A stretch of 64,000 bases of DNA from the IMG/VR virus record IMGVR_UViG_3300043410_001708, positions 32,001 to 96,000 of that record. One strand, 5' to 3'. The translations under genes were made by a program, and so were the position numbers. How positions within the stretch are numbered: the stretch's first letter is position 1; each line of letters begins with the position of its first letter. The stretch is from a virus. Shown in pieces: positions 1 to 64,000 of the stretch. Below the pieces are notes generated by a model. That model did not search any database. It was not told the origin of the DNA and saw only the letters and a list, made by a program, of their open reading frames with translations.

Positions 1-803
1 TCTTTATTAAAGTCACTAAAAATAACAAACGGATCAAGACCCAGTTGATGGTCGGGAATCTTATGTAGTTCAAATAAATCTGGTTCTTTAATTGTTGATA
101 ACAACATAAGAGTTTGGTCATCATCAACTAAACCATTTTCCAATAATCCAATTAAACTAGATTTCATAAGTTCTTCAAATTTTGGCCATGCAGTTACACC
201 ACCAACAATTTTTGCACCAAGGATGTAAACATCGTTGGTTGAAATTATCTCTTGTATTGGTTTACCATCATAGTCTTTGTAATTGAATAGATGCATCTTA
301 TTAACATCAAAATCAAAAGACCATTTTCTACTTGCAGGAATTTTGTCAGCAGTACGGCAATAACCAAAATCTAACCAAGAAACCAAATCACTTTTAACCA
401 TATTGTGTTTAATTGCAAGATTAACAAATATAGATTTCAAAAAATTTACAGCAACATAATGTGCATTCCAATATTCAGGATTTGCTCTCTGTGATGGACT
501 AATTGAGTTTTGAAAGCTTTCTGATTTATGTACGTTATGTATATTTTTTATCAGTTCATCAAATTGTGTGAATATATCAAATGAAATCCAGTTTGTGACA
601 CGACCTTCTCTTAATGGTTGTAATCTTTCGATAATATCAGGTGTCGAAAACACCACCATTTCGTTTTCCATTTTAGCCATGTGTGAAAAACGTTCAATAT
701 ATGTGTCGGTTGTTCTTTGTAGGTAATGTGGCAAACCTTTATCTGGTGTCCAATCTCCACGTCCTATATCATAAAAAGCAGTAACTATAGTAATATCACT
801 CAT
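1..803 (-). CDS. HtrL/YibB (WlaTC) family glycosyltransferase-like protein, 3' end outside window
   Basis: Not in the ORF track. ATG at 803 gives MSDITIVTAFYDIGRGDWTPDKGLPHYLQRT...NPEYWNAHYVAVNFLK...WLDFGYCR...DDDQ, matching YibB/HtrL motifs. Confidence 0.8.
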   Translation of the reverse strand, partial: MSDITIVTAFYDIGRGDWTPDKGLPHYLQRTTDTYIERFSHMAKMENEMVVFSTPDIIERLQPLREGRVTNWISFDIFTQFDELIKNIHNVHKSESFQNSISPSQRANPEYWNAHYVAVNFLKSIFVNLAIKHNMVKSDLVSWLDFGYCRTADKIPASRKWSFDFDVNKMHLFNYKDYDGKPIQEIISTNDVYILGAKIVGGVTAWPKFEELMKSSLIGLLENGLVDDDQTLMLLSTIKEPDLFELHKIPDHQLGLDPFVIFSDFNK

Positions 804-1663
804 TATATTGTCCTAAAAGTAATTAATTCTTCAACTCCATACTTATCATCGTAAAATTTCTTCAATACTGGATCTCGGTCATATTGATGTACGATGTAAT
901 ATGGTTCTCCATCACCAGTTTTCATTAATCCATCTTCAAAGATTGGATGTTTTTCTGTAATGAAAGGTGCAAAGTGGTCTTTCTCAATTGGTTTATTTGT
1001 TACGTGTAGATTGCAACAAAAGCCATCATTTAAACCACTAATATAAATTTTTTCAATGTATGGATACCAACTTGTCAATACATTATATGCAGCTTGGTCT
1101 GCAACCCAATCTGCTCTATTCATAGATAATTGATATAACATACCACACAAATCACAAACAACATGTGATTTTCCGGCCAAAGTACCAACATTTAGAACTT
1201 CATAATTTTTAATTTCTTCGTAGAAGTATGTACCAAAACATTTTAAAATGTTATCTCGGTTCCAATGTTCGTCTTTAATTTTGATACACTCTGATACACC
1301 AATCAAATCATAACCAGAATTGCGTGTCAATACATGTGACAAATACTTCATAGGGTCTTTTTGAAAGATTACATCACGTACATCTGTGCTTACAACATAA
1401 CGATATTCATCTATATGTTTTTTCAAATAATCATAAATGTGTATGAAACGTTCCATGTGAAACATTGCACCTGACATGGACTTTGCTGGAATGGCAATAA
1501 ATCCTGCTTCTGTGATTTTCGATAATGTTTCTTTTGATGCGTCAATTGCAATTAAAACTTTGTCACCGTTAAAACCACATTGATTAATAGATTCAATCCA
1601 AGGTTTGACTTGTTCGTAGTTATAGTTTTTAAATGCACCTATGATTAGGTCTTTTTTGTCCAT
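803..1663 (-). CDS. putative glycosyltransferase-like protein
   Basis: STDVRDV DxD-like motif, DQAAYN and HQYDR motifs; lies in a glycosyltransferase cluster. Confidence 0.55.
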   Translation of the reverse strand: MDKKDLIIGAFKNYNYEQVKPWIESINQCGFNGDKVLIAIDASKETLSKITEAGFIAIPAKSMSGAMFHMERFIHIYDYLKKHIDEYRYVVSTDVRDVIFQKDPMKYLSHVLTRNSGYDLIGVSECIKIKDEHWNRDNILKCFGTYFYEEIKNYEVLNVGTLAGKSHVVCDLCGMLYQLSMNRADWVADQAAYNVLTSWYPYIEKIYISGLNDGFCCNLHVTNKPIEKDHFAPFITEKHPIFEDGLMKTGDGEPYYIVHQYDRDPVLKKFYDDKYGVEELITFRTI

Positions 1664-2367
1664 GGTAAATCTCCATTATATTGTTTATTCATCACTTCAT
1701 TTCCTCTCAAAAAGAATTCTGCTTGTACAGAATCTCCTCTGCTTGCAACTCTATAGTTTACTGTATATTGGCCATTCGTGTCAAATTCTGGTAAATTTTG
1801 CATCATAAATGGTGACAGTATTCTATCAACTTCTGGCTGCTCTTGTGGGTGTCTTGCTCTACGATACCAATAAGGTGAAAAACCTAGTGCTGGTATTTTA
1901 GGTACCATGAAACAATTAACATCAATAAATTTATCATTGATAACAGAAGTCCATTTCCCTAATGATTCACAATCATCATTACATATGTATTCACCTTCCT
2001 GACTAACAATTTTTCGTAGTGAGTATGCCCATTTGTTACCTTTTGATACAACATCAACCAAAGATTCGATGTGATTTGGTTCATACCAATTATCTTCATC
2101 CAAGAAACATAGGAACTCACCGTTTGCAATATAGGTCATTGCACCATATATTCTGTGTCCGTTGTACTGGTCTTTTCCTGTTGGGTATGGGAGGTCAATT
2201 AGGTCTATATGTGGATATTCTCTAGCTATCACACGACCTTTTGGTTGACCATCTACGACAACCAAATGTTGTATATTATCATAAGTTTGATTTTTAACCG
2301 AGTCTAATGCTTGACGTAGACACGGTGCACCTGTGGTAGGTGTAATCACTGTCACCAATGGTTTCAT
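1645..2367 (-). CDS. glycosyltransferase family 2
   Basis: VTVITPT...SVKNQTY...VVVDG...FLDEDN GT-A motifs. Confidence 0.85.
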   Translation of the reverse strand: MKPLVTVITPTTGAPCLRQALDSVKNQTYDNIQHLVVVDGQPKGRVIAREYPHIDLIDLPYPTGKDQYNGHRIYGAMTYIANGEFLCFLDEDNWYEPNHIESLVDVVSKGNKWAYSLRKIVSQEGEYICNDDCESLGKWTSVINDKFIDVNCFMVPKIPALGFSPYWYRRARHPQEQPEVDRILSPFMMQNLPEFDTNGQYTVNYRVASRGDSVQAEFFLRGNEVMNKQYNGDLPWTKKT

Positions 2368-2373
2368 AATTTA

Positions 2374-2676
2374 TCATCCTCTAGTTAATTTCAATATCTT
2401 TTCTATCTGTTTTTCAATTGCTGGTTTACGATTAGGCCAGTAGATGTATTCTTTATCTCCTGTACTATGTAGTTTCTTTAGGAAAGGGATAATCATCTTT
2501 TCAAGTTCAACCAATCTTTGTTCCGTTTCAGTCAAAGTATTTTTTACTGCTTCTACTGTTTGGACACTCTCTGTGATAATAGAATTATATTCTTTTTCGG
2601 AAACGGCTGAGAAACCGAAATCGTCCTCAGAATCTTTATATTCTTTTAAAATTTTATCAAAATCTGTTAGTGGCAT
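2374..2676 (-). CDS. hypothetical phage protein
   Basis: ORF packed tightly in the operon. Confidence 0.7.
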   Translation of the reverse strand: MPLTDFDKILKEYKDSEDDFGFSAVSEKEYNSIITESVQTVEAVKNTLTETEQRLVELEKMIIPFLKKLHSTGDKEYIYWPNRKPAIEKQIEKILKLTRG

Positions 2677-2678
2677 AA

Positions 2679-3794
2679 TTATTTCGACAAGTTAAACATT
2701 GAAGGACCAGACTCAACAATATTTCTTAAGTAAGGAGAATATTTTTTGCCTGCTTTGGTAGTTGTAGATTCTGTTGCAATTTTAGTTCTAAATTGAATTA
2801 TCAAATTTTGTTTACTGGTAGAACCAGCATAAACTCTTACGACAGGATCAATACCTTCAACAAACATAATTTTTAATTCATTTCTTTTCAAGACTTCTGC
2901 ATAAGTTTTTACAAAATCTTTATTGAATCTCAACTGTTTAAATTTTCCGTTGGCCAAAGAAACCAATTCAATTGTTTCATTACCTTTTGTGGCTCCCTGA
3001 AACACAAGAGTTGCAAGATTGATAAAAAATGCAGGATCTTTAGCTTTTACTTTTGCCTGCATTTGTTTTGCAGCTTCACGATAAACAATTGCTGTTGCAT
3101 TTTTTAACATATCTTTAATAACTTCAACTCTCTTATCTTCACGACTTAAAAAGAATTCAGATTTATCATATTCTTTTAAAGCAGCATCATACTTAGATTC
3201 CATCTTTTTGATATCCAATTTAAGTATGTCACTCCATAATGTTTTTTGTTTTTCAAATTCGTGGCCACTTACTTGAAAGAATTGGTCTCCACCTTTAACT
3301 TTCAGTGAAATTTGCCTTGAGTAATCTTTACCATTAACTTTTAATTTAATATCGGCTTTTGTTCCTTTTTGGTCACCCACACCATCTGAACTTATATCAA
3401 CTGAATCGATTTGACCATTTGTTGCAAAAATTAAAATTTCTTTCATCCATGTTTCTTCAATATACTCTATTGAAGATTCATAAAGGTCATAAACAACTTT
3501 TCTATCTTCTTTTGAAGATAATAATTCCGCAGCAGCAGAAGGTAAATTTATACTGAAATTGATTTTGTCGATTGATATTTTATTTTGTTTGACTAGAATA
3601 TCTTTTACTTTATATTCTTTTGAATGTGTGGCACGTTTAAAAATGTCATCCAAAACTTTATCAATCATTTGTTTGGTCAATTTGACGTTGGCATCTTTTA
3701 ATGTTTTTGGTCGGTTGATAAATTTGGCGACCAAGGCTGCACCTAGCACACCTTCACCAACATCACCTCTATTAAACTTCAAAGATTTGTCCAT
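2679..3794 (-). CDS. hypothetical protein, possible PD-(D/E)xK nuclease fold
   Basis: 371 aa; GDVGEG ... KADIKL ... ISLK pattern; late-promoter-like TAAATA upstream. Confidence 0.5.
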   Translation of the reverse strand: MDKSLKFNRGDVGEGVLGAALVAKFINRPKTLKDANVKLTKQMIDKVLDDIFKRATHSKEYKVKDILVKQNKISIDKINFSINLPSAAAELLSSKEDRKVVYDLYESSIEYIEETWMKEILIFATNGQIDSVDISSDGVGDQKGTKADIKLKVNGKDYSRQISLKVKGGDQFFQVSGHEFEKQKTLWSDILKLDIKKMESKYDAALKEYDKSEFFLSREDKRVEVIKDMLKNATAIVYREAAKQMQAKVKAKDPAFFINLATLVFQGATKGNETIELVSLANGKFKQLRFNKDFVKTYAEVLKRNELKIMFVEGIDPVVRVYAGSTSKQNLIIQFRTKIATESTTTKAGKKYSPYLRNIVESGPSMFNLSK

Positions 3795-3819
3795 TTTTTG
3801 TCCCTATTAAAGGAAATAT

Positions 3820-4926
3820 TTATCTAATTATTTGAATGTCCTTTCCAGAGGTCCAGACTTCTAGTTCTGTTCTTAAACGATTCTCTGATTTTAATGTATC
3901 GAACCGATTAATAGCCTTCTTGCGCCACCATTCAATCAAGTTTACCAGATTATGTTTTTCATAGTTTTCACCAGGAATAAGCATGTCGGTCTTACAGTTT
4001 ATATAATCTTTCATGTTACTGAAACCATAGTCTGAATGGTAATAACGTTTTTGTTCTGTCAACCCTTTTGCTTTCTCAATCGTTGCTGTGAATGTACCCC
4101 CTTCAGGTGTATCCTTAAGTGCAGCTTTAACCAATGAAACAATCTTCATGGTCGTTTTTAGTTTCTTACTGGACACATCCTCGTCAACGATATCACCAAC
4201 AAGGTCTTGCACATAGTCACGCAATTCTTCATAAGGTTTGCCGTGCATCATTGGTATAAAATCACTGTCGGTCAAACCATCATAACGAATATAAGGTTTC
4301 ATACCATCATATTGTGAAACAGTCTTTGAACTTCCATATAAACTGGTAGTCTCAAACAAACACAAATTCATTCCATATTTCTGGTTAGCAATCTCTCTAA
4401 CTGTATGTGAGGTGCAGATTGCAGCCAACAATTTACCACCAAGGTAATTGTATCCAAACGGTTGACTTGGCACAATCACAAAACCCATCAAAGTAGAATC
4501 GTTAAATCGTTTGGACCATTCTGGTTGTTGTGTGAACACTTGTCCAAGTAATTCGTTTCGAGGTTTCATATTGATGACTGGAGAACCAAGACGGATGAAA
4601 CCTACCCATTTACCAGTATTTGTTTCTTTGACACCTAAACGAATTTGTTTTCCAACAGGTGAAATGTTAACGTGCGATGAAGTAATATTGAGTAGTGTTT
4701 CCCATTCGGATTGTGGCATACCAACGACTTCAAAATTCATATCTTTTGGATGCATAGTGAAGTCGGAGAACAAATCTTCTTCGATTGGAAAAAGTGGATT
4801 TGATGGTAACTCTGCCAGTGAATTCAATTTCTGGTCACGCATGTATTCATCAATACGGTCAAAGTTACCAAAGTAATCTTCAAATACTTTGGCACAATGT
4901 ACTGCATCATTAAATTCTAACTTCAT
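3820..4926 (-). CDS. DUF4338/DruA-like protein (paralog 1)
   Basis: VPSQPFGYNYLGGKLLA and ETTSLYG..SQYDG motifs. Confidence 0.7.
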   Translation of the reverse strand: MKLEFNDAVHCAKVFEDYFGNFDRIDEYMRDQKLNSLAELPSNPLFPIEEDLFSDFTMHPKDMNFEVVGMPQSEWETLLNITSSHVNISPVGKQIRLGVKETNTGKWVGFIRLGSPVINMKPRNELLGQVFTQQPEWSKRFNDSTLMGFVIVPSQPFGYNYLGGKLLAAICTSHTVREIANQKYGMNLCLFETTSLYGSSKTVSQYDGMKPYIRYDGLTDSDFIPMMHGKPYEELRDYVQDLVGDIVDEDVSSKKLKTTMKIVSLVKAALKDTPEGGTFTATIEKAKGLTEQKRYYHSDYGFSNMKDYINCKTDMLIPGENYEKHNLVNLIEWWRKKAINRFDTLKSENRLRTELEVWTSGKDIQIIR

Positions 4927-5123
4927 ACTTTAAATTCCATATGTGGTAATATATCATTATCAAAAATCTGAGCCATTTGTTTCCACAAATATTCTCTTTC
5001 TACTTGTGTCATACCTGCAATACCAGGAAAAGTATAACCACCAGGATCGGCTTCTTTTGTCAAACCATAATCATGTCGCCATGTGTAACACATTGATGTA
5101 ATTATTTCTTCACGGGTTTTCAT
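4923..5123 (-). CDS. hypothetical protein
   Basis: 66 aa ORF with 4-nt overlaps to both neighbours. Confidence 0.65.
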   Translation of the reverse strand: MKTREEIITSMCYTWRHDYGLTKEADPGGYTFPGIAGMTQVEREYLWKQMAQIFDNDILPHMEFKV

Positions 5124-6511
5124 ACTTTAAATCCGTCAAAAGATTTCTTCTGTGGTTTTTCTCTGTTACCAAATGTGTTAAGTGGTTTATCTTGACCCGA
5201 ATCTGTGATGCCATCTTGGCCAGATTGTTCAACATCATAAAGCCTCATCTTTGACCTATCGATACCCAAAGTAAAACGTTTGAAATAAGTTGGATCATTA
5301 TAACGATTCTTCAATTGTTTGACCATAATCTGTCCCATTTCTTCTAGTTCTTCGGAAGAAATAAGAGCAAACATCAAGTCAGCTGTAGCGGGCAGACCAA
5401 AAGATTCAGAGGTATCTTCAAGTCCGGGGTCTGAACTCGAAAAACCGGATCTTGTGGTTTGGGTTGCAGAAACAATTGGTACTCCGAACTCAACTGCCAA
5501 ACCTCGCAATTCTTCGGCAATGGCCTTGACGTATGTATACGAATTAACGTTGGCTCCTGCTTTGATTCTAGCAGAACAGCAAATGTTAAGATAATCAATG
5601 AAAATGATATCAGGAACAAAAGATTTTTTAAGATTGAGCTCGTTGAGTAAGGTGCGAAAATGTACGCTGCTTGCAGACGCTGTTGGATACTCTTTAATGA
5701 TAAGTTTTCCAACAGTCTTTTCACGGAGTCTTTCAATTTTTCTATCATACATATCTTTCGGTAAATTTATGAGGTCATCTACTGTGACATTCAACAAGTT
5801 GGCATCAATACGTTCAGCAATCTTTTCTTCACTCATTTCCATAGTGATATAAAGAACATTCTTGCCTTGTACCATGGCACCTGCGGCTACGTGACACATA
5901 AACAATGATTTACCAACACCAGTACCTGCAAGAGCAATGTTTAGTGTCTTGTTAGGTAAACCACCTTTTGTAATTTTATTAAAAAATTCTAGGTCAAAAG
6001 GAATTCTTTCTTCGTGTCTGTGATAGAATTCATATCGTTCATCCGAATTTTCCAAATAATCGTGGCCGACCGAACTATCAAAAGAAATCGCTAGCGCATC
6101 GGAAAGTAACTTAGGTATCGACCCCTTATCTTGGGTTTTGTCTTTACCATCGAGAATGGAAATAGACCCCAATACTGCATTGTATATGGCCCTCTCTTGG
6201 CAGAATTTTTCGGTCTTGTCAACCAACCACTCAATTTTGGATTCTTCTTGTTTAGTTGCAACAATCTCCTGTAGACTAGATTCACACTTCTCCACTTCAT
6301 CATCTGTGAGATTTCGCCTTTCTTTGACGGCCAACTCAAGTGCTTCAATCGTTGGTGGAGAATTGTAAGATTCCGTGAACTTGGAAATCTCAATGAAGAT
6401 TGCTCTATCGGTCCTATCTGTAAAGTATTCCTCTTTGATGAACGGTAGTACTTTGCGTAGGAAATCTTCATTATATATTAGATTCTTTAAAATAGTCTGT
6501 TCCAGTCTCAT
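5120..6511 (-). CDS. 41: T4 gp41-like replicative DNA helicase
   Basis: Walker A AGTGVGKS, IFIDYLNI, SATQTTR, SESFGLPATAD. Confidence 0.95.
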   Translation of the reverse strand: MRLEQTILKNLIYNEDFLRKVLPFIKEEYFTDRTDRAIFIEISKFTESYNSPPTIEALELAVKERRNLTDDEVEKCESSLQEIVATKQEESKIEWLVDKTEKFCQERAIYNAVLGSISILDGKDKTQDKGSIPKLLSDALAISFDSSVGHDYLENSDERYEFYHRHEERIPFDLEFFNKITKGGLPNKTLNIALAGTGVGKSLFMCHVAAGAMVQGKNVLYITMEMSEEKIAERIDANLLNVTVDDLINLPKDMYDRKIERLREKTVGKLIIKEYPTASASSVHFRTLLNELNLKKSFVPDIIFIDYLNICCSARIKAGANVNSYTYVKAIAEELRGLAVEFGVPIVSATQTTRSGFSSSDPGLEDTSESFGLPATADLMFALISSEELEEMGQIMVKQLKNRYNDPTYFKRFTLGIDRSKMRLYDVEQSGQDGITDSGQDKPLNTFGNREKPQKKSFDGFKV

Positions 6512-6794
6512 CGCTTACTTCCTGTTCAATGTTAGATGACATTATTTCTACCAATAAGTCACCAATATAATTTTTAAATGTGTTGTCTTTTTCCAGTTTT
6601 GCTGGTTTCATCACTGGTGATTCTAACACATCGTAAGCAAAAAGTAAATAGACCTGGTCATTTTCTTCTTTAAACTTTACCTTGCCATATTTGAAGATGG
6701 TATCTTTATATGGACCTTCCAAAAATTTAATATTAACTGCCGTTTTGTCATCCTTTGGATAGATGTAACAGTAATCTATTCCTTCAATCATCAT
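6471..6794 (-). CDS. hypothetical T4-like protein between uvsX and 41
   Basis: ORF in the syntenic position between uvsX and 41. Confidence 0.65.
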   Translation of the reverse strand: MMIEGIDYCYIYPKDDKTAVNIKFLEGPYKDTIFKYGKVKFKEENDQVYLLFAYDVLESPVMKPAKLEKDNTFKNYIGDLLVEIMSSNIEQEVSDETGTDYFKESNI

Positions 6795-7858
6795 ACACCA
6801 TTCATAGTTTCAACATCAAATGTTTCATCGACATTGCTTGTCATAATTTCTCCAGCTGCCACACGGTATTTGTTTTCAATAAAATCACGAAATGATTTCT
6901 GTTTCAAAATAGGCATCCAGAACTCTTTGGAATCAGTGTCTTTCTCACGGTAATTTTTTTCTTCAATTACACCATCAGCGTCAACACGTTGATACCAACC
7001 ATTTTTTGGTTTAACCACATGCTTGGATTCCAAAGCAAGGTCCAACAAACCAGACCAAGTGCTAATGCCACCGTCAAAAGATACGCTAACAGGTATTTTA
7101 GATTTTTCTTTGACATATCTACTTTTCTCTACGTTAATAATAAAATTATAACCGGTAACTTCTGTACCGTCTTTTTCTTGTTGTCGGCCGATGATAAAAA
7201 TATTATCAGCCGAATAATATGAACCCGTACCACCACCAACGATATCTTTGGGGAACATACCAATCTCTTTGTATGTATGATTGACAACAATCATTGGAAT
7301 ATCTTTTAGTGAAAGATGTGGTGTTACCATACGGAATAAACTCTTAACTTGTTTTGCACGACTCATATCAGCAACTGATTTCTCCGCCAATGCATCTTCA
7401 ACTTCTTTCTTGGATGCCAAGTTACCAATTGAATCGATGACAATAATTAATTTATCACCACGTTCTAATTGTGTCAACTGAGCCATAACGTCAAACTTCA
7501 ATTGTTCAATATCTGTAAGAGGAGTATGGAGCACCCTGTTTGTGTCAATACCAAAAGAATCGAAATAAGACTGAGGAGTACCAAATTCCGAATCGTAGAA
7601 AAGGAGCGCTGCGTCTTCATATTTGTCCAAATAAGATTTTGCCATCAACAAAGAAAATGCTGTCTTAAAATGTTTGGATGGACCGGCCCACATTGTAAGA
7701 CCTGGCGTTAGACCACCATCTAACTTACCAGAAAGTGCCACGTTAATAATTGGCACTGCGGTTGGAATCATATCTTTATCATTAAAGAATTTTGATTTAG
7801 CCAATATAGCAGAATCTTTGATGCTGCTGTTCTTTTTAATTTTATCTAATATACTCAT
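6791..7858 (-). CDS. uvsX: UvsX RecA-like recombinase
   Basis: AGPSKHFKT, YDSEFG, IDSIGNLAS motifs. Confidence 0.95.
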   Translation of the reverse strand: MSILDKIKKNSSIKDSAILAKSKFFNDKDMIPTAVPIINVALSGKLDGGLTPGLTMWAGPSKHFKTAFSLLMAKSYLDKYEDAALLFYDSEFGTPQSYFDSFGIDTNRVLHTPLTDIEQLKFDVMAQLTQLERGDKLIIVIDSIGNLASKKEVEDALAEKSVADMSRAKQVKSLFRMVTPHLSLKDIPMIVVNHTYKEIGMFPKDIVGGGTGSYYSADNIFIIGRQQEKDGTEVTGYNFIINVEKSRYVKEKSKIPVSVSFDGGISTWSGLLDLALESKHVVKPKNGWYQRVDADGVIEEKNYREKDTDSKEFWMPILKQKSFRDFIENKYRVAAGEIMTSNVDETFDVETMNGV

Positions 7859-7868
7859 TTTTCATCCT

Positions 7869-9194
7869 TTAAAATGTACCACCATCACGAACATTTTTTT
7901 CTTTAAAAGAAAATGGTTCATCATAATCATACTTAGGTTCCAATTTTTTAGCAGGTTCTTCTGCTGGTACATGATGTTCCTCATACATAAAAGAATTCTT
8001 ATCTGCAAGAGGAATATCAACAGTTACTCTTTCGTGTGTAATTGGTGGTATTGTTTCACCAGTTACATCATCAATCACAATCATATTATCTTTTTTAATC
8101 TCTACTGTATCCTGTTTTGATTCTGTAACAACGAGTATTGTTTCAGGTATTGGTTCAACAGGTGCAACCATTGGTTTCAAATTCTCAAAGTGCTTGAATG
8201 GTTTTTTTAAGTAAGCATAAGGATCAACATGATTATCAACTTTTTCATTTAATTCTTGAAGTGCTTTCACCATGTGAGCCATAACCAATTCACTATTAAC
8301 AGACACAGTTTCAGGTTCTTCTTCTATTACCGCTTCAGGTATCACAGATGCAATCTCTTGTGCTACAAAACCTTGTTTAGATTCTTCATCCAATTCTTTG
8401 GCAGTTTCTCTAGCACGTTTAAAGAATGTCTCAACATCATTGTAACCTTCTTTTTCTTTCATTGACATGTTGTATGCAATCAACAATAGAATTGCCAATG
8501 GATCAAACACAACAATAATCAATAGAATAACAAGTCTTACCGCTTTGTCGATAATATCACCAGAAGTCTCCGAACCGTATGCCAAGGCTGCAATGTATTT
8601 GATTGGACCGACATCCGCTTCAACTTTCTTAAGTTGTGTAGATAGAGGCGCACGTTCCTCGGAGTATTTGGCAATGGCGGCTTGCGACTGTTGAATTTCT
8701 TGTAGTATTCTAGTCCTATCTTTCTGTTGGGAACGCCGTATTGCTTGCGCTGTTGCGGCACCCTTTTCATCAGTTGAGCGACCCATAGTTTGGTCCACAA
8801 CCTCATCATACTGTTTAATTGCCTTACGGTTTGCTTCGACATTTTCTTTCTCCGTTTTAATCTTTTCATCCAGTAATGAAATTTTATCCACAAGTGGTGC
8901 ATTATCTGATGAATGTTCCAGATGGGCCTTTGATAAGAAACCAAAGATACCCATGGAAGTAATCAACATCAAAATCGTTACGGCAACTGACAAATATGAT
9001 TTGATTAATATTGGACATTTTTTCCAGTTCCTATACAACCAAGATACAGTTACAAGTTTCGATGCTTCAAGTATCGAACCCATAATGATAACTGGCCAAA
9101 AAGAACCTGGAAAGATTTGTGCTAAACCAATAACTGAGTAATAGGCAGCAACACCAGACAAACCTAATGCTGTCAGTAACGTTAAAAATATCAT
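7869..9194 (-). CDS. multi-TM coiled-coil membrane protein with a peptidase-S74-like segment
   Basis: Start reassigned to the ATG at 9194 that overlaps the gp43 stop; 3 TM helices, coiled coil, TM helix, then GFVAQEIASVIPEAV..KALQEL. Confidence 0.7.
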   Translation of the reverse strand: MIFLTLLTALGLSGVAAYYSVIGLAQIFPGSFWPVIIMGSILEASKLVTVSWLYRNWKKCPILIKSYLSVAVTILMLITSMGIFGFLSKAHLEHSSDNAPLVDKISLLDEKIKTEKENVEANRKAIKQYDEVVDQTMGRSTDEKGAATAQAIRRSQQKDRTRILQEIQQSQAAIAKYSEERAPLSTQLKKVEADVGPIKYIAALAYGSETSGDIIDKAVRLVILLIIVVFDPLAILLLIAYNMSMKEKEGYNDVETFFKRARETAKELDEESKQGFVAQEIASVIPEAVIEEEPETVSVNSELVMAHMVKALQELNEKVDNHVDPYAYLKKPFKHFENLKPMVAPVEPIPETILVVTESKQDTVEIKKDNMIVIDDVTGETIPPITHERVTVDIPLADKNSFMYEEHHVPAEEPAKKLEPKYDYDEPFSFKEKNVRDGGTF

Positions 9195-11746
9195 CCGAAA
9201 AAGTCCTCTAAAGAGTTGGTTTTTTCCGCAGACCAATTCATACAGTTTAAAATGACACTGATTGGTTCCAGAAATGCTTTATCGAATTGTACATCATAAT
9301 CAATATAATTGTCAAGCTCGAATTCTTTAGGTATTCTACCAGGGAAAGAAACCACATCATTCTTAAAATGATTTGGCATTTTCAGATAGGTAAATTTCAG
9401 TTTTTCACCCTCTTGTATGAGTGGGTATTTCTTTGTCAGGCCTAATTGTTTCAGATTGTGGTTGTAAACGATTGCACCACGAACATGAATTGGTGTGCCT
9501 TTTTTGAACAACATTACTGGATCGGAATAAGTATTTAGCCCATTTAGACCCCGTGGAAAAGATATTTCTTCCGCAGGTAATTTTCTAAATTCTTTTCTAA
9601 AGTTGGCAATAAAATCCTGTACTTGTTGTTCTGTACCAGTCATCATCAACTTAATGGCATCTTTCATCTTTTCACGTATAGCAGATGGTGTGGAAGATTT
9701 AATCATTTCCAAACCCATCACTTTCATATGTGGTTCGGCATACTGAACACCTTCGTTATTGTATACATTTAGAATATAACGTTTCTTGGCAGTCCAAACA
9801 CCTTTGTCAGAAAGACCTTCACGTTTCATTTGCATTTTTTGTGCATACGCATGAACATAATCAGCCAATTCTTGGTATGATTTGTCGATATGTGGTTGTA
9901 TCTTATCTTCACAAACACGATCCATAAATTCAATAATCTTTTGTGGAGGCAGTTTAACTACATCATCAACACCATATACTTTATTTACCAAATCACCGAG
10001 GCGTAGGTAAATTGAATCGGTATCAGAAGCAATGACATAATCATTATCTGTACCGAGAAGTTTGTTCATGTATTGGTTGATTTTGGCTTCGATCCATCTG
10101 ATGGAAAGCTGGCCTGCCGTAGTGACTCCCAAAGCCATGCGTAGGTCATAAAACCTAAAATACTGACTTCCCAAAGCACCGTAGGCAGAGTTAAGGGAAA
10201 CTTTTTTTGCGAGTTGTAGGTTGTTGTATCTGGCGACTCGTTTTTCAATGTCGTATTTTTTGGATTCGTCTTTCTCATTTTCATATTCCTGTTGTGCTTG
10301 CAACATCATCTTTTTGAATTTCTTGCGGTCATCATACATTTCAACCATCATCTTAGGTAAGAAACCTTGAATGTCTGTACGGAAGAATTGACCGTTGGGT
10401 GTAATTGTGGCACCTTCTAAACTTGAAATGTCAATTTGTCTTTTCAAGAGTTTATCAACAGTAACACCTTGTGAAAGAATGTCACGCATTTCTTGTGTAT
10501 AGTTTTCTGGTTCAATCAACGTTTCTGGTGAAATATTATATTGCATCATCAAGTGAGGATACAAACTGTTCAAGTCAAACGATGCAACCCAATGATGTAG
10601 GCCAACCTGTGGTTCTTTAACGTATGCACCTTCAAACGCAGCATCTTTGTCTTGCACTTCTTTTGGTGGAACAATAATGTCTTTACCGAGTAAATAGGAA
10701 TATGTCAGAGAATCCCACATACGTGTCTGTGCAAATACATCTTCATAGTTACACTTGGTGTCATATGCAAGAGTCAAAGCCAATTCAATCAACTTTAACT
10801 TATCTTCAAGTTTGATAATCAACGCAACGTCTTTAATGTTATATTCAATAAAGAGTTGGTAATTCAATTTGTAAAGTTGGTGTAAGTTTTCATATTCATC
10901 GTATGAAATCTTACCTTCACCGAGTTCTACTTGTGCAATATTATCCAAACGATAAGATTCTTGTGACTTGCCACCTGGCGCATACCATTTGTATAGTTCA
11001 ATATAATCAAGTGATTCGATACCAACGAAACTATATGCAATCAACAATCGACCATTGATATTGGTTTTACGTTCACTGATATAATTCCATGGAGATAACA
11101 TCTTGGCTTTATCTTCACCAAGAATCTTACGAAAACGATTGACAAGATATGGTATATCAAAGAACTTGGTATTCCAACCAGTGATAACATCTGGATACAT
11201 TCTTGACCATAATTCAATAAACTTACTGCAAAGACTGTATTCATCTTTACACTTAATATATGTTACTGTATTCGGATTGTCATTACGAAAATCACCACAA
11301 CCAAACACATAGGTGTGACCATTTAAAAATGTTAATGCGATAGCAGTGATTGGTTCATCGGCTTTGTAAGGATCAGGGAAACCATTTTCTGAACCAACCT
11401 CAATGTCAATAATTGCAATGCTGATTTTATCTTGTTCCCAATCAACCATTTCTGGATGTTGTTCAGCGATAAATGCATATTCGAATCTAGTGTTTCCATA
11501 GATTTTTGGTGCACCAGGAAGACCATCATATTGTTTTACGAATTCTCTGGCTTCACGGATACCATCAAATCGTTTTGGAATAAGGTCTAAACCATCAAGT
11601 GATTTATGTGTACCTTTCCCGTTACGGGCTGGCAGATATAGTTGTGGTTCATAATCAATCTTTAGTTTGATTCGTTTACCGTCTTTGACACCACGGTAAA
11701 GAATTCTGCCACCTAGAGATTGTACATTTGTGTAAAAAGTTGACAT
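9191..11746 (-). CDS. 43: T4 gp43-like family B DNA polymerase
   Basis: DIEV exonuclease motif, SFDLNSLYPH, KVSLNSAYG, SDTDS, KKRY. Confidence 0.97.
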   Translation of the reverse strand: MSTFYTNVQSLGGRILYRGVKDGKRIKLKIDYEPQLYLPARNGKGTHKSLDGLDLIPKRFDGIREAREFVKQYDGLPGAPKIYGNTRFEYAFIAEQHPEMVDWEQDKISIAIIDIEVGSENGFPDPYKADEPITAIALTFLNGHTYVFGCGDFRNDNPNTVTYIKCKDEYSLCSKFIELWSRMYPDVITGWNTKFFDIPYLVNRFRKILGEDKAKMLSPWNYISERKTNINGRLLIAYSFVGIESLDYIELYKWYAPGGKSQESYRLDNIAQVELGEGKISYDEYENLHQLYKLNYQLFIEYNIKDVALIIKLEDKLKLIELALTLAYDTKCNYEDVFAQTRMWDSLTYSYLLGKDIIVPPKEVQDKDAAFEGAYVKEPQVGLHHWVASFDLNSLYPHLMMQYNISPETLIEPENYTQEMRDILSQGVTVDKLLKRQIDISSLEGATITPNGQFFRTDIQGFLPKMMVEMYDDRKKFKKMMLQAQQEYENEKDESKKYDIEKRVARYNNLQLAKKVSLNSAYGALGSQYFRFYDLRMALGVTTAGQLSIRWIEAKINQYMNKLLGTDNDYVIASDTDSIYLRLGDLVNKVYGVDDVVKLPPQKIIEFMDRVCEDKIQPHIDKSYQELADYVHAYAQKMQMKREGLSDKGVWTAKKRYILNVYNNEGVQYAEPHMKVMGLEMIKSSTPSAIREKMKDAIKLMMTGTEQQVQDFIANFRKEFRKLPAEEISFPRGLNGLNTYSDPVMLFKKGTPIHVRGAIVYNHNLKQLGLTKKYPLIQEGEKLKFTYLKMPNHFKNDVVSFPGRIPKEFELDNYIDYDVQFDKAFLEPISVILNCMNWSAEKTNSLEDFFG

Positions 11747-12057
11747 TAACCTGTAATAATTTGTTGTTGACCTGGAAGAATAATACCTACACCAAAAATT
11801 TGATTATAGTTATTGACAAAATCTTCTGCTGGAACATAGTAGTATACAATATGTTCAAGTTTCAAGGCAATAGTAGAATCCTTTTTTTGTTCTGCATGAA
11901 TTGGAAAAGGTGCAAAACCTACGTTTGGTTGGCCATCTTTACCACGAACAATTGCAATACCCAATGGGTTTTTAATTACCATTTCGTTGAAGTTTTCCGT
12001 TTCAATTTCACCAATGAGTTCTTCACCGGTTATCAATTTCATTGCATAAATTTTCAT
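11746..12057 (-). CDS. hypothetical Sm-like phage protein
   Basis: KLITGEELIG motif typical of small T4-like proteins. Confidence 0.65.
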   Translation of the reverse strand: MKIYAMKLITGEELIGEIETENFNEMVIKNPLGIAIVRGKDGQPNVGFAPFPIHAEQKKDSTIALKLEHIVYYYVPAEDFVNNYNQIFGVGIILPGQQQIITG

Positions 12058-12099
12058 AATAGTCGCATCCTAAATAAATATAGTTGATTTGGATCAAAC

Positions 12100-12128
12100 A
12101 TTATATCATTTTTTTAATATGTTGTCAA
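12100..12128 (-). promoter_or_regulatory. sigma70 promoter for the gp43 operon
   Basis: TTGACA-17-TATAAT. Confidence 0.75.
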
Positions 12129-12147
12129 TAGATAAAAATGGTACAAA

Positions 12148-12978
12148 ATGGATCCGTTCACACTTTTTGCCTTGGCCAACGGTGCAGTTGCCGCTGTGAA
12201 AAAAGGTTGTCAGTTATACAAAGATATTAAAGGTGCCGCTGGGGATGTTAAAGCAGTCCTCAAGGATTTGGACGACCAGTTCCACAAAAAGTATGAAGGT
12301 AAACCTGTGCCGCCTGCTGCTGCAAAGCAGTTACAGGAAGAAAAGGCTCGCATTAAAGAATTAAACAAGCGTAGTGAAGAAAGCACTAATATTTATACAG
12401 AGATAGGTGATTATCTTGGTCAATACTATGACAATTATTATAAGTGTTTAGCGGTACTTGAACAAGAAGAAAAACGTAGTGCAACAGAAGTATATACCGG
12501 CGGTGATAGTTTAGCCAAGCGTGCATTACAACGTGTTCTTATGCGTAAACAACTAGAAGCCATGGGCAAAGAATTACGTGAATTGATGATATATCAATCA
12601 CCACCCGAACTTGGTGCATTATATACTGATGTTGAACTTATGACCAAAGAGTTGGGTGCTCAACAAAAGATTCTTATTGCTAAACAGATGGAAGAACAAG
12701 CCAAAAAAGCAAAACTAAGAGCACAAAAAATTGAACATTATAAGATGGAGTTTGGTATGATTGTTGCGTTTCTTATTTTGTTTATTTTCATGGGTTTATT
12801 TTGGACTTGGTTGTATTATGATTCGAAGGAAAGACATCCACAAATATGGAATGGAACTTATCAAGCTGAATTGGAAAAACAAAAAAGATATCAGGCTCAA
12901 AAAATTATGGATGCAATCAAATACCTGGACGAACAAAATTACGAAAATAATAAGAGGTTAATAACAAATCAAGAATGA
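12148..12978 (+). CDS. coiled-coil membrane protein
   Basis: 276 aa, amphipathic N-terminus MDPFTLFALA, one TM near the C-terminus. Confidence 0.75.
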   Translation: MDPFTLFALANGAVAAVKKGCQLYKDIKGAAGDVKAVLKDLDDQFHKKYEGKPVPPAAAKQLQEEKARIKELNKRSEESTNIYTEIGDYLGQYYDNYYKCLAVLEQEEKRSATEVYTGGDSLAKRALQRVLMRKQLEAMGKELRELMIYQSPPELGALYTDVELMTKELGAQQKILIAKQMEEQAKKAKLRAQKIEHYKMEFGMIVAFLILFIFMGLFWTWLYYDSKERHPQIWNGTYQAELEKQKRYQAQKIMDAIKYLDEQNYENNKRLITNQE

Positions 12979-13115
12979 AAAGAAATAGATACACATTTTT
13001 AGAATGGGTATTTGATGATTTAGGCCTTGCTAAATTTTTATTATTTTTTTATCTTTTTTTATTGTTATTGGCAACTGGTATATTGTCACTGGTTTGGTGG
13101 TACACTAAAAGATGA
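12975..13115 (+). CDS. small membrane protein (46 aa), missed by the ORF track
   Basis: MKRNRYTFLEWVFDDLGLAKFLLFFYLFLLLLATGILSLVWWYTKR; ATGA overlaps at both ends. Confidence 0.7.
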   Translation: MKRNRYTFLEWVFDDLGLAKFLLFFYLFLLLLATGILSLVWWYTKR

Positions 13116-13393
13116 AAACCAGTTATCAAGCAGCACTCATAGTTGCTGGACTTATTCTTATGCCGGTGCTTATAGTCTTACTGGCAAATTATATAAACAT
13201 AATTGTTATAATTATTACCTTTTCTTTAAGTTTTAGTTTGGTTGCATATTATTTGTATGTTGACATTAAAGAAGAATTGGATTGGACTCGTAGTGAAGAT
13301 GAACGATTAACTTATGGATTTAAAGATAATCCTTACAAAATGAGGATGTATAAATTCTATAAAAATTACTTCAACACACGCCATGAAAAATAA
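13112..13393 (+). CDS. small two-TM membrane protein
   Basis: hydrophobic N-terminal half; translational coupling. Confidence 0.65.
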   Translation: MKTSYQAALIVAGLILMPVLIVLLANYINIIVIIITFSLSFSLVAYYLYVDIKEELDWTRSEDERLTYGFKDNPYKMRMYKFYKNYFNTRHEK

Positions 13394-13661
13394 ACTATTG
13401 TTTACAGTTGTTACAACTGCGGCAACACTCGTTGTTACACATCCAACTATCAATATAAATTTGATGCCGGATGCTGTCATATATACAAAAAGCACTTTTG
13501 AAAGTTCTGATTATTGTAAATTGGAAAAAACTTTTACTGATCCAAGAGGATTACAAGTGTGTGAATATAAATGTCCATCAACAAGAGGTGGAAACAAAGT
13601 TATACATACGACTTCCATAAACAATGCTAGAGCATGTAAATCTAAGGTGGAGGCACCGTAA
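13383..13661 (+). CDS. small secreted Cys-containing protein
   Basis: signal-peptide-like N-terminus, 4 Cys. Confidence 0.6.
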   Translation: MKNKLLFTVVTTAATLVVTHPTININLMPDAVIYTKSTFESSDYCKLEKTFTDPRGLQVCEYKCPSTRGGNKVIHTTSINNARACKSKVEAP

Positions 13662-13686
13662 TGTTTAATCCCTACGGAGTATTCGA

Positions 13687-14460
13687 TTGTTACATAGAAT
13701 TTTTATTATACTGTTATTTTTTACCCTACTTCTTGGCCAACAAACAGTCAAAGCAGAATTCTTTACCGCCAAATCCTGGCTTGTGTCGGATTTAAATGGC
13801 ACTATAATAGATGGTGAAGATTATGATAAGGTTAGACCAATTGCTAGCATAACAAAATTGTTAACAGTTATGGTTGTGATGGACACAAAACCTGACATGA
13901 ATCAAATGTTGATGTTGACCACAAAAATACAAGATAAATTGCCAGCAAAAAATCAAAGTGTCAGTAGAGGAAATTTAGTACTGATGGCTATAGTACACAG
14001 TAGTAACAGAGCCGCATATACTCTGTGTGAGAATTATCCTGGTGGTATGCCCGCTTGTATTAAAGCAATGAATGACAAGTTGAAAAAATTAAAAATGGAA
14101 AATTCCATTGTTTATGAACCAACAGGTTTAGATAAAAGAAACGTTAGCACTGCAAGAGAACTCATAACATTAACAAAGGCAGCGGCTGAATATGAATCCA
14201 TAGTTTATGCTAGCCGTAAGTCTGAAATAAAAATACAAGTAAAAAAGAAATGGTTTGTTTTTCGTAATACAAACCCTATGATTGGTCATTACCAAAATAT
14301 CGTAGTAAGTAAAACTGGATTTATAAATGAATCGGGTGGATGTATCACGTTGTTACTTGATACAAGTGTTGGTGATAGAATAGTTGTGGTTCTTGGCAGT
14401 AAGAACACTAAGACTAGAATTCCTGAAGCGGAATTTATATATGAGGTGTATAAAGATTAG
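13687..14460 (+). CDS. D-alanyl-D-alanine carboxy/endopeptidase (peptidase S11, PbpG-like)
   Basis: signal peptide; SITK, SSN and KTG penicillin-binding motifs; GGAG RBS before TTG start. Confidence 0.9.
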   Translation: MLHRIFIILLFFTLLLGQQTVKAEFFTAKSWLVSDLNGTIIDGEDYDKVRPIASITKLLTVMVVMDTKPDMNQMLMLTTKIQDKLPAKNQSVSRGNLVLMAIVHSSNRAAYTLCENYPGGMPACIKAMNDKLKKLKMENSIVYEPTGLDKRNVSTARELITLTKAAAEYESIVYASRKSEIKIQVKKKWFVFRNTNPMIGHYQNIVVSKTGFINESGGCITLLLDTSVGDRIVVVLGSKNTKTRIPEAEFIYEVYKD

Positions 14461-14533
14461 TGGTTGCGGGTCACGGAGTTGCACCGGAACTGAGGATTAT
14501 GAGCCCACTGTGATACTATTTCACCAACCCGCT
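14461..14533 (-). tRNA. tRNA-Met(CAT), initiator-like
   Basis: cloverleaf, 1:72 mismatch, loop CTCATAA, encoded CCA. Confidence 0.8.
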
Positions 14534-14720
14534 ATATTTCTTGTTTTTTCTGACGTTGAAGATTTTGTTCTAAAATTCTGTCAAATTCTTCTTGTTCAGC
14601 TTTAGCATCTTCTATTTCTTTTGGTGATGGTTTTCTAAAAATCTTGTCGTAGTTATTAGCAAATGTTTCCTGTGAAACACTAAATGGTCTTGGACTAGAA
14701 CCTTTACCACCATCAGACAT
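14532..14720 (-). CDS. hypothetical protein
   Basis: MSDGGKGSSPRP, small phage ORF. Confidence 0.6.
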   Translation of the reverse strand: MSDGGKGSSPRPFSVSQETFANNYDKIFRKPSPKEIEDAKAEQEEFDRILEQNLQRQKKQEI

Positions 14721-14722
14721 AT

Positions 14723-14968
14723 TTATTCTCCGTAGATATAAGCAATATCTTCAATCTTCACTACAAAATAATCTTGCACTGTTACAGCTTTACCCCAATC
14801 TGGTTGCACCACATCACCAATCTGTAACTCAGTAACATCTGGTCCAACTGCAAGTACTTTTGCTCTATCAGGTTCTTCGGAGTGTCTTAGGATGATTCCT
14901 GAAGCGGTCTGTTTAACATTCTCAAGCCGTTCAATCAATACTTTATCGTGCAAGGGTTTAATATTCAT
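14723..14968 (-). CDS. groES: GroES-like co-chaperonin
   Basis: MNIKPLHDKVLIER..TASGIIL..VLAVGP; GAGG RBS; start reassigned to 14968. Confidence 0.9.
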   Translation of the reverse strand: MNIKPLHDKVLIERLENVKQTASGIILRHSEEPDRAKVLAVGPDVTELQIGDVVQPDWGKAVTVQDYFVVKIEDIAYIYGE

Positions 14969-14981
14969 AATGTCCTCAAAA

Positions 14982-15048
14982 TGGAGCGGTCTTCTGCTTT
15001 GCTCAGATAACACAAGGGGGTGCCTTGTATCGTACTATTACAAACCGC
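14982..15048 (-). ncRNA. D-armless tRNA-Gly-like RNA
   Basis: acceptor GCGGTTT/AGACCGC-TCCA, 9-bp central stem, T-like arm. Confidence 0.55.
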
Positions 15049-15054
15049 ATTAAA

Positions 15055-15128
15055 TGGAGCGGGATATCAGAATCGAACTGATGACGAAAGATTGGAAATC
15101 TCTAGTTTTGCCATTAAACTAATCCCGC
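15055..15128 (-). tRNA. tRNA-Gly(TCC)
   Basis: cloverleaf, loop TTTCCAA, CCA. Confidence 0.92.
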
Positions 15129-15204
15129 ATATAACTATATATGCATCATTTTAAAACACACATAATGCATTTTAAAATGAGGACTCTTGCGAGTCCCCAT
15201 ACCA

Positions 15205-16632
15205 TCACAATACTTTGTAACGGTCATCCATGATGGTTTTAAGCATCACAGATTCTGGTGTAAAGGTTTCTAAGTCACCCGCCAACAGTGGTTTTACGAC
15301 TGCTGGTGAGAAACCAGATACCAATGCAGTACCAGAAGTGTCGAACTTTACTGGAGCGTTGCCGTATGCGGCATTCAAGTTCCAGAATACAACCTTTGGC
15401 AAAGTGTATCCTGCTTCTTTGTACTTACGTGCAATCATCTGCATAGCAGAGTCATCATGTCTAACGCAAGCGTTAAATTGCATGTCTGACAGAATCAATA
15501 CCATCGCTGGCATTTCTTCTTGTGGCACGCCACCTTTTACTGCTACATCAAGGATTTTTGCAAATGCCTTGTGTAGGTCGGTAGACATACCCCAATCAGA
15601 TTTAACCATTTGGTCAATCTTTTGATTGATGTTACCTTTCAAGTGCAACAATTCTGGATTGGTAGAGAAAGTTAGGAAGGTGTCCTTGAACTTGCCTTCA
15701 TTCTTATCTGCCAAGTATAGTCCCAAAGAGACTGCTACTTCCAAACAGGTTAGACCTGATTTGGAACCATAACCACCTGCAGCGCAGGTCATTGAACCAG
15801 AAACATCCACCAAAGGTAGAATGTTTGCATCGCCAACAAAGTTAGGCAAAGCCTCCCATTGTTTTTGCACCAAGTCCAATTCGGTCTTGTCGAATTTCAT
15901 GTAACCACCGATACGGCCTTTCAGCACATCGTATGGGAACACAGCACCTGCATTAACCTTAACTTCTGGATTATCACCCTTAACCAACGAAGCAACATAT
16001 GCTGCATAAGTTGGAGTGTTACGGTTAAAAGCCTTCTTGTAACGGGATGCCGCTACGGAAGGTACGTGTGAGAAATTGATGGAATCCCAGTCTTTCGCAC
16101 ACATTTGAGTTTCAACCACTTTGGTCATTTCAACCAAAGACTTACGGTAAAACTTTGGGGACATACCAAAGAACTGACGGATTTCAGCCGCTAGTTTACC
16201 TTGGCGAGGAGTCCACTTTGCAGCCAATCCATTCTTCGCACGAAGCGCATCACCCAACATAGTGAATGCTGCTGACTTCATAACATCAGAATCGAATACA
16301 AAAATGTCGTCCCAACGGCCCAATTCAGGAACCTTTGTCAACAATGCTTTTGCGGCTTCTACGTCATTCTTTTCCAAATAACGCAAGATAGTACGGAACG
16401 ATTCACGTTCACCGGCACCACCACGAGCATCACGTAACCAAGCAGCAACACGCAAAGCGAGTTCACGGTTTTCTGCCATTGCAGCTGCGAAAGCAGGCAC
16501 AATGTTTTTGCCACGGGAAGCACCTGCATTGTAGAACAAATCTACAACTGCATTAGCAGTGGACTTACGAGCCTTCATACCGTTTGCGGTACGGGCATCT
16601 TGATTAACAACGGCATCTACAAAAGTTGACAT
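15205..16632 (-). CDS. DUF2828 family TROVE/Ro60-like protein with C-terminal vWA domain
   Basis: LRDARGGAGER, GRWDD, AAKWTPR; MIDAS DVSGSM; SDMQF, VFWNL, VSGFS. Confidence 0.85.
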   Translation of the reverse strand: MSTFVDAVVNQDARTANGMKARKSTANAVVDLFYNAGASRGKNIVPAFAAAMAENRELALRVAAWLRDARGGAGERESFRTILRYLEKNDVEAAKALLTKVPELGRWDDIFVFDSDVMKSAAFTMLGDALRAKNGLAAKWTPRQGKLAAEIRQFFGMSPKFYRKSLVEMTKVVETQMCAKDWDSINFSHVPSVAASRYKKAFNRNTPTYAAYVASLVKGDNPEVKVNAGAVFPYDVLKGRIGGYMKFDKTELDLVQKQWEALPNFVGDANILPLVDVSGSMTCAAGGYGSKSGLTCLEVAVSLGLYLADKNEGKFKDTFLTFSTNPELLHLKGNINQKIDQMVKSDWGMSTDLHKAFAKILDVAVKGGVPQEEMPAMVLILSDMQFNACVRHDDSAMQMIARKYKEAGYTLPKVVFWNLNAAYGNAPVKFDTSGTALVSGFSPAVVKPLLAGDLETFTPESVMLKTIMDDRYKVL

Positions 16633-16652
16633 AACTTACTCCTCATAAAAAA

Positions 16653-16772
16653 ACAACAGAATACATTTTTTAGCGCACTACCAATTGTGCTATTCACGCC
16701 GAAGCGTAAAACAGGATTCGAACCTGTAACCTCTCCGTTATAAGCGGAAAAATTGTTTGCTGTGAGTATTCT
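16653..16772 (-). ncRNA. CAGCA-stem RNA copy 1, carrying a circularly permuted tRNA
   Basis: AGAATAC/GTATTCT stem; anticodon arm, T arm, UUCG-closed acceptor, D arm. Confidence 0.75.
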
Positions 16773-16776
16773 AAAA

Positions 16777-16932
16777 ACAACAGGTTAGCTTTCTACTTTT
16801 TGTTTACAGTGAGAAATCGAAACTCACCTTCGTTAGGACCATTTCAATAAACACCTTCAAAGGTCGAAACCTCCAGTGTTTACCATAGTTACCTAACAGT
16901 TCAGTATTATTGAATAATGCTGTAACTAACCT
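16777..16932 (-). ncRNA. CAGCA-stem RNA copy 2
   Basis: AGGTTAG/CTAACCT stem; long internal hairpin and a T-loop-like hairpin. Confidence 0.7.
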
Positions 16933-16961
16933 AAAACCTTTTCAATCTTTCAATACTGTGT

Positions 16962-17013
16962 ATTGTAACACAAAAATTTGTTGTAGTCAAGCAGTATGTT
17001 GTAAACATACCAC
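16962..17013 (-). promoter_or_regulatory. sigma70 promoter with upstream palindromic box driving the ncRNA-DUF2828 unit
   Basis: GTGGT-N6-ACAAC, N7, TTGACT-17-TACAAT. Confidence 0.65.
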
Positions 17014-17019
17014 AATATT

Positions 17020-17093
17020 TGGTGCCCCATGACAGAATCGAACTGCCGTACCCGGATTACAAAACCGGTGTAATACCATTATACTAATAGGGC
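17020..17093 (-). tRNA. tRNA-Thr(TGT)
   Basis: cloverleaf, loop TTTGTAA. Confidence 0.9.
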
Positions 17094-17101
17094 AAAAAAC
17101 T

Positions 17102-17176
17102 TGGAGCGGGTAGTGGGAATCGAACCCACAACTAAACCTTGGCAAGGTCTTGTGTTACCACTAGCACCATACCCGC
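17102..17176 (-). tRNA. tRNA-Gly(GCC)
   Basis: cloverleaf, loop TTGCCAA. Confidence 0.92.
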
Positions 17177-17185
17177 ATCATGTGT

Positions 17186-17214
17186 ATTATATATGCTTTA
17201 CAAACAATTGTCAA
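17186..17214 (-). promoter_or_regulatory. sigma70 promoter for tRNA-Gly/Thr
   Basis: TTGACA-17-TATAAT. Confidence 0.75.
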
Positions 17215-17234
17215 GCACATTTTTAAAAAATATT

Positions 17235-17318
17235 TGGTACGAGTAACCGGAGTCGAACCGGTACGCACAAGGCGGCAGATTTTAAGTCTGCTGGGTCTAC
17301 CAATTCCCCCATACTCGC
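17235..17318 (-). tRNA. tRNA-Leu(TAA)
   Basis: class II cloverleaf, loop CTTAAAA. Confidence 0.92.
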
Positions 17319-17319
17319 A

Positions 17320-17904
17320 TCACATGGCAGGTCCGTTTCCATTACGGAAACCGACCTCACCACCTTCTTCTTTGATTCGTTTCATAACATCTTCAAAAAG
17401 AATAGGACGAAAATCTGTTTGTTCAACACAAACACAATGATAACGAACATCTGGTGTGTCCAGTTCTTGACCTCCGTTCCATGTCATCATCACACGACCT
17501 GTATGAAGGTGACCGTGAATGTTTGTTCCGAAACGACCAAGACTGGCGGGATGAATTGGAATATGTGAAAGAATCATTCCGTTCATTACATGATACGCAC
17601 GAAGTTCACGGAAGTGTATTCTATATTCATCATCACGGAAGATATCGTGGTTACCACGAATAAGAACTTTATCACCGTTAAGTCTATGCATAATGCTAAG
17701 TGCTTTACGATTGATTACAACATCACCAAGATGATATACTTTATCAGTTGGCTTTACTGTTTCGTTCCAACGCTTAACCATTTCTTCATCCATTTCATTT
17801 GGATCGGTCCATGGTCTAATCTTTTCACCTGTTATGGAGTCGGTGAATCTACACACACCAGCGTGACCAAAGTGTGTGTCACTTACTAAAAATACTGATG
17901 GCAT
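17320..17904 (-). CDS. calcineurin-like metallophosphoesterase
   Basis: SDTHFGH, HLGD, GNHD, SHIP, HGHLH; start reassigned because the track ORF runs through tRNA-Arg. Confidence 0.9.
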   Translation of the reverse strand: MPSVFLVSDTHFGHAGVCRFTDSITGEKIRPWTDPNEMDEEMVKRWNETVKPTDKVYHLGDVVINRKALSIMHRLNGDKVLIRGNHDIFRDDEYRIHFRELRAYHVMNGMILSHIPIHPASLGRFGTNIHGHLHTGRVMMTWNGGQELDTPDVRYHCVCVEQTDFRPILFEDVMKRIKEEGGEVGFRNGNGPAM

Positions 17905-17922
17905 AATAAACTCCTGAAAAAA

Positions 17923-17997
17923 TGGCCCGGCGTGAGGGAATCGAACCCCCATTCGCACTTTAGAAGAATGCTGTCCTATCCATTGAACGAACGCCAG
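17923..17997 (-). tRNA. tRNA-Arg(TCT)
   Basis: cloverleaf, loop CTTCTAA. Confidence 0.9.
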
Positions 17998-18002
17998 AAA
18001 AA

Positions 18003-18443
18003 TCATACTCGGATGTATTCGTAATTAACTGTTTCTTCATTTTCTCTAAAAACAATAGCGCCGTTCTTCAAGTGAAAACGCTTTGCCATTTCAGTTTTTG
18101 GAGATAATGTCACAAATCTTTTTATGTATGGCATATTATTTTCTATGTGTGATACTGCATCAAATATAAGTGTTCCACCAGCACCTGGTGCATAACTCCA
18201 TATTGTATAAAATACCGCAATCTCTGGATCGTTTACCTTTTCAAACAATTCAGATTCTTTTGTCGGAACATTTGTCTGATAACTTACGCATGTGATTGCT
18301 AATACTTTACCATTTGTATCCCGAAGAACAAAAATATCTTTGTTATTACCTACTCTTTCCGTAGTTGGAATGTTAGGCCTGACAGGATCTTCATCCAATA
18401 AATTAAAAAAACTATCTGTGATGGATTTTATAATATGTAACAT
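18003..18443 (-). CDS. GNAT-fold protein
   Basis: AVFYTIWSYAPGAGGTLI...FVTLSP...RFHLKNGA. Confidence 0.6.
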   Translation of the reverse strand: MLHIIKSITDSFFNLLDEDPVRPNIPTTERVGNNKDIFVLRDTNGKVLAITCVSYQTNVPTKESELFEKVNDPEIAVFYTIWSYAPGAGGTLIFDAVSHIENNMPYIKRFVTLSPKTEMAKRFHLKNGAIVFRENEETVNYEYIRV

Positions 18444-18459
18444 GATAACTTAAATATAA

Positions 18460-18536
18460 TGGTGCCCCAGAGGAGACTCGAACTCCTAAAATTTGGTTTC
18501 TAAGACCAACACGTATACCAATTCCGTCACCGGGGC
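18460..18536 (-). tRNA. tRNA-Leu(TAG), short variable region
   Basis: 77 nt cloverleaf, loop CTTAGAA. Confidence 0.88.
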
Positions 18537-18549
18537 AATAAATACTTAT

Positions 18550-18774
18550 ATGATACCTTACGAACAAAGACAAACAGTAAAACCACTTTATGAGTTATTC
18601 TCAAATGAAACATATGTGCCTCATGCTTATTATTGTATTGAATCTGATTTTATCGAATCATATGTTACTGAGATAAAATCTTTTAATGATGATGAAATAT
18701 ATATTCAACCTGAAAAAGAGTTTGTCTTAACAACATTAAAACAAGTTGGTGCTCCTACTAAGAATCGAACTTAG
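18550..18774 (+). CDS. hypothetical protein antisense to the tRNA array
   Basis: ATG at 18550 after ATAAATA; 3' end overlaps tRNA-Thr. Confidence 0.4.
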   Translation: MIPYEQRQTVKPLYELFSNETYVPHAYYCIESDFIESYVTEIKSFNDDEIYIQPEKEFVLTTLKQVGAPTKNRT

Positions 18775-18820
18775 GATACATCCTTACCATGGATGTGGTA
18801 TGCCATTTACCTATAAGAGC
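18747..18820 (-). tRNA. tRNA-Thr(GGT)
   Basis: cloverleaf, loop ATGGTAA. Confidence 0.88.
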
Positions 18821-18825
18821 ATGAT

Positions 18826-18900
18826 TGGTGGGTCGTCAGAGAATCAAACTCTGTTCTTCCGGTTAAGAGCCGGTTGCTTCATCACTTAAGCTTACAACCC
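18826..18900 (-). tRNA. tRNA-Lys(CTT)
   Basis: cloverleaf, loop CTCTTAA. Confidence 0.88.
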
Positions 18901-18903
18901 ATA

Positions 18904-18980
18904 TGGTACCCAAGGTGGGATTCGAGCCCACATAATCTTGCTTTTGAGACAAGCACGTATACCAATTCCGTCACTTGGGT
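18904..18980 (-). tRNA. tRNA-Leu(CAA), short variable region
   Basis: 77 nt cloverleaf, loop CTCAAAA. Confidence 0.85.
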
Positions 18981-18984
18981 ATAT

Positions 18985-19086
18985 ACAACAGGATAGTTTT
19001 TTTACAGTGGGAATTGAACCCACAAGGTTTGCTTAGAAGGCAAATTGCGAACCATTCGCATGTGAATTTTTTGCTGAACCTATCCT
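18985..19086 (-). ncRNA. CAGCA-stem RNA copy 3, carrying a tRNA-Arg(TCT)-like body
   Basis: AGGATAG/CTATCCT stem enclosing D-like, anticodon and T arms; no CCA. Confidence 0.75.
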
Positions 19087-19092
19087 AAAACT

Positions 19093-19168
19093 TGGTGCTG
19101 CCTAGTAGAATCGAACTACTTTCCGAGGTTCTTCAGACCCCTGCTATGACCACATCAGCTAAAGCAGC
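19093..19168 (-). tRNA. tRNA-Phe(GAA)
   Basis: cloverleaf, loop CTGAAGA. Confidence 0.9.
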
Positions 19169-19176
19169 ATATTGAA

Positions 19177-19343
19177 TTTGTAAGTATTGGGACCTCCCTC
19201 ATTTCCCAACATTTTACCGGTATTTTCTGTGAAGCGGCCGACCGGTTAGAGGTACGTAGTAATAGTTGATACTTGGCATCGGCAAAGCACTATCCTCATT
19301 CTTGTATGCCTACAAAAACTTTCTCAACATCTACACTTACAAA
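19177..19343 (-). ncRNA. unidentified structured RNA (about 167 nt)
   Basis: terminal stem TTTGTAAGT/ACTTACAAA, internal hairpins, lies between two tRNAs. Confidence 0.5.
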
Positions 19344-19346
19344 ACT

Positions 19347-19421
19347 TGGTACCTTGTGACGGGATCGAACCGCCGACCTTCTCCTTGTAAGGGAGACACT
19401 CTACCGCTGAGTTAACAAGGC
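19347..19421 (-). tRNA. tRNA-Val(TAC)
   Basis: cloverleaf, loop CTTACAA. Confidence 0.92.
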
Positions 19422-19434
19422 ATAAAATTTACTT

Positions 19435-19509
19435 TGGGGAGATATATGAGAATCGAACTCATGATAACGGAATCACAACCCGTGGTTTTGCCACTAAACT
19501 AATATCTCC
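19435..19509 (-). tRNA. tRNA-His(GTG)
   Basis: G-1:C73, loop TTGTGAT. Confidence 0.9.
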
Positions 19510-19557
19510 CCAAAGTAAACTTTGGAATTTTTAACCGTGTTTATTCACGGGGGTCTG

Positions 19558-20046
19558 TTAGACCTGCAAAGCTTCTTGTTCTGCCAAGATTCTTTTCAAT
19601 CTGTCAGCACAAAAACTTGCAGCTGGTGCGTCTGGTTTAACCATAGGTGTCATGTTACATGTACCCTTGATATAACCAATCGCTTGTTGTACAACACATG
19701 AACTTCCGTACAAGTCATCTTTGTTTAAGTCCAAATGAACTTCAACATGGAAATCTTCTAATACATCAGCCAAGTCTTGGAACAATTCTGAAACCTTATA
19801 CACTTCGGTCATTAACCGCATTGCAGGTTTACTTTTCTTATGGTCATAATCCAACTCACGTTGAACGAAACCAAAAATCTTACAACCATGGCGGCCATCA
19901 ATATGAACTACGACAGCCAAAGCATAGTCTGCATACCATACACCGTTTACACGGATACGTTCTGAGTCAGCACCCAAATATACTTTCGTATCTGGTCCTT
20001 GACTTGCAAGGAATTGCTTAACTTCTTGTATGTCGAACTTTTTCAT
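19558..20046 (-). CDS. RNase H-like YkuK family protein
   Basis: VYLGADS, RLMTEVYK, EVHLDLN, KPDAPAASFCAD; start reassigned to MKKFDIQ. Confidence 0.85.
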   Translation of the reverse strand: MKKFDIQEVKQFLASQGPDTKVYLGADSERIRVNGVWYADYALAVVVHIDGRHGCKIFGFVQRELDYDHKKSKPAMRLMTEVYKVSELFQDLADVLEDFHVEVHLDLNKDDLYGSSCVVQQAIGYIKGTCNMTPMVKPDAPAASFCADRLKRILAEQEALQV

Positions 20047-20076
20047 ATCAATCACCTTTCTTTTTTTTACTAACAC

Positions 20077-20150
20077 TGGCATCCCGACAGGGACTCGAAC
20101 CCCGACCAACAGTTTTGGAGACTGGTATGCTGCCATTACACTATCGAGAT
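20077..20150 (-). tRNA. tRNA-Trp(CCA)
   Basis: cloverleaf, loop CTCCAAA. Confidence 0.9.
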
Positions 20151-20155
20151 ATAAT

Positions 20156-20219
20156 ACAACAGGATAGATTTTACTTTTCAAGTTACAAGTTTGAAGTATT
20201 TTATTGCTGTTACTATCCT
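20156..20219 (-). ncRNA. CAGCA-stem RNA copy 4, carrying an anticodon-like hairpin
   Basis: AGGATAG/CTATCCT stem; inner hairpin loop CTTGTAA. Confidence 0.7.
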
Positions 20220-20224
20220 AAAAA

Positions 20225-20298
20225 TGGTCCTCAGAACAAGAATCGAACTTGTGATGGCCGGTTATCAGCCGACTGTTATACCATTTAACTATCCGAGG
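20225..20298 (-). tRNA. tRNA-Ile(GAT)
   Basis: cloverleaf, loop CTGATAA. Confidence 0.9.
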
Positions 20299-20302
20299 AA
20301 TA

Positions 20303-20378
20303 TGGAGGGTCTTGAGGGATTCAAACCCCCGACCAATTGCTTCGTAGGCAACTACTCTGTTCACTGAGCTAAAGACCC
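20303..20378 (-). tRNA. tRNA-Arg(ACG)
   Basis: cloverleaf, loop CTACGAA. Confidence 0.9.
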
Positions 20379-20384
20379 ATAATC

Positions 20385-20459
20385 TGGTGGTTCAGGTGAG
20401 AATCGAACTCACACAAGGCACCGTATGAAGATGCTGCACTGCCACTATGCTACTGAACC
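20385..20459 (-). tRNA. tRNA-Met(CAT), elongator
   Basis: cloverleaf, loop TTCATAC. Confidence 0.85.
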
Positions 20460-20464
20460 AAATT

Positions 20465-20539
20465 TGGTGGACCGAGGGGGAATCGAACCCCCAACTGTGA
20501 CTTGCAAGGCCACTGTGTTCCCAATTATACCATCAGCCC
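20465..20539 (-). tRNA. tRNA-Ala(TGC)
   Basis: G3:U70, loop CTTGCAA. Confidence 0.92.
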
Positions 20540-20595
20540 AAATTTGTTGTTGACAATTTATCTCATTATACGCCGTCAACAAAGGCGAGTATTAC

Positions 20596-20669
20596 TGGTC
20601 TCGGTGGCAAGAATCGAACTTGCGCCACATGCTCCCAAAGCACGGATGATACCATTTCACCACACCGAG
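20596..20669 (-). tRNA. tRNA-Pro(TGG)
   Basis: cloverleaf, loop TTTGGGA. Confidence 0.9.
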
Positions 20670-20674
20670 AAAAT

Positions 20675-20738
20675 ACAACAGGATCGTTTTTGTCGCTAGA
20701 CATCCAAAAGTTAGCTTGTTTATTGCTGAACCGATCCT
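20675..20738 (-). ncRNA. CAGCA-stem RNA copy 5
   Basis: AGGATCG/CGATCCT stem (compensatory change relative to copies 3 and 4). Confidence 0.7.
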
Positions 20739-20743
20739 AAAAC

Positions 20744-20818
20744 TGGCTCCACAGGCAGGGATCGAACCTACGACCAATTGATTAACAGTCAACTGCACTA
20801 CCGCTGTGCTACTGTGGA
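20744..20818 (-). tRNA. tRNA-Asn(GTT)
   Basis: cloverleaf, loop CTGTTAA. Confidence 0.92.
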
Positions 20819-20825
20819 ATATATC

Positions 20826-20900
20826 TGGCGGTCCCAAGGGGTAACGATCCCCTTCTTTATGCGTGACAGGCATACGTGCGTCCATGAACACTTTGAGACC
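20826..20900 (-). tRNA. tRNA-Asp(GTC)
   Basis: cloverleaf, loop CTGTCAC, atypical T loop ATCGTTA. Confidence 0.88.
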
Positions 20901-20905
20901 AAATA

Positions 20906-21096
20906 TTAGTACAAGCTACTGATTTTCCACGTCAGCCCTTGATTGAGCGGTTTCTCTGTCCATCCCTTTTATCTGGTACCTGTGTGCAGAGGGATACTGC
21001 CTATCAGAGCCTGAGTATTTCTCTCGCTAACGGTTTTCTGCCACCGGATCTCTATCGTTAATCAAACGCTACTTTAACGAAAAGTAGTAACGAGAT
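20906..21096 (-). ncRNA. unidentified structured RNA (about 190 nt)
   Basis: GC-richer non-coding spacer with several hairpins between tRNA-Tyr and tRNA-Asp. Confidence 0.5.
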
Positions 21097-21097
21097 T

Positions 21098-21184
21098 TGG
21101 TGGAGACGGTGTGAGTCGAACACACAATGCCCTGAGGGCGGCGGATTTACAGTCCACTGGGGTTACCAATTTTCCTACATCTCC
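21098..21184 (-). tRNA. tRNA-Tyr(GTA)
   Basis: class II cloverleaf, loop CTGTAAA. Confidence 0.92.
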
Positions 21185-21192
21185 AAATTTTT

Positions 21193-21267
21193 TGGTAGGG
21201 GCACAGAGAATCGAACTCTGATTATCTGGTTAAAAGCCAGGTACTTTCGCCGTTAAGTTATACCCCC
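21193..21267 (-). tRNA. tRNA-Lys(TTT)
   Basis: cloverleaf, loop CTTTTAA. Confidence 0.9.
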
Positions 21268-21273
21268 ATAATT

Positions 21274-21401
21274 TACCATTTGTTTTGCTGACGCACTATA
21301 TGCTATGCTTCAACGGAATAGCTGCAGCGTTACCGTTTATTAACATAGTTACTCAGCATTGAACGTTTCTGCTGTGGCTTACATCAGCAAAACAAATGGT
21401 A
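21274..21401 (-). ncRNA. structured RNA closed by an 18-bp perfect inverted repeat
   Basis: TACCATTTGTTTTGCTGA / TCAGCAAAACAAATGGTA. Confidence 0.55.
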
Positions 21402-21471
21402 CACCTAAGGAGAATCGAACTCCTCTTTCCGCCTTGAAAGGGCAGCGTCCTAACCGATAGACGATAGGTGC
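21397..21471 (-). tRNA. tRNA-Glu(TTC)
   Basis: cloverleaf, loop CTTTCAA. Confidence 0.92.
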
Positions 21472-21475
21472 AAAA

Positions 21476-21580
21476 AACTACAACAAATTTTTAAAGAACA
21501 TTTGATTGATTTCTCAATTCATAGATGAAGTATAACACAACCATGAATCTCTGTCAACCAGTGTGTTGTATTTCTACAAC
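21476..21580 (-). promoter_or_regulatory. tRNA-array promoter with palindromic box and boxB/boxA-like leader
   Basis: GTTGT-N6-ACAAC, N7, TTGACA-17-TATACT, hairpin ATTGA-GAAA-TCAAT, TGTTCTTTAAAAA. Confidence 0.7.
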
Positions 21581-21585
21581 GTGTT

Positions 21586-21661
21586 TGGAGTAGGTGACAG
21601 GAATCGAACCTGCATACAAGTGGTTTGCAATCACTTCCCTAGCCTTTCGGGTCACACCTAC
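21586..21661 (-). tRNA. tRNA-Cys(GCA)
   Basis: cloverleaf, loop TTGCAAA, U73. Confidence 0.88.
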
Positions 21662-21897
21662 ACTAATTTTTTCCTTGAACTACGGTGTGTTTCATCACGC
21701 CGCATAGTCCAATCGTAAGAGTTACCATCTGGTAACTTCTTATCTTTAACTTCATCATATCCAAACTTACCAACGAATTCCATTTCACCATTAGTGATTG
21801 TTACGAATTCGTTAACAGTCTTGGCAAAGAACATTGCACCTGACAATGTTTCATGTTTCCATTCTTTCAATTTTGTTTTTACTATCCACATACTCAT
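21658..21897 (-). CDS. hypothetical protein
   Basis: 79 aa ORF filling a tRNA spacer. Confidence 0.65.
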   Translation of the reverse strand: MSMWIVKTKLKEWKHETLSGAMFFAKTVNEFVTITNGEMEFVGKFGYDEVKDKKLPDGNSYDWTMRRDETHRSSRKKLV

Positions 21898-21905
21898 CTT
21901 TCATT

Positions 21906-21997
21906 TGGTACCAGCGGTGAGAATCGAACTCACTCAAGAACGCTAATCTGGCGCTAAAAGGTGTATAAGACCTCTCTGACTACCAAGTCTCGCTGGC
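21906..21997 (-). tRNA. atypical tRNA-Ile(TAT) with tiny D loop and long variable arm
   Basis: 92 nt; acceptor GCCAGCG/CGCTGGT, loop CTTATAC, T arm GTGAG-TTCGATT-CTCAC, CCA. Confidence 0.7.
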
Positions 21998-21999
21998 AT

Positions 22000-22089
22000 T
22001 GGTGGAGAGTCAGGGAGTCGAACCCTGTGACCTACTTTCGTAAATCTACGGATTAGCAATCCGCTGCATTACCATCCTGCCCACTCTCC
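22000..22089 (-). tRNA. tRNA-Ser(GCT)
   Basis: class II cloverleaf, loop TTGCTAA. Confidence 0.92.
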
Positions 22090-22095
22090 GAATTT

Positions 22096-22185
22096 TGGTG
22101 GAAGCGGTGAGATTCGAACTCACGGACCCTTTCGGATCGGCAGTTTTCAAGACTGCTGCAATAAACCGGACTCTGCCACACTTCC
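22096..22185 (-). tRNA. tRNA-Ser(TGA)
   Basis: class II cloverleaf, loop CTTGAAA. Confidence 0.92.
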
Positions 22186-22263
22186 ATATAGAAACACACT
22201 ACTGGCTATACACTCAGCGTCCCAAGTGCTACCAGAATCTAACTGGCGTAATGTGTTTTTATA

Positions 22264-22339
22264 TGGCAGGGGTTATCAGATTCGAACTGATGATGACGAT
22301 TTCAAAGACCGTTGCCTTAGGCCACTAGGCGAAACCCCA
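22264..22339 (-). tRNA. tRNA-Gln(TTG)
   Basis: cloverleaf, loop CTTTGAA. Confidence 0.9.
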
Positions 22340-22343
22340 ACAT

Positions 22344-22427
22344 AAACTACAACAAATTTTTAAAGAACAAGTGTGTATTGTAACAGAACCAAAGGTCCTG
22401 GCAACTACACTGTTGTATTGAAACAAC
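22344..22427 (-). promoter_or_regulatory. tRNA-array promoter with palindromic box and boxA-like leader
   Basis: GTTGT-N6-ACAAC, N7, TTGCCA-16-TACAAT, TGTTCTTTAAAAATTTGTTGTAGTTT. Confidence 0.6.
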
Positions 22428-22431
22428 AAAC

Positions 22432-22463
22432 AAAAAACCCTAGTAGATTTCTCTTACTAGGGT
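22432..22463 (-). terminator. intrinsic terminator (candidate attenuator hairpin)
   Basis: ACCCTAGTA-AGAGAAATC-TACTAGGGT followed by a T run. Confidence 0.8.
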
Positions 22464-22496
22464 CTTGTGTTTGGAGTCTTTTTTAGAACTTCTGTT

Positions 22497-22610
22497 TTAG
22501 TTCTCCATCTTCACACAAAACCCGGTTGCAATCGCCCATGAGCTATCAGCGCAATTAACTGTGCGATACTCTGGTTGCAACGTAAAGGGTTTATGAGATA
22601 TGAGAGACAC
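22497..22610 (-). CDS. candidate leader peptide (37 aa, all 20 amino acids)
   Basis: GTG start, MSLISHKPFTLQPEYRTVNCADSSWAIATGFCVKMEN; lies between a promoter and a terminator. Confidence 0.65.
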   Translation of the reverse strand: MSLISHKPFTLQPEYRTVNCADSSWAIATGFCVKMEN

Positions 22611-22640
22611 TTTTTTCTTTCTAAAATTTAATATATGTGT

Positions 22641-22669
22641 ATTATATAGGAACTTTTTAACCTCGGCAA
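22641..22669 (-). promoter_or_regulatory. sigma70 promoter of the leader/attenuator
   Basis: TTGCCG-17-TATAAT. Confidence 0.7.
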
Positions 22670-22682
22670 GCGGTTTTTGAAA

Positions 22683-23216
22683 TTATTTTTTGAATCCTTG
22701 AAAAAATAATTCGGGAGTATCATTTGTTTCAAACTTATAAGAATGAAACATACTATCTATATCAAAGTTAGTACGAAAATCTTCTTCTGTAAGATTCTTG
22801 TAATATTCCCAACCTTTACCGACAGTCAGTGGACTATCTTCTGGTTTTGCATTTGATGTACCATGTTCAGGTGCACCAGTTGTCGGTACAGTAATGAAAA
22901 CTAATCCGTCTTTTTTGGTCATGCGATACATGTTTTGAAATGTTTCAACCCAAAATGGATTGTGTTCAAAACAATTACATGAACCTGTTGTATCGTATGT
23001 GCCGTCTGAATGGTCAACTAATTGACCCTCGCAAACTAAATCAACACTAGGTCCTTCAGCAACATCAACGCCAGTATAATCACAGTCTTTAAAATGACTT
23101 CTCATAGTACCATTGATATCTAAACTACCAACTTCTAAAACTTTTGCGTTATTGAAGTTTTGTGGAAATTGTTTTGACAAATTTCTAACATATTCTTGTT
23201 GTGCTGGATGTGACAT
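22683..23216 (-). CDS. class I SAM-dependent methyltransferase
   Basis: VLEVGS..YTGVD..VDLV..FEH..FITVP. Confidence 0.8.
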   Translation of the reverse strand: MSHPAQQEYVRNLSKQFPQNFNNAKVLEVGSLDINGTMRSHFKDCDYTGVDVAEGPSVDLVCEGQLVDHSDGTYDTTGSCNCFEHNPFWVETFQNMYRMTKKDGLVFITVPTTGAPEHGTSNAKPEDSPLTVGKGWEYYKNLTEEDFRTNFDIDSMFHSYKFETNDTPELFFQGFKK

Positions 23217-23219
23217 AAT

Positions 23220-23726
23220 TTATTTCTTCCATAATATTGGTGACTCAATAATTGGTGCAGACGGGTTAACAAAATCATCAAATGTTTCCCACAAATGTTC
23301 TGATATTGCAAACTTTGTAATCAATCCTGGTTCACGGCCATAGGCATCTATCTCCCATGGTTGAATCCAATAATCAATTTTGTCTGGATCAATTCTCTTT
23401 CCTCTCCATCGGGTCAATTCATCGTTAGTTTCACCTTCAATGTATTGTTTCACATGAACCATTTCATGTGCCAATGTTTCTAAAATCTTCCTAGAACCAA
23501 TATGTGGATGAATCTCTATCAAAAATTTTCGAGGTTGATTTCGTGTATTGTAATCTTCAATACTAGCAAAACCATATTCATCTATTTTGGTACTAAAAAG
23601 GATTTGTGTGGTGCAATTGTTTCTTATTCGTGTATTGGGTATCAATTCTTTAGCATAAAAATGGGCGGCTCTTTCAACAAAGGGCTTAAAATCTTTATCC
23701 GGACAGTTAACCACACGAATAATCAT
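23220..23726 (-). CDS. putative zinc metallopeptidase-like phage protein
   Basis: LAHEMVHVKQY and PWEIDAY. Confidence 0.75.
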   Translation of the reverse strand: MIIRVVNCPDKDFKPFVERAAHFYAKELIPNTRIRNNCTTQILFSTKIDEYGFASIEDYNTRNQPRKFLIEIHPHIGSRKILETLAHEMVHVKQYIEGETNDELTRWRGKRIDPDKIDYWIQPWEIDAYGREPGLITKFAISEHLWETFDDFVNPSAPIIESPILWKK

Positions 23727-23769
23727 CCTAGTCTCCTAAGGGCAACATTACCCTTAGTTATTTAGATGA

Positions 23770-24222
23770 TTAGATTTTTTCTACTAAAACTTTTGCCTTT
23801 TGTAAAAACTTAATACCATCATCACTCCGATAAGAGTTCCGATATAGAATGTGGTTAATACCACTTTGGTATATAAGTTTGGCACAGTCCAAACATGGAG
23901 CATGGGTAATAAACATAGTAGCACCCATACCAGATTCGTTAGACTTAGCCAACTTGGCAATGGCGTTAGTTTCTGCATGTAATACCTCCGGGCGTGTAAC
24001 TAAAATATCTTTCTTTTCTACAGGCTGGCATGTTTCAGGATCCATTACATACGGATGCGTTTCACAGTTATTGTCCCAACCAGCCGGCATACCATTGTAG
24101 CCAATAGAAATAATCCTATCTTCTTTGACTACAATGGCACCTACATGAAGTCTACGTGCTGAGGATAATTCTGCGAACACCTCAGCAGTTTTCATATACG
24201 CATCACGAAATTTTTGTTTCAC
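23770..24222 (-). CDS. cd: dCMP deaminase
   Basis: GYNG, HAETNA, PCLDC. Confidence 0.9.
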   Translation of the reverse strand: MKQKFRDAYMKTAEVFAELSSARRLHVGAIVVKEDRIISIGYNGMPAGWDNNCETHPYVMDPETCQPVEKKDILVTRPEVLHAETNAIAKLAKSNESGMGATMFITHAPCLDCAKLIYQSGINHILYRNSYRSDDGIKFLQKAKVLVEKI

Positions 24223-24353
24223 AGGACCTCGTAATCTTCTTTACCGCAGCCACATTCAGGACAAGTAAAGTCATCAGGTAATGTATTCCATGCACCCTCT
24301 GTTGCTTCATCATGTTCATGTCCACAAACTACACATACGTGTACTTCACTCAT
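24219..24353 (-). CDS. rubredoxin (44 aa), missed by the ORF track
   Basis: MSEVHVCVVCGHEHDEATEGAWNTLPDDFTCPECGCGKEDYEVL; two CxxCG motifs. Confidence 0.9.
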   Translation of the reverse strand: MSEVHVCVVCGHEHDEATEGAWNTLPDDFTCPECGCGKEDYEVL

Positions 24354-24802
24354 TATAGTTCTCCTAATTTTTGTTGATATGCAGCTGCATGACGTTTTTC
24401 AATTTTGGATAATGCAGCAAAACGTTTTTCTGCCTTACGTAGGATATCAGAAAATTGTTCTGCGTGTATTTTTGATTCTTCAATTTGATGGCGAGCTTCC
24501 AATGAGGCAGATAAATTGCCTTCTGTTTTTGCATCAATTTCAAATTGTGGATACATTGTAGTGAATTCGTATGTCTCACCTTCAATGGCTTTCTCCAAAC
24601 ATTCTTTAGTTGATGGTTTACCAATTAACAATTCCAAATGACCCCATGCATGAAGTAACTCTTGGTCTGCTGTATGTTCAAAGTGTTTTGCAACATCTTC
24701 AAAACCTTCTTCTCGAGCAATCTTCGCAAAGTAACGATATTTGATATGTGCTTGACTTTCTCCAGCCAAGGCACTCTCAAGGTTTTTAATTGTAATTGAC
24801 AT
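24353..24802 (-). CDS. rubrerythrin family protein
   Basis: NLESALAGESQA..YFAKIAREEG..E..HA..EGETYE..MYP; start reassigned. Confidence 0.9.
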   Translation of the reverse strand: MSITIKNLESALAGESQAHIKYRYFAKIAREEGFEDVAKHFEHTADQELLHAWGHLELLIGKPSTKECLEKAIEGETYEFTTMYPQFEIDAKTEGNLSASLEARHQIEESKIHAEQFSDILRKAEKRFAALSKIEKRHAAAYQQKLGEL

Positions 24803-24820
24803 AATACTCCTTAATAAAAA

Positions 24821-24895
24821 TGGTGGGCCCACTAGGAATTGAACCTAGACTCAATGAATTATGAGTTCACTGCTTTACCATTAAGCTATAGGCCC
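24821..24895 (-). tRNA. tRNA with CAT anticodon, probably Ile2 (lysidine type)
   Basis: GGGCCTA acceptor, loop CTCATAA. Confidence 0.8.
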
Positions 24896-25077
24896 TATTT
24901 GATATATTCTAACGAATCTTTTCTCATTAATTTAGGTGTTTCCCTAATACCAATGTTTTTAATTACGTAAACGAAAGTAACACCATCAATTTCTTTAGTC
25001 TCTGGTGAACAGACGTAGTAATTCTCCATCGTGGTTTTTACACGAACTTTTTTGATGTATTGTTTTTCAGTTTTCAT
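24895..25077 (-). CDS. hypothetical protein, probably leaderless
   Basis: ATG lies 6 nt after the TATAAT of a TTGACA-17-TATAAT promoter. Confidence 0.6.
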   Translation of the reverse strand: MKTEKQYIKKVRVKTTMENYYVCSPETKEIDGVTFVYVIKNIGIRETPKLMRKDSLEYIK

Positions 25078-25083
25078 AATACT

Positions 25084-25121
25084 ATTATAAAGGTAAAAAA
25101 AGAGGTTGTCAAGCAACCTCT
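25084..25121 (-). terminator. hsp20 terminator overlapping a sigma70 promoter
   Basis: AGAGGTTG-CTTGA-CAACCTCT followed by a T run; contains TTGACA-17-TATAAT. Confidence 0.7.
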
Positions 25122-25189
25122 TTACTATTACCGGAACTTTTCAGGATAATTTAGTCGTTCCCACTCCTCATCGGAGACAGGCCACCAAT

Positions 25190-25636
25190 TCATTCTTTTT
25201 CCTTAATAGCAATTTTCTTAATGGCGTCTTGTGTTTTGACCATATTTTCTAGCCAAATTTTAAGCATACCATTCATTAGTTCCGCATCTTTGATTTCTAC
25301 TTTATCTGCGAGAGTAAAGGTACGTTCAAATGCACGGTTGGCAATGCCTTTGTACAGATAATCTTCAGATTCATCATCTTTAGATGCAGCTTTAATTACA
25401 AGTTTGTTTCCTTCCAAAGTCATTTCAATATCAGACTTAGCAAAACCAGCAACAGCCATTTCAATGACGTACTTGTTTTCTTTTACCTGTTTGATGTTGT
25501 ATGGAGGATAAGATACGGCTTTAGTTGCAGCCGTTGCAGCTTCACGCATAAGTTCCAATGTATCATTGAATCCTACTGTGAATGGTTGAATTTTACCAAA
25601 ATCAGAACCGAAAAAATCTTTCATAAGATTTGTCAT
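25190..25636 (-). CDS. small heat shock protein Hsp20
   Basis: YPPYNI, EMAVAGF, YKGIANRAFERTFTL, NGMLKI. Confidence 0.95.
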   Translation of the reverse strand: MTNLMKDFFGSDFGKIQPFTVGFNDTLELMREAATAATKAVSYPPYNIKQVKENKYVIEMAVAGFAKSDIEMTLEGNKLVIKAASKDDESEDYLYKGIANRAFERTFTLADKVEIKDAELMNGMLKIWLENMVKTQDAIKKIAIKEKE

Positions 25637-25664
25637 GTGTTTCTCCTAAAAGCGAGATTAAAAA

Positions 25665-25817
25665 ATTGATACCCCGAAGGCGTATCGGTTGAGTTACTGG
25701 TTACGGGATCCAGTGTCACCCTATCGTTGTGACCGCTTTAAACGCTCCTAAGGTAGGTGGAGCACCTTCTTCCCATCCCTGGGAACTTATTATATCAGTA
25801 TTTATACTAGTTGTCAA
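25665..25817 (-). promoter_or_regulatory. nested sigma70/late promoter and structured hsp20 leader
   Basis: TTGACA-17-TATAAT with TATAAATA in the spacer, followed by five hairpins. Confidence 0.65.
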
Positions 25818-26221
25818 GAACCGTTCGGTTTTTTACCAATATTATACTTTGGTGTAAGTTGCCAGTCATTCTTTTCCTTGTGTGACAATATTTTAATCTG
25901 TGACAAGAAAATAGGTGCTGGCACCTCAGTTTGTTTTTTGTTGACCAACTTTACTAAACCCCAATCTTCCAATAGGTTTGCAATAGCATTCCTACGTGAT
26001 AGGTCATTTTCGGTAATGTCGGTTGGTTTACCATCTAAGGCAAATAGTTCTTTGAAATGTACCACATAGTATTGTCCACGTTTGTGGAGAATGTGGCAAG
26101 ATTGGTATAATGTTTGGTCTTTCTTTGAGGCAACACCGATACGGGTCAGTGTTTCACGTACCTTTAGAAAATCATCTTTGTCATCCAATGTCACTTCAAC
26201 TAAGTCTTTAATGTCTATCAT
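25814..26221 (-). CDS. regA: RegA translational repressor
   Basis: DFLKVRETLTRIGVAS..LYQSCHILHK..VHFKELFALDG. Confidence 0.97.
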   Translation of the reverse strand: MIDIKDLVEVTLDDKDDFLKVRETLTRIGVASKKDQTLYQSCHILHKRGQYYVVHFKELFALDGKPTDITENDLSRRNAIANLLEDWGLVKLVNKKQTEVPAPIFLSQIKILSHKEKNDWQLTPKYNIGKKPNGS

Positions 26222-26597
26222 TATTCTTCACTCCGCCTGTATCTATTTTTGTTTTTATATCAGCGATTTGTTCATCGGTGAGGATACGTAGGGCTTCTTT
26301 AGCCTTGGAGTTTGAATACCCAAAATAGGTTTTCACACATTCAATATCCTTCTCAGAATCAGCTTTTTGCCATGGAACGAATTTACGTTTCATAGGCCTG
26401 ATACTATTTAGAAGATACTGGTATTGCATGTCCTTATCGATTCCAGGCCACAGGTTCATGTCATTGGCGTACAAGACACAATCTAAATGGTTGGACAACG
26501 ACCTATTGATTAGGAAAGGTGCATAATCTTTGAAGTCCAATTCACCATCCGGCACCTTCTTTCTCAGGATGTAATCGGCATAATCGAACGGACTCAT
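26208..26597 (-). CDS. 62: clamp loader small subunit gp62
   Basis: YAPFLINRSLS..ANDMN; synteny. Confidence 0.9.
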   Translation of the reverse strand: MSPFDYADYILRKKVPDGELDFKDYAPFLINRSLSNHLDCVLYANDMNLWPGIDKDMQYQYLLNSIRPMKRKFVPWQKADSEKDIECVKTYFGYSNSKAKEALRILTDEQIADIKTKIDTGGVKNNDRH

Positions 26598-27526
26598 TTG
26601 AATTCACATTCGACCATAATTTCTGTCAGACAGGCAATCAAATTGATTTCATGGTCTGCAACAAAGGCTGATTGATACTGATACTTGGCCAAGATTAACA
26701 CCATTTGTGGTACAGAATTTGGTTTCAACTTTTCATACAGACCATCATAGATGTTTCTAAAGATTCTGGTGATATCATTGTCAAGGTTGTTTGTAACCCA
26801 TTTACGACAAGAAGCAAAGTCCTTGTTCATAAGTGAAGTCACCAACTCATTTAGTTGCACATCGGAAACTGATGCAAGAATACCTTTGTCAATTGTGCCG
26901 CTAACACTATAACGCTGAAGCTCGTTAAGAACACGGCGATTATCAGGAAAATGTTTCGTGATAACGGCAGCAACCACTTGCTTATCATATGTAACTCCTT
27001 CTTGTTCAAGAATCCACTCAACACGTTTGAAGAAGGCAGCTGCCATCTTTTGTTTACTGCCATTGATTTTGAAGTCAACAACGGTACAACGGGAATGAAT
27101 TGGGTCAATGATTCTGTTCTTAAAGTTACATGTGAAGATGAAAGAACAGTTGGATGCAAACTCCTCAATCGCACCACGCATGGCAGGTTGAGTTGAATTT
27201 GGATTTAGATAGTCTGCTTCATCAATGATAACGACCTTGCGTCCACCAGACAAGGACATTGACGATGCATAGTTTTTGATTTTGTTCCGTAGAACATCGA
27301 TACCCGATTCGTCTGAACCGTTAATCATAATGTAATCACAACCGACTTCTTCACAGAGAGCCTTTGCAATTGTAGTTTTACCAACACCAGCAGAACCAGA
27401 CAACAAGAGGTTGGGAATCTCTTTGCGGTTTACATATTCCTGAAATGTTGCTTTGATACCATCAGGAAGAATACAATCTTCGATGGTTTTAGGACGGTAC
27501 TTCTCCACCCATAAAATGTGTGACAT
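26594..27526 (-). CDS. 44: clamp loader large subunit gp44
   Basis: WVEKYRP, GVGKTT, DEAD, SRC. Confidence 0.97.
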   Translation of the reverse strand: MSHILWVEKYRPKTIEDCILPDGIKATFQEYVNRKEIPNLLLSGSAGVGKTTIAKALCEEVGCDYIMINGSDESGIDVLRNKIKNYASSMSLSGGRKVVIIDEADYLNPNSTQPAMRGAIEEFASNCSFIFTCNFKNRIIDPIHSRCTVVDFKINGSKQKMAAAFFKRVEWILEQEGVTYDKQVVAAVITKHFPDNRRVLNELQRYSVSGTIDKGILASVSDVQLNELVTSLMNKDFASCRKWVTNNLDNDITRIFRNIYDGLYEKLKPNSVPQMVLILAKYQYQSAFVADHEINLIACLTEIMVECEFK

Positions 27527-27546
27527 TCAAATTCTCCATAATATAA

Positions 27547-27882
27547 TTAAATTTCGTCATGCCATTTAAAGCCAAGCAGTAACTTAGCAAAAAATCTTAT
27601 GACTGCATTTGGCTTAGTGGGTCTATACACAAACACCTTGTGTGTGATTTCCCATTTGCCAACATACTTTTCACTGGGTTTTATAACAAACTCGGATGTT
27701 GGTGGTTGTGTCCATGCAAATGAACCTGTGCCACCATTACTAATCAAGTAATTGCCACTGGTAACAGTACTCCATTGTCTCTTTCGCCACTCAGCAATCC
27801 ATTGTTCACTTGGAGTAAAATCCAAGTCTAAAGTTTTTTGCTCAGTCAATGGAAAGAAAAATTCAATTTCAAGTTGTTGCAT
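27547..27882 (-). CDS. hypothetical protein
   Basis: ORF in operon. Confidence 0.6.
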   Translation of the reverse strand: MQQLEIEFFFPLTEQKTLDLDFTPSEQWIAEWRKRQWSTVTSGNYLISNGGTGSFAWTQPPTSEFVIKPSEKYVGKWEITHKVFVYRPTKPNAVIRFFAKLLLGFKWHDEI

Positions 27883-28069
27883 TTGGAAATGGCCAGTTCA
27901 ATTCTTGTTTGATTTCTTCGATACGATTTTGTAACACAGAAATTGCTGTGTTAAAATGTCCAGTACCTTCTTCATTCGGATTGAATCTAGTTTTTAGAAC
28001 CTGAATTTCTTTTTCCAAAACAGCAACATATTGTTCTCTATCAAACCATGTTCGTATTTCACCCATCAT
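27869..28069 (-). CDS. hypothetical protein
   Basis: ORF in operon. Confidence 0.6.
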   Translation of the reverse strand: MMGEIRTWFDREQYVAVLEKEIQVLKTRFNPNEEGTGHFNTAISVLQNRIEEIKQELNWPFPNATT

Positions 28070-28341
28070 TTCACCTCATTCATACTTTCAAATAAAGCTT
28101 CAAACTCTTTTGACTCAGCAACCTCAGTCTGAAATGAATTTTTAAATTGTGTCTTTGCCATCCGTTTAACAATCTTTTTAGGGATTTTTAATTCATCATT
28201 CGTAATGTCCACAATATCTTTAATAGCATCATTGTTGGCTTGATTTCTCTGCATATGCAACACAATCTCGTCAACATAACCTTTTAGTTTTTTTAATTGG
28301 TCTTCATCAAAAGAACCAAATAGTGTATTTACTTTAGTCAT
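28066..28341 (-). CDS. T4 DsbA-like dsDNA-binding protein
   Basis: helical 91 aa, IKDI..DELKIPKK..E.EALFE pattern. Confidence 0.65.
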   Translation of the reverse strand: MTKVNTLFGSFDEDQLKKLKGYVDEIVLHMQRNQANNDAIKDIVDITNDELKIPKKIVKRMAKTQFKNSFQTEVAESKEFEALFESMNEVK

Positions 28342-28529
28342 TATGTCATCATCCCAACAACTTCAAAATCAGTTTCTTCAACAATAATATTACCATTGAT
28401 TAAATTGATTGCCGTTTTACCGTTTTGTTCACCATCTGAAATTGTGAATACTGCCACAATATGTCTTGGGTTAACTGCAATTTTGTTTGACGATCCAATT
28501 TCTGTAATCCATATCATATTATTCTCCAA
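28341..28529 (-). CDS. hypothetical protein, FlbD-like
   Basis: MIWITE..IAVNPRHI..T.I.L.NG..IVEET..EVV resembles the FlbD family. Confidence 0.45.
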   Translation of the reverse strand: MENNMIWITEIGSSNKIAVNPRHIVAVFTISDGEQNGKTAINLINGNIIVEETDFEVVGMMT

Positions 28530-29196
28530 AACTTAAATCGGATTCTTTTGCTTCGATGGCGATCCAGTATTCCATATCTTCTTTGGTGTTCTTGAAGTAT
28601 GACAAACCTTTAGATGAAATTTGTACTTCATAAGAACCGGAAATCATTTTGAAGTTTTCTGTCAAAAACAATGCCTTAAACTTCTTGCCGTTGCCATCAG
28701 CAATCTCTGTTGAATCTGTATGTGCTGAATTGTCTTTTGCATCACAGGTTGTGATAGAAATCTTTTCACCATCAGACATGATGGCAATGTTAGGTGATTG
28801 TAGAATGCTTGCAGTCTTTAGGATAGAAGCAAGTTCTTCTTCTTTCAATGTGAAAGATACATCGACAGAAGGCAAGGTCAACTCTTTATCTGGTGGAGTT
28901 ACAATCATGCTTTTTGCAGTCTTGCGATAGTTTAGTTTTTTACGACCAACTTTGAAGATAACGTGTTTGTCATCAAAATCAATTTCACCATCTTTGTACA
29001 ATGATTGTACAGATAGAAACTGGTTCAAGTCATAGATGCAGAAATCCTGTGGGAAATCATCTTTAACTCCGGCTTTTGCCAGTACAGTCTTTGTTGCGGA
29101 AATAGTTGTCAATTTCTTACCAGTCTTAAACTCAATGCCAGGATTTATGTTGGCAAAGTTTTTAAGAACCGTTAAGGTCTCATTAGATAATTTCAT
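28519..29196 (-). CDS. 45: sliding clamp gp45
   Basis: MKLSNETLTVLKNFANIN..IYDLNQFL..YWIAIE. Confidence 0.95.
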   Translation of the reverse strand: MKLSNETLTVLKNFANINPGIEFKTGKKLTTISATKTVLAKAGVKDDFPQDFCIYDLNQFLSVQSLYKDGEIDFDDKHVIFKVGRKKLNYRKTAKSMIVTPPDKELTLPSVDVSFTLKEEELASILKTASILQSPNIAIMSDGEKISITTCDAKDNSAHTDSTEIADGNGKKFKALFLTENFKMISGSYEVQISSKGLSYFKNTKEDMEYWIAIEAKESDLSFGE

Positions 29197-29858
29197 TACG
29201 ATACTCCTTGTTTCAATTCACTCATTATACCTGGACCATAAGAGGTTGTCAAGCATTTAATCAATTTGTTCTTTAAGTCTTCCAAAGAACCTTGGTTGTC
29301 AATGTTGTGGTCAACATAACCACCAATCCATCGCCATTCAGATTCGTGTACACCGGATTGTTTCAGCATAAATTCTTCTGCTTTCCAGTCACCACGATTA
29401 GCTTTGGCTGCAATCTCATACCAATGTGGTGTTGTACCACGTTCTATTTCTATGAGAATACCTTTATTACCATGAACAAATTCAATTTCATTTTGAAAAC
29501 GAACATCGGTTATAACATAATTTTGATTTGGATTATTTTGTATATAATTCTTTAATTTGATGATCCAAAAGTCTGAATGAAAAACATCACGTCCAACTTC
29601 TGTACCCATTAATTGTAATGCAAGTCTTGGTGTAAACTCACGTCCAAATTCTTCTGACCAAAACTTATCTGGTTGTTCACGCCACTGCCTAGATTGTTCT
29701 GTGTCACCTTCCAATAAATGTCGTGGCCAACCAAACATTTCTGCGGCAACATCTTTAACACCTTTAGCAAAACTGACAGGAGTAAAACCAAGGTCTTTAA
29801 GAATGTCACCGGCAGTACCTTTACCTGAACCAATGAATCCAAGTAAACCAACAATCAT
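29196..29858 (-). CDS. deoxynucleoside monophosphate kinase (gp1-like)
   Basis: GFIGSGKGT, SFA, PRLALQLMGTEVGR, ITDVRFQNE, HESE. Confidence 0.9.
   Translation of the reverse strand: MIVGLLGFIGSGKGTAGDILKDLGFTPVSFAKGVKDVAAEMFGWPRHLLEGDTEQSRQWREQPDKFWSEEFGREFTPRLALQLMGTEVGRDVFHSDFWIIKLKNYIQNNPNQNYVITDVRFQNEIEFVHGNKGILIEIERGTTPHWYEIAAKANRGDWKAEEFMLKQSGVHESEWRWIGGYVDHNIDNQGSLEDLKNKLIKCLTTSYGPGIMSELKQGVS
29224..29252 (-). promoter_or_regulatory. sigma70 promoter for gene 45, inside the kinase 3' end
   Basis: TTGACA-17-TATAAT. Confidence 0.7.
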
Positions 29859-30676
29859 TACATTTCTCCAACATAATTTGCTACAGCTGGCATATCACCT
29901 TTGAAGTGATAAGTACCAATGTGGTCTGTTCGCATCCAAGGACACAACCAAATTGAACCACCAATTTTACGCCACAACTGACAGAACATATAATCTTCTG
30001 ACAAATAACGGTCAGAACCACCGCCTGTAGGCGAATCAACAGTGTCAATCAATGTGTCAAAGAAAGCATGAATATAACGTGTGCCATCAAAGTGTGCTTG
30101 GCCAACATGGTCAGGTTTGTAACGAAGATGTGGAAATGCTTGTGCAAATTTAGGAAACACTTCACGTTTAACCATCATAAAACCAGTACCAATTTCCAAC
30201 ACTTCAAGTGGATCGGCAACGCTGAACTTATCTGTGCCTCTAACTGGATTGAAAACATAATCACCAGTAACTTTCTCTAAATCACCAGCTTGCATATCTG
30301 GATTTTTCTCTAGAGCTTTCTTAACTGAGGACCATTTGATGGCTTTCTTAGGATAAGGGCCGCCGATAACATCTTTATCTAAGGCCAATAAAGCAATAAC
30401 ATCTTGTGGATTGAAGTGAATATCAGCATCAATAAACAACATGTGTGTGCAATCAGAACGATGCAAGAATTCATCAACAAGATAATTTCTAGCACGGGTA
30501 ATCAAAGATTCATTGAAAAGAAATGAGAATTTCACTTGAACACCATACTGCATACAGATGGCTTGTAAATCGAGACATGCTTTAGCATAGAGTCCATGAT
30601 TCATACCACCATACATTGGTGTTGCAACGAAAATGCTTTTCTTTGCTAATTCTTCTTTTTTAATTGAAATTTCCAT
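29858..30676 (-). CDS. GT-A-fold glycosyltransferase-like protein
   Basis: ATPMYGG, ESLITRARN, FIDADI, GTGFM, LSEDYMFC. Confidence 0.7.
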   Translation of the reverse strand: MEISIKKEELAKKSIFVATPMYGGMNHGLYAKACLDLQAICMQYGVQVKFSFLFNESLITRARNYLVDEFLHRSDCTHMLFIDADIHFNPQDVIALLALDKDVIGGPYPKKAIKWSSVKKALEKNPDMQAGDLEKVTGDYVFNPVRGTDKFSVADPLEVLEIGTGFMMVKREVFPKFAQAFPHLRYKPDHVGQAHFDGTRYIHAFFDTLIDTVDSPTGGGSDRYLSEDYMFCQLWRKIGGSIWLCPWMRTDHIGTYHFKGDMPAVANYVGEM

Positions 30677-30692
30677 TTTCTCTCCAAAAATA

Positions 30693-30720
30693 AAAATGGG
30701 GATCCGGTGAACGGACCCCC
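30693..30720 (-). terminator. intrinsic terminator
   Basis: GGGGTCCG-TTCAC-CGGATCCC hairpin followed by CATTTT. Confidence 0.6.
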
Positions 30721-30731
30721 AAATTGCTTAA

Positions 30732-31001
30732 TTAAGCGCTGAAGCTGTAGCCAGCTTTAAGTGCGGTACGAACCATTGCTTTAGTTGGTGTACCCAAACG
30801 GTATACAGATACCTTAGAACCATCACCACGGGTCTTGGTGTTAGTGTAGATGACATGGCCTTCTTGGCGCAATTCATCAATACGAGCGGCAACATTTTGG
30901 ATGCCGAAACGAGCACGAGCCTGTGCGGTTGAAAGGGTGTTGTAGCCTTCAGACTTGCTCAAATATTTGAGAATCTTTTCTTTGGCGGATAGTTTAGTCA
31001 T
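30732..31001 (-). CDS. winged-helix DNA-binding protein
   Basis: ARARFGIQNVAARIDELRQEGHVI..YRLG; own TTGACA-17-TATAAT promoter at 31058-31086. Confidence 0.8.
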   Translation of the reverse strand: MTKLSAKEKILKYLSKSEGYNTLSTAQARARFGIQNVAARIDELRQEGHVIYTNTKTRGDGSKVSVYRLGTPTKAMVRTALKAGYSFSA

Positions 31002-31107
31002 AATAATCTCCTAATGACAAAGTTAAAACAAAAGTCTTGCGTTTTGCAAGTATTCACATTATACTATTACTTAGTGTGTGTGTCAAGTATATTGGCGGTA
31101 TACTTTT

Positions 31108-32373
31108 TTATCTGCCAACTTGCGGCAAATACTTAGCCTTGGTTTCTTCCCAAGACAGGTATATCAAGTCATCATAAAACAATGATTCATAAGATACATT
31201 ATTCTTTTTCTTCAACATTGATATACGACCCTTGGCATATTTGGTTTTCCAAATTTGCGTCAAGGTTTCTTCACTGGTATCAAATGATTTGACCAGTTGT
31301 TCATCACCAATTTCTTTCCTAAGATACTCATTGGTGTTGTTATAGAGAGGTGAGAAATAGATGCCTCTCTGATGTTCGGTACGGATAAGTTCTTTTGGAA
31401 TACCTAACTTACCATACGCAAAATTTAATGTACGATTTTTGTGGTCACGTTTAAGTGGAAGTCCTTTTTGATTCTTGGCTTCCCACCACTCAAAATATTT
31501 ACGTGTATGATTCTCTTTTACCCAATCATAAATCATTGTTCTGGTTTTTCTGGACGGTTCAAAAGCAACAGAACCACTAGAGAAACCCATTTTGTTCCAA
31601 TGTTCAAGACCATCATACTGAGATAGACCATTGGACTTAGTATTACCATAAAGAGAAGTAGTTGTAACTCCAACAAGAACATCACCATATTGTTTTTTCC
31701 AATCATTCTGTACAGTATCGGCAAGACACAATAGTGCCAACAATTTTCCACCCATGTAATTGAAACCAAGTGGTTGTAATGGAACAATTGTGGAACCGAT
31801 TGCAGTATGATTAATCATACCTTGTTGTGTCTTAACATCTCTAGGCCAACCGATGGCCGTGTCTCTTGGAGTCAAGTCCAAGAAGTCGGATGATATACAG
31901 ATAACACCAAGATATTTGTCTGTAACTTCATCAACCACAGTGTAATAAAGATTGCGGCCAATGTTTGAATTGTTTTTCATTGTGGAAGAAAATGTACGTA
32001 CAGTATTCCACGTTTCTGCCAAAGGTCCGTTAGATAAAACCAACTTTGGTTTTAGTTTTTCATAATCATCTGGACCTTCTGGCATCCAAAAATTCTTCTT
32101 TACTTTTTCAACCAGTTTCTTTTGTGTAACATCTACCAATTGTACTTCTTCTTCAAAAAGTGTACTGATGGTTCTGGTTGGATATTTCTCATGGACCTCT
32201 AACCACTTTTGATATAAGGTATACTCACGCACATCCATTTGTGATGCATACGTGAGGTCCTTAATCAATATCTCTTTCAATTGCTCGGTATCAATATGTT
32301 CAAAACGTTCAGGATCATTTAGTACCTGCCATTTCTCCCACTGAGCATCAACATAATCTATAGGTGTGGCCAT
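31108..32373 (-). CDS. DUF4338/DruA-like protein (paralog 2)
   Basis: VPLQPLGFNYMGGKLLA and TTTSLYG..SQYDG motifs. Confidence 0.7.
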   Translation of the reverse strand: MATPIDYVDAQWEKWQVLNDPERFEHIDTEQLKEILIKDLTYASQMDVREYTLYQKWLEVHEKYPTRTISTLFEEEVQLVDVTQKKLVEKVKKNFWMPEGPDDYEKLKPKLVLSNGPLAETWNTVRTFSSTMKNNSNIGRNLYYTVVDEVTDKYLGVICISSDFLDLTPRDTAIGWPRDVKTQQGMINHTAIGSTIVPLQPLGFNYMGGKLLALLCLADTVQNDWKKQYGDVLVGVTTTSLYGNTKSNGLSQYDGLEHWNKMGFSSGSVAFEPSRKTRTMIYDWVKENHTRKYFEWWEAKNQKGLPLKRDHKNRTLNFAYGKLGIPKELIRTEHQRGIYFSPLYNNTNEYLRKEIGDEQLVKSFDTSEETLTQIWKTKYAKGRISMLKKKNNVSYESLFYDDLIYLSWEETKAKYLPQVGR

Positions 32374-32978
32374 TATTTTTTATTCAAAAGTTTATTCATC
32401 TTTTTAGGATTGAAATATTTGCGTCTAATTTTATCCAATCTCTTTAAACCAAATTGTAACGCAAGCGGTTTTACACGACTAGTATACACTATCCCGTTCA
32501 TATGGTCAAGCTCATGAAGAAAACATCTTGCAGATATGCCACTAAAAGTTTTGGTACGTTTCTCACCTGTGAAATCCTGATACTCAACTTCCACATGTTC
32601 TGGTCTGGTGATACGAAGATTTAGGAAAGGGAATGAAAGGCATCCTTCTTCCATGTGTTTCTCACCACTTGATGAAATGATTTTCGGATTAAAGTATGCC
32701 ACATATTCTTCACCGGCACCCATAACAAAAACACGGTACTCAAAACCACATTGATTAGCAGATAGTCCAATACCGTTATGTTTTCTGCAAGTTTCTACCA
32801 ATGTTGATGCGAAACTATTTGGATTGATTGGTGCATTTTCAAAATCAAACTCCGGTAGGACTTTGTAAAGTGCTGGATGGTCTGGCGGTACCAAGTCAAA
32901 CGTTTCAACCTTTTCGGCTGTCGGTGCAACCTTAATGGTTTCTTCTGTGTTATATAAGACAATATCTTCTGTATTCAT
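32373..32978 (-). CDS. def: peptide deformylase
   Basis: GIGLSANQ, EGCLS, HELDH. Confidence 0.95.
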   Translation of the reverse strand: MNTEDIVLYNTEETIKVAPTAEKVETFDLVPPDHPALYKVLPEFDFENAPINPNSFASTLVETCRKHNGIGLSANQCGFEYRVFVMGAGEEYVAYFNPKIISSSGEKHMEEGCLSFPFLNLRITRPEHVEVEYQDFTGEKRTKTFSGISARCFLHELDHMNGIVYTSRVKPLALQFGLKRLDKIRRKYFNPKKMNKLLNKK

Positions 32979-32989
32979 TTTGCAATCCT

Positions 32990-33128
32990 TTAAAATTTAT
33001 AAAAATTATCTCTCTCAATAGCTGCTTTTTTGTAAGCTTCATGTGCTTCTTCTGGTTAAATTTCCTGTTTTTTCACAGTAATCAAACATCTCTTTTAATT
33101 CCAATTGTGTTATGTGTGCAATTGTCAT
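32990..33128 (-). pseudogene. internally deleted HNH/AP2 homing endonuclease remnant
   Basis: N-terminal MTIAHITQLELKEMFDYCEKTGNL joined out of frame to PEEAHEAYKKAA; 15-bp direct repeats. Confidence 0.7.
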
Positions 33129-34843
33129 TTTGCAATCCTACTGAAATTATTCTTTTTCTCGAACTTAATCACGCTCCTAAATTTATCGAACAGTTGGTCG
33201 CCTTTATGTGAGATAACAAATACATTTGTATCTGCTCCCATTTCATGTATCAACTTCAGAAATTCTTCAGTGCCTACTGTATCAAGGCTAGAATCAAATA
33301 CCTCATCAAGTATCAACAAATTTGTATTGGTACTATTCTTTAGTTTGGCAATTTGTCGCCAAGTAAACAATAATGCCAAATCAATACGCATCTTTTCACC
33401 TTCTGAAAAATTAGCATAAGAGAAATCATCACGGTGTCTACTCTTAATTGTTTCTTCAAAATTTTCATTGATGTTAAAGTTAACAAAAAAGTCCATTGCT
33501 TTTAGGTACTTGTTAATCAACTTGTTCATTATTGGCAAGTATTGTTTGATAATACGTGTCTTAATGCCTCCATCTTTCAACAAAGTACCTGCAAATTCAT
33601 GGTAATGTTTTTCTATCAAAGTTGATTCATAAGCTTTACGATATTCTTCTAATGCAGCATTCAGTTCAGTTAATTTTTGGTCACTGCCTTCCGTATTAGA
33701 TTGTTTCTTAGTCAGTTCATCAATCTCAATATTCAACTTAGAAATGTAGTTGTTTATTGCTGATATGGTAGAAGTATGTTTAATAACTTCACCATGATGT
33801 TGACTGATATGTGAAAGTATATCCGTTATTGATTTTATTTCAGTAGTTACTTTGTTTAACTCCTGTTCAATCTCAACCAGTCCAGTTTTTTGTGTAGAGA
33901 TTTTCTCTGTTTTTTCTTGTACTTGAGAATTTTTCCACTCAGGTGTGATAGATTGTTTGCAAGTTGGGCAATCGTGGTTGTTTTCATAGAAGTCAATCTC
34001 CTTTTGATTTCGGTCAATATTAGTTTGTACTTTACCTTTGATTTGAAACAGACTCTTGGATTTTTTATCCAGTTTCTCTTTCTTATCACCAACCTTATTC
34101 TGTAATACCGCAATGTGTTTATTAATCAACTGAATATCACTTTGCAATGTACTCATTTGTGTTTTTGATTTTTCTATTTCTTCCTGTTTGCGTTTTATTT
34201 CTGCATCGTGGTTCTTTTTATGTTCCTCGATGTTTTGTTTTTGTAGTGTTATCTTTTCTTCTGTCAAAGAAATGGCATACTTGGATTTATTTAAGTCATC
34301 TTTAATTGCCGAGTTCTTTTCTTTAATGACGTTGTTCATTGAGGAAAAGATTTGAATGTCTAGTAGGTCTTCAATGATTGCCCTACGGTCAGCAGCCGAT
34401 AACTGCATGAATGGAACAAAGGATGCTGAACCAAGAATGACAACCTGCGTGAAGGACTTGTAATTTAGTTTGAGAATATTATTCTCTAGTATCTCTTGAT
34501 AGTCTTTTGCAGCTGCATCTTGGTTCAGCAATACATCATTCAAATAAATTTCAAATACGTTTGGTTTAATACCACGAATGACCTTATATTTCTTTTGGCC
34601 AATGTTGAAATGTACTTCAACGACTGCCTCTTTACCATTGACAGAGTTGAGTAATTGTGGTTTGTTTATCTTACGAAATGGTTTACCAAATAAACCAAAA
34701 CACAATGCATCCAAAATTGTGGACTTGCCTGCACCATTATGGCCAATAATCAATGTGTTATTGGACTTGGTAAAATCAATCTCAGTAAAGTGTGCTCCAG
34801 TGGATAGAAAGTTCTTCCACTTAATCTTTTGGAATAAAATCAT
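33125..34843 (-). CDS. 46: gp46 recombination ATPase (Rad50/SbcC-like)
   Basis: GHNGAGKST, CPTC zinc hook, FSEGE, LDEVFD. Confidence 0.97.
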   Translation of the reverse strand: MILFQKIKWKNFLSTGAHFTEIDFTKSNNTLIIGHNGAGKSTILDALCFGLFGKPFRKINKPQLLNSVNGKEAVVEVHFNIGQKKYKVIRGIKPNVFEIYLNDVLLNQDAAAKDYQEILENNILKLNYKSFTQVVILGSASFVPFMQLSAADRRAIIEDLLDIQIFSSMNNVIKEKNSAIKDDLNKSKYAISLTEEKITLQKQNIEEHKKNHDAEIKRKQEEIEKSKTQMSTLQSDIQLINKHIAVLQNKVGDKKEKLDKKSKSLFQIKGKVQTNIDRNQKEIDFYENNHDCPTCKQSITPEWKNSQVQEKTEKISTQKTGLVEIEQELNKVTTEIKSITDILSHISQHHGEVIKHTSTISAINNYISKLNIEIDELTKKQSNTEGSDQKLTELNAALEEYRKAYESTLIEKHYHEFAGTLLKDGGIKTRIIKQYLPIMNKLINKYLKAMDFFVNFNINENFEETIKSRHRDDFSYANFSEGEKMRIDLALLFTWRQIAKLKNSTNTNLLILDEVFDSSLDTVGTEEFLKLIHEMGADTNVFVISHKGDQLFDKFRSVIKFEKKNNFSRIAK

Positions 34844-35907
34844 GCTTGTTCAGTATTCAATGCCTCTACGTAGAGTTCTTTCAATAATGTTTTTAACCGG
34901 TCGTTGTCAATACTTTCTTCCGTAATGCCATCAACATACTTGTTTAATATAGTGAGTGTATCTTCTGCTTCATCAATTACATCCTCACCGTCTTCCAACT
35001 CTGTAATATCTTCTGCAATACTAATGTCCGCAGGGTTTACATTATACAGGTTATTCATGAACTTGTCAAACAAATATGGGTTGTTTTTATTAATTACAAC
35101 CACTTTAACATAGGTGTTTGTGTATGGCTTTAAATCTTTGCCATCAATTTCTTTGATAGATTGTTCTTTGTCATCGTAAATAATACGATGGAACATTTTA
35201 TTTGGATTCTCTATGAATTCCAGTTGGTGAGTATCCAGGTCAAACAGATGAAAACCCCGGCTGTCATTATAATCTTGCCAAGTAAGTTCGTACGGATTGC
35301 CCAAATAGTAGATATCATCACTAGAAGATTTGTGATGGTAATGACCACTAAAAGTGTGACTAAACTTCCTAAAAATAGCACGATCCAACCCTCCTTCAGA
35401 TGGCATGCCACGATACATGGCAAAGCCTGCAATTTCAAAATGACCCATACAAAACTTTGCATCGGTCTCCTTTAATGTCTTTAAAGAATCTTCATAATTA
35501 TCTGGACATATCCAAGGCATCATACAAATCTTATGTGGTCCAACATATATTTCGGTTGGATGGTCAATAACATTTAATGATATACCATATTCACCAAGAA
35601 GTAAATCGGCTGAATTAATATCATTGGTGTTCTTAAAGTAAGTGTCGTGGTTGCCTGCCAGCATATGCACTTGAATACCCATTTCAAACAATGGTTCAAA
35701 GAACATTTGTTTGGCACGTTTCAATGAGAAGAAGTTGATGTACTTTCTACGGTCAAATGTATCACCAAGAATGAGTACGGTATCAATCTTTTCTTTCACC
35801 AATGTTGGAAAGAAAGTCTCTTTATAAAACTTCTCAAAGAAATCCAAAAACAATGTTGAATCGTTTCTGGCACCAAAATGTTGGTCAGTAATTATCGCAA
35901 CTTTCAT
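34840..35907 (-). CDS. 47: gp47 recombination nuclease (Mre11/SbcD-like)
   Basis: TDQHFG, GDTFD, GNHD, SGHYH. Confidence 0.95.
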   Translation of the reverse strand: MKVAIITDQHFGARNDSTLFLDFFEKFYKETFFPTLVKEKIDTVLILGDTFDRRKYINFFSLKRAKQMFFEPLFEMGIQVHMLAGNHDTYFKNTNDINSADLLLGEYGISLNVIDHPTEIYVGPHKICMMPWICPDNYEDSLKTLKETDAKFCMGHFEIAGFAMYRGMPSEGGLDRAIFRKFSHTFSGHYHHKSSSDDIYYLGNPYELTWQDYNDSRGFHLFDLDTHQLEFIENPNKMFHRIIYDDKEQSIKEIDGKDLKPYTNTYVKVVVINKNNPYLFDKFMNNLYNVNPADISIAEDITELEDGEDVIDEAEDTLTILNKYVDGITEESIDNDRLKTLLKELYVEALNTEQA

Positions 35908-36344
35908 ACTATATTTTTCATCATCTTTTCTGCTTCCGCATCCACTACTCTTTGCCTCAACTCTGTTGTTGAAAAAGTGTGTTCACGTTTGTTAAAGTAA
36001 AATTTTATACCTTTACTGATACACTCTTGCCTACCCGTAAAAGTTTTGTTTTCATACTCATCACCTAGGATTCTAACATTAATTGCATAAGAAAGCAATA
36101 TGTCCAACAGGTCTTTTTCCGTGGCATAAACCACAATTTCATCCACATATTTGCAGGCTTGTAGTTGTACATACCTTTCAAAGATGCTTTGAACTGGCCT
36201 GTTTTTTTCTTTAGGTCTATCTATGGTAGGGTCGGTTTGTAATCCAACTATAAGATAATCACACTGTTGTTTGGCTTCTTTAAGCATTATAATATGTCCA
36301 GCATGAAACAAATCAAAAGTGGAACAAGTAAATCCAATTTTCAT
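35904..36344 (-). CDS. cytidylyltransferase (TagD-like)
   Basis: TFDLFHAGH, R..FSTT; start reassigned to MKIGFT. Confidence 0.85.
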   Translation of the reverse strand: MKIGFTCSTFDLFHAGHIIMLKEAKQQCDYLIVGLQTDPTIDRPKEKNRPVQSIFERYVQLQACKYVDEIVVYATEKDLLDILLSYAINVRILGDEYENKTFTGRQECISKGIKFYFNKREHTFSTTELRQRVVDAEAEKMMKNIV

Positions 36345-36348
36345 TATA

Positions 36349-36894
36349 TCACTCCTCAATAAATTTTTCAAGCCCTTTTGGTTTCTTTGCAGCGTCTTTG
36401 CCAGCCTTCTTAGTCTTTCTGGCATCTTCATATGTTTCAATGAACTCTGCAATATTCTCATATAGTTCGAATTGTTTTGTGGTACCATCTTCCGATTCTA
36501 ACATTTCAAATTCATCCAGAATACCATACATCTCTGTTGCTTTGTACTTAACGTATAGTTGTTTCTTTTCTTTTTGTATTCGGCGTAGGAATGCAAAATA
36601 GATGACTTGAGTGAAATAGGCAAATGGATTGTTAGACTTAGATGGGTCAAAGTTCTCAAAGTACATCAAACAATTTTCGATACCATCAGAAATCATTTCG
36701 TCACGGTAAGTATAATTGATGAAGTTTGGTTTATGAGATAGTCCTTCGGCAATTTTCATAAAACATTCACCAATGTAATTTGGAATGTTTGGTTTTGGTT
36801 TGCCAGCCGCTTCGGCTTCTACGCATCTAGCCTTGTAATCGACAAGTGCCTTTAGGAAATCTTGATTGTTTATATAATGTTTTTGTTTACTCAT
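36349..36894 (-). CDS. 55: gp55 late sigma factor
   Basis: HYINN..F, NFINYTYRDEMISDGIENC, NPFAYFTQ. Confidence 0.95.
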   Translation of the reverse strand: MSKQKHYINNQDFLKALVDYKARCVEAEAAGKPKPNIPNYIGECFMKIAEGLSHKPNFINYTYRDEMISDGIENCLMYFENFDPSKSNNPFAYFTQVIYFAFLRRIQKEKKQLYVKYKATEMYGILDEFEMLESEDGTTKQFELYENIAEFIETYEDARKTKKAGKDAAKKPKGLEKFIEE

Positions 36895-36916
36895 TCAAAT
36901 GTACCATAAAAAGTTG

Positions 36917-36945
36917 TTGACAAAGGGCTTGACATGTGATATAGT
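36917..36945 (+). promoter_or_regulatory. antisense sigma70 promoter upstream of gene 55
   Basis: TTGACA-17-TATAGT on the + strand. Confidence 0.55.
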
Positions 36946-36966
36946 TCACGGTGTCCCCCTATGATA

Positions 36967-37317
36967 TTAATGTAATAAGGATTTACCAATTTCCTTTTCT
37001 TCGAAAGCAGCTAGTACCTCATCATTGAGTTCCACTTCTCTTTCTTTTCTCTCAGAGTCTTTTAACCGAATTACTGACGAAATATAATATTCTTCAAAAT
37101 CTTCGGACGGATCCATTGTACATAAAACATTTTCGGTTCCAATCTCAACAGATTCACCTTTCATTACGGCCATTGGTAACCAGTACTGTAGTACCAGATT
37201 TATGCCCCTGAGTTCAAACAACATGGGATTGTCAATCACCAGTTTGTTATTCTTTTCAAAAATGCAGTCACAGATTATATCTAGACCATCTTTAAAACGT
37301 AAAATTTTAACTGCCAT
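36967..37317 (-). CDS. hypothetical T4-like protein between uvsW and 55
   Basis: synteny; Sm-like N-terminus. Confidence 0.7.
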   Translation of the reverse strand: MAVKILRFKDGLDIICDCIFEKNNKLVIDNPMLFELRGINLVLQYWLPMAVMKGESVEIGTENVLCTMDPSEDFEEYYISSVIRLKDSERKEREVELNDEVLAAFEEKEIGKSLLH

Positions 37318-38794
37318 TTTTTAGTCCTATATTGTAAATCTTAAAAGAGAACTGTTCTTCATTATATATCTTCACTCTTTCAACGAAATGTTGCAGAGTA
37401 AAGTTTGTGTGTTTTTTGATTCTAAGGTCATCTGCAATATCATAAAGTGTTGCAATCTCTTTATTATCCGACTGTCTCAGTCCACGACCAATAGATTGTA
37501 AGTTTCTCACCCTCGATTTTGATGGTGATGTGAATATGATATTGTGTAAGTTCTTGATGTTGATACCGGTACTTGTTGTACCAAACGAAGCCACAAATAT
37601 GGCGTTGTTCGATAACTCCATAAGTCTACGTATTTCTTCTCTAACATCCGTTTCAACACCACCGTCAACAAAGAATACATTTCGACCGACTGCCTTTTCT
37701 CTAATCATTTCATAAAGTAATTTGCCATGTTTTTTCATTTGAAACAATACCAATGTATTCTTGTCTAAACTTACAGCCAAGTTACGAATAAAACGATTTC
37801 GATTTTCAGACTCAATTAGAAATTTCAATTCATCAGGATAAGATTTATCTTTCATTTCTTGACAAATCTCCTCAGAGTGTTTCAATACCAAACACTTGAT
37901 GTTAAATGGAGATAATTGTTTCTTGTCAATCAATTCTTTGGTGGTGATAACCTTTTTAGTTGGTCCAAACAAACCTTCTAGTACCAATTTGTGTGTTTTA
38001 GTTCCATCCAAAGTTCCAGTAAGACCAATTCGGTACTTGGCATTTACACAAGCCGTCAATATAGATGTTAACGATTGTGCTTTGAATAGGTGTGCTTCGT
38101 CACCAATCACATAATCAAATTGGTGGAAGTATTCTGCGGGCAATTTGTAGAGAGATTGCCAAGTAGAGATTGTAAGTTTTTTGTCAGTTACTTTATCTTT
38201 ACCTTGATAGATTCTATGTACATTACCTTCAACATCAAAACCATTTTCACTTGAATAATCTTGGAAGTCTGTGTACAACTGTTCTACCAATGATGTTGTT
38301 GGTACAATAATTAAACCTTTCAGTTCTTGATAATCCAATAATTGTCTAAACAATAAGTATATGATAAGTGATTTACCTGATGCTGTTGGTGACAATAATA
38401 AGGTTCTACGTTTTTGGATTGCTTCAATAAACGCATTTTGTTGGTGTTCTCTGACACCGATTGGTTTACTATTTGAATGTAGATTCAAAGTATCAAAGAA
38501 TTTGTGTGCGTGATACACAGAATATTCATCTTCAATCAAATTATGTGAATATGCATACTCACGTTCATCACAAAACTCCGTAAGATACGGAACTAGTCCA
38601 AGATATAGTTGACTGGTTTGTAGATTGAATAGACGAATCTTACCATCCCAAATGCGATTCCGATAGGCTGGAACGAATTGATAACCAGGTACAAAGAACG
38701 TGAAGTATTCTGATAGTTCCCTTGCAACGTGGCGTTCACAGACCACTTTACCGTACACCTCATTTACTTTTGCTATTGTAATGTGTTCAGACAT
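37307..38794 (-). CDS. uvsW: UvsW helicase
   Basis: SPTASGKS, DEAH, QSIGRGLR. Confidence 0.95.
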   Translation of the reverse strand: MSEHITIAKVNEVYGKVVCERHVARELSEYFTFFVPGYQFVPAYRNRIWDGKIRLFNLQTSQLYLGLVPYLTEFCDEREYAYSHNLIEDEYSVYHAHKFFDTLNLHSNSKPIGVREHQQNAFIEAIQKRRTLLLSPTASGKSLIIYLLFRQLLDYQELKGLIIVPTTSLVEQLYTDFQDYSSENGFDVEGNVHRIYQGKDKVTDKKLTISTWQSLYKLPAEYFHQFDYVIGDEAHLFKAQSLTSILTACVNAKYRIGLTGTLDGTKTHKLVLEGLFGPTKKVITTKELIDKKQLSPFNIKCLVLKHSEEICQEMKDKSYPDELKFLIESENRNRFIRNLAVSLDKNTLVLFQMKKHGKLLYEMIREKAVGRNVFFVDGGVETDVREEIRRLMELSNNAIFVASFGTTSTGINIKNLHNIIFTSPSKSRVRNLQSIGRGLRQSDNKEIATLYDIADDLRIKKHTNFTLQHFVERVKIYNEEQFSFKIYNIGLKNGS

Positions 38795-38954
38795 AATGAT
38801 ATCTCAAAGCATAGTATAATGCCAAACATGCAAAATAAAAGACGACATAATATAAAGCCCTAGTTCTCCACATGGTTGCAGCAAAGAACATGCCAACCAT
38901 AAAAGAGAATAGGTTTATTGCCTCAAACGATATTGTGAAGAAATTACTTGACAT
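38787..38954 (-). CDS. small membrane protein
   Basis: two hydrophobic segments. Confidence 0.5.
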   Translation of the reverse strand: MSSNFFTISFEAINLFSFMVGMFFAATMWRTRALYYVVFYFACLALYYALRYHYV

Positions 38955-39150
38955 ATTTTTCCTTTTTTTTATTAAAATGCCTATCGGCAATTTCTTCAAT
39001 TACTATGGTTAATATAGGTCTATATTGTTTATCAACCCAATGTTTAGCTGCCCAATCCAAATATTCATCAGGCACATCTTTTAGATAAAACCCTTTATAT
39101 TTACCAAATGGCAACGGTGTATGTTTTCTGGATACGTGGTCTTTCTTCAT
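38944..39150 (-). CDS. DUF3820-like small protein
   Basis: LPFGKYKG..LKDVPDEYLDW. Confidence 0.7.
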   Translation of the reverse strand: MKKDHVSRKHTPLPFGKYKGFYLKDVPDEYLDWAAKHWVDKQYRPILTIVIEEIADRHFNKKKEKYVK

Positions 39151-39151
39151 G

Positions 39152-39586
39152 TTACTGTCCGTTTACAAATTTTTCCCATGAGATAAAGTCTCTTAACTGC
39201 CACGTTCTTTGTTTAAGTTCTGCCATCACCGATTCTATTACGGAGATAACTTCTTCGTGGTAGACCTTCTTTTCAAGTAATTTGATAAGGTCTTTGTCTG
39301 CTTCTAGGTAAGTATTGATATCCGATTTGAGTGCAAACTGGAATGGTTCCCATCCGTATTGTTCCAATTCTTCTTCGGACATTTTGCCAGTAAAGTATTC
39401 CCACTTTACTTTACGCATACGTAGATAATCAAAGTGTGCTTTCTTTGATGCAATCTTATGTTTAGTAAGGATGCCAAGATACTTACTATGATATTTGGGA
39501 ATGTTTAATAGTTCTTTAGATGGTTCAGTTTGGTCAATAACCGCATCCGATTCCCACATTTTTAAAACTTGTTCAAGTGTTTCCAT
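39152..39586 (-). CDS. uvsY: UvsY recombination mediator
   Basis: IPKYHSKY..YLEADKD..RTWQLRDFISWEKF; TTGACA-17-TATAAT promoter at 39664-39692. Confidence 0.92.
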   Translation of the reverse strand: METLEQVLKMWESDAVIDQTEPSKELLNIPKYHSKYLGILTKHKIASKKAHFDYLRMRKVKWEYFTGKMSEEELEQYGWEPFQFALKSDINTYLEADKDLIKLLEKKVYHEEVISVIESVMAELKQRTWQLRDFISWEKFVNGQ

Positions 39587-39680
39587 ATCTATTCATCTAT
39601 CTATTCAAATAACAAAATCTCTTTAGAAATCAACAACTTAATGTCATTTTATCTATTCAAAACATTATAACACAAAATGA

Positions 39681-40193
39681 TTACACTGTCAAGTATGTGT
39701 ATGACTGATATCTAAATGTTGCCGTTGCGGTCATTATTGTGTCCGCAGATTGTGTGGTATCAAATCTAATATCACTAATACTCAAAGGAAAAACATTTAG
39801 ATATTGTATTCTTAATATTGGATTATTCAGTCCGCTTAGAATCGTTAAAGTGGCATCTGAAAAATGTTTGTTTGTTTGCAATTCTTTACTGCCGTCACGT
39901 TTTTCAAAACCATCGGGGTCTGCCATGGTAAGAAACCAATCATATATGTTTTTCCATCCCTGCAATTCTTCATCTAATATGAATTCTACAGTCAATGGAT
40001 CATAACTCAATTTTGTACCAGGCGAGTACATATCCAAAAATGGCGTTGCTCTATTCACTTCACCCAATGTAACACCAGGAAGATTAACTGTTTGACAGAA
40101 ATATTGAGTTGTTCTGATTCTATCAAACGTTAATAGAAACTTGGTAGGTTGAAGTAAATTGGTATTTTGTGGTGTTCTGGTTATTGCAGACAT
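39681..40193 (-). CDS. 3: gp3-like tail completion protein
   Basis: YFCQTVNLPG..SDATLTIL..FPLSIS. Confidence 0.85.
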   Translation of the reverse strand: MSAITRTPQNTNLLQPTKFLLTFDRIRTTQYFCQTVNLPGVTLGEVNRATPFLDMYSPGTKLSYDPLTVEFILDEELQGWKNIYDWFLTMADPDGFEKRDGSKELQTNKHFSDATLTILSGLNNPILRIQYLNVFPLSISDIRFDTTQSADTIMTATATFRYQSYTYLTV

Positions 40194-40222
40194 TTTATCT
40201 CCTCTACTACTATTTAGGAGCC

Positions 40223-40251
40223 AAAAAAAAGACCACCCGAAGGTGGTCTTT
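40223..40251 (-). terminator. gene 23 terminator
   Basis: AAGACCACC-TTCG-GGTGGTCTT followed by a T run. Confidence 0.9.
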
Positions 40252-40279
40252 AAGTATCACTCTATGGTGACTTTTTATC

Positions 40280-41626
40280 TTACATCAAGTTTTTAACTTG
40301 GAAGATACGGTAGTACACGTTAGTACGTGGGTTCAATGCACCGTTGCCAGATGCAAGACCGTTTGCGAATGGGTTTGCAACCATGCCGTAACGAGTCTTG
40401 AAACCAATTTTTGGTTGGAATGTGAACTGGTCAACTGCACGAACCATTTGTAGAGGAACGTATGGGCAGTAGAATAGACCAGCGTCATAAGGAGAAGAAC
40501 CCTTATAACCAACAGTAACCAATTCTTGGTTAGAAGTGTAACCACCGAAATATGGATCGATGTAAACTTTGATACGACCATGCAACATACCAGCAAATGT
40601 ATTGCCTGTATCGTCAACTTGTAGGTCAGCAGATAGAGCTGGTGTGTATTGTAGAACACCGGCCATTGCCATAGCAGAAGCAACGTCAGATGATACAATC
40701 ATCACGTTACCTTTACCTCTACGAGTTTGTTTTGCAATAACGTTAGCATCACGTTCAATTTGGAAAATCAAACCTTTGAAACGTTCAACTGACCAACGAC
40801 CGTTAGAATCTGTGTCCAAGTCAAATGCACCAGCAGTTGTAGTACCATATTGAGCACCTGCAACAGCAGTTGTATAGATTGTACGGATAACTTCACGGTT
40901 AATTTCAGACAAAATTTCTGTAGAAAGAATGTTTGACAACTCTGTTTCTGCGTCCAAGCCATGAATTGCCTTCAAGTCTTGTGCAAGTTCTAGAGAGTAT
41001 TCTGCCTTCAACGCACGGCTTTGAGCAGTAACTGTAACCTTTTCGATAGAGAAAGCCATTTGTTTGAAAGGACTATCTGTATCAGCACCCAATGCTTCAG
41101 CAGTTGCTGTAGTCATTGCGATACCAGTTGTATAGTGGTTAGCAGTCAAGTCTGCAACAGGGCTTGTACGGATGTCAGTTGCGTTGTTACCACGGAAACC
41201 GTATGGGTTAGACGTAGACAATGCACCAGAGAATTCTGTATTTGCTTCGTTGAAGAATGCTTCGTTTGTGTTACCTGGACCACCTGATTGTGTGTCGTAA
41301 CGAGCACGCATTGCGAAGATAAGACCTGTAGGTCCTGTCATTGGCTGAACGCCTGCAACGTCATAAGCAATCAAGTTTGGCAATGCACGGCGAACCAAGC
41401 TAATCAAGATTGGGTCGTAGTTAGAAATGCCAGAACCTGTAACGTTTGTTGGTGCAGCAGAAACAGCAGTTTCATTCAACTGTTGTGCAGCAGCGGCCAT
41501 TTCACGTTGTTGGTTTTCCAAAACAAGTGCTGTAACAGCTTTCTTGTATGGATCTTTGATGGACTCTAGGCCTTCGTGTTCAAGCACTGGCGCCCATTTC
41601 TTTTGTAGTTCTTCGGTTAGATACAT
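40280..41626 (-). CDS. 23: major capsid protein gp23
   Basis: GVQPMTGPTGLIFAMR, RALKAEYSLELAQDLKAIHGLDAE, GFKTRYG. Confidence 0.98.
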   Translation of the reverse strand: MYLTEELQKKWAPVLEHEGLESIKDPYKKAVTALVLENQQREMAAAAQQLNETAVSAAPTNVTGSGISNYDPILISLVRRALPNLIAYDVAGVQPMTGPTGLIFAMRARYDTQSGGPGNTNEAFFNEANTEFSGALSTSNPYGFRGNNATDIRTSPVADLTANHYTTGIAMTTATAEALGADTDSPFKQMAFSIEKVTVTAQSRALKAEYSLELAQDLKAIHGLDAETELSNILSTEILSEINREVIRTIYTTAVAGAQYGTTTAGAFDLDTDSNGRWSVERFKGLIFQIERDANVIAKQTRRGKGNVMIVSSDVASAMAMAGVLQYTPALSADLQVDDTGNTFAGMLHGRIKVYIDPYFGGYTSNQELVTVGYKGSSPYDAGLFYCPYVPLQMVRAVDQFTFQPKIGFKTRYGMVANPFANGLASGNGALNPRTNVYYRIFQVKNLM

Positions 41627-41667
41627 TAGTTTTCTCCTTGTTAGTATCTTTTATTGGTAAATTTTAT

Positions 41668-42930
41668 TTATTTAACCAATGATTTAGAGATAATTTGTGC
41701 GTACTGAGCGATTGCAGGATCAATAGCTGCCGATGGCGCTTTTTCATCCTCAATTTCTACAGCTTCGTTAAGAGCAGAACTAACTGGTGCTTTAACTGAT
41801 TGTTGGAAGTATGAATCTACCAATGTTTCTAGTTTGCGACCGAATTCTTCTTCAGTAGTAAACTCAACGCTCTCTGCGAGTGATTTAAGTTTTTCTACTT
41901 GTGTCTGCGTCAGGCCTTCACATACTGCATGTATAGCCTCGTTCTTTTTAAATTCGTTAATTTGTTTCTTCATTTCAACGTTACGTGAAATTTCTTCGTT
42001 GATAGAAGATTCCAATTCTTCAACCTTTGTTGTCAATTCTTCTACAACATCCACTTTTTCTTCTGGAATTTCAATGTAGTGTTCTTCGAATAGACCTTTT
42101 AGACCACGAATGAAATCTTCAACGATTTCAGAACGTAGGCCTGCTTCGATTGCCAATTGGTTTTCTTTGAACCATTCTTCAGCCATATAGTTGATGTAGT
42201 CATCCAACTTCTTAGCCAAATCTTCTTTAACTGCTTCAACAGCAACTTCGAATTCTTCGTACAATGCTTCTTCAACTTCTTCCATAATGGACTGTGAACG
42301 AGCAATAACGGCAGATTCAAAAATTGTGGTAGCTTTTGATTTGAATTCTTCTGAAAGTTCTTCACCTGAAAGCAATGCACCTACGTCTTGGTCCATTTGT
42401 TCTTTCATTTTTTGTTTCTTCATCATAGCCTTAATCATTGCTTTGTCTTCGGCTGCGTCTTCATGGCCTTCGCCTTTTTCTTCAGCAACAACTTCATCTT
42501 CAACTTCAACTTCTTCTGGTACTGCATGGAATGTTGCACCAGGATTTGATTGCATTGTTTGTGTTGCTAATTTAGCTTTGATGCGGTCACGGATTGCAGA
42601 ATAGTCTGTTGCATTTGCTTGAACAGCTTTGTGTTCAGAACCTTGTGAGTCGGCAGGACCAGTTAGTTTGCCGCCAGGTTGTGAACCAACTGGTGGTGTT
42701 GCGCCTGGTGGTGTAGCTGTTGGAACACCTTTGGTGTAATCGCCTTCATCATCGTCTTGTTTCTTAACTTCACCTGCAACCTCACCAACATCTTTCATGC
42801 CATAAGCAACAGATGTAGGTAGTTTAGATGGACCATCTTTGTGACCACGAGCTACAGAAGCTTCAAAATTTTCTTTTGCACCTTCTGTTAGAATTGCTTT
42901 AGCGGCGTCTGTCAGATTAAATTTTCCCAT
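41668..42930 (-). CDS. 22: prohead core scaffold gp22
   Basis: acidic coiled coil, LSEEFKSKATTIFE; synteny. Confidence 0.9.
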   Translation of the reverse strand: MGKFNLTDAAKAILTEGAKENFEASVARGHKDGPSKLPTSVAYGMKDVGEVAGEVKKQDDDEGDYTKGVPTATPPGATPPVGSQPGGKLTGPADSQGSEHKAVQANATDYSAIRDRIKAKLATQTMQSNPGATFHAVPEEVEVEDEVVAEEKGEGHEDAAEDKAMIKAMMKKQKMKEQMDQDVGALLSGEELSEEFKSKATTIFESAVIARSQSIMEEVEEALYEEFEVAVEAVKEDLAKKLDDYINYMAEEWFKENQLAIEAGLRSEIVEDFIRGLKGLFEEHYIEIPEEKVDVVEELTTKVEELESSINEEISRNVEMKKQINEFKKNEAIHAVCEGLTQTQVEKLKSLAESVEFTTEEEFGRKLETLVDSYFQQSVKAPVSSALNEAVEIEDEKAPSAAIDPAIAQYAQIISKSLVK

Positions 42931-42967
42931 TTTGAGAATCTCCTTGATTTATATTGGATATTTATAT

Positions 42968-43612
42968 TTAAAGTTTTTTAAGGAAGTTTTCAAAGATTTT
43001 TAAGCTTACTGCTTCAATATCTTTACTTGATGCTTGTTTGATTTCTTGTTTAGCAACATCGTAATGTTGTTCTGTCCAGATACCATTAACCAACATCCAT
43101 TCCTTACCTTCCATAATACCTTGCACAAAAGCACCAGGTGCAGAAGGATCTGCTACAATATCTGCCGCTGTGGCCAGATGAAAGTCTCCTTGAACGACAT
43201 TGATGCCGTTTTCCATTTTAAGAGAACCCATGCCTCTGGATGACACACCAAGTTGTGCGCCACCTTCGATAAGATTTCTTGCAATGTTACCCATAGGGGT
43301 TTCAAGAATTTTTGCTTTGCCTATCCAAGCATTTCCTTCTTGACGTAGACCAACAATTAGGTGTGATACACGGTCAAGATTAATGGATGGGGTGTCTGGA
43401 TGTCCCAGTTCACCAAAGGCACGATTTTTAGAAATGTATTCTTCACTGTAACGATTAACTTCATTACGCATGGTTTCTTCTTTGTACATGCGTTTGTTTT
43501 TGTTAACAGCTTCTGCAACTAGAAACGGACCTTCAATGTAGAGAGTTTTCTTTCCATCTTTTTCTTCCGTTAAGTATTGTACCGATTCGGTAAGTTCTCT
43601 GATAAGTTTCAT
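42968..43612 (-). CDS. 21: prohead protease gp21
   Basis: GELGHP, GVSSRGMGS, DIVADPSAP; TATAAATA just downstream for gene 22. Confidence 0.95.
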   Translation of the reverse strand: MKLIRELTESVQYLTEEKDGKKTLYIEGPFLVAEAVNKNKRMYKEETMRNEVNRYSEEYISKNRAFGELGHPDTPSINLDRVSHLIVGLRQEGNAWIGKAKILETPMGNIARNLIEGGAQLGVSSRGMGSLKMENGINVVQGDFHLATAADIVADPSAPGAFVQGIMEGKEWMLVNGIWTEQHYDVAKQEIKQASSKDIEAVSLKIFENFLKKL

Positions 43613-43622
43613 TATTGATACC

Positions 43623-44150
43623 TTATGGTTTCATGGCATATTGGCCATAGTTGAATGCTGCAGGGTCATTGAATTGGCCTCTTTGATAATGTGCATTATC
43701 TTTGCGAAACTCAGCAACAATTGTATAACTGTCATTTGCAACCATACCTCTTGTTGTTACTAGAATGTCTCCTAAACAACCTGCTGTACCTTTTGCATTA
43801 TTTGGAATTGTTACCCAGTTGCTATGTCCATCATATTCTCCATTACCATTTAAGAACATTAATGGTACTGGTGTATCAGCGTGCCAATACAACTCAACAT
43901 CGCCTGTACAACCACAGTCATACCACAAACGATGTAAGCTTAAACCATAATATGAAAGTGGGGTATTTGCGGCACCACCTTGAGTGTTTGCAACCAAATA
44001 TCCGTTAGTTGCAATTGCACCATACAAACTATTTGCTACAATACGTGTGTGATTATTTTCTTGACCTGTACCGTCAAATTTACCTGTCAATTTAATAACA
44101 ACATGTTCTGTTGTATCTTTTATTATTTGGTCGGTATATGAATTTGCCAT
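43623..44150 (-). CDS. hypothetical virion-associated protein
   Basis: late promoter TATAAATA upstream; lies within the head module. Confidence 0.65.
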   Translation of the reverse strand: MANSYTDQIIKDTTEHVVIKLTGKFDGTGQENNHTRIVANSLYGAIATNGYLVANTQGGAANTPLSYYGLSLHRLWYDCGCTGDVELYWHADTPVPLMFLNGNGEYDGHSNWVTIPNNAKGTAGCLGDILVTTRGMVANDSYTIVAEFRKDNAHYQRGQFNDPAAFNYGQYAMKP

Positions 44151-44196
44151 TTGTAATCCCTGTTATGTTTGAATAATATTTATACCAGTGTCAAAA

Positions 44197-44394
44197 TTAT
44201 TCAGCGTCTGCTGCATATACAACTTCATCTTCAGCAGTTGCGCCATTTGGATTCATTAATTGTTTTGCAACTTCTACTTTGTGAGTTTCGATATGTGCCA
44301 TGACTCTATCATGTAAAGCAGAATATAATGCATTACGCATTTCATTTGCGTTGTCAGTTTCTGCGTAATCTATAATTTCTCTTGCTTTGTCCAT
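44197..44394 (-). CDS. small prohead core protein (gp67-like position)
   Basis: small acidic ORF after the portal gene. Confidence 0.6.
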   Translation of the reverse strand: MDKAREIIDYAETDNANEMRNALYSALHDRVMAHIETHKVEVAKQLMNPNGATAEDEVVYAADAE

Positions 44395-44407
44395 TGTTAT
44401 CTCCTAA

Positions 44408-46153
44408 TTATAAAATGCGTTTCAATCTGGTAAATGTGTTTTCAACTTCTTCTAAGCTGAGGTCGCCTTTAACGGATTTTGAACCACCGGAACTTTTTTC
44501 TTTTGGTTTACTATTTGATGATGAATCACCACCAGAACTGGAACCACCAGTTGCATCAGGTTGAGGCATTAACTCTGCCTGTTGTACCATTTGGTCTGTT
44601 TGAACTTGTCCTAACATCTGTTGTTGTGCAACATCATTTGTTACCGAAACTGGCAATCCAAGACCCATTTCTTTTTCTTTTTCAATCTCTGCATCCATTT
44701 CTTTAATCTCATCATCAGTTAGACGCAACACATTTTGTTGAATCCATTTTTGAGAGAAATAACGACCAGTATATGGATCAACTGATTGAAGTAAAGTTAA
44801 ACGTTGTGAAATTAATTCCGCTTCTTTTAATTCGGAAAAATTATTATCTTTGATGAAGTCATAATGAATGTTTTCTTTGAACAATTCCCATTCTTCATCC
44901 GTACAGATACCTTTTAATACACACTGTACACGCAATGCTTGATTGAAAACATCAGAGAATTTGTTTCTCAATCTATCAACAAACTTAGAGAATTTCAATT
45001 CATCTCTAGTAATTTCTGATGAACGACCAAGTGAGAATCCTTGATTAGGTTCCAATCTAGAAATTGGTACACATAATGCACCATATAGTTTCTTTTGGAA
45101 GTATTTAACGTCTTCCAACTCACCTAGGTTTTGTCCACCTGGTAGTGTAGTAATCTCTGTGCCTTTGCCACCTTCTCTACGTGGTAACCAAAAGTCTTCC
45201 ATCATTGACATAAATTTACGGTCATCACGTACTTCACCTGTGTTTGCATCATAGACAAGTTTGTTTTTATACTTGACCATGATATCACGTAAGTATTGTT
45301 CCGCTTTTAATTTTGGTAAATTACCAACGTCAATATAGAAAATACGGCGTTCAGGTGCTCTTGAAATACGGTAGATAACAGTTGCATCTTCAATCATACG
45401 CAACTGATTTAGAGGTTTAATTGCCTTGTGTAGGTAACTTAGAACCACCGCACGGCGAGAATCCATAAGACCTGATACCACCGAAATAATAGAATCTGTA
45501 GTAATACGAACACCAACAGGACCAAAATTGGATGCACTGCCACTAACAACCTTGTCGTTGTAGATATAATATTCATTGACTGGCTGCATAATATCTGCAC
45601 CAGTTCTTTCGTCTTTTTGTTTCTTCATTTCACGAACCTTACGTAATCTACGTGGGTCTATGTAACGAAGTTCTTTGATGCCTTCTTGTGGATTTTCACG
45701 GTCAATAATAATGTGATAGTACATTCTGCCATCAACATAATATCGGCGGAAAATATCTTGTGCCATTTTTTGATAACTCAACATACGTAATACCGTGTTG
45801 AATTCTTCTTTAATGGCTTTTTTGATTTTGTCTGTAACTTTTAAATCATCTAAAATGATTTGTGTTATTTTACCATCATCGTCTTGCACAATGGCTTCAT
45901 TAACTATGTCATCTATCGCAGATTCTATTTCAGGTTGCATTGCCATTTCACGGTAACGAGAAATAAGTTCTACCTCATTCTTTGCAGTACCGTCAAGGTC
46001 AACATATGTGCCGTAGTATGCGGCAGATGTAATAGTTAATGCCCCATCGTCTTGCGTTGGTGGTGCAAATGATTGTTGGACGGCTGCGTCTTCCTCATCC
46101 TTTTGGCGAGAAATTGTAAATCCGAACAATGAAAATTTATTTGTGTTTGCCAT
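44408..46153 (-). CDS. 20: portal protein gp20
   Basis: IYRISRAPERRIFYIDVGNLP, EDFWLPRREGGKGTEI. Confidence 0.98.
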   Translation of the reverse strand: MANTNKFSLFGFTISRQKDEEDAAVQQSFAPPTQDDGALTITSAAYYGTYVDLDGTAKNEVELISRYREMAMQPEIESAIDDIVNEAIVQDDDGKITQIILDDLKVTDKIKKAIKEEFNTVLRMLSYQKMAQDIFRRYYVDGRMYYHIIIDRENPQEGIKELRYIDPRRLRKVREMKKQKDERTGADIMQPVNEYYIYNDKVVSGSASNFGPVGVRITTDSIISVVSGLMDSRRAVVLSYLHKAIKPLNQLRMIEDATVIYRISRAPERRIFYIDVGNLPKLKAEQYLRDIMVKYKNKLVYDANTGEVRDDRKFMSMMEDFWLPRREGGKGTEITTLPGGQNLGELEDVKYFQKKLYGALCVPISRLEPNQGFSLGRSSEITRDELKFSKFVDRLRNKFSDVFNQALRVQCVLKGICTDEEWELFKENIHYDFIKDNNFSELKEAELISQRLTLLQSVDPYTGRYFSQKWIQQNVLRLTDDEIKEMDAEIEKEKEMGLGLPVSVTNDVAQQQMLGQVQTDQMVQQAELMPQPDATGGSSSGGDSSSNSKPKEKSSGGSKSVKGDLSLEEVENTFTRLKRIL

Positions 46154-46175
46154 ATTTGTGTGTAATTATAAAATC

Positions 46176-46209
46176 AAAAAAAACATGGGAGACCCTATTG
46201 GGCCTCCCG
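46176..46209 (-). terminator. gene 19 terminator
   Basis: GGGAGGCCC-AATA-GGGTCTCCC followed by a T run. Confidence 0.75.
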
Positions 46210-46215
46210 CATATA

Positions 46216-46758
46216 TCAGGTAGTTGTATTTGTTTCCCAGAATTGGTAAGCAAAAGTACAAGTATATTCCTCAATTGCGTCATTTGAACCCCAATCTAAA
46301 TCGATTGGAGACAAGTCTAATGGGAACATACCAACGAATTTATATTTCTTCAATTCGTTACCAGTTTTTCCATATTGAATTACGCTTGCATCAACAGAAT
46401 ATGAGTTAATATTTTGAGCAGCTGTGCTTCTAATGTTACCTGCATGACTATTGATTGAGTTCATCCAATTTTCTAAAGAATTTCTAACGACAAAATCTTC
46501 ATCGTTAATAATTGTTAATGTCCAGTCTGCGAAAGTTCTGTTACCAGCAAATTTCATTTCACGACCAAAATAATATACTGGAACTGTACCAATTGATGAA
46601 CCTGGTAGTTGAGCTGTTTTAGCCATAAAACTGATTTTTTGGCCAGCAGCTGTAGCGTTTGATACTAATGTTGGAAATATTAAAGAGACAGAGAATAGAT
46701 TAGGACGTGCGCCGTCTCCAATCATATTAGCTCTGAATTCTGCTACATTAAATGCCAT
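46216..46758 (-). CDS. 19: tail tube protein gp19
   Basis: GARPNLF, GNRTFADWTLTIINDEDF. Confidence 0.95.
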   Translation of the reverse strand: MAFNVAEFRANMIGDGARPNLFSVSLIFPTLVSNATAAGQKISFMAKTAQLPGSSIGTVPVYYFGREMKFAGNRTFADWTLTIINDEDFVVRNSLENWMNSINSHAGNIRSTAAQNINSYSVDASVIQYGKTGNELKKYKFVGMFPLDLSPIDLDWGSNDAIEEYTCTFAYQFWETNTTT

Positions 46759-46785
46759 TGTTTTCTCCTATTATCGTTTTATTTA

Positions 46786-48477
46786 TTAAGCTGCACCAAC
46801 GATTGTCACAAAATCAACACCAGTTCCAATAGCAACAAAATTCAATTGAATGTAGTTGACTGAACGAGCAGGCTTGATGTAAATATCACCAACAAATTGG
46901 TTACTGTCAACAACTTGTTGTGTATTATTTGTTGAATCACATACAACTTTAAAATCTGTGATACCACGGCGACCTTGAATATCACGTAAGAAAGGAGTTA
47001 CAAGTGCAACAAATTGTGCTCTTGTGAATTCATCATTCAATTCAAACATTGAATACTTAGCTGCTTGTGCAATTGATTTTTCAAGTGTGATAAACAATCT
47101 ACGAACATTGATTCTATCAAATGCAGAAGGTTTGTCCAACAAAGTTTTGTCACCAAATAATACGGTGCCTTGACCAGGGAAAGAAACAACTGGATTAACA
47201 CCAAGTTTATATAGTGAATCACGGTATGGTTTAGTTGGATTCCATGACAACTTGATACAATTCTTAATTGCACCACGATTGAAACCTGCTGGTGAGAACC
47301 ATGGGTCACGAATGTTGTCTGTGTATACACATAGACCAGCAATATCACCGTTCAATGGGATCCAACGGTATGTATTGTTGTATTTGTCAAATTGATATTT
47401 CCAACCAGAATCAGCAACAACATAAGAAGATGTTCTGCTTAGCGATGATAACCAGTTTTCGATGTTGGTTGATTCACTACCACCTTGACTAACAACGTCT
47501 GCTCTTCTTGGAGAAATAAATGCAACACAATCTGCTCTACCAATTGCAATATTATCAATTACACTTTGTTGAACTGTAACACTGTGGTTAGCAGTCAACA
47601 CCAATGAAATATCAATACCTTCTTTATTTGCAAACAAATCATAAGAGGTAACAATATCACCATCGGCTGGTGTTGCAGACACACCATTGCCTAGAGACCT
47701 TGTTATGTTTGTTGTTGGTCTTGCAAAAGTTCTACCTGCTGCAGGTTCATCCCAAGTTGTATTTGTTGTTGAATAATCAATTGGATCCATTGAGTAAATA
47801 TACTTGGAATTATTAAAAATTACTTGTTTATAATAATTTGTAACACCATTGATTGTTGCATCTGAAGCAGCAGAAACAAAACCAAATGTTTCCAAAACTG
47901 TTCCAGCTGAACCAGTAAATAAACCATTTTCGTCAATAACAACAATGTGCATTTCGTCATCGGCTCCAGCAACAGAATCTGCATAATCAGATGTTTTTGG
48001 TGCTGATGTAAAATAGTTTTTGTATGCCCATGTAGAGAATGTTGATGTATTCGCACAAACAGAAACTGCTAAAGAATTTCCTAAAGTACCAGCGTATCTT
48101 GCTGCCCAAGGACCATAAGAATTCGAATTGCCTTGTCTAAGGTAAGTAGCTTCATAAACGTCTTCGTTTTTAATTGATACTGAATCACCTGTACCATCAA
48201 CTGCGTTTCTTGCGGCTGAACCAACAGCTCTAACAACACTTAAGTTGTTTCCGTATGACAAAAAGTTTGCACAAGTGAAAAAAGATTCTGCTGTACTAGA
48301 ATCTGGTTTACCGAATGTGTTGATAAGGGATATTTCACTATCGATTATTTTTATTTTATCTGCTGGACCCCATTGAAATGTTCCAGCAAATGCACCGGCC
48401 GTTGTTTGTAGTGCTGGTACAACTGTTGTTGCATCCACTTCAGCTACATTTACGCCTGGAGAGATTTGAAATGCCAT
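46786..48477 (-). CDS. 18: tail sheath protein gp18
   Basis: SPGVNV.E.D, PWFSPAG, FDRINVRRLF. Confidence 0.96.
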   Translation of the reverse strand: MAFQISPGVNVAEVDATTVVPALQTTAGAFAGTFQWGPADKIKIIDSEISLINTFGKPDSSTAESFFTCANFLSYGNNLSVVRAVGSAARNAVDGTGDSVSIKNEDVYEATYLRQGNSNSYGPWAARYAGTLGNSLAVSVCANTSTFSTWAYKNYFTSAPKTSDYADSVAGADDEMHIVVIDENGLFTGSAGTVLETFGFVSAASDATINGVTNYYKQVIFNNSKYIYSMDPIDYSTTNTTWDEPAAGRTFARPTTNITRSLGNGVSATPADGDIVTSYDLFANKEGIDISLVLTANHSVTVQQSVIDNIAIGRADCVAFISPRRADVVSQGGSESTNIENWLSSLSRTSSYVVADSGWKYQFDKYNNTYRWIPLNGDIAGLCVYTDNIRDPWFSPAGFNRGAIKNCIKLSWNPTKPYRDSLYKLGVNPVVSFPGQGTVLFGDKTLLDKPSAFDRINVRRLFITLEKSIAQAAKYSMFELNDEFTRAQFVALVTPFLRDIQGRRGITDFKVVCDSTNNTQQVVDSNQFVGDIYIKPARSVNYIQLNFVAIGTGVDFVTIVGAA

Positions 48478-48544
48478 TTTATTCTCCTTGAATTATTATG
48501 TTCTTTTGGCAAAATACCATAAGAGTATTTATGAAAGGCTGGTT

Positions 48545-50233
48545 TTATAACCTTTCCAATCTGTTTCTCATAAACTTCGCATACGTTTCTCCACCGTCTG
48601 CAAGTTCCCACAAATCACCACCCATAATTTCAAAATCGTGTTCCAAGCCGTCCTCAATGATTGGTGCTGGCAGAACGTCATCATCCATTTGGTTCATATT
48701 TTCTAATTGAATCTGTTTACGTATGTCATGGTTAACAATTTCTTTAAAATATTGTTGAGTTGTTACCCATGAAAACATAACCAAAGACATAACCATATCA
48801 TCATTTGCACCTTCTTCCGCACTAAAAGAGTTCTTTTGCTGAATAAAAGTGGTCAATTCCGAATAAGTATCAAAATCTTGAATTTGTAATTTGTCACCTT
48901 CAATTAAAGTTTTTAGGTTTGAACACCCAATTGCCTTAACTTGTGGCGACATTTTCAGTCCCATTTGAACACCACGGGCAAAACCAGCCGATAATTGCTG
49001 TGGTTTCTTATTACCTGTATATATTTTCCACAAGTTTTCATATTCAAAATCTGCATGTAATGAGTCGGCCACCTGTGGATTGTTATTAATTTCTACCAAA
49101 ACATATGCATCATTATAATACCTGGCTGTATTGTAGATGACTGTTGGGAAAAGAATTGGTGTAATTGACGAACTCTTATATGTTGCCACTTGTTTATATG
49201 GTGTCTGAGAGATATCAATTACAGAGAATGCTGAACTGTCAAGGTTTTTACCCTCCGAAACGTCAACCGTAATTGCATATAGGTGGTCCGATTTAGAATC
49301 ATTCACACCTTCTTTAACCGGATGTTCATATATCTTCAACAAGTCGTGGTTTGCAATCGGGTCAATGTATACCAGTTGTTGTAATTTGTAACCAGAAATT
49401 AGTGTGTTAGAGGAACCTAAAAACTCTGTTTCAAATTCTTGTGCAAACTGTCGTTCAGAAGTATTTCGAATCGTTTCTTCTTTCCATTTTTCATCACGAC
49501 CTGGTACATGTGACCAATGAATTTCAAAACTTACATAATTATTTTTCTTATTGATTGAGTCCATCCACAACTTGTAGAATAGATTCATACCGTTTGGTGT
49601 AGACACAATAATAATCTTTGTCTTTTTACCTGATGAAATTACAGGGTAAACAGAGTTAAAGAATTCTTCCGCAATATTGTTTGGAACGAAAGCAAATTCA
49701 TCCAAGAATACGATATTGAAAGAACCTCCACGAATTGCAGAACTTGATGTGGATGCTGCAACAATCTTAGAACCGTTCTCCAATTCAACGTTACCTTTGT
49801 TCCAGGTGACAATACCTTGTTGTAACCACATAGGTAAGTTTTCGTATGCGAGTTGGTACTTAGATAAAATATCTCTTGCAAGAGAACCTTTGTTGGCCAA
49901 AACAGCACAATTCTGGCTGTCTGTAAAGATGGTTGCCCATAACATATAGGCAACTGTAGTGGTTGTTTTACCAACCTGTCGAGGACATTTAGTGATAACG
50001 AAACGATTGTCCTTGAAAAGTTTCAACATCTTTTCTTGGAATGGCCACATCTTAAAGTTGATTAGACCTTCGTCAACGTTAACAATCTTTACATAATTCT
50101 TTGCAAAATAAACAGGGTCTTTGGCACACTTGATGTATTCATCAATCTGTTCTTGTGTGTATTCTACCTTGACGCCTGCCTTTTTAAGTAACGGATTGTC
50201 ACGATAGGCTTCGCCGGTTCTTAAATCACTCAT
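48545..50233 (-). CDS. 17: terminase large subunit gp17
   Basis: PRQVGKTT, LDEFAF, STPNG, DDMVMS. Confidence 0.97.
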   Translation of the reverse strand: MSDLRTGEAYRDNPLLKKAGVKVEYTQEQIDEYIKCAKDPVYFAKNYVKIVNVDEGLINFKMWPFQEKMLKLFKDNRFVITKCPRQVGKTTTTVAYMLWATIFTDSQNCAVLANKGSLARDILSKYQLAYENLPMWLQQGIVTWNKGNVELENGSKIVAASTSSSAIRGGSFNIVFLDEFAFVPNNIAEEFFNSVYPVISSGKKTKIIIVSTPNGMNLFYKLWMDSINKKNNYVSFEIHWSHVPGRDEKWKEETIRNTSERQFAQEFETEFLGSSNTLISGYKLQQLVYIDPIANHDLLKIYEHPVKEGVNDSKSDHLYAITVDVSEGKNLDSSAFSVIDISQTPYKQVATYKSSSITPILFPTVIYNTARYYNDAYVLVEINNNPQVADSLHADFEYENLWKIYTGNKKPQQLSAGFARGVQMGLKMSPQVKAIGCSNLKTLIEGDKLQIQDFDTYSELTTFIQQKNSFSAEEGANDDMVMSLVMFSWVTTQQYFKEIVNHDIRKQIQLENMNQMDDDVLPAPIIEDGLEHDFEIMGGDLWELADGGETYAKFMRNRLERL

Positions 50234-50643
50234 TCTTTACCTTTGAGTAATTTATTTAATTCTGCGGTTGAACCAACAAAAATGGCTTTGTCAATCTTGG
50301 TATCACCATCTTTAGGTTTACCGTCCATTGTACGCATTTGTTTTTGTACTGCAAGAAGTTCTTTGTTTGCATCAACCACATTCTTTAACAGTGTACCATA
50401 AACTTCAAATGCCCTAGGATGTTGACCTGCTTTGGCAATTTGTAGTATTTCTTCCATGGCTTCTTTGCCTTGGTCAATTAGGTCTTGCAGATTATCTTTT
50501 GTTTGTTGATATGCGTCATTCAAATCATTTTTTAAATCTGGCCCATCTTCTGATGGCGCAACCACCGGTACTAAAGGTTTAACCTCCTGTTCTACCGGTG
50601 TTACATCAAATAATTTTTCCATGTTTTTGTCAAATGTACTCAT
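50230..50643 (-). CDS. 16: terminase small subunit gp16
   Basis: HPRAFEV, FVGSTAEL. Confidence 0.92.
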   Translation of the reverse strand: MSTFDKNMEKLFDVTPVEQEVKPLVPVVAPSEDGPDLKNDLNDAYQQTKDNLQDLIDQGKEAMEEILQIAKAGQHPRAFEVYGTLLKNVVDANKELLAVQKQMRTMDGKPKDGDTKIDKAIFVGSTAELNKLLKGKE

Positions 50644-50657
50644 AGTTTTTATTTATT

Positions 50658-52622
50658 TTAGTCAAATACACTGTGTGGAAGATTCCAACATCCGTTTGTA
50701 AATATTAAAGTCAAAACAGCAAATGCTTGATTTCCTCTAAATGGTAACCACCAAGATGCCTGACCTTCATATATGTAACCATTACCATCAGACCAACGTG
50801 CATTTGCAATTGTCATGCTTGTATATTCATTACCAGCAAAAGGACTAGATGGAACAATATACATGATTTGACCTTCAACACCATCAGATAAATGATATTG
50901 ATTCGGTCCGTTACTACTTTGTGGTGTCAATTTATTAACAGAGACAGTTAAATCTAATTCAAATGGATCAGTTTCATTCCATTCTGCACTAGCTGTTCTG
51001 GTGGTTATTGAACCAACATTTGCAACACCTTTGCCACTAAATTCTATAGCCAAATCTGAACCAGAAGAAGGTATCACTACAGTACCGTTGGAATTAAAAT
51101 TCCAATTTTGTGTAAACACATTTAACGTCTGTTCATTTTCAGGACTTGGGTTTTGATATAAAACAACATTCATTGTGTATGCATAATTGGTATTTTCTGC
51201 AATCGTTAATGTTGTATTGCCTGAACCAACTGTTGAACTTGTTGAAGTTCTGGCTTCTGGTACAGTAACATATGTAAAATCACCCCATGATGTTGATTCT
51301 GCACCAAAATAAGTGCCAGACAAATTACCATCTATAGGCAATTGAAATACTGTTGTAATTGCTGCATTGCTTTGTGGAAAACTATAACCTGTTCCAACAA
51401 TAAAATTGCCTCTAATATCTATTTCATGTGGTGTTGGTGTTGATGAGCCAGCACCAAGAATTTGAAGTGCATTGGCCCATGCAATAGAACCATCATCCGC
51501 ATCTATCTTATAAACACAGAAACCATTTTGTTCATTTGATACTTGACCGTGGCCCATTGCATATAGATAACCATTACTATATTTTATGGTTACTATTTCT
51601 GGATTATTTCCAACACCAAGAATTTCTTTTTCCCAAACTAATGAATTATCTGGTTCAAATTTGTAAATGTTTGTGCTTGTTGCTGCATACCAATTGTTTG
51701 ATGAATCATAACTCAAAGAAACTATTGTATCATCATTATCATTTACTTTGTTTGACCACTGATAAACACCTTCTGTATCAAACTTATGCACAAAACCATT
51801 ATCAGAACCAACGTAAATACCACCTCTATTTGGCAACGCAATCACTGCCTCTGCATTTGGAATGTCTGCATTAAAATGTGTGAAATATAATTCACCAGTT
51901 ATATCTAAACCTGTGATTAAGTTGTGACCGCCAACATAGTAAGGAAATTCTTCATCATCAACAACAATACCGTATGAATCAACTGAATCTGAAACTAATG
52001 TGCTCCATACATTTTGACCAAGATAATTAAATTTTGTAACAAGTGTTGAATTGTCATCTGGTATATTTGTCAATAAATACACGTTGTTATTTGCATCAAC
52101 AGCAACACCAGCAGAATAACTATCCAATAAAACACTATCCACATTTGCGGCTGGTACCGATTTTCTCCAGTAAATATTTCCGTATGGATCAAATTTAATA
52201 AGGGTTGATTGTACCAAATTTGTGACGGTATTTGGTGTTGTCATTGAAACTAAAATGTTATTTTCACTATCATAAGCAACACCACTTGGCCATGAATAAC
52301 CATTTTGTGAAAGTGTTTCACCAAATAACATACCCCATGCTTTACGACTATAATGGTCATTAGCAATTTGTACTTCCGTATTGCTATACATTATAGTTTT
52401 ATCAAACAAAATGTTACCTAATGATGCAGTGTTTGCTTTGTTAAAGGCATTTTGTGCTAGATTTTGGTTGGTTTCATAATAAGTATTAGATGTATTAGCA
52501 TTGTTTGAGACTGCGGTATACAGCTCGGTGAAATTACTATTTGTTTTGATAAAGGCGCCTCTTAACGTATCGCCTTTACCATCGTTTGCTCTAATACCAA
52601 TATTGATAGTTTGTTTAGACAT
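50658..52622 (-). CDS. virion structural protein with beta-propeller repeats
   Basis: N-terminal KQTINIG..ANDGKGDTLR.AF.K.N.NFTELY docking motif; repeated KFD..G...W blades. Confidence 0.7.
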   Translation of the reverse strand: MSKQTINIGIRANDGKGDTLRGAFIKTNSNFTELYTAVSNNANTSNTYYETNQNLAQNAFNKANTASLGNILFDKTIMYSNTEVQIANDHYSRKAWGMLFGETLSQNGYSWPSGVAYDSENNILVSMTTPNTVTNLVQSTLIKFDPYGNIYWRKSVPAANVDSVLLDSYSAGVAVDANNNVYLLTNIPDDNSTLVTKFNYLGQNVWSTLVSDSVDSYGIVVDDEEFPYYVGGHNLITGLDITGELYFTHFNADIPNAEAVIALPNRGGIYVGSDNGFVHKFDTEGVYQWSNKVNDNDDTIVSLSYDSSNNWYAATSTNIYKFEPDNSLVWEKEILGVGNNPEIVTIKYSNGYLYAMGHGQVSNEQNGFCVYKIDADDGSIAWANALQILGAGSSTPTPHEIDIRGNFIVGTGYSFPQSNAAITTVFQLPIDGNLSGTYFGAESTSWGDFTYVTVPEARTSTSSTVGSGNTTLTIAENTNYAYTMNVVLYQNPSPENEQTLNVFTQNWNFNSNGTVVIPSSGSDLAIEFSGKGVANVGSITTRTASAEWNETDPFELDLTVSVNKLTPQSSNGPNQYHLSDGVEGQIMYIVPSSPFAGNEYTSMTIANARWSDGNGYIYEGQASWWLPFRGNQAFAVLTLIFTNGCWNLPHSVFD

Positions 52623-52642
52623 TTATTTCTCTCATTTGAAGT

Positions 52643-53662
52643 TTATTGGTTTGCTGCCTTGTTAATTGTCAAGACTTCATTTAATGTGTTATCAGCCATG
52701 GCTTCAACTTTATCAACAGTCATAAAGTCGATATCTGTAGAAACTCTACCAACAGAATCAACTTCAACAAATTTCAATGGGTTCAAGTTATAAGAAGTGA
52801 AGTTATAATTTGCTAAAGTATTAACACCGTATATAGGTTTATCGGACACAAAGTTTCCTGTTAGTTGTTTTAATCTTAGAATGTTGTCTGTGAATTGGAC
52901 AACAATACCTGTTGCTGTTGTATCATCTGATGTATATCCCTGATATACCGTTTCACCAACTTTATAGGTACCAAATCCGGAATCTAAATTCAAATAAAAT
53001 TCGACAATATCTGTGTCTGTTATCAAATTGTAAACAGAAACAAATGCACGATTGATAACACCAGTTTCGGTTGTTTTTCCAAAAACAAAACCTTTGACTG
53101 TAAAATTCAAAGTCCAGATTATCATTCTGGTTTCTTTTTCTCTACCACCTTCATATGTTATTTCATGTGAAGTTGAATTTAAAATAACAGGTATTTCTTT
53201 AATGATACCCATTTCAGGAATTAAATTTAATTTAATTGTATAATCTGGTGTAAAATATGGTAATATGTGCTCAATGATTTGTGTACCATCTTCGATGTTT
53301 CTTACATAAATGTATAAATTGAAATCAAAATTGTATGGTACAGGATTATATTGTGCAATAACTCCAGTTGCTACATTTGTTCCTGCAAAATTTTTGATAT
53401 TTGTATTTTGTTTTCTGCTAGAATCATATGTCAATCCTGCCATTTCAAATGACATTCTTGGTAAAGTTGTTTGAACTTTTTTATCTAAATTCAAATCTTC
53501 TTCTAAACGCATAACATATCGTTCTTTGCTTGCATATGCAATAGGAACAATAAATCTTTCAGATTCAGTATTGTCTGGTTTGAATCGATATAGTGTTATG
53601 TTGTCAAAAAGATTGCCAAATCCAACAACTAATTTTCTGATGACACGGTTATATGTTGACAT
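52643..53662 (-). CDS. 15: tail sheath stabilizer gp15
   Basis: FGNLF, VPIAY, TLPRMSFE, QIIEHILPYF. Confidence 0.93.
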   Translation of the reverse strand: MSTYNRVIRKLVVGFGNLFDNITLYRFKPDNTESERFIVPIAYASKERYVMRLEEDLNLDKKVQTTLPRMSFEMAGLTYDSSRKQNTNIKNFAGTNVATGVIAQYNPVPYNFDFNLYIYVRNIEDGTQIIEHILPYFTPDYTIKLNLIPEMGIIKEIPVILNSTSHEITYEGGREKETRMIIWTLNFTVKGFVFGKTTETGVINRAFVSVYNLITDTDIVEFYLNLDSGFGTYKVGETVYQGYTSDDTTATGIVVQFTDNILRLKQLTGNFVSDKPIYGVNTLANYNFTSYNLNPLKFVEVDSVGRVSTDIDFMTVDKVEAMADNTLNEVLTINKAANQ

Positions 53663-54543
53663 TATATTTTTCCAAACGGATTAATTTCTGTAAAATCTAT
53701 AATATTATCAGCCGAGTCGGACAAATATTCATTGTCATAAGCTTCATTCATGGTACTATCTTTTAATGGAATGTAAGATGACAAATAATAAGATGCATTA
53801 CTTGTTGCACCAATGATTGCAACATTGTCCACAAATTCACCAGCAACATTTGTTACTTTCAATATGTCGTCAACTGTATTCCAAGATTGTACCATTGCAA
53901 CGACAGTAGCATTTGCTTCTGTACCATCAGGTGATTGAAATACAATTTCTCTGGCTTCATATGTTCCTGTACCAATACCTGTGTTCAAATCAATTGTATA
54001 ACTTGATTGAATCATTACATCATCAATATCTTCCACACCAGTATCGATAACTTCTTGTGAGTACTTGAATTTCTCTAGTTCCAATTCATAGAAATAAGGA
54101 ATCTTTCTACCCAACATAAAGAAGTCTTTGGTCTGGTTTGTGAATTTAATCTCAAACAATTCACCAGTACCATTTAAGAATGGCACATAGACCAAATCAC
54201 CTTCTCTTGGTCTATTGAATTTATCTTGTGGTACTCTTTGTGAGAAAGAACGTTTCGACAAAATGATGTTGACATTATTTTTAATCTCAAGTCCAAACTT
54301 TGAGAAGAATTCTCTTTCACCACCATACTCCATTGAACTGGATAGGTAAAATTCAATTGGAAATGCTGAACTGAATTTCTTAATTGGATCTTCACCGTAA
54401 AGAATGTCTCTATCTTCTTCGTTTTCAATAGGTAAATAATAGGCATCAAAGCCCATAATCTTAATTGATTCAACAATTAAGTCCTCAATTACTCTCTGCT
54501 CAGCAAGAGAGTTATAATTGTTGAAGTAGACACTGGTTGCCAT
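53662..54543 (-). CDS. 14: neck protein gp14
   Basis: ESIKIMG, SKFGLEI, RPREGDLVY. Confidence 0.93.
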   Translation of the reverse strand: MATSVYFNNYNSLAEQRVIEDLIVESIKIMGFDAYYLPIENEEDRDILYGEDPIKKFSSAFPIEFYLSSSMEYGGEREFFSKFGLEIKNNVNIILSKRSFSQRVPQDKFNRPREGDLVYVPFLNGTGELFEIKFTNQTKDFFMLGRKIPYFYELELEKFKYSQEVIDTGVEDIDDVMIQSSYTIDLNTGIGTGTYEAREIVFQSPDGTEANATVVAMVQSWNTVDDILKVTNVAGEFVDNVAIIGATSNASYYLSSYIPLKDSTMNEAYDNEYLSDSADNIIDFTEINPFGKI

Positions 54544-54544
54544 A

Positions 54545-55321
54545 TTAGTTCATAAACATTTCTAGTGGTGCACCGTACTTGTCACCGATTTCTGCGTGAA
54601 GTGCATCAATTTCTTCTTTTGCTTCGGCATAAATTTTATCACCATTCAACATAACACCACCAGGTAATTGAATGCCACTAAACTTTTTAAGGTTGTTGCC
54701 CCAAGAACGTTTAATAAGTGCTGTCGCATATTCTTTTAACCAACGGTCATTCCAAGCCTGTGTATAAACATCCGGATCAATCACCGCATAACATTCTGCA
54801 ATAACTGTTGTACCAACTGGTGCTTCGCTGTGACCCCAAGCCCAATCAATATACAGTCTTTGCATGTGTCTTTGGAATCTAATAGGCACTTCACCAGAGA
54901 ATAATTGTTCCAACATACGCAAATGTTGTAATGTCATGGTATAATTGATGTATGATGCAGATGTAAAATCATACAATTCATTTAAACGTAGTTGATATCT
55001 CAAATCAAACATATTGACTTGAGATTGTGAATCAGAAATAGGAAATATTCTGGTAATACCAGCAATTTGTAATGCGTTGTTTGATGAATCTACTGCTTCT
55101 GATAGGTCCAAATATCTATTATCAACGTCCGTTTGGTCTAATTTTTTGATGTAATATACTTTTTGTAGGCCATCAAAATGATAATCTTGCCAGTATTGTA
55201 GTGCATCATCAATACGGTCTTCTACCTGGTCGTCATCAACGTTGATTTCGATTACTGGAAATCCTAGTCTACGCAGGCAATATTCTTTGAATGCCGTTCT
55301 TGTTGTGATTGTTTGCGCCAT
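54545..55321 (-). CDS. 13: neck protein gp13
   Basis: YCLRRLG.PVIEINV, WLKEYATALIK, LPGGV.LNG. Confidence 0.95.
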   Translation of the reverse strand: MAQTITTRTAFKEYCLRRLGFPVIEINVDDDQVEDRIDDALQYWQDYHFDGLQKVYYIKKLDQTDVDNRYLDLSEAVDSSNNALQIAGITRIFPISDSQSQVNMFDLRYQLRLNELYDFTSASYINYTMTLQHLRMLEQLFSGEVPIRFQRHMQRLYIDWAWGHSEAPVGTTVIAECYAVIDPDVYTQAWNDRWLKEYATALIKRSWGNNLKKFSGIQLPGGVMLNGDKIYAEAKEEIDALHAEIGDKYGAPLEMFMN

Positions 55322-55342
55322 TATATCCCCCTATAGGGATAT

Positions 55343-55756
55343 TTATGCTTCTGATTCCGTTGGCTCTACGTATTCTACCCAAGAAAGTGTTTCTTCATTC
55401 CAGGTCCAGTAACCTTCTAATGGATATGGTACTGGTGGTATCAAATCGTGATTAATTTCATCTACTGTCCATGATGGATAAGGATTTGATGCAATCAAAG
55501 CATCTATCATTTCCTTTCTTTTTTCGTCTGAAATTTTATTGACAGTCCATACATCATAACAAATACCATCAATTATTTTATATTCGGGTCCTTCAACCAC
55601 TTCATCCCATTTAATAACTGGTTGTTCCACACGAACAAACTTACAATAATCTGGTGAATTGTCTAAGTCTATTTCAGGATAAACCATTTTCAAATTTGAT
55701 TCAAACAAAGGATGATTTTTTGGTTCACCATTTTCAAGTTGTATGTATAAATTCAT
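55343..55756 (-). CDS. putative tail-fibre-associated protein
   Basis: PYPSW..PPVPYP..WNEETLSW motif; follows the Gly-rich fibre gene. Confidence 0.6.
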   Translation of the reverse strand: MNLYIQLENGEPKNHPLFESNLKMVYPEIDLDNSPDYCKFVRVEQPVIKWDEVVEGPEYKIIDGICYDVWTVNKISDEKRKEMIDALIASNPYPSWTVDEINHDLIPPVPYPLEGYWTWNEETLSWVEYVEPTESEA

Positions 55757-55773
55757 TTCATTAACTCCTCAAA

Positions 55774-57843
55774 TTAAACATCTACAGTTGGTCCAGGATA
55801 AGTTGCTCTACCCCATGTAATTCTAACTGCACCAGGACCACCATTGCTTCTTCCTGCTGTATATGATCCTGCACCGCCACCACCGCCACCATAAGTTCCT
55901 CCTGTGCCGGTTGAGTTTGGTGCTGAACCATCTGTACCACCGCTGCCGCCAAAACCTTGAGCAGTAACTGTTGGACCAGCCGTATTAGTGAAGTTGTCTA
56001 TATTTGGATCTTTACCCCAACCAAAAAGACCAACGCCGCCGCCACCTGCACCAACACCTAAAGCGGTTGCACCACTATTTGCACCACTCGCACCTGATCC
56101 TGGAAAAGCAGTTAAACCACCAGTTGCGGGATAGGCTCCGTTTGCCGCACTACCGCTTGTGTTCGATGCATTTGCCCCGTTACCACCATAACCTGCAGCA
56201 CCGCCGCCACCTTGGCCTCGACCGGTAGTTGCAGTTGTTCCTTGGCCACCTGTTCCACCACTATATGATGCGCTTCCTAAATTTGTACCAGGAACACTTG
56301 CGGTTCCACCAGAACTTGCTGAAGCTGCTGTACCACTATTTGTTCCGCCTGTGGCGCTCATCAATAGTTGTGTGCCTGTTATTGTTATTGGACTGGTTAT
56401 TGAACCTACTGTTTGAGAGGTACCGACCGTGTATGTTCCAACTTTACCATATTCACCTGTTTGAAATGCATTTATAGTTGTTGAAGTTACGCCAGAACCA
56501 GTTATAGTTAGTCCTGTTGTTATTCGTCCTGAAGTAACTTCTGTTATATGTAAACTAGTTCCTGAAATGAATCCTTTGAAAGAAACATTTCGTGTTATGC
56601 TACTAGTTCCACCGTTTGTCCATAAGTTTACACCTGTTGAAGCGCCAGCAGCACCCGCCACTACAGTAAATGTTTCACCGGGAACACATTCAAATCCTGC
56701 CCAACACAATCCTGCTCCGCCACCTCCAGTTTTTCCTGTTGTTGAATTGCTTTGTAAACCTGGTCCACCGCCACCAATACAGACTGCGGAAAAGTTATAT
56801 ATTCCGGCCGGCACAACCCATGAATAAGAACCTGCTGTTGTATAGCTTTGTTGACTTGTAGCTACTGAGGTATCGGTTGTATCAACGTTACCTGCTCCAT
56901 ATGAAGGAAATTGTCTACCGTCTCCCCATATTATTCTTACGCATCCTCTTGCACCAAATCCAGCAGCAGTGCCTGGGTTACCACTGCAACCACCTCCACC
57001 ACCTCCACCAAATAGTCCTCCATGACATCCATTACCTCCAGCAGCCCATTGATTGGGTATGCGAACTAGAATAGACAAATAAGAAGCGGATGGTAAACCA
57101 CTAGAACCACCAACACCAGATTGCCTAGCCCCTGTTGCTGCTGTGCTGTTGCTACCTTGGCCCCAAGGTCCTGTTCCTCCTCCGCCGCCGCTAGGACCGC
57201 TAATTGATCCTACACCTCCGCTACCTCCACCAGTTGTTTCTGCTGTACTTGTGCCTGTGTTGTTGACTCCATTTGATCCTAAGTTGGAACCACCATTACC
57301 ATATCCACCTGCTCCACCGCCACCACTACTTCTTTCACTTGATGTAGCTGAGGTTGTTGTAGAAAAACCTCCAAAACCAACATCGGCCGAAAATCGTCCA
57401 ACAATATTATACCAAGAATTTGTAGTAACACCCCAACTGTAGGTGCCATTTTTACCACTGGTTGCACTGACACCAATGACTCCGCCACCACCGCCTGGAG
57501 CACTTAACATTCTTACACCATTTTGTAAAATATATGATTCTCCACCAGCACCACCAGTTTGACCTGTAGCTTGGCCGCCGGAACCTCCACCGCCAACCAC
57601 AATTGTTAGTATTTCTCCAGGTGTAACAGACATGACGTTACCATAAATTAAATCGCCACCAGAACCACCCGTTGATGGTGCTGTTGTAGAAGATGCGCCG
57701 CCGCCACCGCCGCCAATACAAACTGCTGAAATTGCAAAAACACCTCTAGGTACTATCCAAGAAAATGATCCGGAATTAGAAGTCCATTCTGCTTGACCGG
57801 GTGGTGCTTTGTACTTATCAGCTTTAATTAAACTAATAGACAT
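55774..57843 (-). CDS. glycine-rich fibre/virion protein with two repeated domains
   Basis: two 'SW.VP.G...SAVCIGGGG...VRI.WG' modules. Confidence 0.75.
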   Translation of the reverse strand: MSISLIKADKYKAPPGQAEWTSNSGSFSWIVPRGVFAISAVCIGGGGGGASSTTAPSTGGSGGDLIYGNVMSVTPGEILTIVVGGGGSGGQATGQTGGAGGESYILQNGVRMLSAPGGGGGVIGVSATSGKNGTYSWGVTTNSWYNIVGRFSADVGFGGFSTTTSATSSERSSGGGGAGGYGNGGSNLGSNGVNNTGTSTAETTGGGSGGVGSISGPSGGGGGTGPWGQGSNSTAATGARQSGVGGSSGLPSASYLSILVRIPNQWAAGGNGCHGGLFGGGGGGGCSGNPGTAAGFGARGCVRIIWGDGRQFPSYGAGNVDTTDTSVATSQQSYTTAGSYSWVVPAGIYNFSAVCIGGGGPGLQSNSTTGKTGGGGAGLCWAGFECVPGETFTVVAGAAGASTGVNLWTNGGTSSITRNVSFKGFISGTSLHITEVTSGRITTGLTITGSGVTSTTINAFQTGEYGKVGTYTVGTSQTVGSITSPITITGTQLLMSATGGTNSGTAASASSGGTASVPGTNLGSASYSGGTGGQGTTATTGRGQGGGGAAGYGGNGANASNTSGSAANGAYPATGGLTAFPGSGASGANSGATALGVGAGGGGVGLFGWGKDPNIDNFTNTAGPTVTAQGFGGSGGTDGSAPNSTGTGGTYGGGGGGAGSYTAGRSNGGPGAVRITWGRATYPGPTVDV

Positions 57844-57845
57844 AA

Positions 57846-59771
57846 TTAATCATTATAATAAAAAACAACTTTCAATCCTTTTGCACCAGTACCAGCAGAA
57901 AGAATATCAACGGTGATTTCAGCATCATCAGATACCGCTGTTGTTACTAATGTTGTTGCTGTTACAGCAGTTGTGCTGGTTTTTTCTGTTGCATCTATTG
58001 TTAATTTATTTGTACCAAGAATTGTTGTACCTGACAATTTTATATCAACGTTAACTAAACCTGATGTTGATGCAACATTGAGTGTTGCTCTTGGTATAGA
58101 AGTTAATGTCAATGCAGAAGGTGCTCTGAATGATGCTCTAGCGGAACCAACTGTTAAATTTGTTGATTCATCAACAACAGAAAGAATCAACATCTCAGAA
58201 TTTGCTTTTGAGAATGCTGCGTTAGCTTGTGCTCTTGCCCATGTATCTGTACCACCACCAGAACCTGCGTTGGCTGTGTATTGTGTGGTACCATCAGCAA
58301 ATGTTAATCCGTTGGCGGTTGAACCCGTTATCCTTATCATACCTGAATAAACGTTACCAACAACACCCAAACCACCAGTAATTTGTACAGCACCACTTGT
58401 GTTTGAAACAGCAGTGTTTGCACTTGTTACTACCAAATTTCCTGTTATTACAGTATTACCTGTAACTGTTCCACCAACGTTTGCACTTAAAGAATTATTT
58501 GCTCTGGTGTAGGCCGCATTTGCTTGTACAAAAGCCGCATTTGATTGTGCTCTAGCAAATGTATCCGGTACGTTGGCTGTGTATTGTGTGGTACCATCAG
58601 CAAATGTTAATCCATTCGCAGTTGAACCGGTTATTACAATTAAACCTGAATATAAATTACCAACAACACCTAAACCACCAGTAATTGTCAATGCACCGCT
58701 TGTATTTGATATGGCCGTGGTTGTATTTGTAACCACCAAGTTGCCGGTAATTACTGTATTGCCTGTTATGGTACCACCAGATTTTGGTAATGCATTGTTG
58801 GCTGTAGTAAAAGCACCATTGGCAAATGATGCTGCTGAGTTGGCAGTTAGAAAGGCACCATTAGCAAAACTTGCTGCTGAATTTGCTGTAGAATAAGCTG
58901 CGTTGGAATTATTTCTTACCCAAGAATCGGTAGCATTATTAGCAGTATTGTAGGCCGCATTGGCTCTATCGAAAGCACCGTTTGCAGTATCTCTAGCCCA
59001 CGAATCGGATACTGAACCTCCACCACTATTTGCGGTATTGTATGCTGCATTAGCACGGTCAAAAGCTGAATTGGCAAAATTTTGAGCTAATGTGATATTT
59101 GTATTTTGCGTTAAGTCAACACCTTGAATAGTTATGGTATTAGACGATGCACTATTGGCCATCAAAAAAGCACCATTAGCAAAATCAGCTGCTGAGTTGG
59201 CTGTTATAAAGGCACTATTAGCAAATGATTGTGCTGATGCAATATTAGTGTTCTGTGTCGAATCAACACCTTGAGTAACTACTGTATTTGATGAAGCACT
59301 ATTAGCCACCAAGAAGGCGCCATTGGCAAATAAACCTGCTGAGTTTGCAGTATCATAAGCATTATTGGCCTGTGTTCTTACCCATGAATCGGTAGCATTA
59401 TTAGCGGTATTATAAGCCGCATTAGCTCTATCAAAAGCACCATTTGCAAATAAACCTGCTGAGTTTGCAGTGTCATAGGCATTGTTTGCTTGTGTTCTTA
59501 CCCATGAATCGGTAGCATTATTAGCTGTGTTGTATGCTGCATTTGCTCTATCAAAAGCACCGTTAGCAAAAGAGGCTGCTGAATTTGCAGTAATGAATGC
59601 TGCATTAGATGTATCTCTAGCCCATGAGTCTGCACCGCCACCAGTATTTGCTTGTGAAAAAGCAGCATTAGCCTGTGCAAACGCAGCATTAGCCTTTGCG
59701 TATGCAGAAGGTACCAAAGAAGAAAAATCTTTAGTTGAATCTAGTCTTGATGGAGGTACTTGTGTTGACAT
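57846..59771 (-). CDS. Ala/Asn-repeat coiled-coil fibre protein
   Basis: ANSA..FANGAF..AN repeats; 120-bp tandem duplication. Confidence 0.75.
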   Translation of the reverse strand: MSTQVPPSRLDSTKDFSSLVPSAYAKANAAFAQANAAFSQANTGGGADSWARDTSNAAFITANSAASFANGAFDRANAAYNTANNATDSWVRTQANNAYDTANSAGLFANGAFDRANAAYNTANNATDSWVRTQANNAYDTANSAGLFANGAFLVANSASSNTVVTQGVDSTQNTNIASAQSFANSAFITANSAADFANGAFLMANSASSNTITIQGVDLTQNTNITLAQNFANSAFDRANAAYNTANSGGGSVSDSWARDTANGAFDRANAAYNTANNATDSWVRNNSNAAYSTANSAASFANGAFLTANSAASFANGAFTTANNALPKSGGTITGNTVITGNLVVTNTTTAISNTSGALTITGGLGVVGNLYSGLIVITGSTANGLTFADGTTQYTANVPDTFARAQSNAAFVQANAAYTRANNSLSANVGGTVTGNTVITGNLVVTSANTAVSNTSGAVQITGGLGVVGNVYSGMIRITGSTANGLTFADGTTQYTANAGSGGGTDTWARAQANAAFSKANSEMLILSVVDESTNLTVGSARASFRAPSALTLTSIPRATLNVASTSGLVNVDIKLSGTTILGTNKLTIDATEKTSTTAVTATTLVTTAVSDDAEITVDILSAGTGAKGLKVVFYYND

Positions 59772-59794
59772 TAATTATAGCCTTTTTATACTAT

Positions 59795-62700
59795 TTATTT
59801 GATATCATATGGCGTTGTCGGTACACTTATGGTTCTCGCATATCCGTTTGTCACTCTTAAATCTGCAATGTAACCAATAATTCCATAACCGGCAGTTTGA
59901 TTATCTTTTGAACCGCCTGCGTAAATTGAACCACTTGTGATATTACCTACTTGTACGCCAGAAACAGTAGCAGTTCCTCCAGCATTACCATTGACATAGA
60001 ATGTCACAGTTGAACCACTACGTACCCAAGCAACATGTGTCCATTGATTATGAGTTATTGTTGTTGTTCCGTAATAACTTGTGCCGTTATAATATTCCAT
60101 TCTGTAAGAACCTGACACGGGACTTGCTAAAGGTGATAATTTGAACACCATTGGATTAGCTGTACCACCAGCCTGTCTACTATCCCAAATACCCCAATGT
60201 GTCACAGTTGCATCCGATGGATACACCCAACATTCAAATGTAAAATCTCCACTAAATTTTACAAGACTTGGTTGTGGTCTTATACCAAGGTAGTCACCTT
60301 TTGCTGGAAAATATGCAGAGGTAAATCTTGATGTATTATTGGCTGCAAAAGGTTGTATTGTAGAAATTCTTGCATCGCCCGCTTTAGTAATAGTAAATGC
60401 GTTGGTCGACTTGTCAACAAAACTATTTGATTGGCAGGTCAATAGACTGGTGCCAGAAATTGCTGTGAGTGGTGAAGTTGGTGGAGTTGTATTTGCAGTG
60501 TATAATGCGGTGCCTTTTAATAATCTATAGTTACTCATGTATCCAGTAAAAAATTCACTATTATTATGTGCTGCCATACCAATTGTAACAGTGGCCGTTG
60601 CAGGAGAAATACTACTAGAATCAGTAAATGTACTACCAAGTCTATTGCCATTTACATAAAATGTACAAGTAGATCCATTTCTAACTAATGCAATATGATT
60701 CCAAGCATTTTGTGTAAGCCCGGTTGTTGTGATTAAACGTTGTGTACCATTAGTATAAATTTCAATACCAGTAGTTGCTGCGGATCTAATCAATAATCCT
60801 GTTAAATAGGTACCAATGTTCAAAATATTATTAGTATTAATTGAACCTAGTGCAGTTGGATATATCCAAGTTTCGAATGTATAATCTCCAGTTCCTAGTT
60901 GAAAAGCAGTATTTGAAGCAACGGTTAAATAATCCCCAGTACCATCAAAGTAACCACTGTATGTATCATAGTATGGAGAATTATTGGCCACTGCTACAGC
61001 AGTGTTTCCATTTTCAATGTTATTGATTCTTGTTACATCTGTTATAGGTGATCCACCTAATGTGCTACCTAACAATAGTGTGGTATTTGCTATTGAAGTT
61101 AATGTTTTAGTTGGTGGTGTAAAACTTGTATTTGAACTATAAAGTGCTGTACCATTAAGTACTCTAACACTATTCATATATCCAGTAAAATAATCGTTTG
61201 GTGTATTATTATAATATCCAACTCTTGGTGCTGATTGCATTATGGATGATGTGTAACTTGTAAATACCACATCAACCACACCATTTAAAAATACTCTAAG
61301 TGTATTACTTGCATCTCTAGTTACTGCAACGTGATTCCATTGATATGGTACTATTGTTGTTGCTCCAGTAATATTACCTGCTGTTCCGTGTGATACTGTT
61401 AGTTTATTAGCGGTAGATATGTTAATGGTCCATCTGTTGGCATCAGATGTTGTATATTGAGAGTAAAATATTTGTGCAGTTGCACCGTTAATTTTTGTAG
61501 TATAAAACCATGCTTCAAATGTAAATTGACCTGTAGCTGATATTGGTATACCAGAAACACTTAAAAAATCCGCAGTAGTGGTACCACCAAAATATATACT
61601 GCTTCCAAATGTGTTTGCTGAATAATCCGAAACAGCGCTTGGATTTGTTATTGTGAATGAACTAAAAGGACTAAATTTTGAAATGGCAGAATCGCCATTT
61701 CTAGTAATTGTAAGTGCATTATTTGAGTTGTCTATGAATTGATTTGATTGACAAGTCAATAATACTGTGTTAGCCACTGCTGTAAGTGGTGTAATAGAAG
61801 GTGTTGTATTTGATGTATATAATCCAGTACCATTAGTAATACGTAAATTTGAAATAAACATATTTTGTGGCGAAAGGCCTGCATAATCTGCTGCTATACC
61901 CAAATTTGTACCTGAAGCTGCTGCCAAAGTAACACTAATTGAGGCTGAGGTATTTAATACTCCATTAATATATAATGATAATGTGTTACCGGATCTAACT
62001 GCGGCCACATGAGTCCAAGTATTAAGTGCATATGCATTTGAACTACTAGTAAGATTAGTAGTGGAACCTGCGCCCGTACCATAATAACGAAAAACAATAC
62101 TAAATGTTCCGCCGACACCACCTCTCAACGACCATGATGAATTTGAACTTGAGGGTAAACTTTCTCTATAGATACCAACAATTGGGCTAAGAGTCAATTC
62201 AGCTATAGGATATATCCAGCATTCAACTGTGAAATCATTGGAACCAAAAAGAAATTGATTAAATGGTACAGTTAAATAATCTCCAGTACCATCAAAGTAA
62301 TTACTCCATGAAGTGCCAAATGGTGTGAATGATCCTGTACTTGGAATTCCGTTTTTTGTAATTATGTTATTAAAGTTACTTTCATCAATAAATGATTTTG
62401 TATTTGAAGAAAGGGATGTTTGTGTTGTCAACAACACTGTATTGGCCACAGGTGTCAATGGTGACCAAGAAGGAACAAAAGCAGATGTATATAATGCGGT
62501 GCCTTTTGTTATACGAACATTAGAAATGTAACCAGTAAGATAGTTTGCTCCAGGATTGTTTGCTCCAATTGTCAATGGTCTTGTATTATTACCCATTGTA
62601 ACGGTGATAGCGGTCGGCCCAACAACTAAAGCACCATTTAAATAAATTGATAAATTGTTTCCATTGCGAACCATAGCAACATGGTTCCATGTATTAAGTG

Positions 62701-64000
62701 ATGCTACTGCTGTTGAAATAAAGTTTTGGTTTCCTGTTGAACTTGTTGCAGGACTTAATACTCCTTGAATAGTTCCGGTTGTAGTAAGAGCTAAAGAATA
62801 TTGCGGTTGTACAGTGCCACTACTTCCGTCTTTTTGTATGAGACATGGTGAACTGGCAAAAGATGAGGTATAAAACCAACATTCAACTGTCCAGTTAGGT
62901 GCACCTGTTGCCAAATCAACTGCGGGAGTATTATTAATATTTAAATAATCACCGGTACCATCAAAGTATGCTGAGCCTTCATTCCCAATTAAAGTAACTG
63001 TTGATGTGTTTGCAAAAGGTCCGTTTCTTGTTGGTCTTGCATCACCATTAACTGTGATTGCAAATGCATTGTTTGAGTTATCAATTACTGTATTTGCTTG
63101 ACAAGTTAATAAACTGGTGTTTGCTATTACCGATAATGGACTAGTTGGTGGTGTGAATGCTTCTGTATAGACTGAAGTGTCTTTAACAATTCTAAAATTA
63201 CTTAAATATCCAGTAAAACCAAAAGTCGATTGACCTCCAATTTCTAATGTTTTATTTTCACTAACAATATTAGAACTTGTACCACTACCCAATACAGCAC
63301 CATTTTTATACAAAACAAAACTTGTTCCTGTTTTCACTAATGCAAGGTGGTACCACTGATTTAATGAGAAATTATGTGTTACATTTATGATATCTCCTGA
63401 TACCTGTGACGAGCGCAATATAATCGTTCCATCGCCCCAAAGATACAAATATGGATTGTAAGTACCAAAATTATATAAATTGTCATTAGTGCCGGCGCCT
63501 GGTAATCCGGTAAAATAATACCAACCTTCTACTGTAAAATTGGTTGTTCCCATGTTAAAAGCTGTATTGCTAGTTAATGACAAATAATCTCCAGTGCCAT
63601 CAAAATACATACTGTAATTATTTGCAGCAGGCACAGTGATTGTTGTTGGTGCGCCATCAAATGGAACAAATGGACTAACTGTTACATCACCGTTCTTTGT
63701 GATTGTAAAGTTATTATTTGAATTGTCAATTAATCTATTTGATTGACATGTCAACAAAGATGTGTTGGCTACATATGTTAACGGTCCTGTTGGTGGAGTT
63801 GTATTTGCGGTGTATAGTGCAGTGCCTTTAAGAATACGAACATTAGAAATGTATCCTAACCAATCATTTGTTGTTGATCCAACTTGTCTGCCAATTGTTG
63901 GAGTACCATTACTTACATTTACATCAGAATTGGTGGCAGTGGCATCAATTATACCGTTAATGAACAATCTTGCTGATGTACCAGAGCGAGTAAGTGCAAC
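59795..64000 (-). CDS. LamG/ConA-repeat virion protein, 5' end outside window
   Basis: repeated YFDGTGDYL..FTVECW..WNHVA.VR..GYISN.RI..GTALY..LLTCQ modules. Confidence 0.85.
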   Translation of the reverse strand, partial: VALTRSGTSARLFINGIIDATATNSDVNVSNGTPTIGRQVGSTTNDWLGYISNVRILKGTALYTANTTPPTGPLTYVANTSLLTCQSNRLIDNSNNNFTITKNGDVTVSPFVPFDGAPTTITVPAANNYSMYFDGTGDYLSLTSNTAFNMGTTNFTVEGWYYFTGLPGAGTNDNLYNFGTYNPYLYLWGDGTIILRSSQVSGDIINVTHNFSLNQWYHLALVKTGTSFVLYKNGAVLGSGTSSNIVSENKTLEIGGQSTFGFTGYLSNFRIVKDTSVYTEAFTPPTSPLSVIANTSLLTCQANTVIDNSNNAFAITVNGDARPTRNGPFANTSTVTLIGNEGSAYFDGTGDYLNINNTPAVDLATGAPNWTVECWFYTSSFASSPCLIQKDGSSGTVQPQYSLALTTTGTIQGVLSPATSSTGNQNFISTAVASLNTWNHVAMVRNGNNLSIYLNGALVVGPTAITVTMGNNTRPLTIGANNPGANYLTGYISNVRITKGTALYTSAFVPSWSPLTPVANTVLLTTQTSLSSNTKSFIDESNFNNIITKNGIPSTGSFTPFGTSWSNYFDGTGDYLTVPFNQFLFGSNDFTVECWIYPIAELTLSPIVGIYRESLPSSSNSSWSLRGGVGGTFSIVFRYYGTGAGSTTNLTSSSNAYALNTWTHVAAVRSGNTLSLYINGVLNTSASISVTLAAASGTNLGIAADYAGLSPQNMFISNLRITNGTGLYTSNTTPSITPLTAVANTVLLTCQSNQFIDNSNNALTITRNGDSAISKFSPFSSFTITNPSAVSDYSANTFGSSIYFGGTTTADFLSVSGIPISATGQFTFEAWFYTTKINGATAQIFYSQYTTSDANRWTINISTANKLTVSHGTAGNITGATTIVPYQWNHVAVTRDASNTLRVFLNGVVDVVFTSYTSSIMQSAPRVGYYNNTPNDYFTGYMNSVRVLNGTALYSSNTSFTPPTKTLTSIANTTLLLGSTLGGSPITDVTRINNIENGNTAVAVANNSPYYDTYSGYFDGTGDYLTVASNTAFQLGTGDYTFETWIYPTALGSINTNNILNIGTYLTGLLIRSAATTGIEIYTNGTQRLITTTGLTQNAWNHIALVRNGSTCTFYVNGNRLGSTFTDSSSISPATATVTIGMAAHNNSEFFTGYMSNYRLLKGTALYTANTTPPTSPLTAISGTSLLTCQSNSFVDKSTNAFTITKAGDARISTIQPFAANNTSRFTSAYFPAKGDYLGIRPQPSLVKFSGDFTFECWVYPSDATVTHWGIWDSRQAGGTANPMVFKLSPLASPVSGSYRMEYYNGTSYYGTTTITHNQWTHVAWVRSGSTVTFYVNGNAGGTATVSGVQVGNITSGSIYAGGSKDNQTAGYGIIGYIADLRVTNGYARTISVPTTPYDIK

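What the first reader, a model, noticed from the sequence alone, without database searches (positions are those of the whole stretch)
16653..16772. Circularly permuted tRNA with a UUCG-capped acceptor stem immediately 5' of the DUF2828 gene
Seen on the minus strand, in this order: anticodon hairpin TCCG-CTTATAA-CGGA (UAU), variable region GAGGTT, T arm ACAGG-TTCGAAT-CCTGT, acceptor 3' strand TTTACGC, TTCG loop, acceptor 5' strand GCGTGAA, TA, and D arm GCAC-AATTGGTA-GTGC. Established: YrlA RNAs have the T arm / closed acceptor / D arm order, with the Ro-binding stem replacing the anticodon arm. Here an anticodon arm is retained as well. Inference: this is a non-chargeable full tRNA mimic, either a decoy or a cis-regulator of the gene that starts 20 nt downstream.
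Basis: partly seen in the sequence, partly recalled or inferred. Interest (0 to 1): 0.82.

Follow-up and report, generated by a model that had tools for sequence, protein, structure and literature searches.

The report
Phage Y RNA mimicking whole tRNA
A 119-nt phage RNA gene folds as a complete but rearranged, unchargeable tRNA held on a conserved stem, and is most likely the partner RNA of the neighbouring Ro60-shaped protein, a protein that in a related coliphage helps the phage escape a bacterial defence.

Summary
Window 16655-16773(-) encodes, in order, an anticodon-type hairpin, a variable region, a T arm, a 7-bp acceptor stem closed by UUCG, U8-A9 and a D arm. Re-permuted, the module is called tRNA-Ile(UAU) by ARAGORN. 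Rfam YrlA matches below threshold (36.5 vs 69 bits). All five helices covary across 122 distinct relatives (95% paired vs 64% shuffled). The downstream DUF2828+DUF7788 protein folds as a Ro60 ring: the top 12 PDB matches are all Ro60, over the full length. 71 of 72 related loci carry such framed RNAs just upstream of the gene. The window has five of them.

Best reading: a YrlA-class Y RNA of a phage Ro60-like particle, differing from YrlA by keeping an anticodon arm. That arm has a conserved loop frame (C32 U33 ... A37 A38) and a hypervariable triplet. A purely cis-regulatory role is unlikely, and a functional permuted tRNA gene very unlikely.

Rfam's threshold does not detect the family, it is unannotated in the phage records checked (including Felix O1), and no paper searched describes it. 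This scan has noted the same family in at least 119 other genomes. New variant of a known kind.

The parts
16655..16773 (-). Whole framed unit (119 nt): YrlA-class Y RNA with a permuted, complete tRNA-like module
   Evidence: (133.5 bits with model R1)
16766..16773 (-). Basal stem, 5' strand (UAGAAUAC); pairs with 16657-16664
   Evidence: All 8 pairs show compensatory changes, 96.7% of cells paired; the first four pairs UAGG/CCUG are conserved in sequence
16757..16762 (-). Invariant single-stranded CAGCAA motif just above the basal stem (candidate protein-contact site)
   Evidence: Invariant in alignment A1; present in the units of all module types and in mycobacteriophage Douge
16733..16749 (-). 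Anticodon-type arm UUCCG-CUUAUAA-CGGAG; 'anticodon' UAU at 16740-16742
   Evidence: All 5 pairs have compensatory changes; loop logo C32 40/52, U33 46/52, A37 46/52, A38 47/52 with 24 different triplets
16728..16732 (-). Variable region AGGUU; its last base U48 matches A15 (Levitt-type pair)
   Evidence: 33/51 G15:C48 or A15:U48 vs 19.4 in shuffles
16711..16727 (-). T arm ACAGG-UUCGAAU-CCUGU
   Evidence: 99.3% paired; stem changes exactly compensatory
16693..16710 (-). Acceptor-like 7-bp stem closed by UUCG (16700-16703); no free 3' end, no CCA
   Evidence: all 7 pairs with compensatory changes; closing loop variable among relatives
16675..16692 (-). U8-A9 linker and D arm GCAC-AAUUGGUA-GUGC (A14, A15, G18-G19)
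16657..16674 (-). G26, A-rich linker (CUAAAAAAU) and basal stem 3' strand GUAUUCUG; followed by UU G U7
16779..16933 (-). Second framed unit (155 nt) directly upstream, same frame, large module of unknown kind
   Evidence: conserved in related loci
16962..16990 (-). Sigma-70-like promoter TTGACT-17-TACAAT with TG extension, upstream of both units
   Evidence: consensus match only; no terminator-like site on this strand before the gene
15205..16632 (-). DUF2828+DUF7788 gene (475 aa): Ro60-fold ring protein with vWA/MIDAS; RBS GAGGAG at 16639-16644
18987..19087 (-). Third framed unit: D arm, anticodon arm (CUUCUAA) and T arm in natural order; the framed stem stands in place of the acceptor
   Evidence: (39.5 bits); Rfam tRNA 35.8 bits at 18999-19067
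20158..20220 (-). Fourth framed unit (63 nt), a single hairpin with loop CUUGUAA
20677..20739 (-). Fifth framed unit (63 nt), hairpin module

Best explanation
The element is a noncoding RNA gene of the Y RNA class, closest to the tRNA-like YrlA RNAs. Shown here: its two ends form a conserved, covarying basal stem followed by an invariant CAGCAA. On this stem sits a tRNA-shaped module whose strand order is anticodon arm, variable region, T arm, closed acceptor, D arm, so it has no 3' end to charge. The adjacent gene encodes a Ro60-fold ring protein, and RNA and gene travel together across very different phages. Inferred: the basal stem and CAGCAA are the binding site of that protein, as Y RNA stems are for Ro60. 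The two gene-proximal units are transcribed from the promoter at 16990-16962, probably together with the gene, and then trimmed. The tRNA-shaped module serves as a handle that engages a tRNA-recognising factor (a tRNA enzyme or a host tRNA-directed nuclease). The particle thereby acts on the tRNA/RNA pool during infection, plausibly as counter-defence. The loop frame of the anticodon arm is constrained while its triplet is free or diversifying. This fits recognition of loop shape, or tuning to different targets, rather than decoding.
For: RNA: arms present. Rfam YrlA partial match. Re-permuted module called tRNA-Ile(UAU). Five-helix model R1 finds the family, and covariation is strong in every helix. 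tRNA tertiary signatures: U8 49/51, A14 48/51, G18-G19 50/51, Levitt-type 15:48 33/51 vs 19.4.
Protein: Pfam DUF2828+DUF7788. Invariant DxSxS MIDAS motif. AF2 model pLDDT 93, pTM 0.91. Top 12 Foldseek PDB matches are all Ro60 (Xenopus, human, Deinococcus Rsr, Thermus phage phiLo), full length, TM 0.41-0.63, E 3e-8 to 1.5e-6; the next matches are only vWA domains at TM about 0.24. In the profile-vs-PDB search the four best hits are Ro60/TROVE at marginal E.
Association: 71/72 protein-selected loci have framed units within 1.5 kb upstream. In RNA-selected loci, 40/40 units that share a stretch with the gene are on its strand. 7/10 large contigs have the gene elsewhere, and the 3 without it are 24-60% complete. 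The same frame lies next to the 'Ro-like RNA binding protein' of mycobacteriophage Douge, and also occurs in Shigella, Escherichia, Listeria, Aeromonas and Synechococcus phages.
Literature: YrlA RNAs lie next to Ro60 in bacteria and phages and are handled by tRNA enzymes (PMC4201824). Thermus phage Ro60 binds two upstream Y-like RNAs (PMC12135203). Bas63 gp130 is Ro60-like and counters the ppl defence (10.1101/2024.10.10.617714).
Against: No binding, expression or end-mapping data exist for this RNA or this protein family; binding is inferred from co-occurrence and analogy. The Rfam YrlA score is well below gathering (36.5 vs 69), and the frame (UAGG.../CAGCAA/...CCUGUU) is not the published Ro-binding helix. 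Sequence identity to Ro60 is 13-17%, and Pfam TROVE does not match. Covariation was counted on an alignment fitted to the model, and many loci were collected with a pattern that fixes the T loop, CAGCAA and CCUGUU, so those parts are conserved by selection of the sample. The functional step (handle, decoy or counter-defence) is untested. That gp130 of Bas63 is the ortholog is inferred from the position and annotation of Felixounavirus homologs; I did not check the Bas63 record.
Confidence: 0.8

Rival explanations
1. The framed stems are processing scaffolds only (for example RNase III-type stems that release the modules from the polycistronic tRNA/sRNA transcript). The modules would then act without the Ro-like protein.
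For: Units are packed 5-6 nt apart in tandem and lie within tRNA arrays. End-to-end stems flanking stable RNAs are classic processing sites (established knowledge).
Against: The frame has sequence-conserved parts (UAGG/CCUG, CAGCAA, an A-rich strand) kept from actinobacterial to proteobacterial and cyanobacterial phages. These parts follow the phage-encoded protein rather than the host. Host RNase sites would not be expected to co-occur with one phage gene.
Confidence: 0.08
2. The element is chiefly a cis-acting leader that controls the downstream gene: attenuation, or translational autoregulation by the protein binding next to the RBS.
For: In the 80 closest loci the last unit ends about 20 nt before the start codon, followed by a U-run and the RBS. 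There is no separate promoter between the unit and the gene.
Against: The gene-proximal unit can be of any module type. Homologous units lie downstream of the gene or inside tRNA clusters at 0.5-9 kb. The window has three more units 2.4-4 kb away. Full tRNA tertiary signatures are not needed for an attenuator. Autoregulation could still be a side function.
Confidence: 0.07
3. It is a true circularly permuted tRNA gene whose transcript is rejoined at position 26/27 and opened at the acceptor to give a decoding tRNA-Ile(UAU).
For: All tRNA parts are present, and the re-permuted sequence passes ARAGORN. RNA ligase RtcB is encoded near the locus in a Listeria phage. Permuted tRNA genes exist in some algae and archaea (my own knowledge, not checked here).
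Against: The acceptor is closed by loops as short as 3 nt, with no discriminator, CCA or leader. The triplet is the fastest-changing part and includes UCA. Relatives place the breakpoint elsewhere or lack an anticodon arm. The conserved basal stem and CAGCAA have no role in such a pathway.
Confidence: 0.02
4. It is a decaying tRNA-derived relic or a mobile-element remnant without function.
For: It lies at the edge of a large tRNA array.
Against: Compensatory changes occur in 27/29 pairs across 122 distinct sequences. The tertiary nucleotides are conserved. It is not similar to any of the phage's own tRNAs beyond background. The stem arms differ between copies in one genome, as in RNAs and not as in terminal inverted repeats.
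Confidence: 0.01

Closest known systems
YrlA, the tRNA-like Y RNA of bacterial and mycobacteriophage Ro60/Rsr (Rfam RF02553; Chen et al. 2014, PMC4201824)
   Same: The ends pair in a long stem. The module order is T arm, closed acceptor, D arm, with tRNA tertiary nucleotides including the G15:C48 or A15:U48 alternative. It is encoded beside a Ro60-type gene, often with further Y RNAs in tandem.
   Different: Here a separate anticodon-type hairpin with a tRNA-like 7-nt loop sits between the stem and the variable region, so the mimic is a complete tRNA. The stem carries a different conserved frame (UAGG / CAGCAA / A-rich / CCUGUU). The score is half of Rfam's threshold. The protein partner is the DUF2828+DUF7788 branch, not Pfam TROVE.
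Thermus phage phiLo Ro60 with Yrl1/Yrl2 (PMC12135203; PDB 9KOP, 9L5Y)
   Same: A phage-encoded Ro60 ring with two Y-like RNA genes directly upstream of the gene, and binding shown in vitro. It is among the best structural matches of the window's protein.
   Different: Yrl1/Yrl2 are described as stem-bulge-stem RNAs with a CGAA motif, and no tRNA-like module is reported. The protein is a TROVE-domain protein.
Bas63 (Felixounavirus) gp130, Ro60-like counter of the ppl defence system (bioRxiv 10.1101/2024.10.10.617714)
   Same: A Ro60-shaped phage protein encoded directly upstream of a tRNA array. Felixounavirus homologs are 39% identical to the window's protein and have a framed permuted-tRNA unit in the array.
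   Different: The authors only guessed that some annotated tRNA genes might be Y RNAs. The unit found here lies in an unannotated gap. I inferred but did not check that gp130 is the ortholog.
Deinococcus radiodurans Yrn1 (Chen et al. 2014)
   Same: Said to be modelled with a potential anticodon arm of 5 bp, and it tethers Ro60 (Rsr) to PNPase.
   Different: Its loop has 6 nt, it has no V region or full D arm, and its orientation differs. The window's RNA has all arms and a canonical 7-nt loop.
Circularly permuted tRNA genes (red alga Cyanidioschyzon and some archaea; my own knowledge, not checked here)
   Same: The 3' part of the tRNA is encoded before the 5' part.
   Different: Those are processed through a circular intermediate into normal, chargeable tRNAs. 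Here the acceptor is sealed by a short loop, and the ends form a conserved protein-associated stem.

Membership tests
YrlA / Y RNA-like (Rfam RF02553) | Score at or above Rfam's gathering threshold (69 bits) | tested here: not met
   36.5 bits at 16647-16759(-). No YrlA match at gathering in 18 related loci, including mycobacteriophage Douge; Douge scores 32.4 bits.
YrlA / Y RNA-like (Rfam RF02553) | Module order T arm, closed acceptor stem, D arm, with tRNA-like tertiary nucleotides | tested here: met
YrlA / Y RNA-like (Rfam RF02553) | 5' and 3' ends pair in a long stem that takes the place of the anticodon arm | tested here: inconclusive
   The end-to-end stem is present and covaries, but it does not replace the anticodon arm: a separate anticodon-type hairpin is kept. 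Some relatives have the plain YrlA layout.
Y RNA (functional class) | Encoded next to, and bound by, a Ro60 protein | tested here: inconclusive
   The adjacency and co-occurrence part is met. Binding cannot be tested with these tools.
Y RNA (functional class) | Published Ro-binding helix (conserved bulged helix; CGAA-type motif) | tested here: not met
   The frame is UAGG.../CAGCAA/...CCUGUU. Its resemblance to the CGAA motif of PMC12135203 is only a lead.
Ro60 / TROVE proteins | HEAT-repeat ring plus C-terminal vWA domain with MIDAS | tested here: met
   AF2 model pLDDT 93. Full-length Foldseek matches to 12 Ro60 chains. Invariant DxSxS at D276, S278, S280.
Ro60 / TROVE proteins | Match to Pfam TROVE (PF05731) or sequence-level homology to solved Ro60 | tested here: not met
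   Pfam gives DUF2828 and DUF7788 only. phmmer vs PDB finds nothing. The profile search gives E 0.045-0.1, restricted to the MIDAS region.
tRNA (decoding) | Free acceptor end with discriminator and CCA (encoded or addable); detected by tRNA finders | tested here: not met
   Not called by ARAGORN or by Rfam tRNA at gathering (24.2 bits). The acceptor is closed by UUCG.
Permuted tRNA genes | Processing signals that allow circularisation and opening at the acceptor (leader, trailer, bulge-helix-bulge) | tested here: not met
   Closing loops of 3-7 nt without leader or trailer. The flanks form the conserved framed stem instead.

The most novel reading that the evidence does not exclude
The framed RNAs are a display system. 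The Ro60-like ring holds a conserved handle, and each RNA presents a tRNA or anticodon-loop look-alike whose triplet evolves fast. Together they form a panel of baits that capture or misdirect host nucleases and other defence proteins aimed at tRNA anticodon loops, or hand them to a Ro-associated exonuclease. This would complement the phage's own replacement tRNA set.
Probability: 0.25. Interest if true: 0.85.

Novelty: new variant of a known kind. Interest (0 to 1): 0.62.

Why it matters
What the tRNA-like domain of bacterial Y RNAs is for remains open. This phage branch offers a sharper version of the question. The mimic is a whole tRNA with a constrained anticodon-loop frame and a free triplet. 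It is displayed in several layouts on one conserved handle and sits inside phage tRNA arrays that are themselves thought to counter tRNA-targeting defences.

It also supplies concrete candidate RNA partners for the Ro60-like protein that the Bas63 study tied to escape from the ppl system. Those candidates occur in easily handled phages: Felix O1 and other Felixounaviruses, Shigella phage Sf14, Listeria P100-type phages and mycobacteriophages.

Practically, these genes are missed by tRNA finders and by Rfam's thresholds. In phage records they are often left blank or covered by spurious small ORFs.

Tried and rejected
- Megablast of the locus against cultured phages found nothing.
- phmmer of the protein against PDB found nothing.
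- The word-indexed protein search returned only close, unnamed relatives.
- A literature search for DUF2828 gave only unrelated plant and animal papers.
- The supplements of Chen et al. 2014 and the Sim et al. 2020 review are not held, so I could not see which phage YrlA RNAs were listed or drawn.
- The MFE z-score of the single sequence is unconvincing on its own.
- The possible AGC/GCU closing helix in the MFE fold was dropped, because its partner column is position 26 (G or A) in relatives.
- The idea that the module is a recent copy of one of the phage's tRNAs was rejected: identity is at the tRNA-tRNA background.
- My regex also picked two plus-strand stretches (335-525 and 58585-58767). 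They lack the UAGG start and look like chance.
- My simple parser left 55 of 131 T-loop units without an assigned anticodon-type hairpin and 11 unparsed, so the class counts are lower bounds.
- Vibrio phage phi-ST2 showed no unit within 2.5 kb of its gene.

Full report
**1. What is in the sequence**

On the minus strand, 16773 to 16655 reads: UAGAAUAC, UCA, CAGCAA, a short U-rich linker, UUCCG-CUUAUAA-CGGAG, AGGUU, ACAGG-UUCGAAU-CCUGU, UUUACGC-UUCG-GCGUGAA, UA, GCAC-AAUUGGUA-GUGC, G, CUAAAAAAU, GUAUUCUG, UU.

The MFE fold gives this enclosing stem and the four arms. The energy z-score alone is weak (-1.72).

The element is not called by ARAGORN or by Rfam's tRNA model at threshold. It lies at the 3' end of an array of about 30 tRNA genes, 22 nt before the ATG of a 475-aa gene.

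**2. Is it a tRNA in permuted order?**

I cut the module at the closing loop and rejoined it at the 26/27 junction, adding an ACCA tail. ARAGORN then calls it tRNA-Ile(UAU). Relatives treated the same way give Phe(GAA), Ser(UGA) and SeC(UCA). Rfam's YrlA model matches 16647-16759 at 36.5 bits. That is locally significant but half of the gathering score, and the alignment treats the anticodon-type hairpin as an insertion.

**3. The neighbouring protein**

- Pfam finds DUF2828 and DUF7788, and no TROVE.
- Plain sequence search against PDB finds nothing.
- A profile of 75 diverse relatives puts four Ro60/TROVE entries on top, at marginal E-values and only around the MIDAS motif.
- The AlphaFold model is confident (pLDDT 93.1, pTM 0.91).
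- Its 12 best PDB matches are all Ro60: Xenopus, human, Deinococcus Rsr and Thermus phage phiLo. They align over the full length with TM 0.41-0.63 at 13-17% identity. Below them come only isolated vWA domains at TM about 0.24.

So the protein is a divergent Ro60-type ring with an invariant DxSxS site. The family is large: 6033 cluster representatives at E<=1e-3 and 701 cultured-phage records. In those records annotators call it 'RNA-binding protein', 'vWFA protein' or, in mycobacteriophages, 'Ro-like RNA binding protein'.

**4. The RNA family**

The upstream regions of 80 related viral contigs share one frame: UUUU-UAGG-nnnn(n), CAGCAA, a module, an A-rich stretch, nnnn-CCUG-UUG. The n positions are complementary and differ from copy to copy.

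The modules differ widely. They include tRNA-like modules, single hairpins of 50-65 nt, and large modules of 150-240 nt. Two to four units usually lie head to tail, 5-6 nt apart. 71 of 72 loci with enough upstream sequence have at least one unit within 1.5 kb of the gene.

Together with the first set this gave 131 distinct tRNA-like framed units.

The window itself has five units, all on the minus strand:
- 16655-16773, the finding;
- 16779-16933, with a large module;
- 18987-19087, with D arm, anticodon arm and T arm in natural order and the framed stem in place of the acceptor;
- 20158-20220 and 20677-20739, with hairpin modules.

**5. Covariation**

I aligned 17 units of the window's type (A1). 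The five-helix structure fits them with one mismatch and three gap artefacts. I built model R1 from this alignment. It finds the window's unit at 133.5 bits and relatives down to distant phages.

On 122 distinct matches:
- 95.1% of cells are paired, vs 63.7% in shuffles (0 of 500 reach it) and 35-48% when partners are slid;
- 27 of 29 pairs show compensatory changes;
- per helix: basal stem 96.7% paired, anticodon-type arm 87.2%, T arm 99.3%, acceptor 94.3%, D arm 95.0%.

Caveats: the alignment is fitted to the model, the sequences are related, and the collecting pattern fixed the T loop, CAGCAA and CCUGUU. The stems were not part of any pattern.

tRNA tertiary signatures are also kept: U8 in 49/51, A14 in 48/51, G18-G19 in 50/51, purine 26 in 45/51, and a Levitt-type 15:48 combination in 33/51 vs 19.4 expected (0 of 5000 shuffles).

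**6. The anticodon-type arm**

Of the 131 units, 52 have a 4-5-bp stem with a 7-nt loop just 5' of the variable region, as in the window. Another 13 have such a hairpin after the D arm instead, so the breakpoint of the permutation differs. The others have none by my parser or were not parsed.

In the 52, the loop reads C32 (40), U33 (46), A37 (46), A38 (47), while positions 34-36 show 24 different triplets. Among pairs of units that differ at 1-3 of 34 core positions, 56% of the substitutions fall in those three positions, against 9% if spread evenly. The remaining changes are almost all matched changes on both sides of the T stem (pairs are not independent events).

So the loop's frame is constrained as in real tRNAs, while the triplet is unconstrained or diversifying. 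This is the opposite of a decoding tRNA. The module is not a recent copy of any of the phage's own tRNAs.

**7. Link between RNA and protein**

Among loci collected by the RNA pattern alone, 36 of 120 hold the gene within the fetched stretch. All 40 units there are on the gene's strand, and 35 are upstream of it. Of ten large contigs without the gene in the stretch, seven have a homolog elsewhere on the contig. The three without are 24-60% complete, and both contigs that are at least 90% complete have it.

The frame also occurs next to the gene or in the adjoining tRNA array in cultured phages of very different hosts:
- Mycobacterium phage Douge, just downstream of the gene, with the plain YrlA layout;
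- Shigella phage Sf14 and Escherichia phage warpig, in a gap of the tRNA array;
- Listeria phage cka15 and Aeromonas phage LAh_8, with tandem units upstream of the gene;
- Synechococcus phage BUCT-ZZ01.

The 129-nt warpig unit is present in 229 records, including Felix O1. It is almost always unannotated or overlaid by 'hypothetical protein' calls.

**8. Expression signals**

A sigma-70-like promoter with an extended -10 (16990-16962) precedes the two gene-proximal units. No terminator-like site on that strand separates them from the gene. The unit's 3' stem is followed by UUG and a run of U, then the RBS. Co-transcription with the gene followed by processing is therefore the simplest reading. 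This is inferred.

**9. What is known**

- Chen et al. 2014 reported YrlA-type RNAs next to Ro60 in more than 250 bacteria and phages. They showed that tRNA enzymes act on these RNAs, and they describe an anticodon-like arm only for Deinococcus Yrn1, with a 6-nt loop.
- A 2025 paper solved a Thermus phage Ro60 and showed it binds two upstream Y-like RNAs.
- The PhageMaP preprint found that Bas63 gp130, a Ro60-like protein encoded just before the tRNA array, counters the ppl defence. Its authors guessed that some tRNA genes might be Y RNAs.
- No paper in the library links DUF2828 to these RNAs.
- Rfam's curated threshold detects none of 18 related loci tested.
- Other agents of this scan have described the same 'CAGCAA handle' family in at least 119 other genomes and reached the same reading. 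Notes on this genome list the same five units. I had found the frame and the window's five units before seeing those notes.

**10. Verdict**

A purely cis-regulatory role is unlikely, a functional permuted tRNA gene very unlikely, and a relic is excluded. The function of the particle is not shown. A role in the conflict over tRNAs (bait, tether or repair platform) is the most plausible and is directly testable in Felixounaviruses. The host of this particular phage is unknown; it is a distant T4-like myovirus.

Noticed in passing
window 16779-16933 (-): A framed unit with a 155-nt module of unknown kind. It includes a conserved hairpin (GGUGAGUUUCGAUUUCUCAC) and CUGGAG...UUUGAAGGUG motifs, is conserved in many related loci, and has no Rfam match.
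   Followed up: partly
L010:1240-1416, L026:1276-1482, L055:1204-1416 and others: A further class of framed units (180-240 nt) that ends in CAUCCAGUU and contains ...AUAGGG...CCAGAAAAUAAAUUAC.... Its module is unidentified.
   Followed up: no
window 21906-21997 (-): ARAGORN calls a 92-nt tRNA-Ile(UAU) with an encoded CCA and a long extra arm. Rfam's tRNA model does not report it at threshold. It may be an unusual type-II-like tRNA with a UAU anticodon.
   Followed up: partly
window 18829-18900 (-) and 14464-14533 (-): Rfam tRNA matches (49.7 and 33.4 bits) that ARAGORN does not call; atypical tRNAs or further mimics.
   Followed up: no
window 17320-18006 (-), 22683-23216 (-), 14723-15013 (-): A phosphoesterase (phrog_547) lies inside the tRNA array, with its ORF start overlapping a tRNA-Arg call. 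A SAM-dependent methyltransferase lies at the head of the array, and a GroES-like co-chaperonin just after the Ro-like gene.
   Followed up: partly
window 17186-17214 (-): A perfect sigma-70 consensus promoter (TTGACA-17-TATAAT, 12/12) upstream of tRNA-Gly and tRNA-Thr.
   Followed up: no
G004:C1:114278-115267 and 116401-116793 (contig of L108): The Ro-like gene matches in two pieces about 1.1 kb apart on the same strand. This may be an intervening element (an intron or homing endonuclease) or a split gene.
   Followed up: no
L206 (Listeria phage cka15) 5352-6506: An RtcB-type 'tRNA splicing ligase' lies 1.3 kb downstream of the Ro-like gene, echoing the bacterial rsr-yrlA-rtcBA arrangement.
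   Followed up: no
G003, G005, G007 (contigs of L102, L142, L158): These contigs carry framed tRNA-like units, but their only homolog of the protein is very distant (26-27% identity, open frames of 560-570 aa). It is possibly a different Ro60 branch using the same handle.
   Followed up: no

Follow-up and report, generated by a model that had tools for sequence, protein, structure and literature searches.

Leader-peptide attenuators control amino acid operons of enterobacteria, with trpL, hisL, leuL, and pheL as examples and thrL and ilvL as multivalent ones. The E. coli pheST operon, which encodes Phe-tRNA synthetase, is controlled by the pheM leader attenuator. T-box leaders are not translated and act through direct binding of a single tRNA. 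Leader ORFs of antibiotic-resistance genes can serve as general sensors of translation stress, because slowing of the ribosome flips a terminator to an antiterminator. The resistance gene vmlR, for example, is induced by attenuation via a ribosome-stalling leader ORF (PMC9226507).

Induction of a long tRNA array under translational stress has been described for the trn operon of Anabaena sp. PCC 7120 (PMC8421152, PMC10272220). Control of this operon is exerted at initiation by the repressor TrcR, which binds direct repeats that cover the −10 box and the transcription start, and the text of that report makes no mention of a leader peptide, attenuation, or a terminator (PMC8421152). The trn operon is the nearest case in print to the phage element described here. 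A full-text search of the literature found no leader-peptide attenuator for tRNA genes, which agrees with a first-pass annotation of this locus that knew of no described equivalent.

The element lies within a window of 64 kb (the whole stretch of DNA that was analyzed) from a 106-kb IMG/VR virus record with a completeness estimate of 63%. The source is an uncultured freshwater T4-like phage. Family matches for DNA polymerase, portal, sheath, and large terminase assign it to the T4-like myoviruses, and its closest cultured phages are the cyanomyoviruses, to whose portals its portal protein is ∼55% identical. The element occupies the 343-nt spacer from a methyltransferase gene (23216–22683) to tRNA-Gln, and all of its parts are on the minus strand. 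The features are as follows.

22683–23216, minus strand: SAM-dependent methyltransferase gene, upstream context and the neighbor used to fetch relatives

22641–22669, minus strand: promoter P1 of the sigma-70 type, with −35 TTGCCG, a 17-nt spacer, and −10 TATAAT, read from sequence

22611–22634, minus strand: predicted leader 5′ UTR, its start at 22634 placed from the position of the −10 hexamer only

22617–22622, minus strand: purine-rich Shine–Dalgarno-like stretch, read from sequence

22497–22610, minus strand: leader ORF with a GTG start at 22610, 37 codons plus TAA (22499–22497), all 20 amino acids

22587–22595, minus strand: segment 1, candidate anti-antiterminator strand, codons 6–8, pairing with segment 2 in the minimum-energy fold

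22525–22581, minus strand: central hairpin domain within the ORF, from folding and relatives

22513–22523, minus strand: segment 2, GGGTTTTGTGT, predicted antiterminator 5′ strand, codons 30–33, from folding and covariation

22485–22504, minus strand: small inner hairpin with the stop codon, in the antiterminator loop, from folding

22460–22470, minus strand: segment 3, ACACAAGACCC, common to the antiterminator and the terminator 5′ arm, from folding and three-way covariation

22432–22463, minus strand: intrinsic terminator with a 9-bp stem (22463–22455/22445–22437), a 9-nt loop, and a T run to 22432

22377–22404, minus strand: promoter P2, TTGCCA-16-TACAAT, downstream from the terminator and ahead of the first tRNA, read from sequence

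22357–22369, minus strand: boxA-like element in the P2 leader, context outside the switch, read from sequence

15055–22339, minus strand: tRNA array, the putative regulated target, 27 genes for all 20 amino acids, tRNA-Gln first (22264–22339)

P1, the purine-rich stretch, the GTG ORF, segments 1–3, and the terminator had all been proposed by the first-pass annotation, and each was found at the coordinates given there. The second promoter that it had noted downstream from the terminator corresponds to P2 (22404–22377). Its estimate of about 90 nt between the terminator and the first tRNA is also accurate, as tRNA-Gln starts at 22339, 92 nt past the T run. The boxA-like element, which may resemble the boxA of rrn operons, recurs as a 26-nt repeat copy at about 21475–21500.

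The locus shares with the trpL/hisL-type attenuators a promoter-proximal short ORF, an intrinsic terminator before the genes to be regulated, and an antiterminator that shares a strand with it, and the end of the ORF is placed so that the position of a ribosome could pick the helix. It differs in that its presumed targets are tRNA genes, whereas the classical targets are biosynthetic enzymes. Unlike the clustered regulatory codons of classical attenuators, the phage leader lacks any stretch in which one or two regulatory codons are repeated and instead has near-maximal diversity of amino acids and codons. It also differs in its phage carrier, in that most members are apparently leaderless, and in its unproven 1:2 helix.

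Other systems resemble the element in part. As with pheM, decoding speed would determine how much of a translation component is made, but pheM senses one amino acid and controls a synthetase, whereas the phage element precedes a tRNA array; to our knowledge there is no reason to expect a sequence relationship between them. Leaders of the vmlR type also have a short ORF in which any ribosome slowing switches the terminator to the antiterminator. Those leaders, however, control bacterial resistance factors, and we know of no selection on them for complete amino acid coverage. The Anabaena trn operon is likewise an accessory tRNA array, with transcription that rises when translation is impaired, as we propose for the phage element, but it is controlled by a repressor at the promoter and not by attenuation. 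A terminator/antiterminator switch that would report tRNA charging recalls the T-box riboswitches, although the phage element has a frame-selected ORF. A permissive Rfam scan (E up to 10) returned only tRNA-Gln and sub-threshold noise, with no match to the T-box covariance model. His_leader reached 18.4 bits against a gathering score of 49 (E = 1.5), and this score is driven by the terminator.

Relatives were retrieved by three routes: with the neighboring methyltransferase as bait, by the segment 2/segment 3 pattern, and from two switch-independent anchors, namely the promoter–ATG junction and the region of the GTG start, with an HMM search as the next step. The yield was about 66 diverged elements from viral metagenome contigs, with 49 distinct peptides. 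The element was not found among cultured phages: a DNA query of 1 kb around it had no match in 50,697 records, and no cultured relative of this family is available. It was not found in 185,579 prokaryote genomes either. A pattern scan of these genomes gave five matches that look like chance hairpins, none of which fits the element HMM. A protein search with a 40-residue family member returned a single match, of 48 residues, which indicates that gene callers almost never predict the leader ORF.

Both P1 hexamers are conserved in about 60 of the 66 relatives, and in three relatives a late-promoter-like box, TATAAATA, replaces them. With 55 distinct copies tabulated, a tRNA array lies downstream in all 52 that have downstream sequence, and tRNA genes also follow 15 further divergent sequences. 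The exception to immediate proximity is one sequence present in two copies (L144 = L202), where the first gene, tRNA-Ser, is ∼455–480 nt downstream. In one freshwater metatranscriptome run, contig depth is 11–78 on the leader versus 0–6 on the upstream methyltransferase gene, and two short contigs from the same run, whose library may contain DNA, span the terminator. These contigs give a weak hint of leader transcription and are no guide to its start, end, or level.

The leader ORF, of 30 to 45 codons, is open in all 66 copies; it has no in-frame stop, whereas the two alternative frames contain 129 and 247 stops. When the nucleotides are aligned without regard to codons, the eight gap runs that fall in the ORF (3, 3, 3, 6, 6, 9, 9, and 18) are all multiples of three; those in the 3′ UTR are 1, 2, 2, 3, 3, 5, and 6. 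By these comparative measures the leader ORF is selected as a reading frame, from which we infer that it is translated.

In 40 of the 66 copies an ATG is located exactly at the predicted +1, with its A at the seventh position past the −10 hexamer, and the leaders of these copies thus look leaderless. The window's clade has lost this ATG and has gained a GTG and the purine-rich stretch via a frame-keeping insertion of 24–27 nt, which carries the 5′ UTR and the first codons. The first-pass annotation had noted a GTG start with a weak ribosome-binding site. This holds for the window, where the Shine–Dalgarno-like stretch is weak, but the arrangement is specific to this clade, and most relatives use ATG at the predicted transcript start.

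The codon adaptation index of the leader ORF falls at the 0.2 percentile of phage gene windows, and many of its codons are rare. Moreover, the peptide varies freely at segment 2 and at the central hairpin while RNA pairing stays. The ORF looks unlike a typical protein-coding gene in its codon usage and in this freedom of the peptide where pairing is kept. A number of nucleotide blocks show no variation, synonymous sites included, and the conserved codons fall on hairpin stems, where synonymous sites are likewise invariant. A TnaC-like arrest peptide with a fixed Trp-to-stop spacing was considered and rejected; the spacing is 9–14 residues in four peptides, and the peptide is not conserved between clades.

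The ORF in the window encodes 20 amino acid types and uses 33 distinct codons among 37, of which 29 are distinct among the first 30. Recounting bore out these numbers, which had been obtained by hand. Under the codon usage of the phage, 24.5 distinct codons are expected (sd 2.2), and the probability of at least 33 is 1e-4. Finding all 20 amino acids in 37 residues has a probability of about 1.4e-3 to 3e-3, and two of the 282 small six-frame ORFs in the 64-kb window reach all 20, the other of which is spurious. Given these values, the all-20 content of the window ORF alone is unconvincing, and the case rests on the relatives.

Among the 49 distinct peptides, 31 have all 20 amino acids, eight have 19, two have 18, seven have 17, and one has 16. 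The all-20 group takes in a 33-residue member and strongly diverged members of 41–45 residues. For comparison, a phylogeny-preserving null was used in which the state patterns of alignment columns were kept and the states were relabeled with random amino acids (5000 trials; proteome, random-codon, and uniform backgrounds). None of the trials reached the mean seen in the family, 19.24 distinct amino acids, against 16.0–16.8 (sd 0.6–0.7) under the null, and the maximum number of all-20 peptides in the null was 15 versus 31 observed. Because the observed breadth lies above all 5000 randomizations, amino acid breadth is a selected property of the family. The proposed leader encoding every amino acid thus survives as a selected breadth and not as a universal trait: with a range of 16–20, all 20 amino acids are a strong tendency and not a rule.

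The members below 20 include a clade of short leaders, which has 16–18 amino acid types, and some divergent members with 17–19. Short leaders are without Ala, Gly, and either Ile or Gln, and one peptide is without both of the latter. A common variant has no Gln despite having tRNA-Gln first in its array, and a sister variant regains Gln one codon on. Long leaders (19–20 types) precede 21–32 tRNAs, and most of these arrays cover all 20 amino acids, with two lacking one or two types in the available sequence. Short leaders (30 codons) precede 12–14 tRNAs, and both leaders and arrays are without Ala. For the F, L, V, and K codons of these leaders the arrays have no matching tRNA, and the leaders have no Gly codon though tRNA-Gly is present; in this clade, the match between the leader amino acid set and the downstream tRNA set is not significant. 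Pan-amino-acid sensing, which has the statistical backing described above, is plausible.

The full leader RNA folds with z = −5.0 relative to shuffled sequences. In the minimum-energy fold of the complete leader, the terminator is formed and segment 2 is paired upstream. When the 3′ arm of the terminator is removed, segment 2 pairs with segment 3 over 11 bp in the window, and the same switch to a 2:3 helix of 10–11 bp is predicted for 37 of 49 relatives. Most of the divergent relatives show the switch as well. The last four bases of segment 3 lie within the terminator stem, so helices 2:3 and 3:4 are mutually exclusive, as the first-pass annotation had proposed.

Pairing between segments 2 and 3 was examined by an alignment-free duplex test with ten haplotypes, in which the segment 2 region was combined with segment 3 and pairs were permuted. 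Cognate duplexes have a summed energy of −153.9 kcal/mol versus −109.7 kcal/mol (sd 10.4) for noncognate ones (p = 1e-5). Eight antisense hits, which arise because the terminator is bidirectional, inflate the covariation figures of the alignment, and the pair counts given here therefore come from sense rows alone. On a covariance-model alignment that was fitted on only 6 of the 11 pairs of the 2:3 helix, this helix is paired at 95%, and 8 of its 11 pairs show compensatory change. For the 3:4 helix, 100% of cells are paired and 6 of 8 pairs show compensatory change. A MAFFT alignment of the 3′ half misaligned segment 2 in divergent members and was excluded from these counts.

Several relatives carry changes that are matched across strands. 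Two of them (L152 and L166) have an extra G in segment 2, an extra C in segment 3, and an extra G in segment 4. In L134, a U-to-C change occurs in both segments 2 and 4, facing one G of segment 3, and L132 has GAGG/CCUC/GAGG in place of GGG/CCC/GGG in segments 2, 3, and 4. In L171, a G in segment 2 is changed to A and a C in segment 3 to U. Helices 2:3 and 3:4 both covary, with three-way changes included, and the covariation expected of such a design upstream of tRNA arrays is thus found; as judged from these sequences, the element is real and selected. Within the ORF, the closing stem of the central hairpin is conserved and its inner stems covary, and indels and deletions keep this structure while altering the encoded peptide. 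In the small inner hairpin, as judged by eye, the 3′ strand is conserved and the partner strand is variable among relatives.

The 1:2 helix is a different matter. Minimum-energy folds of 47 of 49 copies pair segment 2 with ORF nucleotides 13–27, but this pairing does not exceed that of dinucleotide-shuffled sequences (mean z = −0.54), and the cognate test for it does not reach significance (p = 0.058). The trp/his-type layout that had been assigned to this locus therefore holds for the ORF and for helices 2:3 and 3:4, whereas the 1:2 helix, and with it the full three-state switch of the trp type, lacks statistical support and is unproven. If helix 1:2 is real, then untranslated leaders would terminate, as in trp. 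If it is not, then untranslated leaders would read through.

Two arrangements connect the leader with the tRNA genes. In the long-leader layout, to which the window belongs, a leader of 33–45 codons and the terminator are followed by ∼86–127 nt that contain P2, and then by tRNA-Gln. P2 is present in all long-leader relatives that have a downstream tRNA (42 relatives tabulated). Because P2 follows the terminator, read-through from P1 could only add to tRNA transcription in the window's clade, which is how the first-pass annotation had qualified its proposal. In the short-leader layout (11 copies), tRNA-Ser or tRNA-Trp begins 2–14 nt past the T run, and no second promoter was seen between the terminator and the first tRNA. 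The sole promoter seen for these tRNAs is therefore upstream of the terminator, and read-through of the predicted terminator is the only visible route into the tRNA genes. This layout is hard to reconcile with an unregulated terminator. As judged from promoter positions, the switch would be modulatory in the window's clade and the only gate in the short-leader clade.

The reading that we favor, and consider fairly probable from these comparisons, is that the element works by leader-peptide (ribosome-mediated) transcription attenuation and so controls read-through from P1 into the tRNA array. We infer its course as follows, from the transcript start and translation of the ORF through the position of the ribosome to the direction of the response and its physiological trigger. 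Polymerase from P1 would transcribe the ORF of 30–45 codons, with segment 2 within its last codons. A ribosome close behind, at the end of the ORF, would occupy or sterically block segment 2. Segment 3 would then pair with segment 4, the terminator would form, and a leader RNA of ∼200 nt would be released. If the ribosome lags or is stalled upstream, free segment 2 would take segment 3 once it is made. This pairing would withdraw four bases from the terminator stem, and polymerase would enter the tRNA genes. Both termination and read-through are predicted here from the competing pairings. Segment 2 begins 4–11 codons ahead of the stop codon in all 66 copies, which would be compatible with its blocking by a ribosome. 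A counterpoint comes from variants with six codons between segment 2 and the stop, in which a terminating ribosome would not be directly over segment 2 and blocking would have to be steric.

The leader has a near-complete amino acid set, with most amino acids used once, and many of its codons are rare. Transcription of the tRNA genes would therefore rise when nearly any class of codon is decoded slowly. The phage thus probably makes extra tRNA when ribosomes decode slowly. New tRNAs would speed leader translation and restore termination, forming a feedback loop. More tentatively, we suggest that the element might be a homeostatic sensor of decoding capacity, in which any tRNA shortage leads to transcription of the complete phage tRNA set and the switch is then shut. 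Possible causes of such a shortage include codon-usage mismatch, host shut-off, starvation, and host defenses that cleave tRNAs.

Other explanations make different use of the same features. The terminator and antiterminator could instead be governed by a factor that binds the leader RNA or DNA in trans (a protein, a small molecule, or, as for T-box leaders, an uncharged tRNA), or by a ligand-specific arrest peptide, in which case the signal would not be general decoding speed. The central hairpin is a conserved palindrome and a potential binding site, the nucleotide blocks that are invariant even synonymously are as expected for such a site, and the published stress-induced tRNA array does use a repressor protein (PMC8421152, PMC10272220). 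However, no Rfam family matches at threshold, T-box included, and frame conservation together with the replacement of the start codon argues that translation itself is selected. The lack of a peptide motif common to all clades argues against sequence-specific arrest, and the excess amino acid diversity is not predicted by a factor acting in trans. We regard this explanation as unlikely. Slightly less likely still is a stand-alone small unit, either a micro-protein gene or the source of a derived small RNA, which would have its own promoter and terminator and would lie before the tRNA array by chance. In that case P2 and other promoters would drive the tRNA genes, and 2:3 pairing would affect no more than the stability of the mRNA or the efficiency of the terminator. 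The order of P1, ORF, terminator, and then a separate P2 in the window fits this explanation, as do the frame selection, the conservation of parts of the peptide in most clades, and a 3′ UTR that is nearly invariant in close relatives, like a possible small-RNA seed.

What speaks against a stand-alone unit is that 11 relatives have the tRNA array 2–14 nt past the T run with no other promoter, that the peptide changes freely exactly where RNA pairing is kept, and that codon usage departs strongly from the usage in phage genes. The conserved codons, moreover, coincide with hairpin stems and have invariant synonymous sites, and the three-way covariation of segments 2, 3, and 4 implies that competition for segment 3 is itself selected. 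It is also conceivable that an AT-rich spacer beside an ordinary terminator contains the ORF and the pairings by chance. Taken alone, the window would lend this some credence, as the probability of all 20 amino acids in one 37-residue ORF is only about 2e-3, another spurious ORF in the window reaches 20, and 1:2 pairing is no better than in shuffles. Coincidence is nevertheless very improbable. It is contradicted by the comparative data, which demonstrate at the level of sequence a kept layout and tRNA-proximal position, selection on the frame (with the gap runs), covariation of helices 2:3 and 3:4, and excess amino acid diversity.

If the proposal of a leader-peptide attenuator is true, then this element would be the first attenuator known for tRNA genes and the first that reads all amino acids at once. 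Attenuation would extend from biosynthetic operons for single amino acids to pan-amino-acid sensing of the decoding machinery. The element is small (∼240 nt). Its promoter is of the sigma-70 type and its terminator is intrinsic, so E. coli should be a suitable host in which to test it, and it could also be used to report translation stress in compact form. It has gone unannotated and is present in dozens of uncultured T4-like phages from fresh water. The purpose of phage tRNA arrays and the timing of their expression are now linked to host tRNA depletion and to tRNA-targeting defense systems. A cis-acting switch of this kind, if the proposal is true, would give phages a demand-driven supply of tRNA.

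Short contigs from one freshwater metatranscriptome map onto the leader ORF, at positions 22513–22613 of the window. Two contigs of the same metatranscriptome (22365–22486) span the terminator and reach into P2, the second promoter, which lies between the terminator and the first tRNA gene. The upstream gene, which encodes a SAM-dependent methyltransferase, is nearly without coverage in this data set. Because these data consist of contigs only, they provide just a weak hint that the leader region is expressed.

Within the leader ORF, the bases 3′ of the central hairpin (22540–22547, minus strand) are invariant. These bases fit the elemental pause consensus, with G at −10, a pyrimidine at −1, and G at +1. 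More speculatively, a putative hairpin-stabilized pause at this site could synchronize the ribosome and polymerase, similar to the synchronizing pause of the his and trp leaders.

Two inverted repeats are located in or near P2. The spacer of this promoter (22384–22400) carries an imperfect inverted repeat whose halves covary across the P2 sequences of relatives, and which may be an operator for a putative P2 regulator. The other inverted repeat, GTTGT-N6-ACAAC (22409–22424), lies past the T run of the terminator and ahead of the −35 element of P2, and is retained in all aligned long-leader relatives. This repeat could be a protein-binding site, or it could form a small hairpin in the read-through RNA.

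Additional features of the tRNA region are as follows:

22357–22369, minus strand: boxA-like stretch directly 3′ of P2, the start of a 26-nt exact repeat
about 21475–21500, minus strand: second copy of the 26-nt repeat, 3′ of the next strong promoter within the array (21557–21529)
21906–21997: tRNA-Ile, anticodon TAT, 92 nt (ARAGORN)
15205–16632: 475-residue ORF, matching PHROG 850, 'RNA-binding protein'

The two 26-nt copies are identical, and relatives likewise carry a second copy ∼0.8–1.1 kb further downstream. The first 13 bases resemble rrn boxA, a likeness that suggests Nus-type antitermination acting on the tRNA transcripts. The tRNA-Ile is exceptionally long, and its anticodon is placed off-position by ARAGORN.

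P1, the promoter of the leader, is absent from three short-leader relatives, where it is replaced by a TATAAATA box resembling a T4 late promoter:

L058, 470–490: TATAAATA box
L066, 1355–1375: TATAAATA box
L097, 7821–7841: TATAAATA box

In each case, the box directly follows the stop codon of the upstream gene and lies 5 nt ahead of the leader ATG. Given this replacement, the same switch may be driven at another time of infection in these phages.

Remoter relatives (L026–L045) carry the same methyltransferase gene inside their tRNA arrays without the leader element; in one example, tRNA-Gly begins 4 nt past the methyltransferase stop codon. This arrangement in distant relatives indicates that the candidate attenuator is younger than the linkage between the methyltransferase and tRNA genes.
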